NCBI GenBank assembly: GCA_951406725.2
Contig: OX597825.1
Location: 14,260,001 to 14,324,000, forward strand
Source: Octopus vulgaris
Taxonomy: Eukaryota
Length of the DNA stretch: 64,000 bases
Direction: 5' to 3'
Shown here: one piece after another, positions 1 to 64,000 of the stretch
Layout: the number at the start of each line of letters is the position of its first letter
Numbering within the stretch: the first letter of the stretch is position 1
Notes under the pieces: generated by a model
The model's input: only the letters and a program-made list of their open reading frames with translations
Database searches by the model: none
Told to the model about the DNA's origin: nothing
Translations under genes and position numbers: made by a program

Positions 1-772
1 GATTCGGTATCATATTTGGGCTGCATCAATATCAAATAGCTTTTGTCGAATCTGCATATTTCAATATAGTTTTTAGAACGTGGTATCGTTAATTTACCTT
101 AACTTTATGTGATAATAAACAAACACTTTCTCTAGTTACCTATATTTTAGACCTATGTAATTCTTTCATCCATAAGTCACCTTTTCAACCATTATTTGAG
201 ATATTTATGTTGACACGTACAGAAAATATGTATTGTCTCAAAATCCCATGAGAATATCATGTATTAGCTGACTTAGAAGATGACCTTATATCTGATACAC
301 AAAGCAGACTTTACAAACAGAAATACTGATTTCCTACACATATTAAACCCTGGCTTAACAATGAAATACAATGAAACACAATACACTCGGCTATCAATAT
401 AAAGTATTCTATTTCAGTCTCTGCTAGAGAAAATACAATACGTGTCGCTACAAAACACTCGAATATCATTGTTTTGTTATTCCCAATTCGCTCCACACGA
501 CACATCACCGTATTCAATTTATCCAGCCATTTCTCTCTAGAACGGCAACCATATATTATTGATTTCATTTACGCGTTCATTTTGCTTTGAAATATATATA
601 AAGAAAATTTCAGTCTCGTTATCAAACTGATTAATTGCTACCGTACATGGATCTGTTTTAACTCTTCTTCTTTTTCTTCTTAAGGAACCGCTGTCAGCAA
701 CACAAGCAAGAGCAAATTTCATTTTTGGTGTCCGATGACACCCATGACAAGTAGGTGCAAATATTACCAAAA

Positions 773-1256
<484 letters not shown>

Positions 1257-1491
1257 CATCGTAGTGTGGGCTAGCTAGCCCATCGTCAACAACATTCTTG
1301 TGTAGGAAAAAGAATTCTACGAAAGTATAGAGTAACCGACCGCTTCGATTAAAATAAAATTGTTTTTATTAGAATTGAACATAAACCCAAACACACACAC
1401 ACGTAATGTTCTTCTTGTGAGAGATATTTGTATTCGAAATGCTTATACAAGTATATTTATGGTCATACTTATCGGTATGTGATAATATTGA

Positions 1492-1556
1492 CCACTGTGT
1501 GTGCTTTATCGATTTGCAAAGACACCAGCATCAATACAATTCATCTTCAGCAGCCG
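1492..1556 (-). ncRNA. Degenerate type I hammerhead-like motif with extended helix II
   Basis: Minus: ggctg CTGAAGA t GA a TTGTA tt GATGC tg GTGTC tt TGCAA a TC GATA ... cagtgg. Helix II pairs well; GAAA is GATA and stem III is decayed. Confidence 0.35.
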
Positions 1557-1761
1557 AATATTTGTGAAAGATGCTCTATGAACATCTGCCTTTCTGAAAA
1601 ATGCCCGCTCATGAGAATGAAGCATTAAGAAGTAAATTGCGAATGGCTATAAATAAGAATATTTAGACTATATAGGATTACTTCCAAGTATGTCTTGATT
1701 TGGCGTACACTTATGAATCTAGATACACACACATATGTATATATGTATGTTCATATATAAT

Positions 1762-2174
1762 TATTTATTGCTCACAAGGGGCTAAACATAGAGGGTACAA
1801 ACAAGGACAGACAAACGGATTAAGTCGATTATATCGACCCCAGTGCGTAACTGGTACTTGTTTAATCGACCCCGAAAGGATGAAAAGCAAAAGTCGACCT
1901 CAATGGAATTTGAACTCAGAACGTAGCAGCAGACGAAATACCTATTTCTTTATTAACCACAACGGGCTAAACACAAAGAGGACAAACAAGGACAGACAAA
2001 CGGATTAAGTCGATTATATCGACCCCAGTGCGTAACTGGTACTTTATTTATCGACCCCGAAAGGATGGAAGGCAAAGTCGACCTCGGCAGAATTTGAACT
2101 CAGAACGTAACGGCAGACGAAATACAGCTAAGCAAATCGCCCGGCCTGCTAACATTTCTGCCAGTTCGCTGCCT
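1762..2174 (-). mobile_element. SINE-A (tRNA-derived), full copy plus partial tandem second unit
   Basis: Minus: A-box-like TGGCAGAAATGTTAG, B-box GAGTTCAAATTC, central GCCTTCCATCCTTTCGGGGTCGAT motif; >10 copies in window. Confidence 0.9.
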
Positions 2175-2832
2175 TTATATGTATGTACGTATATATATAT
2201 GTCATCATGTGTGTTGGTATGACGGGCATATGTATGCGTTTACTGTGTTCACGGTGTCGTCTATAGACTTTAATAAATTTCGAAAACCCGGACAAGGTCT
2301 GGCCGAAGTTCTCATGTGATCATGCAGCGATACATTTGATGAACCTTATATGTAGCCATATGAACCATATGGTTATGACTTCAGTACTTTTAATCTTCAT
2401 TTTTTCCATCAAGGATGACATAATTTAAATAACTACAGTCATATTTTGTACTGTTAATGAATATGTACATTGTACAGAAGGTTAATTTTGTAGAAAATGT
2501 AATAAATATAGGAAGGGTAATAATTATCCTTATATTATTATATGCGATGACAATATTCATCTGTCAATACATAAAACATATCCTCTTCGAGAATTTGTTG
2601 CTGTTCTCTCCAATACGCTATGAATGCAGCAGATTTCCATACTTTCTCATCGGCATGGCTGCATGGTAGGAAGTTTGCTTGTAAACCATATGGTTCCGGA
2701 TTCAGTCCTTCTACACGGAACCTTGTATAAATGTCTTGTACTATAACCCCGAACCGGTGAAAGACTTGTGAGTGGAATTGGTAAATGGAAACTGAACGCT
2801 GTCGCGTATATATAGGTGTGTGTATACATTGT

Positions 2833-3016
2833 TGTTTGTTTCTTCTGAAGCCACGCCTGGCTCATAGGGTCGGTTTCCCGGTTTCCTTGGTGTATAGGTT
2901 CCCCACGTGGACGGGACGCCGGTCCGTCAAGGTCCCGTACAGTGGGAACCTTATATGCCATTAAAACCGAGAAATCGGCCCTTATGAGCCAGATATGGCT
3001 CGAGAAGGAACAAACA
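2833..3016. mobile_element. Two SINE 3' tails (V-domain-like) fused back to back as an imperfect palindrome
   Basis: Both arms match the tail of the SINE at 51157-51432 (GTCCCGTCC...GGAAACCGG...CTTATGAGCCA..TGGCTCG). Confidence 0.7.
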
Positions 3017-3218
3017 TATATTCTATCATATTCTATCCGAACTCTAGAATTACATGTTTTCCTTAATATTTTGCACCTTCGCTAATGTATTTAACCTCGA
3101 GATGCTAGTATTCATAAAATAGTAGTTATCTAAGAATTTTCAATTGCTAAGCATTAACGTAACAAATGTGGAATATGTAAAACGTTCCAGTCGTTTAGTC
3201 AATAAAAGATTATGTAAA

Positions 3219-3457
3219 GGCGGCGAGGTGGCAGAAACGTTAGCACGCCGGACGAAATGCGTAGCCGTATTTCGTCTGCCGCTACGTTCTGAGTTCAAAT
3301 TCCGCCGAGGTCGTCTTTGCCTTTCATCCTTTCGGGGTCGATTAAATAAAGTACCATTTACGCACTGGGGTCGATATAATCAACTTAATCCGTTTGTCTG
3401 TCCTTGTTTGTCCTCTCCGTGTTTAGCCCCTTGTGGGTAGTAAAGAAATAGGTATTT
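3219..3457 (+). mobile_element. SINE-A full copy
   Basis: GGCGGCGAGGTGGCAGAAACGTTAG...GAGTTCAAATTCC...GTAAAGAAATAGGTATTT. Confidence 0.92.
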
Positions 3458-3867
3458 AAACGCACGTATAGATATACGAACAATTGATAAATAGAAATAT
3501 ATGTCTCTAAATATGAGATCCACATATGCAACGAAATACATGCTTGTCCACAAACATAGATACGCAGCTATATACCTATCTATATAAACTCTTGACTTTT
3601 CCAACAGAAACTGGAATAATCGTGTTCGCTATTATACATAGTTCAAAGAGAATGTTTCAAGAATATAGTCTGTGTCTGTATCTGTTTATTTTAGCTGACG
3701 TTTTCGTCGATTTTTTAGAAAAAAAGTTCGATTGTTACGTGCTAGTGTCTCCAACTGCAATTCGTAATTTGTTTGTTGGCGATCTCCGCTATACTAAAAA
3801 TACTTAAGCTGCTGAGAAACAGATGCATTTAGTAAAAACATTTTCAGCTGTCATAGAAATGGCATTT

Positions 3868-3967
3868 NNNNNNNNNNNNNNNNNNNNNNNNNNNNNNNNN
3901 NNNNNNNNNNNNNNNNNNNNNNNNNNNNNNNNNNNNNNNNNNNNNNNNNNNNNNNNNNNNNNNNNNN
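3868..3967. other. Assembly gap (100 N)
   Basis: Run of n. Confidence 1.
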
Positions 3968-4404
3968 AATAAAATGATTTTCGAACAGAATAGATTGTAT
4001 TTATCTCACGGGTATTGCTGTTTACGTAACTGATTTCCAGAGAATGAAACATAATCTTTATAACAAAGATACGTGTGGGCGGTTACTGAAAAGGGAAACT
4101 ATGTAAATAGGAAAGAAAAACATGCTTGCTTCTTCCTCTCCCCATCTCTCTGTTTATATATAAACATACATAGTTTAATGTACACAGTATATAGCTATGA
4201 GCAACTAAAAGTTTCATACATTGGAGGAATTATCTATGCAGGTTAAGGTATCCAATACGCTTAAGGTATCCAATAATTTGTAGGTCCTGAGCCCATGGCT
4301 TATTCAATCTACTAATCAGAAGAGTAGAGCAAACAAATCACGAGAAAAAACGAGTGCAAAGTGGATGCAATACCTTAGAAAAATCCATAATATATGTTAA
4401 AGTA

Positions 4405-4995
4405 TTACTCATTCTTATTTACTCATTTACTTGTTTCAGTCATTTGACTGCGGCCATGCTGGAACACCACCTTTAGTCGAGCAAATCGACCCCAGGACTT
4501 TATACTGTGTAAGCCTAGTACCTATTCTATCGTACTCTTTTGCCGAAACGCTAAGTTACGGGGACGTAAACACACCATCATCAGTTCTCAAGCGATGTTG
4601 GGGGACAAACACAGACACACAAGCATATACACATACATATATACATATATATATATATACATATTTATATATAGTTAATCCAAACAAGAAAGCACAAAAA
4701 AACACAACAACTGAGGATGTGGAACAAATATAGTATTATTGGACGCTCAGGAAAGAAGGAGGGTTTAACGTTTCGAGCGAAGCTCTTCGTCGGAAACATA
4801 GGAGAAGGGAAGACAGAAGAAAAAAATCGCCAACGGTACACACGCAGTTACATATAAATTTATACAGCAGGCTTCTGTCAGTTTCCGTCTACCAAATACA
4901 CTCACAAGGCTTTGGTCGACCCGAGGCTATAGTAGAAGACACTTGCCCAAGGTTCCATGCAGTGGGACTGAACCCGGAACCATGTAGTTCGTAAG
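4405..4995 (-). mobile_element. SINE-B (tRNA-derived, internal microsatellite), interrupted by an HHR module
   Basis: Matches full copies at 60685-61080 and 49990-50415. Confidence 0.88.
4672..4852 (-). mobile_element. HHR module family A (U4C core), HHR at 4763-4797
   Basis: Minus: GTTT CCGACGA a GAGC ttc GCTC GAAA CG TT AAAC; second copy at 34556-34705; sits in the TA tract of a SINE-B. Confidence 0.7.
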
Positions 4996-5250
4996 GAAGC
5001 CCGTCGTATGTAGGTATATATATGTATGTGTGGGTATATGTTTGTGCGTCTGTGTTTGTCCCCCTACCGTCGCTTGACAACCGATGCTGGTGTGTTTACG
5101 TCCCTGTAACTTAGCGGTTCGGCAAAAGATACCGATAGAATGAGTACTAGGCTTACAAAAAATAAGTCTTGCGGGTAGATTTGCTCGACTAAAGGCAGTG
5201 CTCCAGAATGGCCGCAGTCAAATGACTGAAACAATACAAGACTAAAAGAG
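4996..5250 (+). mobile_element. SINE-B 3' half
   Basis: cttgacaaccgatgctggtg...ggccgcagtcaaatgactgaaac. Confidence 0.85.
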
Positions 5251-6000
5251 TATATCACCATTGAATGATTCTCTATATGTTCATTGTTTGTCTGGCTTGT
5301 AGCGTGTATAGTATCACTGCTTATAGTGCCTTCATGAGGTAAGCTTAGCAGTGAAGCCTATTATTGTCTATATAGAAGTGTATGTAATTTTATTTAGTAG
5401 AAATCGTTTGCCAATATCTAGAAGAATAGAGTTTAGAAGATATTATTGAACGTTGGTGTACAACAGATTCATAGAATGTTTGTAGAAGAGAGCACCTTGG
5501 CGTAGGTGACAACAGTGCTGTCTGATAAAAAAAAAAAAACACTTACTATCATGTCTGTTTGAGGCAGAATGAGAACCCATATCTACAACCTATTCTAGAG
5601 TTTTTACAATCTAAAGAATCTGCTGACTATATTCACTAAACGAAGCTAAAACGTTTTGAATTGTTTTTAGGGTAAAAACGAAGGAAGTGTAGAGAGAATG
5701 ACATACATTTTCATATTGATTATCTACAAGCAACAAAATTATTTCACTTATATCTATTTTTGTTGTCTTTTCACGCGTCGAAAATAATTTAAAGCAAAGT
5801 CATTTATCATATATATATTTACATCGCTGACATTCAAATTATGAACTGATGAGAGATCGATGTTCTTATTATCAAATAACAGTACAACGAACGAATTGAT
5901 TTGCAACAAATATCCTCAAAACGAAATCTAAAGTGATAATGCAATAAAAATGAATTAAAATTATTAAAGGCTGTTTTATTGGTTTCCACCTAAAAACAAA

Positions 6001-6394
6001 TCTCTATATATAAAACAGAAGTTGTGTGTGTGTGTGTGGCAGGTTTGGTAGCATTCAACTAACACTATCTCCTCCGAGACCCTGCGGCGCAAGTTGACCA
6101 AAATTGAGAGTATGATAGAAGAAGGTTCGCCCTACATTCCGTTGAAGAGGAAATTCAAATCGGACCATGTTAAGACCACAAATTATTTACATCAAAAAGG
6201 TGCATTTTTCTATGAAAATCTCTATTTTTTACGATGTTTTTAACTGCTGTGTTGCCATTTTTCGGTGTATTTCAACCAAAAAAGTGTTCACTTAAAGAGA
6301 ATAACAAGCTACATAATGCAAAAGTTTTACTTTTCGAAAATTCCCATTCTAAAGGGTCGAAACAAACCCGAGCAACACCGGGCGATACTGCTAG
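6001..6394 (+). mobile_element. Non-autonomous Helitron
   Basis: 5' TC (a|TCTCTATATATAAAA), 3' hairpin CCCG-agcaacac-CGGG 8 nt before terminal CTAG|t; inserted between A and T with no TSD. Confidence 0.85.
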
Positions 6395-7675
6395 TATATG
6401 ATATTTTGAGAACAGGATAAAATTGAAATATTACTTAACAAATAGGAATTTTGGTATAAACGAAATGATTAAGCGAGAAATAATCTGCCCCACGAGGCTA
6501 GTAAAAGTATGGTTACACTGACTTCGATATTGAATTCTGAAATAACAACGAGGGTAATTTATTTGAAGCAGGACTGCAGTCATCTGTATGCCTCAGAATA
6601 TACAGCTTAGTCATTCGCCATTCGAAGTGAAAATTTCTCCAACCTCCATTTTACCATTTTTCTGTTCAGTGTTTATCACATGTCTATCAACCATACACTG
6701 CAATCGAATAAATTTAATACATAGCACTCCCAGTAATGTTTGCATTTGTGCCAATGCAAAAATCAACATTTACAATTACAACCTGGTTCTTCACATAAAA
6801 TATATTTCCACCAGATTTCAGTAGCAAATATTTTGGTTTTCTTTTTTTTTTTTTTTAAAGTCTGGCAATTTTTCATGAATTTCTGATACGTAATTTTGGA
6901 TATAATGCTTCATTTGATATTTAAATAAACATAAGTTAGAATCTGAATGTAAAACGACAGAGCAAATTTTGTTTTTATTAACGTTATTTGTTAATGCTCG
7001 ATGGTTGCAATGCCAAACATTGAAATGCATCACAATGGTAATTGCAGTTATTGCAGAAAGAAATGTAGACGCTTTGTCATTTCTGTTACTAACAAATGGA
7101 AGTTTAGCATGTGTTCTTTAAGCAAAGGTCAGGCGATTATAGTCAGAGAGGAAATTTCATCATTCGACTATCTCTCGTTCATTTTATAACGTTTATTTCA
7201 TTCATTTTCGAATTTTTTTTTTCCCCTCAGACAACATTTAAGCTAAATAATGGCCTAGGAGTGGTACAATAATTGAATTGAAATCTGTAGATTTTATGCC
7301 AAATGTACTGAATTTTGAAATATAATTTTCATTAACACGCTGGCTCTAATTTTCACCATTCTTCCAATCCCGCCTCCTTTCAAAGCATTATTCACATAAC
7401 GTTTCTTTCTTCGCTTTACGTCGTCCCCCCAAAAACATATACACAAATTTAATCATTTTAACCACAAATTCTTTGACCTTACTTGTCCTCAACACAACAG
7501 AAAAAAATTATTTATTGCTCTTTTTGTCGATCTCGACTAAAGGCAAGAGGTTATATTGTACACTCGCCGTGAGAATTAAGGCATGGAATTCTACTAAAGC
7601 TTGTTCTGTAACAGAGACATGGCGAGGTTGAGTTCATTGCAAACTGTGAGATTTGAACAATGCATTTATGCAAAT

Positions 7676-7693
7676 TACACACACACACACACA

Positions 7694-7757
<64 letters not shown>

Positions 7758-8060
7758 AATATCTAGAGAGTGAGAGATATACATGTATACATGATATATA
7801 ATAGAATATACAATATAGATAATATATATACATATGTAAATACATACACATGTACACACATACATACATGCATGTATGCATATATACATACATATGTACA
7901 TACACACATAGAAAACCATTGACTTCAGTGATAAACACACCGAATCACCGAACTATAAAAAAACATGGCTTCTTTAATTTCCTTTGGCATTATTGATTTT
8001 TATATAAAGGCACAAAGCCAAAATTAAATGTGTCTGTGCAGGCAAAATTGTATGTGTACT

Positions 8061-8096
<36 letters not shown>

Positions 8097-8413
8097 GACA
8101 TATACAAAATATATGTATGTACATAAATCTATATGTATGCATGTGTGTGTATACATGTATGTATATAAATATTTATGTATATATATATATATTGCACACA
8201 CACACATATATTCATATAAATCTATCGATTTGTCATTTTGTCTGCGTGTCAGTCTGTCTGTGTATATATCTATCTCTCTTAGCTCTCTCTCTCTCTATCT
8301 AATTATCTATCTATCTGTCTGTCTATCTCTCTCTACCAATCGTTCTAGCTATCTATTTATATACATAAGCTATATATATATATATAGAGATAGATAGATA
8401 GATAGATAGATAG

Positions 8414-8444
<31 letters not shown>

Positions 8445-8505
8445 AATATGTATATAGATATATACATATATATATACATATATATATATATATAAATGCA
8501 TGTAT

Positions 8506-8551
<46 letters not shown>

Positions 8552-8580
8552 ACACACACACACAATCACACACGCATATA
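7676..8580. repeat. Compound (CA)n/(TA)n/(TAGA)n microsatellite field
   Basis: Direct inspection. Confidence 0.9.
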
Positions 8581-9000
8581 TCCATGGGGGAAAGAGAAAA
8601 TTTCTAACGTTTATTTATGCGTGTATATGGATATGATTGTCTTAGAATGCCATTATATTGAGAAATTTCGTGTGCGCGCGTCTGAGTGTGAACGTGTGTC
8701 TGTCTGTGAGCGCTTGTGAGGCGGTGAGTGTGACGGCGTGCCTCTGTTGGCGAGGGTAAACATCGATGAGTGATAAAAAAATAAACATAGGGAATTAAAA
8801 TTATTTTTATGGTGCATTGCGCACTCAGAGTGTATTTCTTTTTAATAAAAAAATATAAGAGCAGTGGATATAACACTGAACATTTATGCATATAGTAAGT
8901 ATATGAAAACTAGAAGCTTACGACCTTACTATGTCTGGTGTATTGTATCGAAAGCATAGCTTTCAAGTGATACACCAAAAAGTCACACTATATGCATGCA

Positions 9001-9058
<58 letters not shown>

Positions 9059-9062
9059 TATC

Positions 9063-9094
<32 letters not shown>

Positions 9095-9104
9095 TGTATG
9101 TATA

Positions 9105-9148
<44 letters not shown>

Positions 9149-9152
9149 CACA

Positions 9153-9700
9153 AAACACATGCTCCCACATTCAGTCCCACTGCGTGGCAACTTGGGCAAG
9201 GGAACTCAACTATAGCCTCGGGCCGACCAAAGCCTTGTGAGTGGATTTGGTAGACGGAAACTCGAAAGAAGCCCGTCGTATATATGTATACATATATGTA
9301 TTTATATGTGCCAAATTTTGGCATTGTAAGCTACACCAATGCTAGAACGGGACGACACTGCATAGTGCCAAATATCCCAGCAATGCCATCACGCTTCAGG
9401 ACCAGCTTCTGCAACAGCCTGGGTTTCAAGGGCCCACAGCTTTTTAATATTCTCCCAAAGTGTCTGAGGAACTTGCACAAAGTAGATGTAGCGGTTTTTA
9501 AATCAAAGCTGGACATCTTCCTGTCAAGAGTCCCAGATGAACCTACCTCACGGCAAGAGGTGCAAATGAGAGTAGTTGTATCAAACTCCATTCTTCACCA
9601 AGTGCCACATATTAGACGAGGTTCGTCGCAATAACAGTGTAGCACAAAACGGCGGTGCATCAGCATGGCCGCAGTTCTGAGCTGAAACTAGAAAAAAAAA

Positions 9701-9771
<71 letters not shown>

Positions 9772-9997
9772 TGTATGTATGTATGTATGTATGTTTGTGT
9801 GTCTGTGTTTGTCCCCCCAACATCGCTTGACAATCGATGCATGCTTTTCTACGTCCCCGTAAAATTAGCGCTTCGGCAAAAGACACCGATAGAATAAGTA
9901 CTAGGCTTACAAAGAATAAGTCCTGGAGTAAATTTGCTCGACCAAAGACGGTGCTCCAGCATGGCCGCTGTCAAATGACTGAAACTGGTAAAAGAGT
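9153..9997 (+). mobile_element. SINE-B split by a LINE 3' fragment inserted in its internal microsatellite
   Basis: 5' half 9153-9280, 3' half 9790-9997. Confidence 0.85.
9306..9701 (+). mobile_element. CR1/L2-group LINE, 5'-truncated (ORF2 C-terminus plus 3' UTR)
   Basis: VPNFGI...GFKGPQLFNILP...FKSKLDIFLSRVPDEP; A-rich tail; homologous copy at 59248-59735. Confidence 0.8.
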
Positions 9998-10128
9998 ATA
10001 TAATAGCTACTCTCCAATTTACGTGCGTCTGAGTTCCGATGTTTCAATACATTTCTTTGTCATGCGGGTAAGTTGTCTTCATCATTGTGTGTGTGTGTAT
10101 ATATATATATATACACAGAAACATATAT

Positions 10129-10361
10129 ACGAGCTGGCAGAAACGTTTAGCATGCCGGGTGAAATGCGTGGGCGTATTTCGTCTGTCGTTACGTTCTGAG
10201 TTCAAATTCCGCCGAGGTCGACTTTGCCTTTCATCCTTTCGGCGTCGATCAAATAAGTACCAGTTATGCACTGGAGTCGATATAATCGACTTAATCCGTT
10301 TGTCTGACTATGTTTGTCCCTTCTGTGTTTAGCCCCTTGTGGGTAGTAAAGAAATAGGTAT
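10129..10361 (+). mobile_element. SINE-A copy
   Basis: Same head, B-box and tail as 3219-3457. Confidence 0.9.
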
Positions 10362-10999
10362 GTTTTCTTATTCAATTTGGCTCATATCTTGTCATTCGCT
10401 TCAATCTCATATGTCAGAAATTCCCTATGCGCGCAAGTGTGCGTGTGTAAGTGAGTGTGTGTAAGCGAATGTATATGTGTGGGTGTGTGCCTGTTGTGTG
10501 CATTAACCCGAAGTATTAATCCCCAACGATGTTATCTCTTAAGGTTAATCCTCTTTCTACTAATTCTTTCTTGTCTCATTCTGTAAGAGGAGTTTCAACT
10601 CTTTATAGTTTATTTCTTTAAATAACTGTCTGATGGGGCCTTCATTCTTGCTATTTCCTTTATAGACATAATCTTAATTATTTTAAATCTTGTGTTGATT
10701 GATTTATGGTTTTCAGGCCATTTTTCACGTAAAATTTTGTTTTCCATTTCTGTTGTAACTCCTAAACGTATAAATGTTTGCTTGAGGCTTGCTAGGTCGC
10801 AGATGGCTTGATGCCTTATTGGGAGTGATTTCTAATAAAAGTAGTGAGTCACCTGCTGGGTTCTGAAAAAAAAAAAATTATAATAATAGTAATAATAATA
10901 ATGATAATCTCAAATTGGAAATAAAATGAAAGAAAATGGCGCTGCGTTAAAGAATGAAATCTGTTTCAATGTTTACGTGTGCTTTTAATTTGTGTCAGC

Positions 11000-11335
11000 T
11001 GGTGATCTCCACTATCTGAAACACTGCATCGCTAATGTAGTTTTAGAATCTGTTGCCATTATGGTTACAGCGAAAAATATATTTAGGATAATTGAGTAAA
11101 TGGAAACATCTTCAGGGTGGGTGGGGACTAAATTAAAAATATATATATAAAACTTTCGGCTATTAACTGTATAGGTTAATGTAAAAGAGCTGTCTGAAAT
11201 AGTGTAATGATCAAAGTAGCAACCTTTTGTATTAAGGCAATGTAAATTAAGCGACGAGGCACCAAGTGTTGATGAAAATAATGTAGCTACATTTAAAGAA
11301 ATGCTGTATAATATTGTTTGTGACCATCTAGGAAC
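11000..11335 (+). pseudogene. Possible highly decayed pogo/Tigger transposase (CENP-B HTH region)
   Basis: NVVLESVAIMVTAKNIFRIIE*METSSGWV and KLSDEAPSVDENNVATFKEML resemble the Tigger ...AK...F.AS.GW and GEA.SAD motifs; weak. Confidence 0.3.
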
Positions 11336-13029
11336 TCAAGTTACTTTATCTTTGGTATTTAGCGTAAGGACATCTTGAAAGATCAATTAGAATCTGTTGA
11401 GATTGGATGGAAATGATTTCACAAAATGGTTTCTGGCTTAAGACGTTAGTAAAAGATGGATTGACTGACAGACCAGTCTGTTTGTGTTATAAAATTTAGT
11501 ATTCTTAATATGTTATAGAGAATTAGATTCTAGGCACTTTCATAAAGTATCGGAGTAAGACGTAACTGCTTCAGATTAACTCTCCACTGTATCCATGGCT
11601 CAAATTTTATACATAGCATTAAACACAAGAAGAAAATACAACAATATTTTCATTAAAAATGTATTATCTCCTGCCTACATGATAATCATAACTACTTTGG
11701 ATTCCACATTTGCTCCATTGGGATATCTTTCAGCCAAGCAATCTTATAAAGATAGATCTCTTTTTTTCTCCTTATTTCTTTTGTAACATTTTCAACCTCA
11801 GAGGCTTTTCTTTTAAGGGTCTTAAAATCGCTTTTGAATCTTCAACCCTGAATCTACAGTTCGAAGTTAGCGTATGATAAATGGTGTAGATTCGATATGT
11901 GCAGAATTAGGTGTTGCATCAACTATGTGCAAATAGCATTTTATCTTTGATCTGTCAAAGAGTGTGTTTTAAAGGGAATTCGATGAAAAGAAAATTATAT
12001 TCATTTTATGATCCACCTGCCGGTAAATTTTCCTGCAGGCTTTCTCCTTTGCCTCGATTCCTTTGAACTTCCCGACAAAGGTTTCAGAACGGAATTTCAA
12101 CCAGCAAATTTCAACCAGAGAAAGGACGCGGCTATTAAGAACATCGACAATCAAATAAGTATTAAAAATACTACCCACATTTTCACCAAATATAAAGAAT
12201 CACTGTTATTTGTGCAAAATATTTTCTGAGATAGCCTTCTCTGTTACGAGCTGTTTATGCAGAAAATGCTCCACGTATTTGTTTAAACTGATTCTTAGTT
12301 CGTGCTGCGTTCAGTAACCATAAAAATATATTGACTCGTAACTAGGAATATGATCAGAAAATTACGTCACATAATCTTTTCTATATTCCTACGCCAGAAA
12401 ACCCGTTTGTTGTCAAAGTTGATGCATTAATTCCATTTTGTCAAAGAGCTGACTTGGTAAATAAGTCTTGTTTCTTAATATTCCACACTGTCTAAATGCT
12501 ATCACACATTTGTCGTCGAGGTTCCAGGGTTTAAAGATTAAATTTTAACATTGAATACACGAGTTCTCCTGTCACACGCACACAGACATACACACACACA
12601 GGGACACAGGTACTCGCGCGCAAAAACAATCACCGGTCAAGACTCAAGATTACGCATTTCAAGTTGAGCAGAATTTACGCGGAGGTTATATAAGATTGTA
12701 ATTTTGAACATCAACCTGAAAATAATTTACAACCACAAGACTCGTCTGTGGTCAAGCGAATTAAGTCAAAGGCCAGCCACATATTCACAAAGTACCAAAA
12801 TATATGTCTCTATTAAATCGATTATCAATATATTTATGCATCTATATTTGTATACACATACGTACACCCCCCACACACACATACATGCGCACACGAGGCT
12901 TTTACTGAATATAGTGCAAAACCGTGTGCATAAATGTTGGATTAACTGAGATTGTACGTTGAATATACACATTTACAAACGTTGATAGATTAAATTAGTT
13001 TCCTGTTTTTCTTTGGTGCATTCTAATAA

Positions 13030-13400
13030 TGGGTTCCACGCTAAAGCAACACACTATTATTTAAGTCCTGAAGGAAGGGCACCGACTGTCCTATTTTAAC
13101 AGAAGACTACCGAATTGATCTTTGCAGATATGACATCATTAATAAGGTCAATGCGCACAGGTGTATGAAGAAAATTAGAGAAAGGCAGGCAAGCACTGAG
13201 AATGAAAAAAAAAACGCCATGAAAGACCATGAACTGCGACCACGTATGAGAATCAGCAGCGAGTGGACAAATGGATTCACATAAACAGAGGTTCCGTCAT
13301 TCGTGAGCTCGGTGCAAAGCTGGACAGCGGTCACAATGTATTTCAGACGATAATAGAATGATTTGAGCCTGGAAAGTGTGAGTAACGCTACAGAAAGAGT
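13030..13400 (+). pseudogene. Decayed mariner transposase N-terminal (HTH) fragment
   Basis: Frameshifted ...YLSPEG...NKVNAHRCMKKIRERQASTENE...VDKWIHINRGSVIRELGAKLDSGHNVFQTII. Confidence 0.6.
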
Positions 13401-13544
13401 TAATTTTTTTGATATATTGAAAGAATTTGGCACTAATGAAAACTCGTCTTGTTCCGATCTGGACACATGGTATAACAGTGGGCCTACCATTATGTATATA
13501 AGAGTGCATACATATCTATATAATCAGGTATATATATATATATA

Positions 13545-13710
13545 AATTTATAAATAAGGATAATAATTATTCAATAATATTTTTTGCTAGTCTATTTTGT
13601 CCCTCTGTCTTATCTCATGGTACGATATGATCATTTAACGTGGTTTTTAAAGTCAGGGTTTTGACTGCTATTTCGGCATGGTGGTGTCTCTCAGATACCC
13701 TTATTTTTAG

Positions 13711-13712
<2 letters not shown>
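13545..13712 (-). mobile_element. TA-flanked module with degenerate HHR at 13656-13700
   Basis: Minus: gggtat CTGA-GA GACA ccacca TGCC GAAA tagcag TC aaaaccc. Confidence 0.45.
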
Positions 13713-13782
<70 letters not shown>

Positions 13783-14285
13783 AGAGAGAGAGAGATGAGT
13801 GTACTTTTACCTTGTTAACAATTAACACGCAAAAAATAAGTAAATAGTTACTAGGGGAGCAAATAAACTCCATATAATTTTTCATATATATATATTTATA
13901 TATCCTTATGTATATATATATATATATATATATAAGCTTGTATGTATATACCCAAATGTTTCTAAGCATGTATATATGCACGTATCTGTATACACAAATC
14001 CAAACGTGAGTTTGCATAAAGACTACATCAAATAAAGTCGATACAGAAATGTTGGCTCTGATTAATTCTTCCTTAATTGCATTGCACTATATACTGTTCT
14101 TTGTCGCAATGTACATTGATGCACAATCGCAGGCGTGTCTGAGCGCGTGTGAGCATGTGTAACTCTATTCCTCTTTGCGTGTGTAGCTGAGAGTCTACAA
14201 TGAAGGTTATGCACCGAAGTTCATGCATGTGTGTAATAGGACACACGTATATGCCAAACCATTAATAGAAAAACGTGACCCACTC

Positions 14286-14998
<713 letters not shown>

Positions 14999-15331
14999 TT
15001 TGGAGCGCTTTAATGCACTTGTAAATATAAGGATACGTGCGTTTCCACTTGTCTGTACGTTTCGCTCTTTATTCCATGCACACTTCACTGAAGAGAGATA
15101 TTGTCGATCCAGTCATGCGTACGTATCAGGCTATTTCCTATAAAAGTAAAGGTTACTCTCCGACAATCATAAAGTTACGACACTCGAGCTCCCACTCAAA
15201 TTAATTCTACTTGTATTATTTCAGCATCATTTATCAAAGTCGGAAGAAGTTACTGAAAATGTTAAAAAGATATTTGTTTAAGCGTAGACACGCTTACGCT
15301 CACACACAGAGATATATAGACACACACACAG

Positions 15332-15364
<33 letters not shown>

Positions 15365-15540
15365 ATACCAGTTTAACTCAAATACACATAACTTTAAGTT
15401 TTAGGGCTATAGGACACACCCAGGCCGTTAGATGTTTTAAGAGTTCGGAGAGATGTTTAAAAAGAACTTTTAATGGATTTCAGATATTTAGGCGCCCATT
15501 GGTCAGTTTCGATTACGTAAAGAGCCTAGTTCTCATAACG

Positions 15541-15587
<47 letters not shown>

Positions 15588-16139
15588 CGATTTTGGATTT
15601 GGTTTGCCAGATTCTTTGTATGATTTCATATGTTGAAGTGCAGCAAAATTTAGATTCAAATGAATATGGTACGTAAGTCAGAGGCACCACAATTGTGTAT
15701 GGTATTATCCATATAAATGTATATATGTATGTATGTATGTATATGTATATATATTATGAAGTATACGTGGTGGAATCGTCCAATAGGGATGGGGGTGTTA
15801 CATTTCGGTGCTTTTAACCTATGAATCTAATAGATATACCTTCTCGAGACGAATATCGCAATATCAGACTATCAACAATATATATGCTATAACTATGATA
15901 CACAAATTTCTATTTTCAACTAATACTGCTTTCGTCACTAATAAAGAAAATGAATATTTATTCAACATTCCAGCTAACTGCAATATCATTGATTTTCAAT
16001 CATTGTTTAAATCCATAAGTAGCCGTCGAATGTATCTAAGTAAATGATGCCAGTGAACATTTGTTATTAGTGAAGCACAAAAATGCAGAAATTCGTATTG
16101 AAGAACACCATTGCTCTAAACAGTTGTCTAACAAATTTA

Positions 16140-16562
16140 AATATCTCCCTATGGTGGCATTCTATGTTTTTTTGTCTGGTGAGAAAAATTTCAAACAAGA
16201 GCAAATGTCTAACAGGAATTATGTCAGATAGTTGTATGCAGATAATGCTGGTGTCCCCTAACTGATGCCATCTTGACTTTCAACAGCTATGATGCTTTTA
16301 GATGTGGTGACTGATAATGGGCATGCCATGCTACCTCACATTTTCCACAAGCTACTTTAATTAATGGTGGTAGATACGTTGTGAAGCTGGAGGATTTTAA
16401 ACCTTAAATGGATGAAATCCGCAGTAATGGAATGCGCATTTGAACAAGATTCAGCAACTTATCTCACAGCCCGTATAATTCATTAATAGATATCAATAAT
16501 TACGATTATTTAACTGCAAACTTTTTCTCTCAAACTCAACAGATTTGTATACAATATACCTA
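16140..16562 (+). pseudogene. Decayed Tc1/mariner-superfamily transposase (maT/DD37D-like) catalytic region
   Basis: Frameshifted SGEKNFKQEQMSNRNYVR (cf. FSDEKNF), MMLLDVVTDNGHAMLPHIF, FEQDSA, NSTDL (cf. NSPDLNP). Confidence 0.65.
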
Positions 16563-16570
16563 TTCCTTTA

Positions 16571-16828
16571 CTCAGAACCTAACGGCAGACGAAATACCTA
16601 TTTCTTTACTACCCACAAGAGGCTAAACAGAGAAAACAAACAAGGACAGACAAACGGATTAAGTCGATTATATCGACCACAGTGCGTAACTGGTACTTAA
16701 TTTATCGATCCCGAAAGGATGAAAGGCAAAGTCGACCTCGGAGGAATTTGAACTCAGAACGTAACGGCAGACGTAATACGGCTACGCATTTCGCCCGGCG
16801 TGCTAACGTTTCTGCCAGCTCGCCGCCT
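16571..16828 (-). mobile_element. SINE-A copy with start of a second unit
   Basis: Family match; same tail-to-internal junction as near 1940. Confidence 0.9.
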
Positions 16829-17279
16829 CAAACACATCTGGTTTTTGTTTGATTATTGTTGCTTTATTAAAGTATCAGATACTCCTATCAATCTGTCTGT
16901 CTGTCTGACTGTATGTCTGCTTATCTATATATACACTCACACACACACATATACTGTTTCAGTCATTAAACTGCGGCCATACTGGGGCACAGTTTTAAAG
17001 GATTTTAGTCGAATGCATCCACGTCGGTACTTAATTCTTTGAAGACTTGCATGTATTCAATCGTCACCTTTGCCGAACCGCTACTCAGCGAGTTTAGACA
17101 CAGTAACACCAGTTGTCGAGAAGTGGTGCCACGCAGTGGGGCTGAACCCGGACATTCCGAAGATGGCTTAGCTGACAAAAACTACGAGGTCACAATCAAT
17201 ACCATTTTTGTGATAGTATCACTCGCTTTCATTCACTCCCACTCTATATCTACCTCTCTATCTATCTACTGTCTATCGA

Positions 17280-17318
17280 TACACACACGAATACATATAT
17301 GTATACATACATACATAC

Positions 17319-17383
<65 letters not shown>

Positions 17384-17500
17384 CATACACACATATATAT
17401 ATATATATTTACACAAGAATATGTATAAATATATATATGCATACAGACATATAAATATGTATATATATGTATATATATGTATGTATATATATATGTATGT

Positions 17501-17539
<39 letters not shown>

Positions 17540-17618
17540 TATATATATAGTGATATATATATAGATACACACATGTATACATACATATATATATGTTTAT
17601 ATATATATATATATATGC

Positions 17619-17650
<32 letters not shown>

Positions 17651-17657
17651 GCATATG

Positions 17658-17715
<58 letters not shown>

Positions 17716-17720
17716 CACAT
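17280..17720. repeat. (TA)n/(CATA)n microsatellite
   Basis: Direct inspection. Confidence 0.93.
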
Positions 17721-18138
17721 TGTGAAGGACCTCTATTTGAAGTAACACTTAAAAATTCCAGGTTCAGCTTTATGAATCGTATGAATGGAAGACAATAAAT
17801 CCTTTTAACTGATCAATAGTCGCGGAGGAGTCAGTTTGATCGTTTCTTAATAAAGTACTTAAAGGCAAACTGCTACAAAAATATCCACGAGAAATTCTTT
17901 GAGATGTCTTGTTGATTTACTACTAAATAGAGGATAATGCTTCTGCATCTGGAATCGACAATCTTCTTTATGATACCGCTGCATTGTTATTACAAAAGGA
18001 AAATTTTTATTTTTGTTGTTTTAGTTCTTTTTTTTTCTCTCTCTCTAAACCAGCGGTTCAAGGATTACAGGAATTCTCTGCTTATTCATATTGTGTCATA
18101 TTGCATGGATGGGTTCGTGATTGAGAATGTAAAAGCAG

Positions 18139-18208
<70 letters not shown>

Positions 18209-18429
18209 GTTCACGCTGCATGTGGCAAGTTCAGAATATTTTAAGGTAGATATTAAAGTGGAAATTGCTGAACAAAGACTACCAAACTCTCTGTAAACTT
18301 AACGTTCAAACGAAAAGATGTGAGTCAAAAGTACATTTAAACCAGTGCATACCTTATTACTGATCAGCTACACATACAGGCATTCTTATTTGCCTTCTGT
18401 ATTTACATGCGAACACATAATATATATAC

Positions 18430-18480
<51 letters not shown>

Positions 18481-18516
18481 CACTGATACACATGCACATA
18501 GACACTTATATACATT

Positions 18517-18559
<43 letters not shown>

Positions 18560-18769
18560 ACACATGTACTTATATACATATATATGTGTGAATGTTTGAA
18601 CGTGTGTGTGTGCGCATGTCTTTTAGAAGCAGTAGTACTAATTCCATATGGTGCGCATGTAAATAATACTATGTGGATGTACATACGTATATAGATATAA
18701 TTATTTTATGCTGGTACTAAAGTGTGTCAATTAGGCTTTTTACAATCATTCAATGTTATATATATATAT

Positions 18770-18972
18770 GATAGATCGTTAGCTCCTACACGCATTTTTT
18801 TCTCTCCTTGTTTCTCTCCTTGCTTTTTTTTTCTGTGTATTTTTCTGTCGAAGAGCGTAGGCTCGAAACGTAAAAGACTTGTTCTATTTTCATTCCTGAG
18901 CGCCATACTAATACATTTGTTTTTTTATACTCCACCTGCCTTCGTTTCTTGTTTATTTTCGTAAACCTTCCC

Positions 18973-18973
<1 letters not shown>
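18770..18973 (+). mobile_element. HHR module family B (A6U core), HHR at 18841-18876
   Basis: tttt CTGTCGA a GAGC gtag GCTC GAAA CG TA aaag; bounded by (TA)n; 5 copies in window. Confidence 0.72.
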
Positions 18974-19019
<46 letters not shown>

Positions 19020-19581
19020 CTTTTATCCTTTTACTTGCTTCAGTCATCTGAATGCGGCCATGCTGGAGTGCCGCATTAAAGACTTTTTAGTTCGAAGAAA
19101 TCGACCCCAGGACTTATTGTTTGTAAGCCTAGTATTTATTCTATCGGTCTTTCTTTTGCAGAACCGATAAGTTGCGATTTCTGGACTTAAAACAGCAATT
19201 TTCCCAGGACATTAGAAAGTTTAGTACCCCACAAAAACCCTCCTAGATAAAACTTTCCCTACACCTCCCTCAGTCAAAAACAAGTCTATTTCAACATTCA
19301 TCCACGACGACGAAGCTAAATAACTTAATTTCCTTTTCACTAACCTAAACGGTTTTGCTTAGAGTTGGTTGTGTAAATGTTTGAAGCCTGGCTTCAGTTT
19401 GGAAGCAAGGTCGCCTGATTTAACTGTGGCTGCCATTATTGAGACCAGAGTTTCAAGTAATCATGCTCTTATATTCATTGTCACAACATTACTACCAAGA
19501 CTACCAAGACTTACACACGCACACACATACATATATGCGCACACACACATCCACACTCGCCTACGCACACACCCACATATA

Positions 19582-19955
19582 CTCTTTACTCTTTTACTCT
19601 TTTACTTGTTTCAGTCATTTGAGTGCGGCCATGCTGGAGCACCGCCTTTAGTCGAGCAAATCAAACCCCAGGACTTTGTAAGCCTAGTAATTATTCTATC
19701 GGTCTCTTTTGCCGAACCGCTAAGTTACGGGGACATCGGTTGTCAAGCGATGTTGGGAGGACAAACACAGACACACAAACACACACACATATATATACAT
19801 ATATACGACAGGCTTCTTTCAGTTTCCGTCCACCAAATCCACTCACAAGGCTTTGGTCGGCCCGAGGCTATAGTAGAAGACACTTTGCCCAAAGTGCCAC
19901 GCAGTGGGACTGAACCCGAACCATGTGGTTGGTAAGCAAGCTACTTACCACACAG
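19582..19955 (-). mobile_element. SINE-B near-full copy
   Basis: Family match. Confidence 0.9.
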
Positions 19956-19981
19956 CGCGTGTGAGTGTGTTTGAAGCAGTG

Positions 19982-20764
19982 GTAGTGTTATCAAAATGTT
20001 CTCAGACTAGTTATGTTTTATAAAAAACTCACTTATTTAACCTAATTGTTAACATCTCCTTCGGAATAGTCCCCTTGCACAGCAATACATTGGTTCCAAC
20101 GTTCCTGCTACTTTAAGAATCCGGCCTGGATATCGTTTTCCGCAAGCGAGTCTAGTCCCTTTTCGATTCACTCTCGACCTCAGCATCGTTGTTAAAACGG
20201 CGACCTTTTAGTTGCATTTTCCTCTACGAGAAGAGACGGAATTCCGCAGATCCAATCGCTTTTGGCGTACACCCTGCCTCACACGCTTCAAAACGTCGCA
20301 GTAGAACTCTCAACGTCTGGCCTTGGGGGACGATTTCTCGATGCACAATACCACGTTTCCAGGAGTAACGCTCGTGGTAGATCTTCCAGATCGCCCATCT
20401 TCTTCCAGGTACGTTCTTCCACTTTCGAAACGCCTGTACCCTCGAAAATTTGCGTAAAATCCATTGCTTTGTCCGTCGCTTTAAGCTTACCGAAGCATGC
20501 TCAATGACTTTGTAGCAGACTTCCCCAAGTTTAATGCAAATTTTCACGTTAGCTCTTTGTTCCTGTCCATGAAAAAATCGCAATTTTTAACATACGTGTG
20601 ATCAAAAAGGCAAAAATTTCACAACTTTCGAAGTAAACTCAGTAAAGTCACTCGGCTCAATGCCTCATGAAGATCACTGTCAGCTCTCTCTGCGTTGGCA
20701 AACGAGTGATGCCATCTGTTGGCACGCTACCAATTTAGTCCGGCAACCTATAGATACCACCTAC
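19982..20764 (-). mobile_element. Internally deleted, decayed mariner element
   Basis: EQRANVKICIKLG, RRFESGRTYLEEDGRSGRSTTS, IVHREIVPQGQT, QERWNQCIAVQGDY; degenerate TIRs (gtagtgttatcaaaatgttctcagacta vs gtaggtggtatctataggttgccggacta). Confidence 0.8.
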
Positions 20765-20791
20765 ACATACATATAGACACAGATACATACA

Positions 20792-20977
20792 GATAGATCC
20801 CTAGCCATTACACATTTATTATTTTCTCTCCTTGTTTCTTTCTGTGTTCCTCTGTGTGGAAGAGCGTAAGCTCGAAACGTGAAAGACATTTCTCACTTCT
20901 CGAGCGTTATACTAATACATCTGTTTGTTGTCTATACCACCTGTCTTCATCTTTTGTTTTCTTTTGTGAATTCTCCC

Positions 20978-20980
<3 letters not shown>
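20792..20980 (+). mobile_element. HHR module family B, diverged copy
   Basis: gtgtgga a GAGC gtaa GCTC GAAACGTG aaag; ends in (TA)n. Confidence 0.65.
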
Positions 20981-21024
<44 letters not shown>

Positions 21025-21814
21025 GCGCACATATATACATATATATACACGCGCACATATGAGTGAGTGTGTGTGTGTATGTGCGAGTGTCTGACCTGAC
21101 TCGTTGCATTTGAACCTCTTTGTCTATAGCAAGACATTTTCTCCATGACAAAATATTTAGCTACAATAAATTCTTAACAGATTAGTCTTGCCTATACATT
21201 CAACTAATTGACAATCGTCATTCACACCTGAATTCTAAGCACATCTTGATTGTATTCCATTTACAAATCCCATTTATGATATCATCTACTCTAGTCTCTC
21301 ATCTCATTATATTATATATGTCACAGATTTATAGCTCCTAATATAACAAAGCATTTCATACCAATAATTGAGACGTACTCATGAAGTATCAATGAATATT
21401 GTTAAAATGTTCCAGTCGAAAACATAAATATAATAATAGACAAAGCATTAGCAAAGACATGAATTCACATTGTGTAGGTGAGTGGAGACAAGTTGTGGAG
21501 GAGACAGTAACATAATATTACGGATAAAAAAATTTCTATGCCGAGCTAATTAGAACTAAGTTCTCAAAATGATGTATAAAATTATATCTATTCCCTTAAG
21601 TATTGTGGCACTTATATATCTCAAGCAACAAATATGTGGAGCTAGAATTCACAAAGGTATAAGGAAGATGACCTCGTTACGCGAGACGTTGTACACACAC
21701 ATACGCATTGATGCGTATGCATGAACACTCATAAACCTACATACATATATAGATACATACATACAAACACACAGACACACACGAGTTTTAATTCAATTAA
21801 ATTCTATGTCATTA

Positions 21815-21899
21815 TGCAACTGAGGATTGCTCTGCTTTTAAATTGATGTAATGGTTGCATTATTCAATCAAATGGAGTTGCATGAAACGATCGTACTGC
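21815..21899 (+). ncRNA. Type I hammerhead with long helix II (family C, decayed copy)
   Basis: tgcaa CTGAGGA [~57-nt hairpin] GAAA CGATCG TA ctgc; paralog at 53431-53524. Confidence 0.65.
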
Positions 21900-21929
21900 C
21901 GAGTTGCAGCCCTCTGACTTCTCGTGATT

Positions 21930-22615
21930 GATAATTGCTCCTGTTACCGCTTCCTATTCTCTTAGAGTAGTACCGACCATCTCGATTTCCAAAATGTCCG
22001 ACACTATCACGGTGACGCCGTCCGCATACGCCGACACAAAACTTCCCCGCCCTTCGAAACCTCCAGCTTCCGCAGTAATGGCCTGAGTGGCAGTATGTAG
22101 ATGAGGGTTGAGAGTGGGCATCCTTGACGAACTGAACGTGCGATATTAAATGATTTCGAGAGGTGACCATTTACTTTGACAACCGAACAGATGTCGCTGT
22201 ACATTGCAGCATTCCAGCCCCTGAACACGGGACCTAAATCAACCGCCTTCAGGACAGCCTCCAAGTACAGATTGTCAACCCTATCAAAAGCTTTCGATTA
22301 ATCCAAATAGATCAGGGCCCCACTCATGCCGGGTTCTTTACCAACACTCTCTATGATGTCTCGCGTGTGGTGGAGGTTGTCGTGTATAGTTCTGCTGGGG
22401 ATAACGCAAGTCTGCGTATCACCCACCAGTCTGTCAACGTACAAGCGCCACCCTCTTTGCAAACTCCTTGGCCAAAATTTTGTAATCTGTATTTAGCAGT
22501 GTTATCGGCCTAAAATTATCAACAATGTCCCCTTTGTTCGGATCCTTTCTTAGTAGCGTCTCCAGACCTCGGCTCACAGATCCAGGTGATCTCCCATTCT
22601 GCTACCAGTTGCCGT
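21930..22615 (-). pseudogene. L1/Tx1-clade LINE reverse transcriptase fragment
   Basis: VDNFRPITLLNTDYKILAK, LD*SKAFDRVD, SVRQGCPLS, SAYADGV; stops and frameshifts. Confidence 0.9.
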
Positions 22616-22619
22616 ATAC

Positions 22620-22659
<40 letters not shown>

Positions 22660-22663
<4 letters not shown>

Positions 22664-22897
22664 CTCGAAGGGCAGACCTTATTCAGGGACCTTTTGAGCG
22701 GTATGGGATACTCGACCTGAAGAAAATTCTAACTGAGCCCCACCTGCAAAGTCATGCGCTGTTTATCTTGAAATGACATATGGCTGTGATGCATGTGCCT
22801 GGTGTACCCTTATCAGATGGGTAGTCATGTTGGGTATACTGGGCTTCGTATATTTTACCCCAGTGTCACTTTGATGACGTGCACTGCTCTCTCACTC
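22660..22897 (+). mobile_element. Probable retroposon 3' UTR fragment running into an (AAT)n tail
   Basis: Unique-looking segment between (TA)n and ...ctctcactc(aat)n; family not identified. Confidence 0.35.
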
Positions 22898-22946
22898 AAT
22901 AATAATAATGATAATAATAATAATAATAATAATAATGATAATAATG

Positions 22947-22992
<46 letters not shown>

Positions 22993-23081
22993 TAATAATG
23001 ATAATAATGATAATAATAATAATAATAATGATAACGATAATAATAATAATAATAATAATAATGATAATAATGATAATAATA

Positions 23082-23127
<46 letters not shown>

Positions 23128-23141
23128 TAATGATGATGATG

Positions 23142-23172
<31 letters not shown>

Positions 23173-23182
23173 TAATAATAAC

Positions 23183-23220
<38 letters not shown>

Positions 23221-23268
23221 TAATAATAATAATAACAATAATGATGATGATGATGATGATGATGATGA
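22898..23268. repeat. (AAT)n/(GAT)n trinucleotide microsatellite
   Basis: Direct inspection; source of poly-N/I/L ORFs. Confidence 0.97.
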
Positions 23269-23737
23269 GATCCTTATAGCAATCACCATCATAATCATCA
23301 TTGTTCTTATTACAGTGGGGCTGCGGTTTCTTTGCTTCTCCGCTCCTTTTAACATTCCATTTATATCTCATCGAAGAAGATAAACCACACACACCAAGCA
23401 GAAACACACATACACACTCTCGCGGGGAAGGATTTGCTATACACTCTGAAAACCAGCGAAAATGCAAAAAACAAAAAAAAAAAAAAAGATTTGTCTTAAT
23501 TAAATCACATTGCAACAGAGTAAATGGCGTCACTTCAGCATCTCTATCGCCTCCATCACGGTCATAAATATTTGCTAAACTTTTCTCTTAGATGTTATCT
23601 TTTAATAATTCTGCACTTAACGTTATATCATAAGATACATATACATACATGTACACATAACTATATGCATATATAAAGTTACATACATAAACACACACAC
23701 ACACACACACATATATATGTATATATATACATATATA

Positions 23738-23771
<34 letters not shown>

Positions 23772-24061
23772 CGTGGGCGTGTGTGTGTGTGTGTACGTGT
23801 GTGGATACGTTCATGCTTGCATACCGATATACAGAGAGAAAGTTTTGCAAAATAATAGAAGTTATTGCATAAACTAAAGACACATATTATTAGAAGTGAG
23901 CATATACGTGTGTACAGCAATGAACGTAGATGCAAACCTCGGCACGTTTCCCTATATGTTCAAATCTCGAAATATACACAGCTATTTCAATTAAAACGAT
24001 CCATATATATGCGCAGGCAAACACATACACACACACACATACACACAAACTCACACACACC

Positions 24062-24350
24062 GAAGGTGCATGGCCTAAAGGATAGGCTGTTGTAGTCACG
24101 ATAGATAGATTTTGGGTTCGAATCTGGACCGGGCAAGTAGCTTTGTTCTTCAGCAAATCACTTCTTTTAAACGTCACTCCTGTCCACCCAGCTGTAATTG
24201 AGTAACCCTGCAAGGTGACCGAAGGCCGCAATAGCCTCCCGGTTGGGACGTATTTTGGCCTCCTCACCTGGCCAGTGGGTTGACGTTATTCGAATGCTAA
24301 AACACTCAGAAGTGCATTGTGACCAGCGACGTAAAACAACATCCGATTCT
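24062..24350 (+). mobile_element. Decayed tRNA-derived SINE with D-type (CORE-like) head
   Basis: gaaggtgcatggcc...gggttcgaatc...tgttcttcagcaaatcactt resembles the head of 49545-49878. Confidence 0.6.
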
Positions 24351-24405
24351 TTAGTCGATACTATCACACGCATACACACACACACACATATATATTTAAT
24401 ATACA

Positions 24406-24637
24406 TATTTCTTCAGTACCCACAAGGGGATAAACATAGAGGGGACAAACAAGGAGAGAAAAACGGATTAAGTCGATTATATCGACATCAGTGCGAAACT
24501 GGTACTTTATTTATCGCCCCCGAAATGATGAAAGGCAAAGTCGACCTCGGCGGAATTTGAACTCAGAACGTAACCACAGACGAAATACCGTTAAGTATTT
24601 CGCCCGGAGGTCTAACGTTTCTGCCAGCTCGCCGCCT
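24406..24637 (-). mobile_element. SINE-A copy
   Basis: Family match. Confidence 0.9.
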
Positions 24638-24681
24638 TATATATTTGATATATATATGATATGTATGTATATGTAAATATA

Positions 24682-24753
<72 letters not shown>

Positions 24754-25405
24754 CATATTTGCCGTTCAAATTTAGTAACTTGTGTTTGATGTCATTAAAT
24801 TGAATTAATTTCTGTTTATATTGCTCCATATTTACCCTAGAAACCATCAGTAATAACACTTGCTACAGCTAAATTATTAACAGTAATTACGTAATAATTA
24901 CGCAATTATGTTATCTGTCATCTTATCAATTATACGAAGGTACGGCATTTAACATAACTGATATAATTTTCTATTATTATTAAATACCTTAAAATTACTA
25001 TCCCTGGATATAGGGTGGGCTTTGACTATAAGCAAATATATATTTTTGAGACGACCTGCATTTTTCGGTGTAGGCATGGTGGTGAGATTCACAAGGTGGA
25101 TTTATAGGCTCAGGGTTTTGTGTTCAGTCCCATCACGTGGCATTTCGAAGAAATGATTTGTACTATCACCCAAGGCTGACCAATGCCTTTGTGAGTGACT
25201 TTGGCAAACAGAAATTATGTTGAAGATCGCAGTAATGTGTGTGAGTTATGTGGGTGTATATGTGTGTATGTGTGTGTGTGTGTTTCTATGCATTTGACCC
25301 ACATTTCTTTAAACCGACCGAATAATTACCAAACTTTAAAACATAATTACTGATAAGAAGTTGTTCGACTAAACGTTTCACTGCTGTGTTACACACTATA
25401 TAATA

Positions 25406-25941
25406 TTGGGTTGTCCGGAAAGTTCGTGCCGATTTATAGTAGCTTACCTTTCGACTTATTCCAGAACGTGGTTGAGTCCATAAAATAGGATTTGACTACA
25501 CCTCCATTTAGAAGGTTTATCTTCCTATAACCTGTGTTAATTCTCGAACCCTTTAAAATGGAAGATAAGAAAGTTCATTTTTGGCACTTGATGCTTTGGG
25601 AATCAAACAAAATTTGCTGCAGCTCGGCTGGGATGTGTTACCCCACCCTCCATATTCATCAGAGATTGCTCCTTCGGATTTCTACTTATTCAGGTCTCTG
25701 CGGGATAGTCTTAATGATAAAGATTTAAATTCCTTAGATAATGTAAAATGGTACTTTGATGAATTCTTTGCCATGAAACCACCTCAGTTCTTGGAAGAGG
25801 GAATTTTCAAGTTAGAGGAAAGATGGAGACGCATTGTGCAACAAAATGGTTCATATTTGGTTGATTAAAAATGTAATGGCAAGTATTTATTGACCTTTTT
25901 CTTTCCTTTAAAAATCGTCACGAACTTTCCGGACAACCCAA
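25406..25941 (+). mobile_element. Internally deleted mariner (536 bp) with intact TIRs and TA TSD
   Basis: TIR ttgggttgtccggaaagttcgtgccgattt / aaatcgtcacgaactttccggacaacccaa; MEDKKVHFWHLMLWE joined to LGWDVLPHPPYSSEIAPSDFYLFRSL...RWRRIVQQNGSY. Confidence 0.95.
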
Positions 25942-26005
25942 TATTTACGTATATATATTATAATTATCAAAGTTGAAATTATGGGTAAAAAAAGGAGTAG
26001 GTTGG

Positions 26006-26156
26006 TTATCAGTAATTATGTTTTAAAGTTTGGTAATTATTCGGTCGGTTTAAAGAAATGTGGGTCAAATGCATAGAAACACACACACACACATACACAC
26101 ATATACACCCACATAACTCACACACATTACTGCGATCTTCAACATAATTTCTGTTT
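26006..26156 (-). repeat. 151-bp inverted copy of 25206-25356 between 30-bp direct repeats
   Basis: Reverse-complement identity by inspection; direct repeats 25979-26008 and 26156-26185. Confidence 0.92.
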
Positions 26157-26484
26157 TATGGGTAAAAAAAGGAGTAGGTTGGTTACCATTTTGTGAATAA
26201 TCTATGTCTCCGCCCCATGGCATAATAATTTTCACAATTTAAACAGGTCATGCCAAAAACGAAGCACTGAACTTTACTATGAAACCTTTCAATAAACGAA
26301 TGTTCAAAACATTGCTGTTTTAGAATGTAATCAGCTAGTGGCAATAAAATGCTTACAATTTTTATCAAAATCCCTCCAATATTTGAGGATATTTAAGCAC
26401 AATTGATAAGTCTAAAATTGGGGAAGTAGGTAGCAAATTATACAATATTTCCAGTCCTTTGTGAAGGGATATAAAATGTTTGGC

Positions 26485-26866
26485 CGGTACTCCGTAAATT
26501 ACGACGACGAGGGTTCCAGTTGATCCGATCAACGGAACAGGCTGTTCGTGAAATTAACGTGCAAGTGGCTGAGCACACCACAGACACGCGTACCCTTAAC
26601 ATAGTTCTCGGGGGAGATTCAGTGTGACACAGAGTGTGTCAAGGCTGGTCCTTTGAATTACAGGTACAACAGAAACAGGAAGATAGAGTGAGAGAAAGTT
26701 GTGGTGAAATAGTACAACAGGGTTCGCCACCACCTCTGCCGGAGCCTCTTGGAGCTTTAGGTGTTTTCGCTCAATAAACATTCACAACGCCCGATCTGGG
26801 AATCGAAACCGCGATCCTACGACCGCGAATCCGCTGCCCTAACCACTGGGCCATTGCGCCTCCACA
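26485..26866 (-). mobile_element. SINE-C (tRNA-derived), full copy
   Basis: Minus head GTGGAGGCGCAATGGCCCAGTGGTTAGGG...GGTTTCGATTCCC; flanking aaaatgttt duplication. Confidence 0.9.
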
Positions 26867-27749
26867 CACAAAATGTTTACTCTGTAACAAAAGAACACAA
26901 ATTATATTCATTAGTTCAAATTGTTTTGATTATAAATATTGCCAAGGTGGCGAGTTGGCAGAATCGTTTGTGTGATAGACAAAATGATTCGCTGCATTTA
27001 ATCCATTTCTACGTTCTTAGTTCATATTCTACCGAGGTGGATTTCGCCTTTCATCCTATCGGGATCGACAAAATATGTATCAGTTATGAAAAGGAATCGA
27101 TGTAATCGACTAAACTCATTCTCCTCAAAAATTCCTGGTATTGGGCCAAAATCTTTATAGATGTTGCCATGAAGATTAATATCAGAAACATCAAAACTTT
27201 ACTTAGTATACGATGTGTCAAAGAATTCACAACATATATTTTGAAGTGATTTTAATAAATAATTCAATACAACTGCCAAAACAAAAATAATAAATGATAC
27301 GATTCAAATTTTCTGTTCATAAATTGAATTGTCAACTTCGTTTTATTTATTAGAGTTGCGAGGCTAAGCTTTTAAATAAAACCTATGACAACTTCAAAGT
27401 TAAAAATGGTTCTTGGCATATATCTGAGCAGCCACCTTTCCCCAGTAAATTAACATGTTTTGTAGCAGGGCAGTGCTCTCGTTTATGAATCTTACTTGAA
27501 TAAAATCCTCTTTATAAAACCTATTTCCAGCGGGTGTCAAAGGAAGAGATTCCTTACAATTACATTCAGCGTGTTATGAAAGGTTTAATAATGCGTTAAC
27601 AGCAGGATATGTTGTTTGGTTGTAAATTATAGCTATTAGCAATAATCAGAGCTTGCTCTACAGCGGGTCTCTTGTTATATTGCATCATCTGACTTAAGAT
27701 CACTGATATCGAACAATTTAACGCATAGTGTTCGCATGTTGTGGATGGA

Positions 27750-28302
27750 AGCACTCCGTCGGTTACGACGATGAGGATTCCGGTTGATCCGAATCAACGG
27801 AACAGCCTGCTCGTGAAATTAACGTGCAAGTGGCTGAGCACTCCACAGACACGTGCACCCTTAACGTAGTTCTCGGGGATATTCAGCGTAACACAGAGAG
27901 TGACAAGGCCGGCCCCTTTGAAATACAGGTACAACAGAAACAGGAAGTAAGAGTGAGAGAAAGTTGTGGTGAAAGGAGTACAGCAGGGATCACCACCATC
28001 CCCTGCCGGAGCCTCGTGGAGCTTTTAGGTGTTTTCGCTCAATAAACACTCACAAGCTCTTGTGTTTGATATGACTACTATCACGCTTTTCTGGTAATTA
28101 TACTAATGTGGCAGCGGTTTAGATTGTAAACAGAAGCAGATCCCGATAGGATGAAATGCGAAATCGAAACCACGATCCTATGACCGCGAGTCCGCTGCCC
28201 TAACCACTGGGCCATTTCGCCGATAGGATGAAATGGGAATCGAAACCACGATCCTATGACCGCGAGTCCGCTGCCCTAACCACTGGGCCATTTCGCCTCC
28301 AC
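27750..28302 (-). mobile_element. SINE-C copy interrupted by templated insertions and head duplication
   Basis: Matches 26485-26866; TSD ttcgcatg(t/c)tgt on both sides. Confidence 0.9.
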
Positions 28303-28459
28303 TTCGCATGCTGTATAGAGGGCACGTATACCTAATCCAACAGTTTCACTTACAATCTTGGCATAAAAATCGTAATGCAGAAATAAACTCTGCGATGAAA
28401 TTTAAAGCATGCTTCCAATCACTTGCTTATAAGTGACAGCCAAACGGGAAGTGTGGTTC

Positions 28460-28593
28460 CCCTGTTTATTTCTGTGTTCCTTTCTGTCGAAGAGCGTAAG
28501 AAACTTTCTGACTTCCCGGGCGTTAAACTAATCCAACTGTTTGTTGCTTACTACACAACCGTCTTCGTCTTTCTTTATATTTTTTGTAAATTC

Positions 28594-28600
<7 letters not shown>
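28460..28600 (+). mobile_element. HHR module family B, internally deleted
   Basis: ctttCTGTCGAagagcgtaag then deletion; family 3' part into (TA)n. Confidence 0.6.
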
Positions 28601-28635
<35 letters not shown>

Positions 28636-28905
28636 CAAATTAGAGATAAAACCACTATTAGGCAAATCAAACAATGAAAAACATAAGCCAATTCATAAAA
28701 TTAATTTAATTTATATTATTTTAAATATATATCAAAAGAATAAAAATTTAATAAAAGATAAAGAGTAAAACGCTACGATACATATATATATCAAACAGGC
28801 ATTGTATATACTTATTGTATATATAAATACATATGCATATATATATATATATATATATAAATATATATATGTGTGTATGTATTTATGTATGTTTTTTTTT
28901 TTTTT

Positions 28906-28954
<49 letters not shown>

Positions 28955-29819
28955 TATATATATATAATAAGGGATTGAGAGTAGTTGAAGAATTACAGCA
29001 TTAATATCTTTATCTTGCGGAATATTATTATAAGTGGTTCAGTTGACGATGCAGCCTTCCAAGAGGCATCTTCTCTCTCTGGTATGTTTTACAGTATGTT
29101 GTTTTGACATATCAAACAAGGAGTTTCAGTTTAGAAAGCGACTCATAATCTCTATAATTCTACGAGGAGCTCGAATAAAATTTGAGCCTAGTTCTTTCCT
29201 GATCCACCGGAAGCATTGAGGAAGATTGTACCACCTGAATCAGATATTCGCTAATTGATTACTCTTTGTAAGATAGGTTCTTTTTTTCTCATTTGGAACT
29301 GATAGTAGATGTAGATATTCCCTCCTAGTCGACGTACCATCCCAGTATTTTAACGTTATATCTAGTTGTACGATTAGTCTGTCGAATGATAACAGTAGCT
29401 TAAATTCAAACTGGAGCTAGCAATCAACATCGGTCAACATTCTCGAGAATCAAGTACGGTATTACTATATTTTCATGTGTTTGGTTTTACATAATGTAGA
29501 TAAACTCTGAATATATTTATTTTAGCTCTTGTGTTTGATATAATATGACTACTATCACGCTGTTCTGGTAATTATATTAATGTGGCAGCGGTTTAGATTG
29601 TAAACAGAAGCAGAGAACGAAGTATGGAAAGAAAAGTGGTTCATCTCATAATGACTATGCAGCCTTTTCCAATATACTGTACAAGACTGTCTCATCTTCC
29701 AAGACGCGTCTTCTCTCTCTGGCACGTTTTACAGTATGTTGTATAGACATATCAAAGAATGAGTTTCAGGTTGTTTGGCTAGACCATGAATATTGTAGAT
29801 GAGCCGTGTTGAAGTAAGG

Positions 29820-30152
29820 TGATTAATATTCATTCTAGTTACGAAGAAACCAGATAATACAATATTATGTGAAAGATAGTGGTGAATCTAGTCGAGTTAT
29901 CGGTTTCTCGTGAAAGTAACATGGACGCTAATCAGGCTCGAAAGTTTGAACGTTATGAAAACTTCCTCGAGGAGTGTAAAGATGCAGTCTGGAAAGCGGA
30001 ATATTTCCCAATCGAAGTCGGATGTAGAGGATTCGTTGGACACACTGTAAGGCGACTGCTATCGTTAAGCCTAATTAATCTTAGAGCAAATAGCACCGTA
30101 CGTGATATATAAACTACACTGGAGAAGTCAAGCTACTGGATTTGGTTAAAAA
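29820..30152 (+). pseudogene. Restriction-like endonuclease C-terminus of an R2-group (HERO-like) non-LTR retrotransposon
   Basis: KKPD...LVELSVSRESNMDANQARKFERY...FPIEVGCRGF...EKSSYWIWLK (PD..E..K signature). Confidence 0.82.
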
Positions 30153-30545
30153 GTGTCTTCTACTATAGCCTCGAGCCGACCAAAGTCTTGTGAGTGGATT
30201 TGGTAGACAGAAACTGAAAGAAGCCCGTCGTATACATATATATATATGTGTGTTTGTGTGTGCGAGTGCGTGTGTGTGGGGTGTTTGTGTGTTTGTCTGT
30301 GTGTGTGTGTGTGTGTGTTTGCGTATTTTTGTGTGTATGTTTGTGTGTCTGTGTTTGTCCCCGCCAACATCGCTTGACAACCGATGCTGTGTGTTTACGT
30401 CCCCGTAACTTAGCGGTTCGGGAAAAGACCGATAGAATAAGTACTAGGTTTACAAAGAATAAGTCCTGGGGTCGATTTGCTCGACTAAAGGCGGTGCTCC
30501 AGCATGGGCACAGTCAAATGACTGAAATAAGTAAAAGTGTAAAGA

Positions 30546-30547
<2 letters not shown>
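30150..30547 (+). mobile_element. SINE-B, 5'-truncated
   Basis: Family match. Confidence 0.9.
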
Positions 30548-30620
<73 letters not shown>

Positions 30621-30854
30621 CGATAAATGTAAACAAATTTTGTGTATTGAGATAAAAAGATGATCTATCTTTCTCTCTCTTTCTGTCTGTCTGATCTCTC
30701 TCTCTGTATATATATATATATATGTTTTATTTTTATATATGTATGTATTTTCATATTGGCGTGTGTTTGTGTGTCGATGTAAATATTTAGATAACTGTAG
30801 TGGAATGAAATACGGTGACATATATTTGGATATATGCATATATATATATATATA

Positions 30855-31070
30855 TAAGATCGCCATGTTGATTCGTTAGCTACTGCACGCATTTTTTTTC
30901 TCTCCTTCTTTCTGTGTTTTTCTCTCTCTGTGTATCTTTCTGTTGAAGAGCGTAGGCTCGAAACGTTAAAGACTTGTTTTATTTATATTTCCTGAGCGCC
31001 ATACTAATACAATCGTTCGTTTGTTTTCCACCTGCCTTCGTCTTTTGTTTATTTTCATAAAGCTTCCCGT

Positions 31071-31072
<2 letters not shown>
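30855..31072 (+). mobile_element. HHR module family B, HHR at 30935-30972
   Basis: TCTTT CTGTTGA a GAGC gtag GCTC GAAA CG TT AAAGA (5-bp stem I); (TA)n on both sides. Confidence 0.75.
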
Positions 31073-31102
<30 letters not shown>

Positions 31103-31140
31103 TATATATATATATATGAAAATATATATATATATATGTA

Positions 31141-31201
<61 letters not shown>

Positions 31202-32033
31202 GTCATATATGTATATATATAAATATATGTATTTATATATGTATATATGTGTGTGTGTGTGTATGTATGTATATATGGTGTGTGTGTTTGTGTTTAAAAC
31301 ACCATACACACAGACACAAGCACACATATGTATATATTATACTTTATACATATGTGTGCATGTGTAAATGTGTGGAGACCGTGTGCGTGTCTACGTGTAT
31401 GTTCATGCACGCATGCGCAGGTATTGCTTGGCACGGAGGCATTAACATGGCAGAGTATTTAAATGATAAATGCAAATACATTTACGCGTGTAAGAACAGA
31501 GACATAGATTCGTTGTTAAAAACAAACTGACTTAATTGCAACGCCGATAGATATTTACACCAACAAATTTTTCTACACAACTTCACGAAGAATTTTGACA
31601 TTCGGGATGTTTTAGGTGTTTTTGTATTGTTTGTTTACATATCGCTAAAATCTCACCACGACGTCTCTCTCACCGCACCCCCTAGCTTCCCTTTATAAAT
31701 CTACGGTTCGAACAAAACAGAAAGCAAAATGAAAATAAGAAAATATTTCCATATTTATGTTAGAAATATATAAATGTGTAGCAGGCTCATACAGATATTA
31801 AACTTTGCAGATAAACACACAAATGTACACGCACGCACATACACACACATACACACACAAACACACACACACGTATATATATATTGATAGGTAGATATAC
31901 ACATATACCCACATATATATAGTCACGCACACACACATAAATATATACATAGATATAGATAAATATATAGATTTATATTTGCGTTTATGTGTTTATGTGC
32001 ATATATAGGAATAGTTTATGTGTATGTATGTAA

Positions 32034-32084
<51 letters not shown>

Positions 32085-32147
32085 AGTGTTTGTATGTATA
32101 AGTGTATATATATGTGTATATATACATACATAAACACATATATATAT

Positions 32148-32201
<54 letters not shown>

Positions 32202-32514
32202 GTATATATATATATATAAAGGTGAATATATGCGTAGGCATTTCTGTGTGCGCATGCGTATAATGGCACAAATGTACATAAAACATGGTTGCAGAAATAA
32301 AATTTCAAAATAGCTGGAAGCTAAATATACTAAATTTTACAGTCTATGACTCAAAGCTACAAAAGAATATTCTGGGGAATATCTAAATCTACAATGTAGA
32401 ATTTATTTATTTTCAGTGTTAAATATTTTTATTTCGTTCAATTTCTGTTTTATTATTCTTAGCACACAAAAAGGCGCTAGATACTGGAGTAGTATATTTA
32501 TCAAACAAACTGTG

Positions 32515-32840
32515 GTTTGTTGGATAAATATATTATGTTCTACTATAGACACAACGCCAGAAATTTTTGGGTAAGAGGCCGGTCGATTAGATCGACCCCA
32601 GTACGCAATTGGTACTTAGTTTATCGACCCCGTAATGATGAAAGGTGAAGTTGTCTTCGGCGGAATTTGAACTCGGTTGGATAAATATTTTCTTTTCTAC
32701 TCTAGGCACAAGGCCAGAAATTTTTGAGTAGGGGCCCAGTCGATTAGATCGACCCCAGAACGCAACTGGTACTTAATTTCTCAACCCCGTAATGATAAAA
32801 GGCGAAGTCGACCTCGGCGGAATTTGAACTCGGTTGGATA
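32515..32840 (-). mobile_element. Tandem duplication of a truncated SINE-A variant (alternative tail)
   Basis: Two ~160-bp units both ending gaactcggttggata. Confidence 0.82.
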
Positions 32841-32891
32841 TATATATTATAGGACTCATTGATTACGCTTGTAGTTCAAATCTTGCCAGTA

Positions 32892-33317
32892 CTCATTTAC
32901 TCTTTTACTCTTTTACTTGTTTCAGTCATTTTGACTGCTGCCATGCTGGAGCACCGCCTTTAGTCGAGCAAATCGATCTCTGGACTTATTTTTTGTAAGC
33001 CTATTACTTATTCTATCGGTCTCTTTTACCGAACCTCTAGGTTACAGGGACGTAAACACACCAGCATCGGTTGTCCAGTGATTTTGGGGGAGAGGATACA
33101 CAAACCTACACACACACACACACACGTACATACATACATATATGTATATATATGTATACGACGGGCTTCTTTCGCTTTCCGTCTACAAAATCCACTCACA
33201 AGGCTTTGGTCGGTCCGAGGCTATAGTAGAAGACACTTGCCCAAGATGCCATGCAGTGGGACTGAACCCGGAACCAAGTGGTTGGTAAGCAAACTATTTA
33301 CCACACAGCCACTCCTA
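32892..33317 (-). mobile_element. SINE-B full copy
   Basis: Family match. Confidence 0.92.
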
Positions 33318-33933
33318 ATGAAAGAAACATTTACAAGTGAATTATTTTCTGGCGACGAGTTGGCAGTATCTTAGCACGTAGCAGGAAATGCTCGGCGGTT
33401 CTTTACGTTCTTAGATCAAATCCCGCGGAGATCAACTTTGACTTCGAAGGTCGATTAAATAAGTACCAATAAAGTACTGCAGCTGGTGTAACGCTTAAAC
33501 ATTCTCCCCTCAAAAATACTGTTATGTAGCACTACAACGGATCAAATCCGATTCAGCGTTATGCTGTGACCTCGGTACCTTATTTAGCCCCGCCAACTGC
33601 GACCATGCTGGGGCACCACAATGCAAAGATTTTTGTCGAACGAATCAACATCAATAGCTTTCTCTTTAAGCCTAGTACTCGTTCTGTTAGTCACTCCGGC
33701 AGAATCGCTGACTTGGGTATGTAAACACACCAACACCGGTTATCAAGATTTGGTGGTGGAGACAATCACAGACGGAAAGGCACACAAACACAGGCACACA
33801 CATACAATTGTTCAAGTGTGTCACATTCAAGTTTTCTCGAGCTGTTTCTGCCATAGGATGCAGTGAACGCACGTTTCGTTTTGAAACATATGTAGATTGA
33901 GTTCTACCCCAGGTTCGCAATGCCTCAGTGAAA

Positions 33934-34009
<76 letters not shown>

Positions 34010-34135
34010 AGTGTGTGTTATATCTGTTATAACCGTATTTAATCATGTACAAGTCCTACCATAGTTTTTAATTTAAAATCAAGTATCAAATACTGCAAAT
34101 TATCACGCGTGCGTAATTACAGTTGATGATACGAC

Positions 34136-34194
<59 letters not shown>

Positions 34195-34298
34195 CAGCCA
34201 TTATGCTCCTCCCATCATAAAACACCACCGCGTGGACTCGGTTGAGACTAGTAAGAAACAATTATGAACTTTTTTATAACACTTAACTTTTTTAAAAT

Positions 34299-34346
34299 AT
34301 TTTTGATATGGTTCGTTTTTTCAAGAAGAACCGAAACATGTAAAAT
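34299..34346 (+). ncRNA. Hammerhead-like motif with U3-A8 core variant
   Basis: ATTT TTGATAT GGTTC [loop] GAACC GAAA CATG TA AAAT; downstream module ends in (TA)n. Confidence 0.55.
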
Positions 34347-34483
34347 CTCTAAGAAAATTAAAATTTATCTTATGTAGTGGCGTTTTCAAACTTCTTTTTT
34401 ATAAACATATATATATATACGTATATGTGTGTGTGTGTGTGTATATACATGTATACGTATATATGTGTATATATATATATGTA

Positions 34484-34555
<72 letters not shown>

Positions 34556-34558
<3 letters not shown>

Positions 34559-34700
34559 TTCCTTCTCCTTTGTTTCCGACGAAGAGCTCCGCTCGAAACG
34601 TTAAATCCTCCTTCTTCCCTTCTTTCCTGAGCGTCCAATAATACTTTATTTGTTCCACGTCCTCGCGTTGCTGTGTTTTTTTGTGTTTTCTTGTTTGGAT

Positions 34701-34705
<5 letters not shown>
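34556..34705 (+). mobile_element. HHR module family A, HHR at 34572-34606
   Basis: gttt CCGACGA a GAGC tcc GCTC GAAA CG TT aaat; pure (TA)n on both sides. Confidence 0.72.
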
Positions 34706-34763
<58 letters not shown>

Positions 34764-35414
34764 CGTTGTAAAGAATATTAATGTTAATATCTTGTTTTAC
34801 AAAGGAAGCAGTAATTGTCAACTTGAATAACCCGAATGCAGTTTAGCCGTTTCTGCACGCTCAGGCAGTAATACACTCTATATCGTGCGATGGTTGGATA
34901 TCCTTACACAAACACGTCAATACCATAAGATGGCTGCTGAAAACTCGTGCCACGCTCTCGTGGTGTAACAGAGCAACTCTGCATTGGAGAATAATGCTAA
35001 TGATTAATTGCCTGTACAACATGACACGCATTGTAGTTAGGTTTGCGAACGCAAAGCAGAAAAACCCCTTAAATATTAGAATCTTGAGATTTCAAAAAGA
35101 TCTTATCAAAAGGGAAACAACGATGTAAGAATAACCGAAAGTATGATGGGAAAGTGTAAATCATATTCCATTACAAGATAAAGTTTCTTTCTATATATCT
35201 CCTTCATTCTTCACTTGAATTCCATTGCCTTCCCCCCTCTTAACATACCACACTCACATACACACACACGCGCATACATATTACGGCCCTCTCTATATCT
35301 TCTTCCTACGTATAAATATATACATATATACACACGTATATGTATATATGCACTCTCTTGTATATATGTATGATACATAATTCTCTTTTTCTTCCGGTTC
35401 ATTCTCTCAGCCAC

Positions 35415-35415
<1 letters not shown>

Positions 35416-35450
<35 letters not shown>

Positions 35451-35454
35451 TCCT

Positions 35455-35496
<42 letters not shown>
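35416..35496. repeat. (TTTC)n microsatellite
   Basis: Direct inspection. Confidence 0.95.
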
Positions 35497-35497
<1 letters not shown>

Positions 35498-38290
35498 CCC
35501 CCCCTCTCTCTCTCTCAGTTACGTTTATCTACTTTTCCACTTTCCTTGTTAAATACATTATACATACATATATATATATATGTGTGTGTATGTATATATA
35601 CATATATATTTATATATACACATATATACATACTCACACACACACACACATACACACACACACATATATATATATATATACACATATATATATGAATATA
35701 TGTGTGTGCGTGTGTGTATGGCTGTAGGTATACACATACACACGCAGCCACACACACAAACACACACACACATATATACATATACATGCTAGCGATGTTG
35801 CACCGTATTTCATGTTTAACCATTTCACCATTTTCAAACGTTAAAATGGTTTATTCCAGCGGAAGTGTGTGATCTGTGATATACGTATATTAACGTTTAA
35901 TAAGTCAGCAGAATCTAAGACCAACGGTCGGCAAAGTTGATACGGTCCGAACAAAATGTTTTGATTGTGTCTAACTTAATCTTTTAATTTTTGTTTTACT
36001 GAATTGAACTACTCGTCGTCAAAGCTATCTTTCATCATCTTAGATCTTCAAGATATATACTTGTGATGCAGTGTATATAGTTTTCATCGAATGTAATATT
36101 CTGTAGTATTCTACAATATTTTACAATAATGCCCTCTACTAATATAACTAAAATGATCTTGCTGGAATATAAGGCCAGGTTTTATATTATCAATTGCCAT
36201 CAAAAAGTATCTTAAAAGGTGACGTGCGGAAGATTCTTGTTGAGCAGGAAAGCCGGACGGGCATGATTCTACAGAGTGTGTATATGGGTGTATATACACA
36301 TATATACACCCATGTATATTTACGTATCTCTCTCTCTCTCTCTCTCTCTCTTCCTCTCGAACATATATTTCACGTGGTTCCTTGGACTGCCTGTTGCTGT
36401 TGCAGTAGATATTTCCACCGTTCTTTTTGCTGAACTGCTACTTTACGGGGACTCGAATAACGAATGGGGCGATAAATACAGAGATACGCATGCGCGTACA
36501 CACAGACACACACACACAGCCTTATAAAAACGTCACTTGTCCAATAGGATTGAATAACGTATTTGCTGGCATCTCATATTTATTTACACAAAAATATTTA
36601 CTTCAAAATACAACATAAGCATTTTCTAAATACCTGCATATATCCTCATATATACTTACATATGCGCACAAACGTTTACTTATACCTGCTTATATACGCA
36701 TATATACTTACATATGCACCCACATATACATACATGCATATATACATACCACTTCAATTGATATAAGCATGCAAGCGTAATATATTTTTATGTACTTTTT
36801 GACATATATATACAGGAAAGATAAATTATTGTATAGTTATATTTCAACAAAACTTTTAACCATAAACTCACTCACTCTCGTTTCCATTCTCTTTTTTTAA
36901 TGTTTTTCCTTCCGTTTGCAATTTGTTCTTTTTTTCATACACCCACTCACTGAACTTCCATTGTTGTATTATTAATTTAAAAAAAAAATTCCTTCTGTTT
37001 GGGATAATATAGATGTATAAAAACAGAGAATAACATAATAAATTAATATAAAGAAAAGGGCAACGCAGATAAGATCCAGCAAGTTTCAAAAAATATCGCT
37101 CATGAATGATAATAACAACAATGTCAATAATAAAAAACCTAAAAGAACCAAAAGAGCTAAAAACTACTGCAAATGCATCATTAGTAACTGGAAAAGCTAT
37201 AAGCCGCCATAACTACGATTGTTACCAATGGCGACAGTTATTCACAATTGCAGCGAGGAGAAATAGGAGCTAAGACAACAAATGGCATCTATGCACATAC
37301 CGAGTTACATTCGCATAAATTCACACGCATAAATACAAGTACTGATACACATACTCGAACACAGAGAAAAAAAAAATATGATAATTTACACCCATATTTA
37401 CATAAATATATCCAGATGCAAACACACATACTTATGCATAGACATACAGAAACAAACACGCTTACATATTCACACAGATATATATATACGAATACAAACA
37501 CATTAATGCGAAGAGAGAGAAAGAGAAAAAGGCATCGCGTAAGAAGAAATAACAAAAGGAAGAAATTAACATAGCGAGAAAAATAAGATTTAAGTATCAT
37601 GTAGAACAAATAAATAACTGAAACAACAACTGGAGAAAACAGACACGAGCAACATCGGTACATAAGAACAACAACGAGACGAAGAAGACGATAAAAAGAA
37701 CAACAACAACAACAACAACAACAACAAAAGCGTACGCGGCAAAAACGAAATGTTAAGTATAGTAAAGAAATATCGATGCAACTACACTAACAGCAATAAC
37801 AAATTAACAACAACAACAACAACATATGCAGGAATATTTTGAACAAGTATATGGAATCTAGAGTATGAAAAGTAAATTCAAATCAAAACCAGGAGAACGA
37901 AAAAAGGTAAAGAATGGCGGTTGCGGCAACAACAACGTCGAAAACGACATCGCCGACGAAGGCGTCAACGAGGGCGATGATAATGATTGTTTAATGAAAA
38001 ATAATATTTGTATCAACGAACATCTCAGCTTCTCTGTGAGTGGAAAAGATTAAAAGAAAAAATCGCGTTTGAAATTTGAACTTGTGGAGTTGAAGGATGT
38101 GGGTTTAGATTAGCGAAAATTAAAAGAAAATTGAATCTGCTTGAAATTTGAACTCAAGAAACTGAGGAAGCTTGATTGCATACTGTGTGTTACATCAGTG
38201 TTCAGTGTTATACAATTATAATTATCTGCCATTGTATCAACCTTACATACAACAAGCAACTGCATCAATGAGAATAACTAAATCATCAAC

Positions 38291-38620
38291 TGGTACTCCG
38301 TCGGTTACGACCACGAGTGTTACAGTTTATTCGATCAACGTAACAGCCTGCACCTGAAATTAACGTGAATGTGGCCGAGCACTCCACAGACATGCGTAAC
38401 GTTAAAGTCGTTCTTAGAGAGACTTCAGCGTGACATAGAATGTTATGGGGCTGGCCCCCATTGATCTACTGGTACAACTCATGTTTGCCAGGTGAGTAAA
38501 CTAGGACAAGGTAAAATAAATTATCATGTTCAAGGATACACCACGCCCCCGCCTAGATGTCGAACTGACAACCTTACGATCGCGACCAGAGTATCCACGC
38601 TACTAAGCCACGTGCCTTCA
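38291..38620 (-). mobile_element. Chimeric SINE: D-type head plus C-type tail, decayed
   Basis: 38291-38475 matches the SINE-C tail; 38490-38620 matches the SINE-D head. Confidence 0.75.
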
Positions 38621-38659
38621 CATATAATCGACTACACGACAAGGAAGTCGCCTACATAG

Positions 38660-38824
38660 GCAGAAGCAGGACTGCGTGTTTAAAAATTTCGCTATTAAAT
38701 CACATGGTGCAAGGTTCAATCCCAGTGTGCGGTACCTTGACTAAGTGTCATCTATAATATCCTCGTGGCCCCAATGCTTTGTAAATGAATTTGGTAGACG
38801 AAAACTGCATAGAATCTTATCGTG

Positions 38825-38881
<57 letters not shown>

Positions 38882-39140
38882 ATGTATACATGTATGTATG
38901 TATGCATGTATGCATGTATGTATGTATGCATATGTGGGTCTTTGTGTCTGCCCCACCCACCTACATTTCCTTCACTAGACAATCGGCATTGCTTTGTTTA
39001 CGTTCTTGTAACTTAGTGGTTCGGCAAAAGAAACAGATAGAATAAGTACGGGATTTAAAAGAAATAAAAACATGATGTAATTCGCTCGATCTTTCAAGGT
39101 GTTGCTCCAACATGGCTTCATTATAATCACTGAAACAAAT
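38660..39140 (+). mobile_element. SINE-B, old diverged copy
   Basis: ggttcaatccc B-box, gaatttggtagacg, ggttcggcaaaag, ctgaaac. Confidence 0.75.
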
Positions 39141-40234
39141 ATCAGATAACAAAGGACAGACGATAAGTTGACCACCAAGAAACAGCAACCCAAACGTCCC
39201 TAAAGGACTCACTTAAATCTTTAAAGAACGGGCGTTACAGAGGATATAATCTTTGAAACATTAAAAAAAAAAATAGTTGCGGATTGTCACATATGGATTA
39301 GCTTTCATGTTAGATCATTTCTATTCCGTTTCGGTAACGGGTGACAAAATAGTCACCGGATATATCAATGGGAACTGCTACAGCATCCAAGAACAGGAAT
39401 TTACAAAACAGCAGTAAGAACGTCAGCCATTGCTGCGGCAATGACAAAACATTTCTGTAGCAAAACATCGATAGAATGTAAGAGGTAGAAAAAAGATTAA
39501 GCAACATATAGAAGAAGCACAAGGAAGGAAAAAAGATGGAAAGACTAGTATTGGGAATTGAAGAACTGCAACAATGTGAGAGAAAAAGAAAAAACAACAA
39601 TAACAATAAGTATATGCAGTAACACGAACAACTGTCTTTCATAAGACAGCAATAACGAGGTGGATGCTAAATATGCTATGCTGAAGTTGTCTATAGAAGG
39701 AGTAAGTCGTTGATACTTGAAATAGAAAATTGTTTTGTTGGCGGCACATCTGTAAAAGAAATAGTTAAAGAGTTTTCATGTCTGATATCTTATGATGTCG
39801 TATGTAGTAGTTAATCTGCTACTGCGATAGGCGTGGTTGAGACATTGTTCAGAAACGAGAAAGAAAAAGAAGAAAAAGAAAAAAGAAAAAGAATAAAAAA
39901 GAAAAAAGAAATGAAGGACGATGATAAAAGTGAGGTGAAGGCGATGAAGACGAACAATAGAAGATATATAAGTAATGAAGCAAAAAAGAAAAAAAGAAAA
40001 AAAAAGAAAAAAAACAAAGAAACGAAGAGACGAGAATATATTTAGAATAGTTAGAATAGAGAGTGAAAGATGGAGGCAGTGTGGAAAGATATAATGAGGA
40101 AACTTTATTGTTAAGGTGAGAAAGTCGGTAACAAAGTTGCTAAGGTATGTACAAATGTATATTTGTATGTACGCAGGCATGTACCAATATATACATCCAC
40201 TTAAGTACATATGTATATACATAAATACACACAA

Positions 40235-40288
<54 letters not shown>

Positions 40289-40289
40289 C

Positions 40290-40499
40290 ATTAGAAAAAA
40301 ACACCCTTTATCAATTCAAAAGGAACAATCAAATTACACCATCTAGAAAATTACATATAATAGAAATATTAAAATTAAAATAACAACAAAAAATGTATTG
40401 TTATTGTTATTTTAATTTTAATATTTCTAGTATATGTAATTTTCTAGATGGTGTAATTTAGTTGTTCATTTTGAATTGATAAAGATGGGTTTTTCTAAT
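40290..40499. repeat. Foldback palindrome (~95-bp arms) embedded in (TA)n
   Basis: 40290-40387 is an imperfect reverse complement of 40405-40499. Confidence 0.88.
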
Positions 40500-40589
40500 T
40501 TTTATATATATATATAATATCGTGAAATTTGATTTAGTCATTCTGAATTGAATTTTTTCCTTGTAAGATTGGATTTTATTCCCTCAAAT

Positions 40590-40656
<67 letters not shown>

Positions 40657-40669
40657 TATACATATATAC

Positions 40670-40707
<38 letters not shown>

Positions 40708-40923
40708 GTATAGATATACATATTAGTGTTTGTTTTAAAGTTCATAAAAACAATTTTACATTAATCTGATGGGTTATTCTATATTTTTGTTGAGTAAAAA
40801 TGCATTATTTTTAAACAAGGGTGTTGATGACAGTGACTTCGACGATTGGGCCAGCCAAGCCCCAATCGCACTGCGATGCATTAGAATTCGTCCATATATG
40901 TATGTAATCTATGCATGTATATG

Positions 40924-41024
<101 letters not shown>

Positions 41025-42015
41025 CATATATTACATATCCTACCATTTAATACACCTAATTTGAACAAGCCGCTATTTGTAGTTTCAAGCTTTAAATGTA
41101 CAATAAATTGGCAGATTTGTAAATTATATCTCTATATCTCTAAATCAAGGAACTACGTGTAGCATTTTGATAAATTATGTATATAAAAGGATATATATAT
41201 ATATATATATATCACTGGATGGAGTATACATTAAAAAGCATCTGCAAGTTATTACATAGAAACTCCTACACATGTATGTTTGATTCTCCCCACACCCCAT
41301 ATATATATATATATATGGAAAATCGAGGTTTCAACTTATTCACATTGTCACGGGTTCCGGGGGAAGTAGTAGAAACGTTTGAGATTATCTTCCCATCTTA
41401 TAGGGTCACACTTAAATGCTTCAACTGCTGTGCCAGTGACGCCTTTTTTTTTTTTTGTCAGAAACACACGTGTACTGCTGTCTTTTTTTCTTCAGGCAAG
41501 CATGCTGTTTTTTGTTCTTAATGGCTCGTCAGTTTCTGAAAACACATTCACACACCTCATTTCTCTCCTTCTCTTAGGTACACACACACACACCATTCAC
41601 ACACACACACACATACACACACACACACATACTCACACACGTTCACATATTTCCACTCACACGATCTTATACACACCCATAGGCCGGCATATACACACAC
41701 ACGTACACATGTGCACGTACACATACGTACACACATACGTTCACACTCCGTCATACGCAACCATGCAAACACACACACACACACAGAAATTTGGTAGCCT
41801 CCTGCTACCAAATCTACTCAGAAGGTTATGGTTGGCGGGAGTCTATTGTAGAAGACACTTGGTATCGCCTAGGGGTATCGCAAGGTATCGCAAGGTATCG
41901 CCTAGGGGAGCGAACTCAGAGCTGTGTAGTTCGGAAGCAAGTTTATGAGGAGACAACCAAGCCTGAACCAAAGTGCGTCGTCTTCTAATCTATGGTACTG
42001 CTAGTGAAACTATAA

Positions 42016-42248
42016 GGCGGCGAGCTGGCAGAAACGTTAGCACGCCGGGCAAAATGCGTAGCCGTATTTCGTCTGCCTTTACGTTCTGAGTTCAAATTCC
42101 ACCGAGGTCGACTTTGGCTTTCATCCTTTCGGGGTCAATAAATTAAGTACTAGTTGCGCACTGGGGTCAATGTAATTGACTTAATTCGTTTGTGTGTCGT
42201 TGTTTGTCCTATGTTTAGCCCCTTAGGGGTAGTATAGAAATAGGTATT
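42016..42248 (+). mobile_element. SINE-A full copy
   Basis: Family match. Confidence 0.92.
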
Positions 42249-42338
42249 ACTAGTGAAAACGCAAGTAATAACCAAATTTTGAATAAAATGTGGTTGAATA
42301 CAGATTCAGAAACAGCCATATTGAGAAGAACCAGTACT

Positions 42339-42569
42339 TATTTCTTTACTACCCACAAGGGGTTACACACAGAGGGGACAAACAAGGACAGACAAACGGA
42401 TCAAGTCGATCACATCGACCCCAGTGCGCAACTGGTACTTATTTAATCGATCCCGAAAGGATAAAAGGCAAAGTCGACCTCGGTGGAATTTGAACTCAGA
42501 ACGTAGCGACAGACGAAATACGGCTTAGCATTTCACCCGGCTTGCTAATGTCTCTGCCAGCTAGCCGCC
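42339..42569 (-). mobile_element. SINE-A full copy with 18-bp TSD
   Basis: TSD ttgagaagaaccagtact at 42321-42338 and 42570-42587. Confidence 0.95.
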
Positions 42570-42679
42570 TTGAGAAGAACCAGTACTCTAAGGACAAGAA
42601 ACAAATTTGAAATCAGCATATGAAATACTTACACAAAAAAAAACTAAATGAAAATAGCACATTTTGTCAACCAATGTAA

Positions 42680-43238
42680 TGATAATGATAATAATTAATT
42701 ATAAATGTAATTATAATTGTTTTGCTACTAATAATAATAATATTGTGCTGATTACGATAACAAGATTTGAAAGACATTATATCTATAATAATATGTATAA
42801 TATTGATGATACACATGATTGGAGATATAGGGAAGATGGTAATGATGGTGATGATGGTGATAATGGTGATGATGGTAATTGGATTACGTAATGAAGCAGC
42901 ATAGCGATGTCGATCAGAGATAAGGAGGAAATGTATAGCCATTTCGAAGAAGAGGATATTACGAATAATAATGAGCGTGATTGTTGTATGATAATATTGA
43001 TGGTGACGATGGAGTCGGTGACGATGGAGTCGGAGACGAGGATGATGATGATGAGGATGATGATGATGGTGATGATGATGATGGTAATGATGATGATGAT
43101 AATGATGATAATGATGATGTTGATGATGATGACGATGATGTTGATGATGATGAATAAGATATTGGTGATGATGAAAATGAGGGGGGAAGCGAAGGATGAA
43201 CACGATGATGATGATGATGATGATGACTATGATGATGA

Positions 43239-43269
<31 letters not shown>

Positions 43270-43470
43270 GATGATGATGGTGATGATAAGTTAACGATGA
43301 TGATGACGATGACAACGTTGATGATGACAACGATGATGATGACAACGATGATGATGAAGGTGATGATGATGATGATAATGATGATGACGACGACTCTGAA
43401 GATGATCATGATGGTGATGATGATGATGGTGGTGATAATGATAACGATCATCATCATCATCATCATGGAG
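42680..43470. repeat. Degenerate (GAT)n/(AAT)n trinucleotide field
   Basis: Direct inspection; source of poly-H/M/D/S ORFs. Confidence 0.93.
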
Positions 43471-43784
43471 GTGGTAGTGGTGGTGTGGAGGAAGGGGAGG
43501 AGGATCTGCTGCACACTTTTTAGTTTTTTATCCTTTCCTTTATTTCTGCACGAAAAGTTAACGAGACTAATTATCACAGTTGATGATGTCAAGAATTCTC
43601 TTTCACCCAACTAAATATACAAACGCAAAACGCTAAGAATCAGCATACCTGAGCTAATTCACACAAACTCACACACACACAGTTGCACACACATTTAAAT
43701 ATACACCCCTACCTACACGCATGCACAATGTCACATGTACATATGCATGCTTCTACATGCATAATTATATATATATATATACAT

Positions 43785-43819
<35 letters not shown>

Positions 43820-43924
43820 CCTATACATATATACATATATATATATATATACCTATACATATACATATATACATATACATACATATATATATATACATAT
43901 ATATACATACATACATATATATAC

Positions 43925-43971
<47 letters not shown>

Positions 43972-44128
43972 CACATACACACACAGTTAGCGGTTCGGCA
44001 AAAGAGAACGATAGAATATGTACTTGGCTTACAAGGAATAAGCCCTGCGGTCGATTTGTTCAGCTAAAAAGGCGATGTTCCAGCATGGCCGCAGTCAAAT
44101 GACTGAAGAGAAATAAAAGAATAAATGA

Positions 44129-44159
<31 letters not shown>

Positions 44160-44177
44160 CATACACAATACATACGC

Positions 44178-44232
<55 letters not shown>

Positions 44233-44561
44233 TATATACATATTTGTATATATATTTATGTATGCCTGTGTGTGTGTGTGTCTGCATGCATGAATGTATG
44301 TATGTGCTTACCACATTTACAAGGCACACGCATCAAAAACAATATAACACGAAAAAAATATATATTAAAAACAGAGAGAAAGAGATTTAAGCAGAAAGCA
44401 TCTCCTCTGAATAACAACGTGACCGAAAACAGTTGAGTAATATCGTTTACCGAGCATCGTTACTCGAGTTGCTATTTTGGAAGAATGCAAAATACAGAAG
44501 AAGAAAAAATCTTCACTGTCATTGTAAAAATCTCTTGGGAAATTTTGGTTAGCATATATGA

Positions 44562-44599
<38 letters not shown>

Positions 44600-44945
44600 A
44601 TTTGTGTGTTCATTTGTACTTTTTACTAAACATTGTATCCAAGCGAGTAATGATCTGGGACACCATAAGCTGATGTTAACACACACGTGATAATAATTCA
44701 TTCTGATCTATTTAAACCACGGATAATTGAAGTAATCGTGTTTGTGCGCGTCTGTGTATGCGAATGTATATATGTATGCATGTGTGTATGTGTGTGTGTG
44801 TGTGTGTGTGTGTATGCGGGCGTAGGTGGAATGTTTAAACATCATTTGAAAGGCTGAGAAGTGAAAAAAAAAGGACAAAATTCGTGGCATCTTTAATTAG
44901 GAGATCGCTTCTAGGAGCACAGCACATGCAATATTTATGCATGTA

Positions 44946-44982
<37 letters not shown>

Positions 44983-45001
44983 TTATATATATATATATAT
45001 G

Positions 45002-45039
<38 letters not shown>

Positions 45040-45144
45040 TATATATGCACATACCTATATATATGCGTATATGCATATAGACATACACATGCAATGGTAT
45101 CTCTATGCCCTTGTGCCCACATATGTATATATGTATTTTTAATT

Positions 45145-45180
<36 letters not shown>

Positions 45181-45360
45181 TACACATTGTCTTCGTTATC
45201 ATTATTGAGTGAGACCATGAAAAGACATTTGTGCTGCATATAAGAAGGAAACAGTGCATATTATTCTCTCTGCAACATTTTTGTTAATAAATATGTTGGC
45301 TCTCAGTTTTTAGACATTGAATTCTTCATTCTCAGAGATCGAAACATATCTGTTTGAACT

Positions 45361-45421
<61 letters not shown>

Positions 45422-45562
45422 TATAAACAATCTAATATCACGGCATATTAGATTCCTCAATGGAAAAAAAAGTGGGTTTACCGCATGCATGGGATACAGA
45501 ACCGCACCAACGCACCCGCGCGCGTCTTTAATCTTATAAAATATTATTATTTGCAGAATGTA

Positions 45563-45960
45563 AGGCGGTGAGCTGGCAGAAACGTTAGCACGCTGGACGA
45601 AATGCGTAGCCGTATTTCGTCTGCCGTTACGTTCTGAGTTCAAATTCCGCTGAGCTCGACTTTGCCTTTCATCTTTTCGGGGTCTATTTAATAAGTACCA
45701 GTTACGCACTGGGGTCGATATAATCGACTTAATCCGTGTGTCTTCCTAGTTTGTCCCCTCTATGTTTAGCCCCTTGTGGGTAGTAAAGAAATCGGCATTT
45801 CGCCAGTCACTTACGTTCAAAGTTCAAGCTCCTCAGAGGGCGATTTTGCCTTCTATCGTTTCGGGGTTCGATAACTTAGACACCAGTGAAACACTAGGAC
45901 GATGTAATCGTCTTGTCCCCTCTCACCAAATTTCCGCTCTTGTACCTTTAGTAGAAAGGA
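45563..45960 (+). mobile_element. SINE-A joined to an older headless SINE-A variant
   Basis: Near-consensus unit 45563-45795, diverged unit 45795-45960. Confidence 0.85.
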
Positions 45961-46019
45961 TTATTTACAGAATATATATATACAGAATATATATATATAT
46001 AGCTTTCTTGTTTGGATTA

Positions 46020-46075
<56 letters not shown>

Positions 46076-46610
46076 AGTGTGTGTGCGCGTATAAACGCTG
46101 TTTATTTGAATATGTAATGAATTTATAAATTCAAATTTTGATAAAGTATAATTCAACAAGATAAATTCTTGTTTGCCACACTCTTTGAAATAAAGACCTA
46201 TTCCACCATTCTATTGACTCTGATCTTCTTTAATCTGATATTCTCAAGGGAAGCATCTTCTCAGTTTGTTGCCCTTCATATGTCTCCGATTGTCTATTTG
46301 TTTGTCTTTTACACCGAGTTGCTTCTCTTCCATCTTTTCCTTCTTCTCGCTCTTAACTATTCTCACTTTCACTCCTTGTTAATTTGACGCTTCAAATATC
46401 GTAGCTTCATTTGCTCAACTTCATCTAATTTTAATCCTCGCTCCGTACGCACACATACGCACATACTCACAGGCATAGGCAGACAGATAGACAGACAGAC
46501 TCCTTTCTGTCCCTTTCGTTTTCGATGTCTCTCTCTCTCTCTCACACATTCGCATACACTCTGAAGATTGCCCTTCCGGATAATGTAATAAACAGCTCGT
46601 CCTTAACCTC

Positions 46611-46741
46611 ACTCACCTCTTAAATCTACAGCTATCACAAACTAACTTTCTATAGTTTGCTAGCCACCTACTTTGACGTCGTTTCGCTTGCGTGATGAAA
46701 GCAGCTAATAGAAGGTGACATGTGACTTGGCCTTTTATATA
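46611..46741 (-). promoter_or_regulatory. Candidate TATA promoter, ~90-nt non-coding first exon and splice donor
   Basis: Minus TATATAAAAGG at 46741-46731, ctATTAGc ~30 nt downstream, AG|GTGAGT donor at 46617/46616; in a repeat-poor island. Confidence 0.35.
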
Positions 46742-47011
46742 GAGTGACACTGAACATCAAAGCAATTATCTCACCTCTCTGAACATACGACAATACCAAT
46801 AAGTAGTCGTTTGACCTACCATATTTTGCCGTTAATTCCACTTCTACTCACACATTGTAAAAAACCATATTGTATAAAATGGAGTCTAAGCGCAAAATGG
46901 TTGATAGAAAGATAAAACGTTCATCACTAATGTCTTTGATCGTTCAACTGTTCGATAAGTGCAGTATTAGGTTTTCTTAAGAACGAATTAATTTCGGCTG
47001 ATGAAGAAGCA

Positions 47012-47104
47012 ATAACAGTGATTAAGAGATATAACAGCGATTATCTGCAAGATATAACAGTGATTATCTGCAGATATAACAGTGGTTATCTGCAAGATAT
47101 TACA
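47012..47104. repeat. ~22-bp minisatellite (agatataacagtgattatctgca), ~4 units
   Basis: Direct inspection. Confidence 0.85.
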
Positions 47105-47882
47105 GGCAATTTACCTCAAATCTCATAATCCTCCAATCATCTGAAAAATGATACCTACGTTATATATTAGAATCCTAGATAAACAACACTCGGAAAAGAA
47201 TTACCAAAATTGGTTTGGTTCAACGGCGGAGGCCATTCTGTGGGCCATTCGGAGAACCCTTGAATTTGATGTCAACATCTTGCGTTTGCCGTCTAGACAA
47301 ACTTACGCTGCTGACAGAAAGTGCGTCCTCCTAAAAGTCTAAATCGAAGCCGACCGCCAATAGCTGTTAATTCCTGAAATGCCATAGCTTTGGCCTGAAC
47401 GCACTTTAACATAATCATATTTAGCGAGTGCTAACCTCGATTAAACCACTGTATCATTATGGGGAGAATTTTAATAAAACACAGGCAGGGAATAAAAATA
47501 TACAATATATTTCAAAGGAAGCAGGAAAAAATTGTTTTCGCATGGTAAAAAGAGACGAATAATGTTACAATTTAGACGGTTTATTCTGAAATATTGTCAT
47601 TGCGTTTACAATTTGGGTGATTGATTGATTGTTTGTCCGCGAAACCAACGACTCCGATTCGGTCCGTAAGGAAATAAATAAGGAAAGTAAATCATGCAGC
47701 CAAGAAAACTAATTTTTTAAATCTGTTCCCATTCATGTCCTACTTAGTTGTTACTTCCTGTTGTAGGATTTAATATTAGTTCAAATGAAACAAAAATTTC
47801 GAGGGAACAATATAGTAACTACTAAAGGAAACAGCTCTCTCCATCTTTCTTTATCTATCTTTCAGTCTATCTGCTTGACTGT

Positions 47883-47883
<1 letters not shown>

Positions 47884-47972
<89 letters not shown>

Positions 47973-48282
47973 AACTATCTACACACACACACATTTATAT
48001 TTAACGAAGGAAGGTAATTGCAAACATACAAGCCTACGAATATATGTGTGAGTGTGCGTGTGTGTATGTGTGTGTGTTTGTACACACACACATTTTTTCC
48101 CAATCTGACAAACAGAAAACATTTCGTAGATTTTTATTACCTTTTCCGAAAATTGCAGTTTCCCTTTCTCGAAGAGAAACTTCAGCTATGATTACAAGTA
48201 CACGCGCATACATGCACATAGACAGACAGACAGACATATAGCTAAATAGATAGACAGACAGATAGATAGATAGATAGATAGT

Positions 48283-48335
<53 letters not shown>

Positions 48336-48348
48336 GGATGGATGGATG

Positions 48349-48411
<63 letters not shown>

Positions 48412-48548
48412 GGATGGATGAATGGATGGATGGATGGATAGATAAACAGACAGACAGATAGGTAAATACACATACATACATACATACATACATACATGCA
48501 TACATACATGCATACATACATACATATATGCATACATACATACATGCA

Positions 48549-48578
<30 letters not shown>
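47884..48578. repeat. (TCTA)n and opposite-orientation (TAGA)n/(CATA)n arrays
   Basis: Direct inspection. Confidence 0.9.
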
Positions 48579-48579
<1 letters not shown>

Positions 48580-49160
48580 GGGTGTACCTCTGTGTGAGAG
48601 AAGCGTGTGTCTATGCGTGTTTGTGTGAGTGTGTGTGTATGAGGGAAAAAGTGGAAGAGAAATAGAGAGACAGAGTAGTTTTGAATGAGTGACTCCGTGC
48701 GTTTATTTGAGTACAGTATGTGTATTTGTATTCTAGTCCTATAGTGTTTGCTTGTGTCTTTTTTTTTTTTGGTTTTTGGTTTATTTCGTTTGTATATTTG
48801 TCTGTAAGTGTTCCGTTGCAGAATGACCAAGGGGAAAGTTATAAAAGAACGCCGGTTTTCTCACTATAGAGTTCCTGACAAATCACTTCCATAATTCAAG
48901 TTGAAATGTGCGCGTTTGGTTGAGAAATCGCGTATATTTATCGAATGGTTCTCTCACATCTAAACTGTGAATGCATTCTGTGTTAGTGACCTATAAACTC
49001 CAATAAATGTGTCAGTTCATATGGTCCGTTCTGTATTCTACGACGAAACAATCATTTCCAGCTTGGGGGAGGGGGGGGGGGGAGAAACAATTTCGAAGCA
49101 GATGTGTGATAATATGATGCTGCTTCTTATTGTAATGAACGCAGTAAAGGCTGAAAGTAT

Positions 49161-49361
49161 AGCAGCGAGCTGGCAGAAACGTTAGCACACCGGGCAGAAT
49201 GCGTACCAGTATTTCGTCTGCCGTTACGTTCTGAGTTCAAATTCCGCCGAGGTCGACTTTGCCTTTCAATCTTTCGGGGTCGATTATATAAGTACCAGTT
49301 ACGCACTGGGGTCGATATAATCGACTTAATCCGTGTGTCTGTCCTAGTTTGTCCCCTCTAT
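49161..49361 (+). mobile_element. SINE-A, 3'-truncated
   Basis: Family match. Confidence 0.9.
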
Positions 49362-49544
49362 GCATTTAGTAGTACGTTGTTGCTTTCAGATTTGAAAATC
49401 TTGTCCTGAGCCTCTGCAAGAAACTATTTTAACTGGTCGATTTGTATACTCGTTGGAACATCACCAAAAATTAGTTGCGGTATTTAGCCGGCAATTCCAA
49501 GATTAACATTTTTTTTATTTTACAATGATTAATACAATTAGGAG

Positions 49545-49878
49545 GAGAAGACACTCTTCGGTCATGAATGACCATGGGATTGCACCTAGAAAGTTACCCT
49601 CGGTGGCCCAATCAGGGCAAGATTGTTTGTGGAAGACCAGCAGTCGCCAATGCATACAAGCCTCCCTTCTCCACACCACCAGTGTTATCCAAGGGAAAGG
49701 CAAAAGCCGATACAGCTTGGCACCAGTGATGTCGTAACTCTTTACAGATGAGTGAGCTGGAGCAACGTGAAATAAAGTGCCTTGCCCAAGAACACAACGC
49801 ACAGTCCAGTCCGGGAATCGAACTCACAACCTCACGATCGTAAGCTCGACGCTCTAACCACTGAGCCATGCGCCTTCA
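49545..49878 (-). mobile_element. SINE-D (tRNA head plus CORE-like segment)
   Basis: Minus GAAGGCGCATGGCTCAGTGGTTAGAGCG...GAGTTCGATTCCC...TGTGTTCTTGGGCAAGGCACTT. Confidence 0.88.
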
Positions 49879-49989
49879 TTAATTTAAGTGATTCCCCCAC
49901 CCTCTAAAATATGTGGCTTTGAGCGTATGTTACCTACCCTTGTTATGTTTAGTATTATGTTTTAAATGCTTCTGTTTATTTAATTTTTA

Positions 49990-50415
49990 TTTACTCTTTA
50001 CTCTTTTACTCTTTTACTTGTTTCAGTCATTTGACTGCGGCCATGCTGGAGCACCGCCTTTAATCGAGCAACTCGACCCCGGGACTTATTCTTTTGTAAG
50101 CCCAGTACTTATTCTATCGGTCTCTTTTGCCGAACCGCTAAGTAACGGGGACATAAACACACCAACATCGGTTGTCAAGCAATGCTAGGGGGACAAACGC
50201 AGACGCACAAACACACACACACGCATATATATATATATATATACATATATACGACGGGCTTCTTTCAGTTTCCGTCTACCAAATCCACTCACAAGGCTTT
50301 GGTCGGCTCGAGGCTATAGTAGAAGACACTTGCCCAAGGTGCCACGCAGTGGGACTGAACCCGGAACCATGTGTTTGGTAAACAAGCTACTTACCTCACA
50401 GCCACTCCTGCGCCT
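49990..50415 (-). mobile_element. SINE-B full copy
   Basis: Family match, (GAGTAAAA)n tail. Confidence 0.93.
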
Positions 50416-51156
50416 ATTTACTTATTTATTTATATATTTATTTATTTATTTATCCATTCATTGGTTTATATATTTATGTATATTTCCAGCTTCCTCTGTT
50501 GCAGTAACATAATCCTCTATCTAGTTTTTCTTTGTATTAAATTTCTATTCTTTTTCAAACATTGATTTCCGAAATGTTTCTAAGTTTTTCTATAATAGGT
50601 ATCTTATCTACATGTTCTTTTCGCATTTGGTAGGATTATTTTGTAAAGAATGTATTTTTAAAGACTCACATTTCCCTAATTCTTATGCATTTTAAAATTT
50701 ATTATTTGCTTAAATATTTCCAGTGTTTGTTGATGTGTTTTCGCATTGTTGATGTTATATTTATATTATCCTGTGTACCGTATTCATCTTATATATTTCT
50801 TGAAATATTGCCTACTCTAATTTGGGTTATCTTACATTCTTCAGTACAGAAATTTTCTATCCCATTCTTTAATTTAGCCTTCCAGTCTTTTGTTCATCAC
50901 TGGTATTTCTTATCATCTTGTATGAATACATTTTTGCCAAATGTATTCGCATTTTCAATTACAAAAAGAATACAAGTGTAGACTAAGTTATTCGACTTGC
51001 GTATATCCACAGAAACTATGTTTTAGCGTTTAAATTTTCTTTCTACAATAAAGTAGTTTAATCTCTGCCTATGATCCAGAGGGATGTGTTTAAAATATTG
51101 AGTTGCTATCATACTAATTACTTCAGTTGTTCAGCAACTAAGGCTATTCATGATAC

Positions 51157-51432
51157 GGTAGCACATGGCCTAGTGGTTAGAGCAGCGGACTCGGAATCGT
51201 GGGTCCAAATCTCAGACCGGGTGATGTGTGTGTTTATGAGCGAAACACCTAAGGTTCACGCGCCTCCGGCAGAATGTAATGGCGAACTTCTGCTGACTCT
51301 TTCGCCCCAACTTTCTCTCACTCTTTCCTCTTGCATCTTGCAGCTTGCCTGCGACGGAACGGCGTCCCGTCCGGATGGGGAATCCATACGCCAAGGAAAC
51401 CGGTCCTTATGAGCCAGGGATGGTTCGAGAAA
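51157..51432 (+). mobile_element. Chimeric SINE: C-type head plus V-domain-like tail
   Basis: TGGCCTAGTGGTTAG head, gagcgaaacacctaag body as in SINE-C, then CCTGCGACGGAACGGCGTCCCGTCC. Confidence 0.8.
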
Positions 51433-51477
51433 GTACTAGTTCGTTTTTTGTGCTCTCAAATATAAATTTAATGAAAT

Positions 51478-51560
51478 CTTGTGCTGATGAAAGGAATATT
51501 GGAATAGGGTTGTATTTCTAGCATCTCTATATCCAGTTAACCCAGAAACGCGTTCACAAG
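51478..51560 (+). ncRNA. Type I hammerhead ribozyme, canonical core, extended helix II
   Basis: CTTGTG CTGATGA [54-nt hairpin TTGGA/TCCAG, ATAGGG/CTCTAT] GAAA CGCG TT CACAAG; 6-bp perfect stem I. Confidence 0.8.
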
Positions 51561-51954
51561 TGATCAATCTTTCGAGTGAACTTTCGTTATTTTTCCCTCT
51601 ATACCGGCGTGAAATGTTTTTGAGTATACATTATCTGGGAGACTCCTCTTAAAGTAGAAGACATAGCTAAATATTTTGGCTGCTATTTCTAAAAGTTCGG
51701 TGTGTGGTAAAGCAAAATATTTGCTGAACCCTAATTATATAAAATAATGTTTAAATTTCCCATAAATGGTCCTTTTACATACTGAACACTGATTGTTAAA
51801 ATTCTTAATTACTAATTAATTAATTAATTTTACCCTTATTATTATATATGCATATCTATCAATGTAAATATATACATGAATGTATACCATACATATGTAT
51901 ACACACACATACACACACACACACACTTATATATATATATACATGTTTGGATAC

Positions 51955-52029
<75 letters not shown>

Positions 52030-52061
52030 AATAAATATATATATACATACATATATACATA

Positions 52062-52099
<38 letters not shown>

Positions 52100-52907
52100 C
52101 ATGCATACATACATACATACATATGTATATATATATTGTTGAAAGTGACAGGGAAGTTTGGGCCAGATAAGCTATCGTAGGAGTACAAAAGTAATGAGTA
52201 ATCCATCAGATTATATAAAAATGTTCTTATTATAGCTACTCATATAAAGCAAATATGTATATACTGTTAACATATACACACGTGTGTGTGTGCACGAGTC
52301 TGTGCGTGTGTAATTTTAATACTACGTGTCATGCCAATGTTAAGTAATTACACTTATATTATGCAGAACCGATACTATCATTAAACAATACAACTGTGTG
52401 CCATTGCGATTTTCCTGCAATACATACATTTATATATATATATCATTCGATATAGCAGAGAAAAATCGATTACTAAGCAGTTTGACCTACTACCTTATTG
52501 ACTATTCTATGCTGACATTTATAACCTGCGTTGTGAATATCTGATGTCTATCATGGAAAAGTATTGAACACGAAGTGATTATATTACTGTGATTAAACTT
52601 AGTGTCTTAGAGCTGTCTGAAATATTTGGTTCAGTTATAAAACTTCATCCAAATGTAAGAATGAGCTATGGCGTTAATTCATTTTCAATTTACTTTTCTT
52701 TGCGTGGGTTTCCATATCTTGGATTTGTATCAAGAATTTTTGAACTTGAAGAATAGGATTTAGATTAAGTGTTTAGACATTTCGTTGCTATTATTTCTTC
52801 ATCCGATGAGGTTGAATGCTGAAGAAGATGAAACGTTCTGAATGCGAGCGTCCTGGATGGATTGGTTAAGAAATTTGCCTTACAGTCAGAGGGTCTCAAT
52901 ATTAATC

Positions 52908-53145
52908 TTATTTCTTATTTCTTTATTGCCCACAAGGGGCTAAACATAAAGGGGACAAACAAGGACAGACAAACGGATTAAGTCGGTTATATCGACTCCA
53001 GTGCGGAACTGGTACTTAATTTATCGATCCCGAAAGAATGAAAGGCAAAGTTGACCTCGGCGGAATTTGAACTCTGAACGTAACGGCAGACGAAATAGCG
53101 CTAAGCATTTCGGCCGTCGCGTTAACGTTTCTGCCAGCTCGCCGT
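52908..53145 (-). mobile_element. SINE-A full copy
   Basis: Family match. Confidence 0.92.
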
Positions 53146-53359
53146 CTTTTAATCTTATTGCTCCCGAGTTACTCCAAGCCTCCTCGGTAAGAAAAAAGGG
53201 GGCTGAGTGGAATCCTGTAGGAAGTATTTCATGGTGTGTAGTGAAGCTCGCTTGTGATGAATGGTTTTTGCGTGAGCATGTGACGAGTGCCTACTTCTTT
53301 AGCGCTGGAACTACCCATGTCTTGTGAGTGAATTTGGTAGACGGAAACTGTGTAGATGC

Positions 53360-53402
<43 letters not shown>

Positions 53403-53430
53403 AAGTAAGCAACAAGGATATCCAGAGATA

Positions 53431-53524
53431 ATGCAGTACGATCGTTTCATGTGATTTCATTTAATTGAACAATGCAATCATTTCATTACATCAATTTAAA
53501 ATGTAGAGCAATCTTCAGCTGCAC
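53431..53524 (-). ncRNA. Type I hammerhead with long helix II (family C) in TA-flanked module 53401-53590
   Basis: Minus: GTGCAG CTGAAGA [~63 nt] GAAA CGATCG TA CTGCAT. Confidence 0.78.
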
Positions 53525-53588
53525 AAAGACATAGAATTTAATTAAATTAGGACACATTAGTATAATTTTACCCAAAATCTCCAAGAGA

Positions 53589-53643
<55 letters not shown>

Positions 53644-53658
53644 GTGTATGTATGTATG

Positions 53659-53875
53659 CAGTAATCCATCGATTATCGCGGGTGTTAGGTTCCAAACACC
53701 CTGCGAAAAGTGAAAATCTGCCAAGTAGAAACAGTACTTCACTGTAGGTTATTTTATTATTATATTAATTTGTATATATTTATTTTATTATAAATGCAAA
53801 GCAACACCACGGTGGGATCGACGTAAGCTTTAATATTCAACTGCGATAGGGGAACCACGATATGGCGAAGGATTA

Positions 53876-53878
<3 letters not shown>
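53659..53878. mobile_element. pogo/Tigger-type MITE
   Basis: TIRs cagtaatccatcgattatcgcgg / ccacgatatggcgaaggattactg, TA flank on the right. Confidence 0.75.
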
Positions 53879-53932
<54 letters not shown>

Positions 53933-54083
53933 AATTAAGGACTGAACACGAAAAGTGGACAGTCAACATGCTAGATATAGACGTCAAATCGCCATTCACC
54001 ACAAAAGATTATGTTCTCAGATCAAACTCAACACAAAACCATAGCAATAAACAAGTGAAAAATATACGAAATAAAATAATTAC

Positions 54084-54148
54084 CCATGTACTAACTTAGT
54101 TTCAGCTGTTATTTTCTGCAAGGAAAACTGCAGCCATCATCAGCATGG
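54084..54148 (-). ncRNA. Type I hammerhead ribozyme (left arm copy)
   Basis: Mirror of 54365-54429. Confidence 0.82.
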
Positions 54149-54364
54149 TCCGTTATAAATGTAATTTGCTGGACTAGATGCATCTACCAAATTCACTCAC
54201 AAGACATGGGTAGTTCCAGCGCTAAAGAAGTAGGCACTCGTCACATGCTCACGCAAAAACCATTCATTTGAAAGATATATTCAAATGTAATAGGCTGAAC
54301 TCCATGCACGCGATATTTCGGTATCGTGTTTGCATCTAGTCCAGCAAATTACATTTATAACGGA

Positions 54365-54429
54365 CCATGCTGATGATGGCTGCAGTTTTCCTTGCGGAAA
54401 ATAACAGCTGAAACTAAGTTAGTACATGG
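54365..54429 (+). ncRNA. Type I hammerhead ribozyme, canonical core
   Basis: CCATG CTGATGA t GGCTG cag TTTTCC ttgc GGAAAA taa CAGCT GAAA CTA agt TAG TA CATGG. Confidence 0.85.
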
Positions 54430-54667
54430 GTAATTATTTTATTTCGTATATTTTTCACTTGTTTATTGCTATGGTTTTGTGTTGAGTTTGATCTGAGAAC
54501 ATAATCTTTTGTGGTGAATGGCGATTTGACGTCTATATCTAGCATGTTGACTGTCCACTTTTCGTGTTCAGTCCTTAATTGGTATATATAAATATTTTAA
54601 TCTTCGGATTCTTTTTTAATATGCTAGACCACTGGTCTTAATTGATAAATATCAATTTCTACCCTTA

Positions 54668-54700
<33 letters not shown>

Positions 54701-54863
54701 GAGAAAGTTGGTGTGTGAAAGCACGTGGTTGGATATATAGAAAATAGAAAAGAGTGAAAAAACTACAGAAGGCTTGTTTTATAAGGTTAAAGAATATATT
54801 TAAGTCGTTAGAAGAATGTTAGAAAAATGTTAGAAAATTTTGCATATAGTAACATAGTTTTTG

Positions 54864-54902
54864 GAGAAATTACCGGTTTCGTGTTAACTTTTCAAATTTC
54901 TC
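54864..54902 (-). ncRNA. Minimal hammerhead with compensated U3-A8 core in TA-flanked module 54700-54905
   Basis: Minus: GAGAAAT TTGAAAA GT taac AC GAAA CCGG TA ATTTCTC; 7-bp perfect stem I. Confidence 0.7.
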
Positions 54903-55068
54903 AAATATATAGATATATATATATATATCATATCATGCAGGCAAGAATATACTTCGAATGCAGAATAGCACGAAAATAGCAGAAAGTCTGGGTATTGTTT
55001 TCCTGTCTGTAGGATATGATACACATTGGAGTCTTCGAAAAATGATGCTTGTTTGCATATATTGTTCC

Positions 55069-55140
<72 letters not shown>

Positions 55141-56275
55141 GTGTTTGTCACTCCAGCTCCTTGATACCTAGTGCTAATTCCTTTATGTTCCCATAACTTT
55201 GAGGTTTAATAAAAGACTGTTAGAATAAATACCAGACTTTCAAAAAAAGGCACACATGTACTGGGGTCGATTTGTTTGACTAAACCCTTCAAAGTGGTGC
55301 CCCAACATGCCCAAAGTCCAATGGATGAAGCAAGTAAAAGACTAAATTTTAAATATCCATTCTTGACATATATTTTCTCAAACACAATCGTATTAATGGT
55401 ACATGTATTTCTGGAATACCCAACCACTTACATGAGAATTTAATGAGTTAGACATTTCGTTGACCAAAGTGCCGTCGGAGAAATAATCAATTCGTTGCTA
55501 TTGTGCAAAAGTGTCGTAAGTCCAAAATGTTGCTTTTGCAGAAAACGAAAAAATAGTTTCACCATTCCATAGCAAACCTGTTGTACTACACTTTGGTAAT
55601 TTTTATATCTTGGCATACGATAGTTTGACCAAAAGAACCGGCTATTGTAAGCAAAAATAAAAATTGTGAAAAAAGCGTTTGGCCAAATTTGGACATACGG
55701 CAGTTTAACATAATAGCAACGAAATGAAATAAGAACTTTCTCAATTTCCACACAAAAAAAAATAGATATCAATAGTACTAATTTGTATTTAGAAGTGTAC
55801 TTAATTCACTTCTAAAATAGCGCTACTGTGTCATAACGGCGCCTACAAAAATTAATATCTCGACATTGGGTGTAACATTTTCAGCATAAAGAGATTTTTC
55901 TGGCGTTCCGTACATTTCCCAGAAAGTCGGTCTGTATAGAAATTTGAATTATTCTCAGTTCTTATTATGTATGGATATATAATAGAATCCTTACTCGGTG
56001 AAATAATCATTATTCTCTCTTTCCTATCGCGTAAATTAGCACATTGAATGTGACTTGAGACGAACAAAGAACATTTGAAGAAACTCCCTCGTACATCTGA
56101 ACATCCATCGCTAATGCATGCTAAGTTGTTTTCAGCAGCTGAAACATTATGTTGCTGTTGCACTTTATACTATACAATGCTTACATTTTGTTGCTTTTAA
56201 TTTCTCATTCCAAATCTCACTCAGGTTGACTTTGCAATCCAATCTTTGGAAATCAGTAAAAATATATAGAGCCTC

Positions 56276-56685
56276 TCTTTAACTTGTTTCAGTCACTTGA
56301 CTGCGGCCATGCTGGAGCACCGCCTTTAGTCGAGTAAATCGACACCAGGACTTATTCTTTCTAAGCCCAGTACTTATTCTATCGGTCTCTTTTTCTGAAC
56401 CGCTAAGTTAATGGGACGTAAACACACCGGCATCGGTTGTCAAGTGATGTTGCGAGACAAACACAGACACACAAACACACATAAACACACACACACACAT
56501 ATATATATATACATATATACGACGGGCTTCTTTTCAGTTTCCGTCTACCAAATCCACTCACAAGGCTTTGGTCGGTCCAAGGCTATAGTAGAAGACACTT
56601 GCCCAAGGTTCCACGCAGTGGGACTGAACCCACAACCATATGGTTGGTAAGCCAGCTACTTACCACACAGCCACATCGGCGCCTA
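56276..56685 (-). mobile_element. SINE-B full copy
   Basis: Family match. Confidence 0.92.
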
Positions 56686-56954
56686 TGTAACGAAAACGAT
56701 TAAATCGACTTCTCTCATACATCATGTCTGTTTGCTTCGTGACAATTTCATTAGCGCCCTATTTTTAACTAAAGTACAAAGGCAGTGGGTAAAAATCCAG
56801 TTCAAATTATCTGAGCAGATCCCCAACCGTGCTGAATTTAGCCTGTAATCAATGCAAGAATGATAAATCGAGTGTCAGTCAATTATATCATTGAAAATAA
56901 GTGTACCCATGTCGGTTCGTTAAGAAAATAACTTCATTCCTAAATCCTAAAGTA

Positions 56955-57892
56955 CAGGATGTCCCAGAATTAACTATTTCAATGAAATCGGAGAAATTAA
57001 AAACAAAAATGAGAGACTTTTATGGTTTATGTTTATTTATCTTTATCTTTATCTTTTACTTGTTTCAGTCATTTGACTGCGGCCATGCTGGAGCACCGCC
57101 TCTAATCGAGCAACTCGACCCCAGGACTTATTCTTTGTAAGCCCAGTACTTATTCTATTGGTCTCTTTTTTGCCGAACCGCTAAGTGACGGGGACGTAAA
57201 CACACCAGCATCGGTTGTCAAGCGATGCTAGGGGGACAAACACAGACACACAAACACACACATATATATATATATACATATATACGACAGGCTTCTTTCA
57301 GTTTCCGTCTACCAAATCCACTCACAAGGCATTGGTCGGCCCGGGGCTATAGCAGAAGACACTTGCCCAAGATGCCACGCAGTGGGACTGAACCCGGAAC
57401 CATGTGGTTGGTTAGCAGGCTACTTACCACACAGCCACTCCTGCGCCTATTACTTAATAGTTATATAAATCTTATATCAAAACTTTAATGAAATTTTTCA
57501 ACATGTGTTCCGTCTGTATTTCTGCAAATTTCGAACGTATCCTTAGGGTTACGAAAAACATTTTGATGCAATTCAGGAGTTGTCTTCTGCACTGCTAACT
57601 AAATGCTTTCTTTAAGTTGAGCGCACCTATTGTTCTATTCTGAAGATGGACGTAGAATAAAAAATGATCGTAGCGGAATTTTAATAAGAAGCCATCGTGG
57701 ATATATAAGCGGGATATAACAGGAATAAAAATAAAATTTTAAAAAGTAATTATTATAATTATAAAATTATACACAAAATTAAAAATGTATGGACATTTAA
57801 CACATTTAAATATGGTAAACATAAATAAAAGTAAATTAAAAAAAAACCTGTCTCATTTCACTGAAATAGATGGTTAATTCTGGGACACCCTG
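56955..57892. mobile_element. Tc1/mariner-type non-autonomous element with nested SINE-B
   Basis: ta|caggatgtcccagaattaac ... gttaattctgggacaccctg|ta TIRs with TA TSD. Confidence 0.85.
57050..57449 (-). mobile_element. SINE-B full copy
   Basis: Family match. Confidence 0.93.
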
Positions 57893-57904
57893 TATATAAT
57901 GGTT

Positions 57905-58332
57905 TCAAATTTTGGTACAAATCCCGCAGCAGTTTTCAGGAAGTGGGTAAATCGGTCACATCCGCCCCAATATTCAAATGGTACTTATTCTATTGAACCT
58001 GTAAGGATGAAAGGCAAGGTCGGACTCGCTGGAATTTGAACTGAGTACTTAAAGGCGGACGAAATATCGCTCAACATTTTGTCCAGAGTGCTAACGATTC
58101 TAATTTGTTTATTGCCCACAAGGGGCTAAACATAGAGGGGACAAACAAAGACAGACAAATAGATTAAGTCGATTACATCAACCCCAGTGCGTAACTGGTA
58201 CTTAATTTATCGATCCCGAAAGGATGAAAGGCATAGTCGACCTCGGCGGAATTTGAACCCAGAACGTAAAGACAGACGAAATACCGCAAAGTATTTCGCT
58301 CGGCGTGCTAACGCTTCTGCCAGCTCGCCGCC
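57905..58332 (-). mobile_element. Two adjacent SINE-A copies (old 57905-58100, young 58102-58332)
   Basis: Family match. Confidence 0.85.
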
Positions 58333-59247
58333 TTTACCTTCTGTATATAAACTACTTTAGGAATACTGCATATTCTATCTCCGCTTTCCTAGATTTAAAA
58401 AACAAATGCACTTATTAATCCCCTCTGCTTACCTAAGAGTGTTTTTGTTAACGCGTTTCCCAACTTATTAAATGAATTTATAATGGTTATGGGCCACGAA
58501 ATAACAATCTCATGATAGATAAGCTGCTTTGTGTGAGGTTAATGCCTTAATATTCTTAAATAGTTTAACATAAAAATCTTTTTTATTTACTCAAAGAGCA
58601 ACAGGGGAAATATATTTCTCTTTGTGTTCGACGATTTTGTAAAGAGTTAATTGATTTATAGAAATCCCAAGTGTCTGTTTGTAAGACTGAGAAATTGGAA
58701 GATGTTTATGCTGCAACGGCTACAAGGCACAATGATCTTAATTTTACAGCTAATAATTATAATCTGTGAGCAGAGCTAGTAGTCTCTGTGAGAGGTGAAT
58801 GGCCGACTACATCAATTACACTATATAATACACCGATATTTATTTTCTCAGTTCAAAACCAGCACGCTCAATTTCTCATGATAATGGTGTTAATGTACAT
58901 AGCATATGTAAACAGTGCATGCCAGGAATACATTCGGTATACAGTTAAGCAGCAAAAAAATTAGTCGGATGCCCCTGTAAGAAATCTAGGTTACTTTTCG
59001 AAACATGGATTTCTTGGTGCACCTGGGAAATATTCATATTAATTTTAGAAACAGAGGTTTGATTTCAGTGAGAGCTAGCGATAGTAAAGATGTTCTCCTG
59101 GTTTCTTCGTTCTGTTTTATATTTTAGCAGATGAAATATCTAAAGCTATACCCTTTTACCTATGAACAGTATTAAAGAGGGGAAATGGTGGTGAAGGAAA
59201 AAAAGACTAAACCAGAAATTATATATTTATATTTATATTTATATATT

Positions 59248-59735
59248 TTATCTAGTTTCAGCTCACAAGCTGTGGCCATACTGGGGCACCGCCATTCAGT
59301 GTTGCTACATGATTTTACTTCATGAATGCTTTTTAGCAATTGCCATTTGGTGCATGAGAGAGTTCGATGCAGCTGCCCTCATCTGCACCTCCTGCCGTGA
59401 AGTTGGTTCATCTGGGACACCTGACACGAAGAGATCCAGTTTTATTTTAAAGACATCTGCATCCACCCCATGCAGGTCTCTCAGGTCCTTCAGGAGGATA
59501 TTGAAGAGCTGTGGGCCTCTGAAGCCCAGGGTATCACAGTATCTTGTCATACATCTTGATGGCAAATTTGAAGTCCTTGGCACTATACAGTGGTGACCAG
59601 TTCTGGTATTTGTGTAACTCTTGATGCCAAAGTTTGGGACAAGTCCTTCCAGGGTCTTTCAGATGTATATTATGGCATATCTTTCTCGCCTACGCTCGAA
59701 AGAATAGAGTCTAAATCTCTTGAGTCATTCCCTAT
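59248..59735 (-). mobile_element. CR1/L2-group LINE 3' fragment
   Basis: LYSFERRRERYAIIYI*KTLEGLVPNFGI...GFRGPQLFNIL...FKIKLDLFVSGVPDEP; same family as 9306-9701. Confidence 0.82.
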
Positions 59736-60684
59736 ATCTCTGTTTTATGACACAAAGGTTGTAGTAGGGTAAGCTATGTAGATCAAATAATACAAATTTT
59801 ATCGATTCAGAGAACGCTTGAGTAGATAGTGGCTCGATTTGAACAACTGAATATAGTTGAAAATATTCTTTTTATTTCCTAGCCGTCTCCAGAATTCCCC
59901 GAAGAAATTCGAACCAACTTTAAATGTTTTAGTTTTATATTTTTAAAAAATTTCTACAATGATTTCCGAAACCTAGTTCAATAAATCTTATTATTCCATC
60001 TTGTCACGTAAATGTAGAGAGGTATCATCTGATACAAAACTAACAATCATATATGTATATATATATAAAAAATAAAAAGAAAACAGTCAAGAAGAGTTAG
60101 AAAAGAATGTTTTATTTTTTTCCTTGTGGAATCATTAGGATATGCACTGTCAAATTTCAACGTCGTAATGAAAGAATCTCATAAAACCAGTTATAAATCA
60201 CAAATCAGAATTCAGCTGACGCTTCGCGACTCAGACGGCCATGCAATGGAACATGAAGAATCTAGAGGAAACGGTAAGTGTTTGGAATGTCGATATTTTA
60301 TAGCAGCATTTGCGACTCACCCAAGCTATTTATTATTCAGGAAATGGTTTTTAACTTTATGTAAATAATTGAAGAAATAAGCTGGTAATGTCACATAGTT
60401 TTTTTTATTGCTTCTTCCAGATAGACAAACTCCAAGAAACAATGTAATCTCTAATACGTTCGAATGACAGAGCAATCAGAAAGTACTGATTCCTAGATTT
60501 CATCGGTGTGTCTAACAGAACCGAAGGGCGATACTGGGATATATATATATATATTCAACAAAGTCACCTTCAGCTGCTTCTATACGAGATCTAAATCATC
60601 TACATGCTCGAATCAAGTGGTCCTGGTTCATTTTGGAGACAAACACAGACACACAAACATATACCCACACATACATATATATGT

Positions 60685-61080
60685 AGTGGCTGTGTGGTAA
60701 GTAGCTTGCTAACCAACCACATGGTTCCGGGTTCAGTCCCACTGCGTGGCATCTTGAGCAAGTGTCTTCTGCTATAGCCCCGGGCCGACCAATGCCTTGT
60801 GAGTGGATTTGGTAGACGGAAACTGAAAGAGGCCTGTCGTATATATGTATATATATGTATATATATATGTGTATGTGTGTGTGCTTGTCCCCCTAGCATT
60901 GGTTGACAACCGATGCTGGTGTGTTTACGTTCCCGTCACTTAGCGGTTCGGCAAAAGAGACCGATAAAATAAGTACCGGGCTTACAAAGAATAAGTCCCG
61001 GGGTCGATTTGCTCGAATGAAGGCGGTGCTCCAGCATGGCCGCAGTCAAATGACTGAAACAAGTAAAAAGTATAAAAGAG
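60685..61080 (+). mobile_element. SINE-B full copy
   Basis: GTGGCTGTGTGGTAAG A-box, GGGTTCAGTCCC B-box, internal microsatellite, tail cagtcaaatgactgaaac. Confidence 0.93.
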
Positions 61081-61094
61081 TATATATATATATT

Positions 61095-61159
<65 letters not shown>

Positions 61160-61160
<1 letters not shown>

Positions 61161-61324
61161 ACTGGCCTCTTTCAGTTTCCGTCTACCAAATCCACTCACA
61201 AGGGGTTGGTCGGTCCAAGACTATAGTAGAAGACACTTGCCCAAGGTGCCACACAGTGGGACTGAACCCTGGACCATGTGGTTGGTAAGCAAGTTACTTA
61301 TCACACAGCCACTCCTACGCCTAT
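61160..61324 (-). mobile_element. SINE-B 5' half
   Basis: Family match. Confidence 0.88.
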
Positions 61325-61382
61325 AAATTGATTGATTAACCGAACCAATCAATCAAGCAATCGATACGTTATTCCGTTAAAG

Positions 61383-61632
61383 CAGTAGTTCTCAACCGGG
61401 GTCCACATGGCCCTTTGGGGGTCTGGGAAAGGTTTTGTTAAAATTCGTGTGCAATAAATTGGTCTTACTTTTACAATACATGAAATATTTTCACAATATG
61501 TTTTTAACAATTTCCATTAATATTCAATTATAAAAATTAAGTCTTTTAAAAACATCGAAATGTTATGAAGATCCATTCCATTATAAGAGGAATTAAAGCG
61601 GTCTATAGTTTAAAAATGATTGAGAAACACTG
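61383..61632. mobile_element. hAT (Charlie-like) MITE
   Basis: TIRs cagtagttctcaacc / gattgagaaacactg; 8-bp flanks cgttaaag / ggttaaat (6 of 8 match). Confidence 0.8.
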
Positions 61633-61775
61633 GGTTAAATAGATAAGTAATTTATAAATAAATAATGATATGAAATTGAATCAGTTCATGTGTTTATAAT
61701 TGGCATAATGACCCTCCCGAGATAAATCAACAACAACAACAACAAAAATAATAAGGGAACTGAGTATATAATGTA

Positions 61776-62008
61776 TCTCTTTTACTCATTTACTTGTTTC
61801 AGTCATTTGATTGTGTCCATGCTGGAGCACCGCTTTTAGTCGAGCAAATCGCCCCCAGGACTTATTCTTTGTAAGCCTAGTCCTTATTGTATCGGTCACT
61901 TTTGCCGAAACGCTAAGTTACGGGGATGTAAACATACCAGCATCGGTTGTCAAGCGATGTTGGGGGACAAACACCGACTCACAAACATACACACACATAT
62001 ATGTATAC

Positions 62009-62057
<49 letters not shown>

Positions 62058-62248
62058 ACGAGCTTCTTTCAGTTTCCGTCTACCAAATCCACTCACAAGG
62101 CTTTGGTCGGCCCGGGGCTATAGTAGAAGATACTCTCTAAAGGTCCCACACAGTGGGACTGAACCCGAAAAATGTGGTTGGTAGGCAAGTTAATTCCCAC
62201 ACAGCCACTCCTACGCCTATACTTACCACACAGCCACTCTTCCGCCTA
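61776..62248 (-). mobile_element. SINE-B full copy with duplicated 5' end
   Basis: Family match. Confidence 0.9.
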
Positions 62249-63089
62249 TCAAGTATTATTTTACGTTGTCCCATTGTCAAATGTCACAAGTAACTTTAAA
62301 GTTATATCACTGGTTGTTTTTATGACATTCCAAAACGAATTTATGTTTGTTCACTGAAAATCTAACAGGAAAATATGTTTCACAACATTTGTATATTGAA
62401 CAATTCGTTGCACAATTTTGCCCTGAAAGAAATCATTGCAGATGAAAATATTTTCGATTCCAAGGCAGGTCGACTCTTTGTCTAGGGTCCTGGTCATTCT
62501 TCACATGTCATTTCATCCCATTTATACGCGCCTGTTGAAACCGCTTCCACTTTACCAAACATCAATTAAATACTGTAGTGTTTGTGAGTTTAGTACTGAA
62601 CATTAGTTCACCGCAGATACGAATGATAAGCATGGAGCCGTCAAATAATTAGAAGGAATAAATTCACTATATAAGCAATGAAAATTTTACCGATACAGCT
62701 GAGCGTACACTTGGTTGAGTGGTAAGAATTTTGTCTCCAAAGGTAAAGATACTGGGTTCGGCCCCATTGCTGGAAGATATATCGTCCATAATACATCGTC
62801 CATAATACATAAACATATAGATAAACATTAAGTGGACGATATTTTCAACCGATATATTAGAACATTATCTGATTCTGCAAGTGTTATATTTCGGTGCTTT
62901 TATGTATATTTACTCGATATACCATTCTCTATTACTCACTACCGACTAAAACTGTTGGTAGGTTTTTTTAACGATACACGTATGCTAGTTATTATGAAAT
63001 ATCATGTAAATATGATCCAGATACAGCTGGATGCCTGCATATCATCAAGTGAGTAACTTTGAGCGCACTGCATGTATATATAATTATAT

Positions 63090-63300
63090 ACAGTGAGAAT
63101 TTACTAAAAAATAAAAGACGAAGATGTGTGTGTAAACAACAAACAGATGTATTAGTTTACCGGTCGGGAAGTGAAAAGTCTTTTATGTTTCGAGCCTACG
63201 CTCTTCGACAGAAAGGAACACAGAAATAAACAGTGAGAGAAAATAGAAAACGGTTTAGTGGCTATCGATCTATCTTAACGAATGCCGGGCAGAGGGGTCA
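63090..63300 (-). mobile_element. HHR module family B, HHR at 63180-63215
   Basis: Minus: CTTT CTGTCGA a GAGC gtag GCTC GAAA CA TA AAAG; TA-flanked. Confidence 0.7.
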
Positions 63301-63528
63301 CATATATATATATATAAAGTTGAGGTTATAAGAGATAATGGTGTCATTGAGACCCAAAGATGTCAGGTAATGCTGAATAAGTGCTATAGACAGACCATGG
63401 TTAAGTTCCAGATTCGGTAATATTGCGAATAAAGGGTTCAACGTTTGTTCCAAGTCAGTGTGTGTATATAAGAATTTTTTGTGTAATAAGATAAAAATCC
63501 AAGGCTGTATAGATATTAGACATTTATA

Positions 63529-63568
<40 letters not shown>

Positions 63569-64000
63569 GGGCTCTTAAGTAACCGGCGGCACTGTTGATA
63601 AAAGACAATGTAAAGAATGATTGGCACACAAGAATAATGAAATATGATTTAAGGTAAAAGAAGATCAATACACGGATTCCTTGCAAAATTAACGTTTGCG
63701 CAACCGTGCGGATGTGTGTGGCGGGGTAGTGAAGGGTATATGGGCCTAAGAAAAACAAACAGCAAAAAGTTGTGTTAGTTTATTTTAGAGTCAACCAAGC
63801 GCAAATCAGAAACTATATAATTTTCAATTACTTACATATATAGATTTTTTTCCCCCTCCGGACTTCAGAATTGTAATGCGCCATTTTTTTTTCTATATAT
63901 ATATATATTGTCGAGAATCATGTTGAGCTATTTCCTTTTAATGACATGTATTGAACAGAAAATATACAAAAGGATATAACGCAAGTACGTAATTGTGGAC

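What the first reader, a model, noticed from the sequence alone, without database searches (positions are those of the whole stretch)
18770..18973. HHR family B: A6 replaced by U in every copy
Seen: five copies (18841, 20850, 28480, 30935, 63180 minus) read CTGTCGA, GTGTGGA, CTGTCGA, CTGTTGA, CTGTCGA. The four undeleted copies keep GAGC-gtar-GCTC and GAAAC, with a U-rich/AAAG stem I. Established: A6 is a highly conserved HHR core residue. Inference: either a functional natural core variant, or a successful element whose ribozyme is catalytically dead but retained as an RT-recognition structure.
Basis: partly seen in the sequence, partly recalled or inferred. Interest (0 to 1): 0.72.

Follow-up and report, generated by a model that had tools for sequence, protein, structure and literature searches.

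The report
Jumping-gene hammerhead with fixed U6 core
A very abundant short repeat in an animal genome, likely the tail end of a Penelope-type jumping gene, carries a hammerhead self-cutting RNA motif in which one normally fixed core letter (A6) is U in all five copies here and in the large majority of related copies while the rest of the motif is kept; this is predicted to slow cutting, and whether it still cuts is untested.

Summary
Observation confirmed. The five copies are 3'-end fragments of one high-copy repeat; all end 91-103 nt past the predicted cut site at (TA)n. The motif fits the minimal type I hammerhead of Penelope-like elements (PLEs) at every consensus position except 6. U6 is family-wide: in over 10,000 contigs per run from three organisms, A6 is under 2% in one and at most about 14% in the others. 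N7 takes all four letters; 0 of 27 constrained motif sites vary against 5 of 11 free ones, but the contrast with flanks is not significant (p about 0.1). Relatives with the same stem II have A6 in 57 of 58 loci, and the sister family in this window has A6 with U4C, so U6 is derived. Most likely an attenuated, dimer- or protein-assisted ribozyme (0.45); a dead but protein-bound fold is close behind (0.35). No cleavage data, and no PLE protein was tied to this family. No A6U natural hammerhead was found in the papers searched; Luense 2017 could not be read. The scan has noted U6 cores before, in this genome and others.

The parts
18770..18973 (+). Family B copy B1 (the finding): 204-nt fragment between two (TA)n runs
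18840..18877 (+). Minimal type I hammerhead motif of B1: stem I 18840-18844 with 18873-18877; C3 18845; U6 18848; extra A 18852; stem II 18853-18864; G12 18865; predicted cut after A17 18872
20792..20977 (+). Family B copy B2; decayed motif (G3, U6, G17, broken stem I); (TA)n at its 3' end
28455..28597 (+). Family B copy B3; core CTGTCGA at 28484-28490, 3' half of the motif deleted; 5' boundary approximate
30856..31070 (+). Family B copy B4; best-paired motif at 30935-30972 (5-bp stem I, U6, U7, U17); (TA)n on both sides
63093..63301 (-). Family B copy B5; motif 63215-63180 (U6 at 63208, A17 at 63184); reference for the copy profile
34556..34704 (+). Sister family A copy A1: same stem II, core CCGACGA (A6, U4C), ends 102 nt past the cut site at (TA)n
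4674..4830 (-). Sister family A copy A2 (A6, U4C); 5' boundary approximate

Best explanation
The repeat is likely the 3' end piece (pseudo-LTR) of a Penelope-like retrotransposon, and it carries that group's minimal hammerhead motif with U fixed at core position 6, which is predicted to leave a slow ribozyme that would cut only as a dimer or with help from the element's protein. Inferred mechanism: the element's endonuclease nicks a (TA)n run, its reverse transcriptase starts on uncut RNA about 90-100 nt downstream of the cut site and stops early, leaving short pieces with a fixed 3' end and variable 5' ends. Fast cutting would sever that start site from the rest of the template, so a weakened core is tolerated or favoured. 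U6 arose once in the ancestor of family B and was kept through subfamily divergence while selection likely held the other catalytic positions. Shown: sequence, family-wide U6, fixed 3' end, A6 in relatives. Inferred: PLE origin, selection, residual cutting.
For: Motif matches the published consensus U-rich-NNN CUGANGAH G..C GAAAN palindrome NUH NNN at all positions but 6 (PMC4209133 Fig. S3). The closest published example is the Acropora Neptune PLE hammerhead; locus L012 has nearly that sequence just downstream of a GIY-YIG-type PLE ORF end on the same strand. 57 of 58 hammerhead-like relatives have A6 although position 6 was not in the pattern. Stem I changes on both sides between lineages. 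In family B, N7 is C/U/G/A at 40/21/20/19% (X1), 22/45/29/4% (X2), 29/24/22/25% (X6); H17 is A or U; 0 of 27 constrained against 5 of 11 free motif sites vary at 14% or more (p=0.001). Six copies end 91-103 nt past the cut site, close to the 85-92 nt between cut site and RT start in the anole PLE, where uncut RNA is the main template and cutting needs the protein (PMC11167929). A natural A6C hammerhead keeps low activity and cuts well in Mn2+ (PMC3088659; PMC7151607). The sister family carries U4C, a variant reported as weak in vitro but sufficient in a viroid.
Against: No cleavage was measured. A6C lowered one hammerhead from 0.3 to 3.55e-6 per min at 0.3 mM Mg2+, and in a full pairwise scan every CUGA-turn mutant except the C3-G8 swap had low activity (PMC9901934); PLE minimal hammerheads are already slow, so the combined rate may be negligible. 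Hammerhead-dead mutants did not affect PLE insertion in vitro and Naiad PLEs spread without canonical hammerheads, so cutting need not be under selection. Constrained sites are not significantly more conserved than the flanks (p=0.08-0.10). No PLE ORF was found in the window or tied to family B, and flanks show no homology to the Neptune-like relative beyond the motif. In family B monomers U4-G5-U6 is predicted to pair with positions 15.1-16.2, an inactive rod, though A6 relatives have equally or more stable inactive folds.
Confidence: 0.45

Rival explanations
1. Same PLE end piece, but U6 has abolished meaningful cutting; the fold is kept because the element's protein (or a host factor) binds it during particle assembly or copying.
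For: Large losses for position-6 and CUGA mutants; cutting dispensable for insertion in vitro, and the PLE protein changes the hammerhead's folding, so it contacts this region directly or nearby; all intact-ended copies derive from RNA uncut at this site; motif still conserved.
Against: Binding alone does not obviously need the hammerhead-specific pattern of free N7 and H17 never G at an appreciable share; in the anole PLE the RNA 5' of ORF position +20, which includes the first core strand, could be removed without losing insertion.
Confidence: 0.35
2. Dead and unselected: U6 hitchhiked in one successful master element, and the motif looks conserved only because few master lineages and little time separate the subfamilies.
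For: Core-versus-flank contrast not significant; subfamilies may be few; Naiads show that hammerheads are dispensable.
Against: Three different substitutions at N7 each reached 19% or more and subfamilies diverge right outside stem I (hundreds of loose ends at 63173-63177 and 63218), while none of 27 constrained sites changed. N7 is often part of a CpG, which explains U7 but not G7 or A7.
Confidence: 0.15
3. Not a hammerhead at all: a small hairpin in a repeat that resembles one by chance, or a rod-shaped DNA/RNA hairpin used for another purpose.
For: Rfam gives no hit; the predicted lowest-energy monomer is a rod.
Against: 0 hits in 30 of 30 shuffles; near-identical motif with canonical CUGA core in relatives and in the published PLE set; stem I covaries.
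Confidence: 0.03

Closest known systems
Minimal type I hammerheads (min-HHR) in pseudo-LTRs of metazoan Penelope-like elements, especially the Acropora digitifera Neptune example (Cervera and de la Pena 2014, PMC4209133; main text parts 1-3 of 4 and supplement parts 1-2 of 3 read)
   Same: C3-U4-G5, G8-A9, extra nucleotide between 9 and 10.1, G10.1-C11.1, GAAA, palindromic ACGU in place of stem III, UH, short stem I, U-rich 5' flank, dispersed solo copies
   Different: U instead of A at position 6; all 56 aligned examples in Fig. S3 have A6 (the search descriptor required it). A at the cut site is common here, absent in 58 relatives found.
Bcep176 phage hammerhead with natural A6C (Perreault 2011 PMC3088659, section 8 and passages read; Naghdi 2020 PMC7151607, parts 1-2 of 4 read)
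   Same: Natural substitution at position 6 in an otherwise consensus core
   Different: C rather than U; a single phage locus that works as a monomer, against a family-wide change in a high-copy animal repeat with no stem III; A6C was assayed, A6U here was not
Poseidon PLE of Anolis (PAc) hammerhead (Frangieh 2024, PMC11167929, parts 1-2 of 4 read)
   Same: Insertion at AT-rich DNA, copies that extend a fixed distance past the cut site, uncut RNA as template
   Different: PAc has its start codon in stem II and was shown to cut with protein help; family B has no ATG there and no protein partner was identified
Metazoan non-LTR retrozymes (PMC7229834, passages read; bioRxiv 10.64898/2026.07.22.740005, part 1 of 5 read)
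   Same: Short protein-less repeats with a type I hammerhead, linked to PLEs
   Different: Retrozymes are tandem 170-400 nt monomers with canonical motifs; the five copies here are solitary, 5'-variable and of the minimal type

Membership tests
PLE minimal type I hammerhead (min-HHR) | CUGANGA core with A6 | tested here: not met
   U6 in 5 of 5 window copies; A6 under 2% in X1, at most about 14% in X2, X6, X22
PLE minimal type I hammerhead (min-HHR) | C3-G8, U4, G5, A9, G12-A13-A14, A15.1-U16.1 and H17 | tested here: met
   Met in B1, B4, B5; not in decayed B2 or deleted B3; no constrained site varies at 14% or more in DNA runs
PLE minimal type I hammerhead (min-HHR) | Extra nucleotide between 9 and 10.1, G10.1-C11.1, palindromic 15.2-16.2, short stem I | tested here: met
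   Extra A in 5 of 5; ACGU in 3 of 4 undeleted copies and about 80% of laid contigs; stem I 4-5 bp; stem I covaries among 18 chosen sequences
PLE minimal type I hammerhead (min-HHR) | Self-cleavage at H17 as a dimer | not testable with these tools
   No assay possible
Endonuclease-positive Penelope-like element (Neptune-like) | ORF with RT and GIY-YIG domains next to the pseudo-LTR | tested here: inconclusive
   None in the window; a relative with the same motif has one (L012; Pfam gave no hit); no whole genome held
Endonuclease-positive Penelope-like element (Neptune-like) | Fixed 3' end past the hammerhead, variable 5' truncation, (TA)n targets | tested here: met
   5 of 5 B copies end at the same motif next to TA-rich runs; 5' ends differ
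Endonuclease-positive Penelope-like element (Neptune-like) | Partial-tandem or inverted arrangement of copies with pseudo-LTRs | tested here: inconclusive
   Family B copies in the window are solitary; full-length copies could not be reached
Metazoan non-LTR retrozyme | Head-to-tail tandem monomers of 170-400 nt | tested here: not met
   5 of 5 copies solitary in the window; tandem arrays elsewhere in the genome not testable
Metazoan non-LTR retrozyme | Expression as circular RNA | not tested
   One ordinary RNA-seq run laid; not suited to this question

The most novel reading that the evidence does not exclude
U6 is not damage but a second working solution of the hammerhead core used by Penelope elements: it cuts at a useful rate in the cell, rescued by a partner change (A at the cut site, seen in most family B copies and in 0 of 58 A6 relatives), by the element's protein or by Mn2+, and it has arisen more than once in animals. 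Standard CUGANGA searches would then have missed a large class of active ribozymes, and sister families (U6, C4) would show PLEs tuning their ribozyme down to keep the template intact until copying.
Probability: 0.15. Interest if true: 0.8.

Novelty: new variant of a known kind. Interest (0 to 1): 0.5.

Why it matters
A6 is treated as invariant in hammerhead search descriptors, so a family like this is invisible to them (Rfam missed it here). A high-copy family with U6, beside a sister family with U4C and relatives with the canonical core, is a ready natural series for an open question: whether hammerhead cutting is needed for Penelope elements to spread, or whether the motif has another job. 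If U6 cuts, the sequence space of natural hammerheads is wider than assumed; if it does not, the family shows that a ribozyme-shaped RNA can be kept under selection without catalysis.

Tried and rejected
No whole genome is held, so copies could not be assembled or dated. Rfam: no gathering-level match in the window, no hammerhead among 12 weak matches over B4. The repeat finder was swamped by microsatellites. The second read lay, on 52 bases of B1, laid 3,379-7,482 contigs per run but returned no letter table, so the profile rests alone. No RNA holder was listed for the stretch; the one raw RNA run laid (X22, 2,818 reads, about 6% of the run) showed no pile of read starts or ends, but it is a fragmented library dominated by a few loci and says nothing on cutting. 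No joint at the cut site among the listed joints. Viral contigs: 1 chance match. Two protein searches with a reading of B1, meant to reach longer copies, found nothing. tblastn of the L012 ORF end against the window: no real hit; flank homology to L012 not above shuffles in 14 of 14 comparisons. PDB sequence search uninformative. Hydra-1_Obim hammerhead (PMC8557442 supplement) is a different motif; 'CGAAGAGC' has 0 occurrences there (line breaks could hide one). Rejected: the extra A as a novelty (part of the published consensus); the rod fold as special to U6 (A6 relatives have inactive folds 2.7-5.5 kcal/mol below the open form); A-to-I editing as a repair (cannot turn U into A; established knowledge). 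The only 'A6U' paper hit concerns twister ribozymes. Luense et al. 2017 is not held; Perreault Fig. S7 of inactive variants could not be read from its layout.

Full report
Setting. The window is AT-rich (28-39% GC), microsatellite-dense animal DNA with many short repeats and no long real ORF near the finding. Earlier scan notes call the genome an octopus; I did not test that. No assembly is held.

Observation. The finding spans one 204-nt repeat copy between two (TA)n runs. Each core is followed by an extra A, then GAGC-gtar-GCTC, GAAAC, G(A)U, H17 and AAAGA, which pairs with the U-rich 5' strand (stem I of 4-5 bp in B1, B4, B5). B2 is decayed (G3, G17, broken stem I) and B3 has lost the 3' half. 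A descriptor free at positions 4, 6 and 7 gave 5 hits in the window and none in 30 of 30 shuffles.

Is U6 family-wide? Contigs of three DNA runs from three coded organisms and raw reads of one RNA run were laid on B5 at 80% likeness: 11,192, 10,310 and 13,475 contigs and 2,818 reads. The table showed 40 of 114 variant rows. Position 6 (63208) is not among them. In X1 only one place has the change that would mean A6, and it is another site (63217), so A6 is under 2% there. X2, X6 and X22 each have two such places, not all shown; the lowest share among shown rows is 13.8%, so A6 is probably below about 14% in those runs (inferred from the ranking). Reference bias does not explain this: non-reference letters reach 60-78% at N7 and about 80% at 16.2. 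A second lay on a 52-base stretch gave no letter table.

Is the rest of the motif kept? N7 takes all four letters (C/U/G/A 40/21/20/19% in X1, 22/45/29/4% in X2, 29/24/22/25% in X6), H17 is A or U (U 5-36%), and one loop site, position 16.2 and the outer stem I site vary. G12 to A is 4-5% in DNA runs and 14% in the RNA run. Counting a site as variable if its second letter reaches 14% in a DNA run: 0 of 27 constrained sites, 5 of 11 free motif sites (p=0.001), 14 of 158 flank sites (p=0.10) or 11 of 109 deeply covered flank sites (p=0.08). So the hammerhead pattern is clear inside the motif but the contrast with flanks is not significant; flank variation is undercounted because divergent subfamilies stop aligning just outside stem I (loose ends at 63173-63177 and 63218).

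What is ancestral? A pattern holding only G8 to U16.1 was scanned against metagenome contigs; 120 loci came back from 19 of 64 parts. 58 of 120 have C3-Y4-G5 and 57 of these 58 have A6; the exception is a 67% GC contig without stem I. The other 62 have an even mix at that site, as chance matches would. The 58 are 43 distinct sequences from a few families, so they are not independent. 26 of 58 have U4C; H17 is C in 54, U in 4, never A. The main group is nearly identical to the Acropora digitifera Neptune PLE hammerhead in Fig. S3 of PMC4209133, and locus L012 has the end of a GIY-YIG-type ORF just upstream on the same strand (atlas score 0.96 to clusters where 11-21% of members carry GIY-YIG; Pfam itself gave no hit). 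On 18 sequences that I chose from 64 for diversity and mostly intact stems, the inner stem I pairs change on both sides (24 cells; 0 of 500 shuffles; slid controls lower), while stem II is fixed by the search pattern and says nothing. Family A in the window has A6 and U4C and is homologous to family B downstream of the cut site (z 2.7-4.6 in 8 of 8 comparisons). U6 is therefore a derived state of family B.

Anatomy of the insertions. B1, B2, B4, B5, A1 and A2 end 101, 96, 103, 91, 102 and 93 nt past the cut site, at TA-rich runs; B3 ends at the same motif. The 5' ends differ. This is the pattern of 3'-anchored, 5'-truncated retro-insertion at (TA)n, a target reported for Naiad and, by hypothesis, Neptune PLEs (PMC8557442 passages). 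It also means that these copies were made from RNA not cut at this motif. In the anole PLE the RT starts 111-118 nt into the ORF and the cut site is at 26, uncut RNA is the main template, hammerhead-dead mutants insert normally, and cutting needs the protein (PMC11167929). No PLE ORF could be tied to family B, so PLE origin rests on the motif and the insertion pattern.

Does it cut? Untested. For: the conservation pattern above; a natural A6C hammerhead has low but real activity (under 0.1 per min; PMC3088659) and 0.3 per min in Mn2+ (PMC7151607); U4C is weak in vitro but sufficient in a viroid. Against: A6C cost one ribozyme about five orders of magnitude at 0.3 mM Mg2+; all CUGA-turn single mutants were low in a pairwise scan (PMC9901934 passages; no figure for A6U seen); minimal PLE hammerheads are slow even when canonical; and cutting looks dispensable. 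Folding predictions do not decide: family B monomers favour a rod in which U4-G5-U6 pairs with 15.1-16.2 (0.9-2.4 kcal/mol below the open form), but A6 relatives have inactive folds as stable or more so. I put attenuated cutting at 0.45, a dead fold kept for binding at 0.35, unselected hitchhiking at 0.15.

Comparison and novelty. It works like a PLE minimal hammerhead and fails one defining feature, A6, so I file it as a variant, not a canonical member. All 56 motifs aligned in PMC4209133 have A6, by construction of the descriptor. Searches for a published natural A6U hammerhead (listings, with passages read where cited) found none. Luense et al. 2017, which reports many PLE-associated variants (recalled; seen only as a reference entry and through a review's passages), could not be read, and it or its supplements may bear on novelty. 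Earlier notes of this scan describe U6 cores in other parts of this genome, one in both terminal repeats of a young PLE, and in other genomes including sharks; these are unchecked AI notes and I could not confirm that they concern the same family (a look-up by sequence found nothing).

Verdict. A real, family-wide core variant of a known ribozyme kind in what is likely a Penelope end fragment; new variant of a known kind; interest 0.5, rising to about 0.8 if it cuts at a useful rate.

Noticed in passing
window 34556-34704 (+) and 4674-4830 (-): Sister family A has the core CCGACGA (U4C); the same U4C occurs in 26 of 58 related loci from metagenome contigs, so it is a recurrent natural variant in this group.
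   Followed up: partly
window 53918-54182 and 54331-54595: A 265-nt inverted repeat (99% complementary, between (TA)n runs) carries two mirror copies of a third hammerhead with canonical CUGAUGA core, long stem II and a small stem III (core at 54370 + and 54143 -); looks like a young PLE-type inverted insertion.
   Followed up: no
window 18872, 30967, 63184; L002-L121: A at the cut site (H17) is the majority state in family B (64-95% of depth) but occurs in 0 of 58 A6 relatives and not in family A; possible partner change to U6.
   Followed up: partly
window 28484-28520: The deletion in copy B3 appears to lie between two CGTA repeats (stem II loop and stem III), the second ending at the cut site; microhomology explains it without cutting.
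   Followed up: partly
L006, L009, L012 and similar loci: In the canonical relatives CUGACG and CGUCAG form a perfect 6-bp inverted repeat, giving an inactive monomer hairpin 5.5 kcal/mol below the open core (L012); may act as an off state.
   Followed up: partly
window 20080-20750 and 25569-25868: Fragments that look like mariner/Tc1 transposase (motifs recalled, no search run).
   Followed up: no
window 9254-9634, 22007-22297, 59320-59658: Reading frames that look like decayed LINE reverse transcriptase pieces (recalled, no search run).
   Followed up: no
window 3200-3260, 10100-10170, 42000-42060, 45550-45610, 49150-49200 (+); 16800, 24620, 53130 (-): At least eight copies of another short repeat sharing GGCGAGCTGGCAGAAACGTTAGC, SINE-like.
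   Followed up: no

What the first reader, a model, noticed from the sequence alone, without database searches (positions are those of the whole stretch)
53931..54582. Young inverted twin-hammerhead element
Seen: 252-bp arms with one substitution noticed, each containing a complete HHR (CCATG/CATGG stem I, CUGAUGA, two-segment helix II, GAAA, 4-bp stem III, GUA), pointing outward into TA repeats. Established: PLE insertions often carry an inverted, 5'-truncated pLTR. Inference: a recent insertion, so an active autonomous partner may exist. A transcript from either strand would contain one ribozyme plus its antisense, giving competition between self-cleavage and a long dsRNA hairpin.
Basis: partly seen in the sequence, partly recalled or inferred. 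Interest (0 to 1): 0.8.

Follow-up and report, generated by a model that had tools for sequence, protein, structure and literature searches.

The report
Young Penelope stump with captured flank
This is a short, recently inserted fragment of a high-copy repeat, likely the end of a Penelope-like jumping gene in an octopus-type genome, carrying two mirror-image hammerhead RNA motifs (a known layout, cutting untested) and, between them, an exact reversed copy of 85 bases of nearby host DNA that was likely copied in while the element landed.

Summary
The 252-bp arms (one mismatch) and a type I hammerhead motif in each are real. The element is larger than reported. A 411-bp 5'-truncated copy of a high-copy repeat (54265-54675) runs about 90 bp past the right arm to the true (TA)n target. 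An inverted, tail-less partner (53931-54182) precedes it. Between them lies an exact inverted 85-bp copy of host DNA from 589 bp upstream. Inverted truncated partner, one-sided tail, (TA)n target and opposite-strand hammerheads 100-700 bp apart are all published Penelope-like (PLE) features. The hammerhead resembles those of the Hydra clade, but no ORF was found, so clade membership is untested. The insertion looks young (one CpG change; roughly 0.3-0.6 My, wide interval), and its junctions were not seen in three other DNA runs. The proposed ribozyme-versus-hairpin switch is unlikely: the antisense arm is transcribed first, the duplex is about -500 versus -15 kcal/mol, and the motif is predicted to need a same-strand dimer. 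Verdict: new member of a known kind; the local templated filler is a modest mechanistic extra.

The parts
53257..53341 (+). Donor of the filler: part of an old, diverged SINE-like host repeat, 589 bp left of the element
   Evidence: 100% inverted match to 54183-54267; other window copies of this repeat are 73-86% identical over at most 75 nt; low, single-copy-like depth of 17-51 in three DNA runs. The SINE label is recalled, not from a call.
53879..53930 (.). (TA)26 tract, left side of the target site
53931..54182 (-). Inverted, 5'-truncated partner copy (252 bp), lacking the tail
   Evidence: its outer end lies near a common 3' terminus of the family (TA-run loose ends behind 54595 in 15 and 9 contigs of X5 and X6)
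54084..54148 (-). Type I hammerhead motif, left copy; predicted cut after 54089; carries the private CpG transition that shortens distal helix II by one pair
54183..54267 (-). 85-bp filler, exact inverted copy of 53257-53341; 12-nt palindrome across its left junction (54175-54186), 3-nt microhomology (CAT, 54265-54267) at its right junction
54265..54675 (+). 5'-truncated sense copy (411 bp) of a high-copy repeat; likely PLE 3' end/pLTR
   Evidence: 934-1955 contigs per DNA run lie on the 526-bp stretch; high depth starts at about 54265 and runs to 54675; loose ends show the family continues upstream of 54265
54283..54356 (+). Long predicted hairpin with UUCG loop upstream of the hammerhead; the inner end of the inverted arm (54331) lies in its 3' strand
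   Evidence: -30.6 kcal/mol for 54265-54364, z -4.7, 0 of 200 shuffles as stable
54365..54429 (+). Type I hammerhead motif, right copy; predicted cut after 54424
54583..54675 (+). One-sided 3' extension (tail-like, about 90 bp), starting with (TA)4
   Evidence: high depth in all four runs; contigs run across 54582 in X1, X5 and X6, though none listed has 31 nt on both sides; TA loose ends behind 54670
54676..54700 (.). (TA)12.5 tract, right side of the target site

Best explanation
This is a 745-bp composite (53931-54675) of a truncated high-copy repeat, an inverted shorter copy of it and an exact inverted piece of nearby host DNA, and it is likely one recent, dead-on-arrival insertion of a Penelope-like element into a (TA)n tract. 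Likely mechanism (inferred): the element's endonuclease cut both strands in the TA tract, and both ends primed reverse transcription at two start sites about 90 nt apart. This gave a 411-nt cDNA with the tail and a 252-nt cDNA without it, the shorter one stopping inside a stable RNA hairpin. The two cDNA ends lacked complementarity. They were bridged by 85 nt copied from host sequence 0.6 kb away, using a 3-nt microhomology at one side and a 4-nt snap-back palindrome (or slippage) at the other. The two hammerheads are passengers of the duplicated pLTR. A read-through RNA would form a 252-bp duplex and would not self-cleave; only a transcript started inside the spacer would expose a ribozyme, and it is predicted to be weak as a monomer. 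SHOWN: arms, motifs, exact filler, repeat boundaries, high copy number. INFERRED: PLE origin, twin priming, order of events, age. UNTESTED: cleavage, transcription of this locus.
For: Anatomy. Family boundaries, two 3' termini ending in TA runs, upstream continuation, low depth of the filler against 10^3-10^4-fold higher summed depth on the repeat (not a copy number). Published PLE layout of an inverted 5'-truncated copy plus a one-sided tail: PMC8557442, PMC3846280 (which also reports palindromes at inverted junctions and host DNA captured between pLTRs). Both-strand cleavage and extension, two RT start sites and AT-rich targets in vitro: PMC11167929. Opposite-strand hammerheads 100-700 bp apart: PMC4209133. 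Hydra-clade elements have a (TA)n preference in 26 of 27 rows of the sheet, and hammerheads with a palindromic stem III and often a 1-nt centre. Within the 65-nt motif, 2 of the 11 substitution sites listed occur (54385, 54418), both at unpaired positions and none in the core. A self-dimer folds as a double hammerhead at -45.0 kcal/mol against 2 x -19.4. Youth: one CpG transition, 0.3-0.6 My (95% range 0.01-3 My) under a borrowed rate. Templated local inserts under 250 bp are known for L1.
Against: No RT or GIY-YIG ORF is linked to the repeat: none in its six frames and no PLE domain among 137 window ORFs (the only RT hit is an unrelated LINE-type fragment). 0 of 4 probes matched the published Naiad/Chlamys/Hydra supplement; of 5 probes, one matched once in unrelated context. 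Rfam has no hit. The monomer MFE is not the hammerhead fold (4.6 kcal/mol higher, p about 1e-4), and the base of helix II is G-U, not the canonical G10.1-C11.1. The tail (about 90 bp) is longer than the 30-40 bp described. No target-site duplication can be read in TA tracts. Neither filler junction was seen in X1, X5, X6 or X3, so the composite rests on this assembly alone. L1 templated inserts typically come from within 15 bp, not 589 bp.
Confidence: 0.8

Rival explanations
1. The repeat is a non-autonomous hammerhead mini-element (animal retrozyme type) that borrows PLE enzymes, not the truncated end of an autonomous PLE. The insertion mechanism would be the same.
For: No ORF in 411 bp; strongly structured RNA; contigs identical to the right copy at depth 66-109 in run X3, guessed to be RNA; animal retrozymes are proposed PLE derivatives; one X6 contig returns from 54675 to 54544, a partial tandem.
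Against: Retrozymes are defined by head-to-tail monomers of 150-450 bp. No joint from the 3' end back to the 5' part was listed, copies end in TA runs, and the family continues upstream of 54265 for an unknown length.
Confidence: 0.3
2. The filler and inverted arm were added by host double-strand-break repair (polymerase theta or MMBIR type), or by RT jumping to a local nascent transcript, rather than by PLE twin priming on DNA. This changes who copied the 85 bp, not what the element is.
For: Microhomology and snap-back junctions are generic end-joining signatures (my knowledge; listings). The donor is far for an RT-to-DNA jump.
Against: The arm's outer end falls at a natural family terminus in a TA tract, as expected of a second priming event and not of random repair.
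Confidence: 0.3
3. Assembly artefact: a fold-back or chimeric read created the second arm and the filler.
For: Junctions not seen in 4 of 4 runs; the donor runs unbranched through a 225-nt contig in X1 and X5; the window is scaffolded (one 100-N gap); PLE inverted structures trouble assemblers.
Against: A fold-back would mirror flank as well. Here three switches fall at a family terminus and at microhomologies, and the arms differ by a CpG transition. The runs need not be the source individual, only 76-80% of X1 and X5 was read, and contigs drop rare variants.
Confidence: 0.07
4. One reading: a switch in which self-cleavage competes with a long dsRNA hairpin.
For: Each strand does carry one motif plus its antisense. 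The right copy alone keeps stems I and II (pair probabilities 0.5-1.0).
Against: The antisense arm precedes the motif on both strands; duplex about -500 kcal/mol and stem I probability 0.0. Metazoan PLE hammerheads cleave poorly and as dimers, or only with protein. The insertion is too young and apparently unfixed for a selected function.
Confidence: 0.04

Closest known systems
Insertion architecture of endonuclease-bearing Penelope-like elements (PMC8557442 Fig. 2 legend; Pen2a_Av and Pen1_Av in PMC3846280)
   Same: 5'-truncated sense copy preceded by a shorter inverted copy, a 3' extension at one end only, a palindrome at the inversion junction, and host DNA between pLTR copies.
   Different: The extension is about 90 bp rather than 30-40 bp; no ORF is present; the captured DNA is short, exact, inverted and traceable to a donor 589 bp away, which the passages I read do not describe.
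Hydra-clade PLEs (Penelope-1_HM, Penelope-13_HM, Hydra-1_Obim; PMC8557442 supplement files S1, S2, S7)
   Same: (TA)n target; type I hammerhead near the 3' end with the same extended core and a palindromic stem III; Penelope-13_HM has an inverted 5'-truncated copy with the motif on both strands; the clade occurs in Octopus.
   Different: By eye, Hydra-1_Obim has another hammerhead and 3' end. Helix II here is longer and two-segmented, and the motif lies 153/246 nt from the two 3' termini. The ORF was not seen.
Dual opposite-strand minimal hammerheads of Schistosoma PLEs (PMC4209133)
   Same: Two motifs 100-700 bp apart on opposite strands; long helix II, short helix I, extra nucleotide after position 9, palindromic helix III, predicted dimer dependence.
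   Different: Helix III here has 4 bp, and the base of helix II is G-U instead of G-C.
Animal non-LTR retrozymes (PMC7229834; bioRxiv 10.64898/2026.07.22.740005)
   Same: Non-coding, AT-rich, type I hammerhead, high copy, a few hundred bp.
   Different: No head-to-tail monomer array here; inverted arrangement.
L1 twin priming and templated insertions (bioRxiv 10.1101/2024.08.27.596794; PMC11702581)
   Same: Inverted 5' part and a copied genomic piece under 250 bp inside the insertion.
   Different: Different element class; the arms here overlap by the whole 252 bp; the donor is 589 bp away rather than typically within 15 bp.

Membership tests
Type I hammerhead ribozyme | Core CUGANGA, GAAA and NUH with stems I, II and III in type I order | tested here: met
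   both arms
Type I hammerhead ribozyme | G10.1-C11.1 pair and loop 1-loop 2 tertiary contact of canonical motifs | tested here: not met
   G-U at the base of helix II; no Rfam hit. G-U also occurs in listed Hydra-clade motifs. The tertiary contact was not modelled.
Type I hammerhead ribozyme | Self-cleavage | not testable with these tools
   needs an in vitro assay
Penelope-like element (EN+) | PLE-type RT with GIY-YIG endonuclease in the parent element | not testable with these tools
   no genome held; no ORF in this truncated copy
Penelope-like element (EN+) | Inverted 5'-truncated partner at the 5' end | tested here: met
Penelope-like element (EN+) | Tail at one end only (30-40 bp) | tested here: inconclusive
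   one-sided extension present but about 90 bp; linkage shown by contigs with under 31 nt on one side
Penelope-like element (EN+) | Hammerhead in the terminal repeat | tested here: met
Hydra clade of PLEs | (TA)n target and canonical hammerhead near the 3' end | tested here: met
Hydra clade of PLEs | RT-EN phylogeny or sequence match to a described member | tested here: inconclusive
   no ORF; short probes found no meaningful match; differs from Hydra-1_Obim by eye
Naiad clade of PLEs | Lack of a canonical hammerhead | tested here: not met
   a complete motif is present; Naiads lack one
Animal non-LTR retrozyme | Head-to-tail tandem monomers, each with a hammerhead | tested here: not met
   not at this locus; no full-monomer joint listed in 4 runs, which does not exclude arrays elsewhere
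Animal non-LTR retrozyme | Circular RNA intermediate | not testable with these tools
   only contigs were laid

The most novel reading that the evidence does not exclude
An undescribed, currently active hammerhead-bearing PLE family (or PLE parasite) of octopods inserts by twin priming in TA tracts. Its inverted arm tends to stop at a UUCG-capped hairpin, and the two cDNA ends are routinely stitched with DNA copied from hundreds of bases away. Each event would record the reach of the PLE integration complex and leave a perfect long dsRNA stem, a ready ADAR substrate in an animal group known for heavy RNA editing (recalled). One X1 contig (depth 6.6) shows a second inversion junction at the same arm end.
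Probability: 0.2. Interest if true: 0.5.

Novelty: new member of a known kind. Interest (0 to 1): 0.22.

Why it matters
How PLEs finish integration and make inverted pLTRs is still open (PMC8557442, PMC11167929). This young copy keeps all its junctions unmutated. It fits two priming sites and end joining through a locally templated bridge, so a genome-wide census of such junctions in this family would be a cheap test of twin priming versus self-priming. As a single locus it is an ordinary selfish-element stump, and the twin hammerheads are a by-product.

Tried and rejected
Rfam: 0 hits at gathering score; 13 hits at E<=10, none a hammerhead. Pattern scans for relatives: metagenome contigs gave 3 loci that share only 21-23 nt in 55-56% GC context, judged chance; viral contigs 0; genome contigs 0. 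Pfam on 137 window ORFs (75 aa or more, low-complexity ones dropped): 5 weak hits, all below cut-off, no PLE domain. tRNA scan: 0. Probe search of the PMC8557442 supplement: no meaningful match; 4 of 59 parts were read. The supplement of PMC13282606 was only listed, and bioRxiv supplements are closed; either might hold this family. Expression: no RNA holder on record; X3 is only guessed to be RNA, and it lacks cover at 54222-54257, which is no finding. Earlier scan findings by sequence, genome or relatives: none. A search with published PLE proteins for the parent ORF was left out, so the parent stays unidentified. Two independent insertions were rejected: there is no TA tract between the copies and they are nearly identical. 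The 85 bp as part of the family was rejected: low depth, and different upstream loose ends. Paper searches for a description of this family or of cephalopod hammerheads listed none besides Hydra-1_Obim; the library lacks most subscription papers, Repbase and Dfam.

Full report
Observation. The inverted repeat is real. Arms 53931-54182 and 54331-54582 are 252 bp each and differ at one site, 54117/54396, a G-to-A change at a CpG in the sense of the motif. Each arm contains one type I hammerhead match (right 54365-54429, left 54084-54148 on the minus strand). These are the only matches in the window to my descriptor, which hit 5 times in 40 shuffles of the 64 kb. Because the two are one sequence duplicated, this is a single independent observation, though its stems are longer than the descriptor demands. 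Rfam found no hammerhead. ViennaRNA keeps stems I and II but prefers a mispairing of the core; the drawn hammerhead is 4.6 kcal/mol above the minimum. Two copies together fold as a double hammerhead at -45.0 kcal/mol against 2 x -19.4. Cleavage was not tested.

First, 54183-54267 in the spacer is a 100% inverted copy of 53257-53341, which ends 589 bp left of the element. The donor belongs to an old repeat whose other window copies match at 73-86% over at most 75 nt, so the donor is this locus and no other in the window. Second, laying contigs of four public runs on 54150-54675 (X1, X5, X6 DNA or unlabelled, X3 guessed RNA; 4 of 24 listed runs) shows that a high-copy repeat spans 54265-54675. 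934-1955 contigs per DNA run were laid, with summed depth 10^3-10^4 times that over the unique part of the filler (51, 31, 17); the tool warns that this is not a copy number. The family continues upstream of 54265 in other copies, so this copy is 5'-truncated, with a 3-nt microhomology to the filler. Copies end in TA runs at two places, near 54595 and near 54670. The right copy is thus 411 bp with an extension of about 90 bp that the inverted arm lacks. Contigs cross 54582 in three runs, but none listed has 31 nt on both sides. The real target is the pair of TA tracts 53879-53930 and 54676-54700; no target-site duplication can be read.

Host and context. No genome is held. An unrelated RT fragment at 22010-22297 is 64% identical to an Argonauta hians protein, so the host is likely an octopod. 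137 window ORFs gave no PLE domain. Holders of the element carry four organism labels and come from 10 studies, so the family is not private to one assembly.

Age and fixation. There is one difference between the arms and none between filler and donor. Four X3 contigs match the right copy without a difference at depth 66-109, so an identical subfamily is multi-copy or expressed. With the calibration quoted in PMC13282606 (distance 0.09 = 25 My), the age is 0.3-0.6 My with a 95% range of 0.01-3 My; gene conversion between arms would bias this downwards. Neither filler junction was seen. Depth at 54150-54167 is zero in X5, X6 and X3, and the donor runs unbranched through a 225-nt contig in X1 and X5. 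This fits an unfixed insertion, but also an assembly artefact; contigs drop rare variants, the table of pieces was cut, and only 76-80% of X1 and X5 was read. I put misassembly at about 7%, because the switches fall at a family terminus and at microhomologies and no flank is mirrored.

Mechanism. Shown: the parts and their junctions. Inferred: a PLE endonuclease cut both strands in the TA tract, and both ends primed reverse transcription at two start sites, as a purified Poseidon protein does in vitro (PMC11167929). One cDNA ran 411 nt. The other ran 252 nt and stopped within a stable UUCG-capped hairpin (54283-54356; z -4.7). The ends were joined through 85 nt copied from nearby host sequence, with a 3-nt microhomology on one side and a 12-nt palindrome on the other; that side can be read as a 4-nt snap-back, or as annealing followed by a 15-nt slip. 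Whether the element's RT or a host polymerase copied the bridge, and from DNA or a local transcript, cannot be told.

The proposed switch. Because the arms point outward, a read-through RNA from either strand makes the antisense arm before the motif. The duplex is -498/-504 kcal/mol and stem I pairing drops to 0.0; the right copy alone retains it at 0.5-0.8. Opposite-strand motifs cannot form the dimer, and metazoan PLE hammerheads cleave weakly or need protein. The likely outcome of transcription is dsRNA, not competition. Transcription of this locus is untested.

Comparison. Inverted truncated partner and one-sided tail: PMC8557442. Junction palindromes and host DNA captured between pLTRs: PMC3846280. 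Dual hammerheads on opposite strands 100-700 bp apart: PMC4209133. Hydra-clade PLEs prefer (TA)n (26 of 27 rows), carry similar motifs, include an Octopus member and a case with the motif on both strands, but Hydra-1_Obim differs by eye and probes found no meaningful match. Templated genomic inserts are known for L1 (22 cases, usually within 15 bp). It therefore works like a PLE insertion, most like the Hydra clade; membership by ORF is untested, and a non-autonomous derivative remains possible (about 30%). Two earlier scan notes on other genomes reach similar readings; they are unchecked and not counted as support.

Papers seen. PMC8557442: passages, supplement parts 1, 2, 52 and 53 of 59, and term searches; its preprint: passages. 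PMC4209133 and PMC11167929: parts 1-2 of 4. 10.64898/2026.07.22.740005: part 1 of 5. PMC7229834, PMC13282606, PMC13174262, PMC11702581, 10.1101/2024.08.27.596794 and PMC3846280: passages. Others: search listings only. Searches for a prior description listed none for this family or for a traceable local filler in a PLE; repeat libraries and unseen supplements may hold it.

Verdict. Real, young and explained by known PLE biology: a new member of a known kind, interest 0.22. The exact, distant, inverted filler is the one feature worth a genome-wide census.

Noticed in passing
window 54430-54571 (+): A GT...AG stretch of 142 nt with a fair donor right after hammerhead stem I and a pyrimidine-rich acceptor just before the first 3' terminus. 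It could be a retained pLTR intron as in Penelope; no spliced joint was listed in X3.
   Followed up: partly
run X1, joint 54182 to 54308: One contig (depth 6.6, 26 nt on the short side) joins the same inner arm end to the 5' strand of the UUCG hairpin: possibly another copy's inversion junction, or a chimera.
   Followed up: no
joints 54392 back to 54358/54359 (X1, X6) and 54675 back to 54544 (X6): Family variants with a short duplication of the 5' half of the hammerhead, and with a partial tandem of the 3' end.
   Followed up: no
window 54612-54675: The last 60 nt are shared with relatives that have other upstream sequence (loose ends before 54612 in X5 and X3), suggesting sister families with a common 3' recognition end.
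   Followed up: no
window 22010-22297 (-): Decayed LINE-type RT fragment, 64% identical to an Argonauta hians protein; the basis for calling the host an octopod.
   Followed up: partly
window 28143-28297: Two 76-bp tandem copies, 97% alike, inside what looks like a tRNA-derived SINE head (recalled; ARAGORN finds no tRNA).
   Followed up: no
window 52912-53156 and about ten other places: Abundant repeat of about 240 bp (84-89% identical copies) plus a second SINE-like family, in a microsatellite-rich window in which the Pfam scan of 137 ORFs found no host gene.
   Followed up: no
window 3868-3967: 100-N scaffold gap.
   Followed up: no
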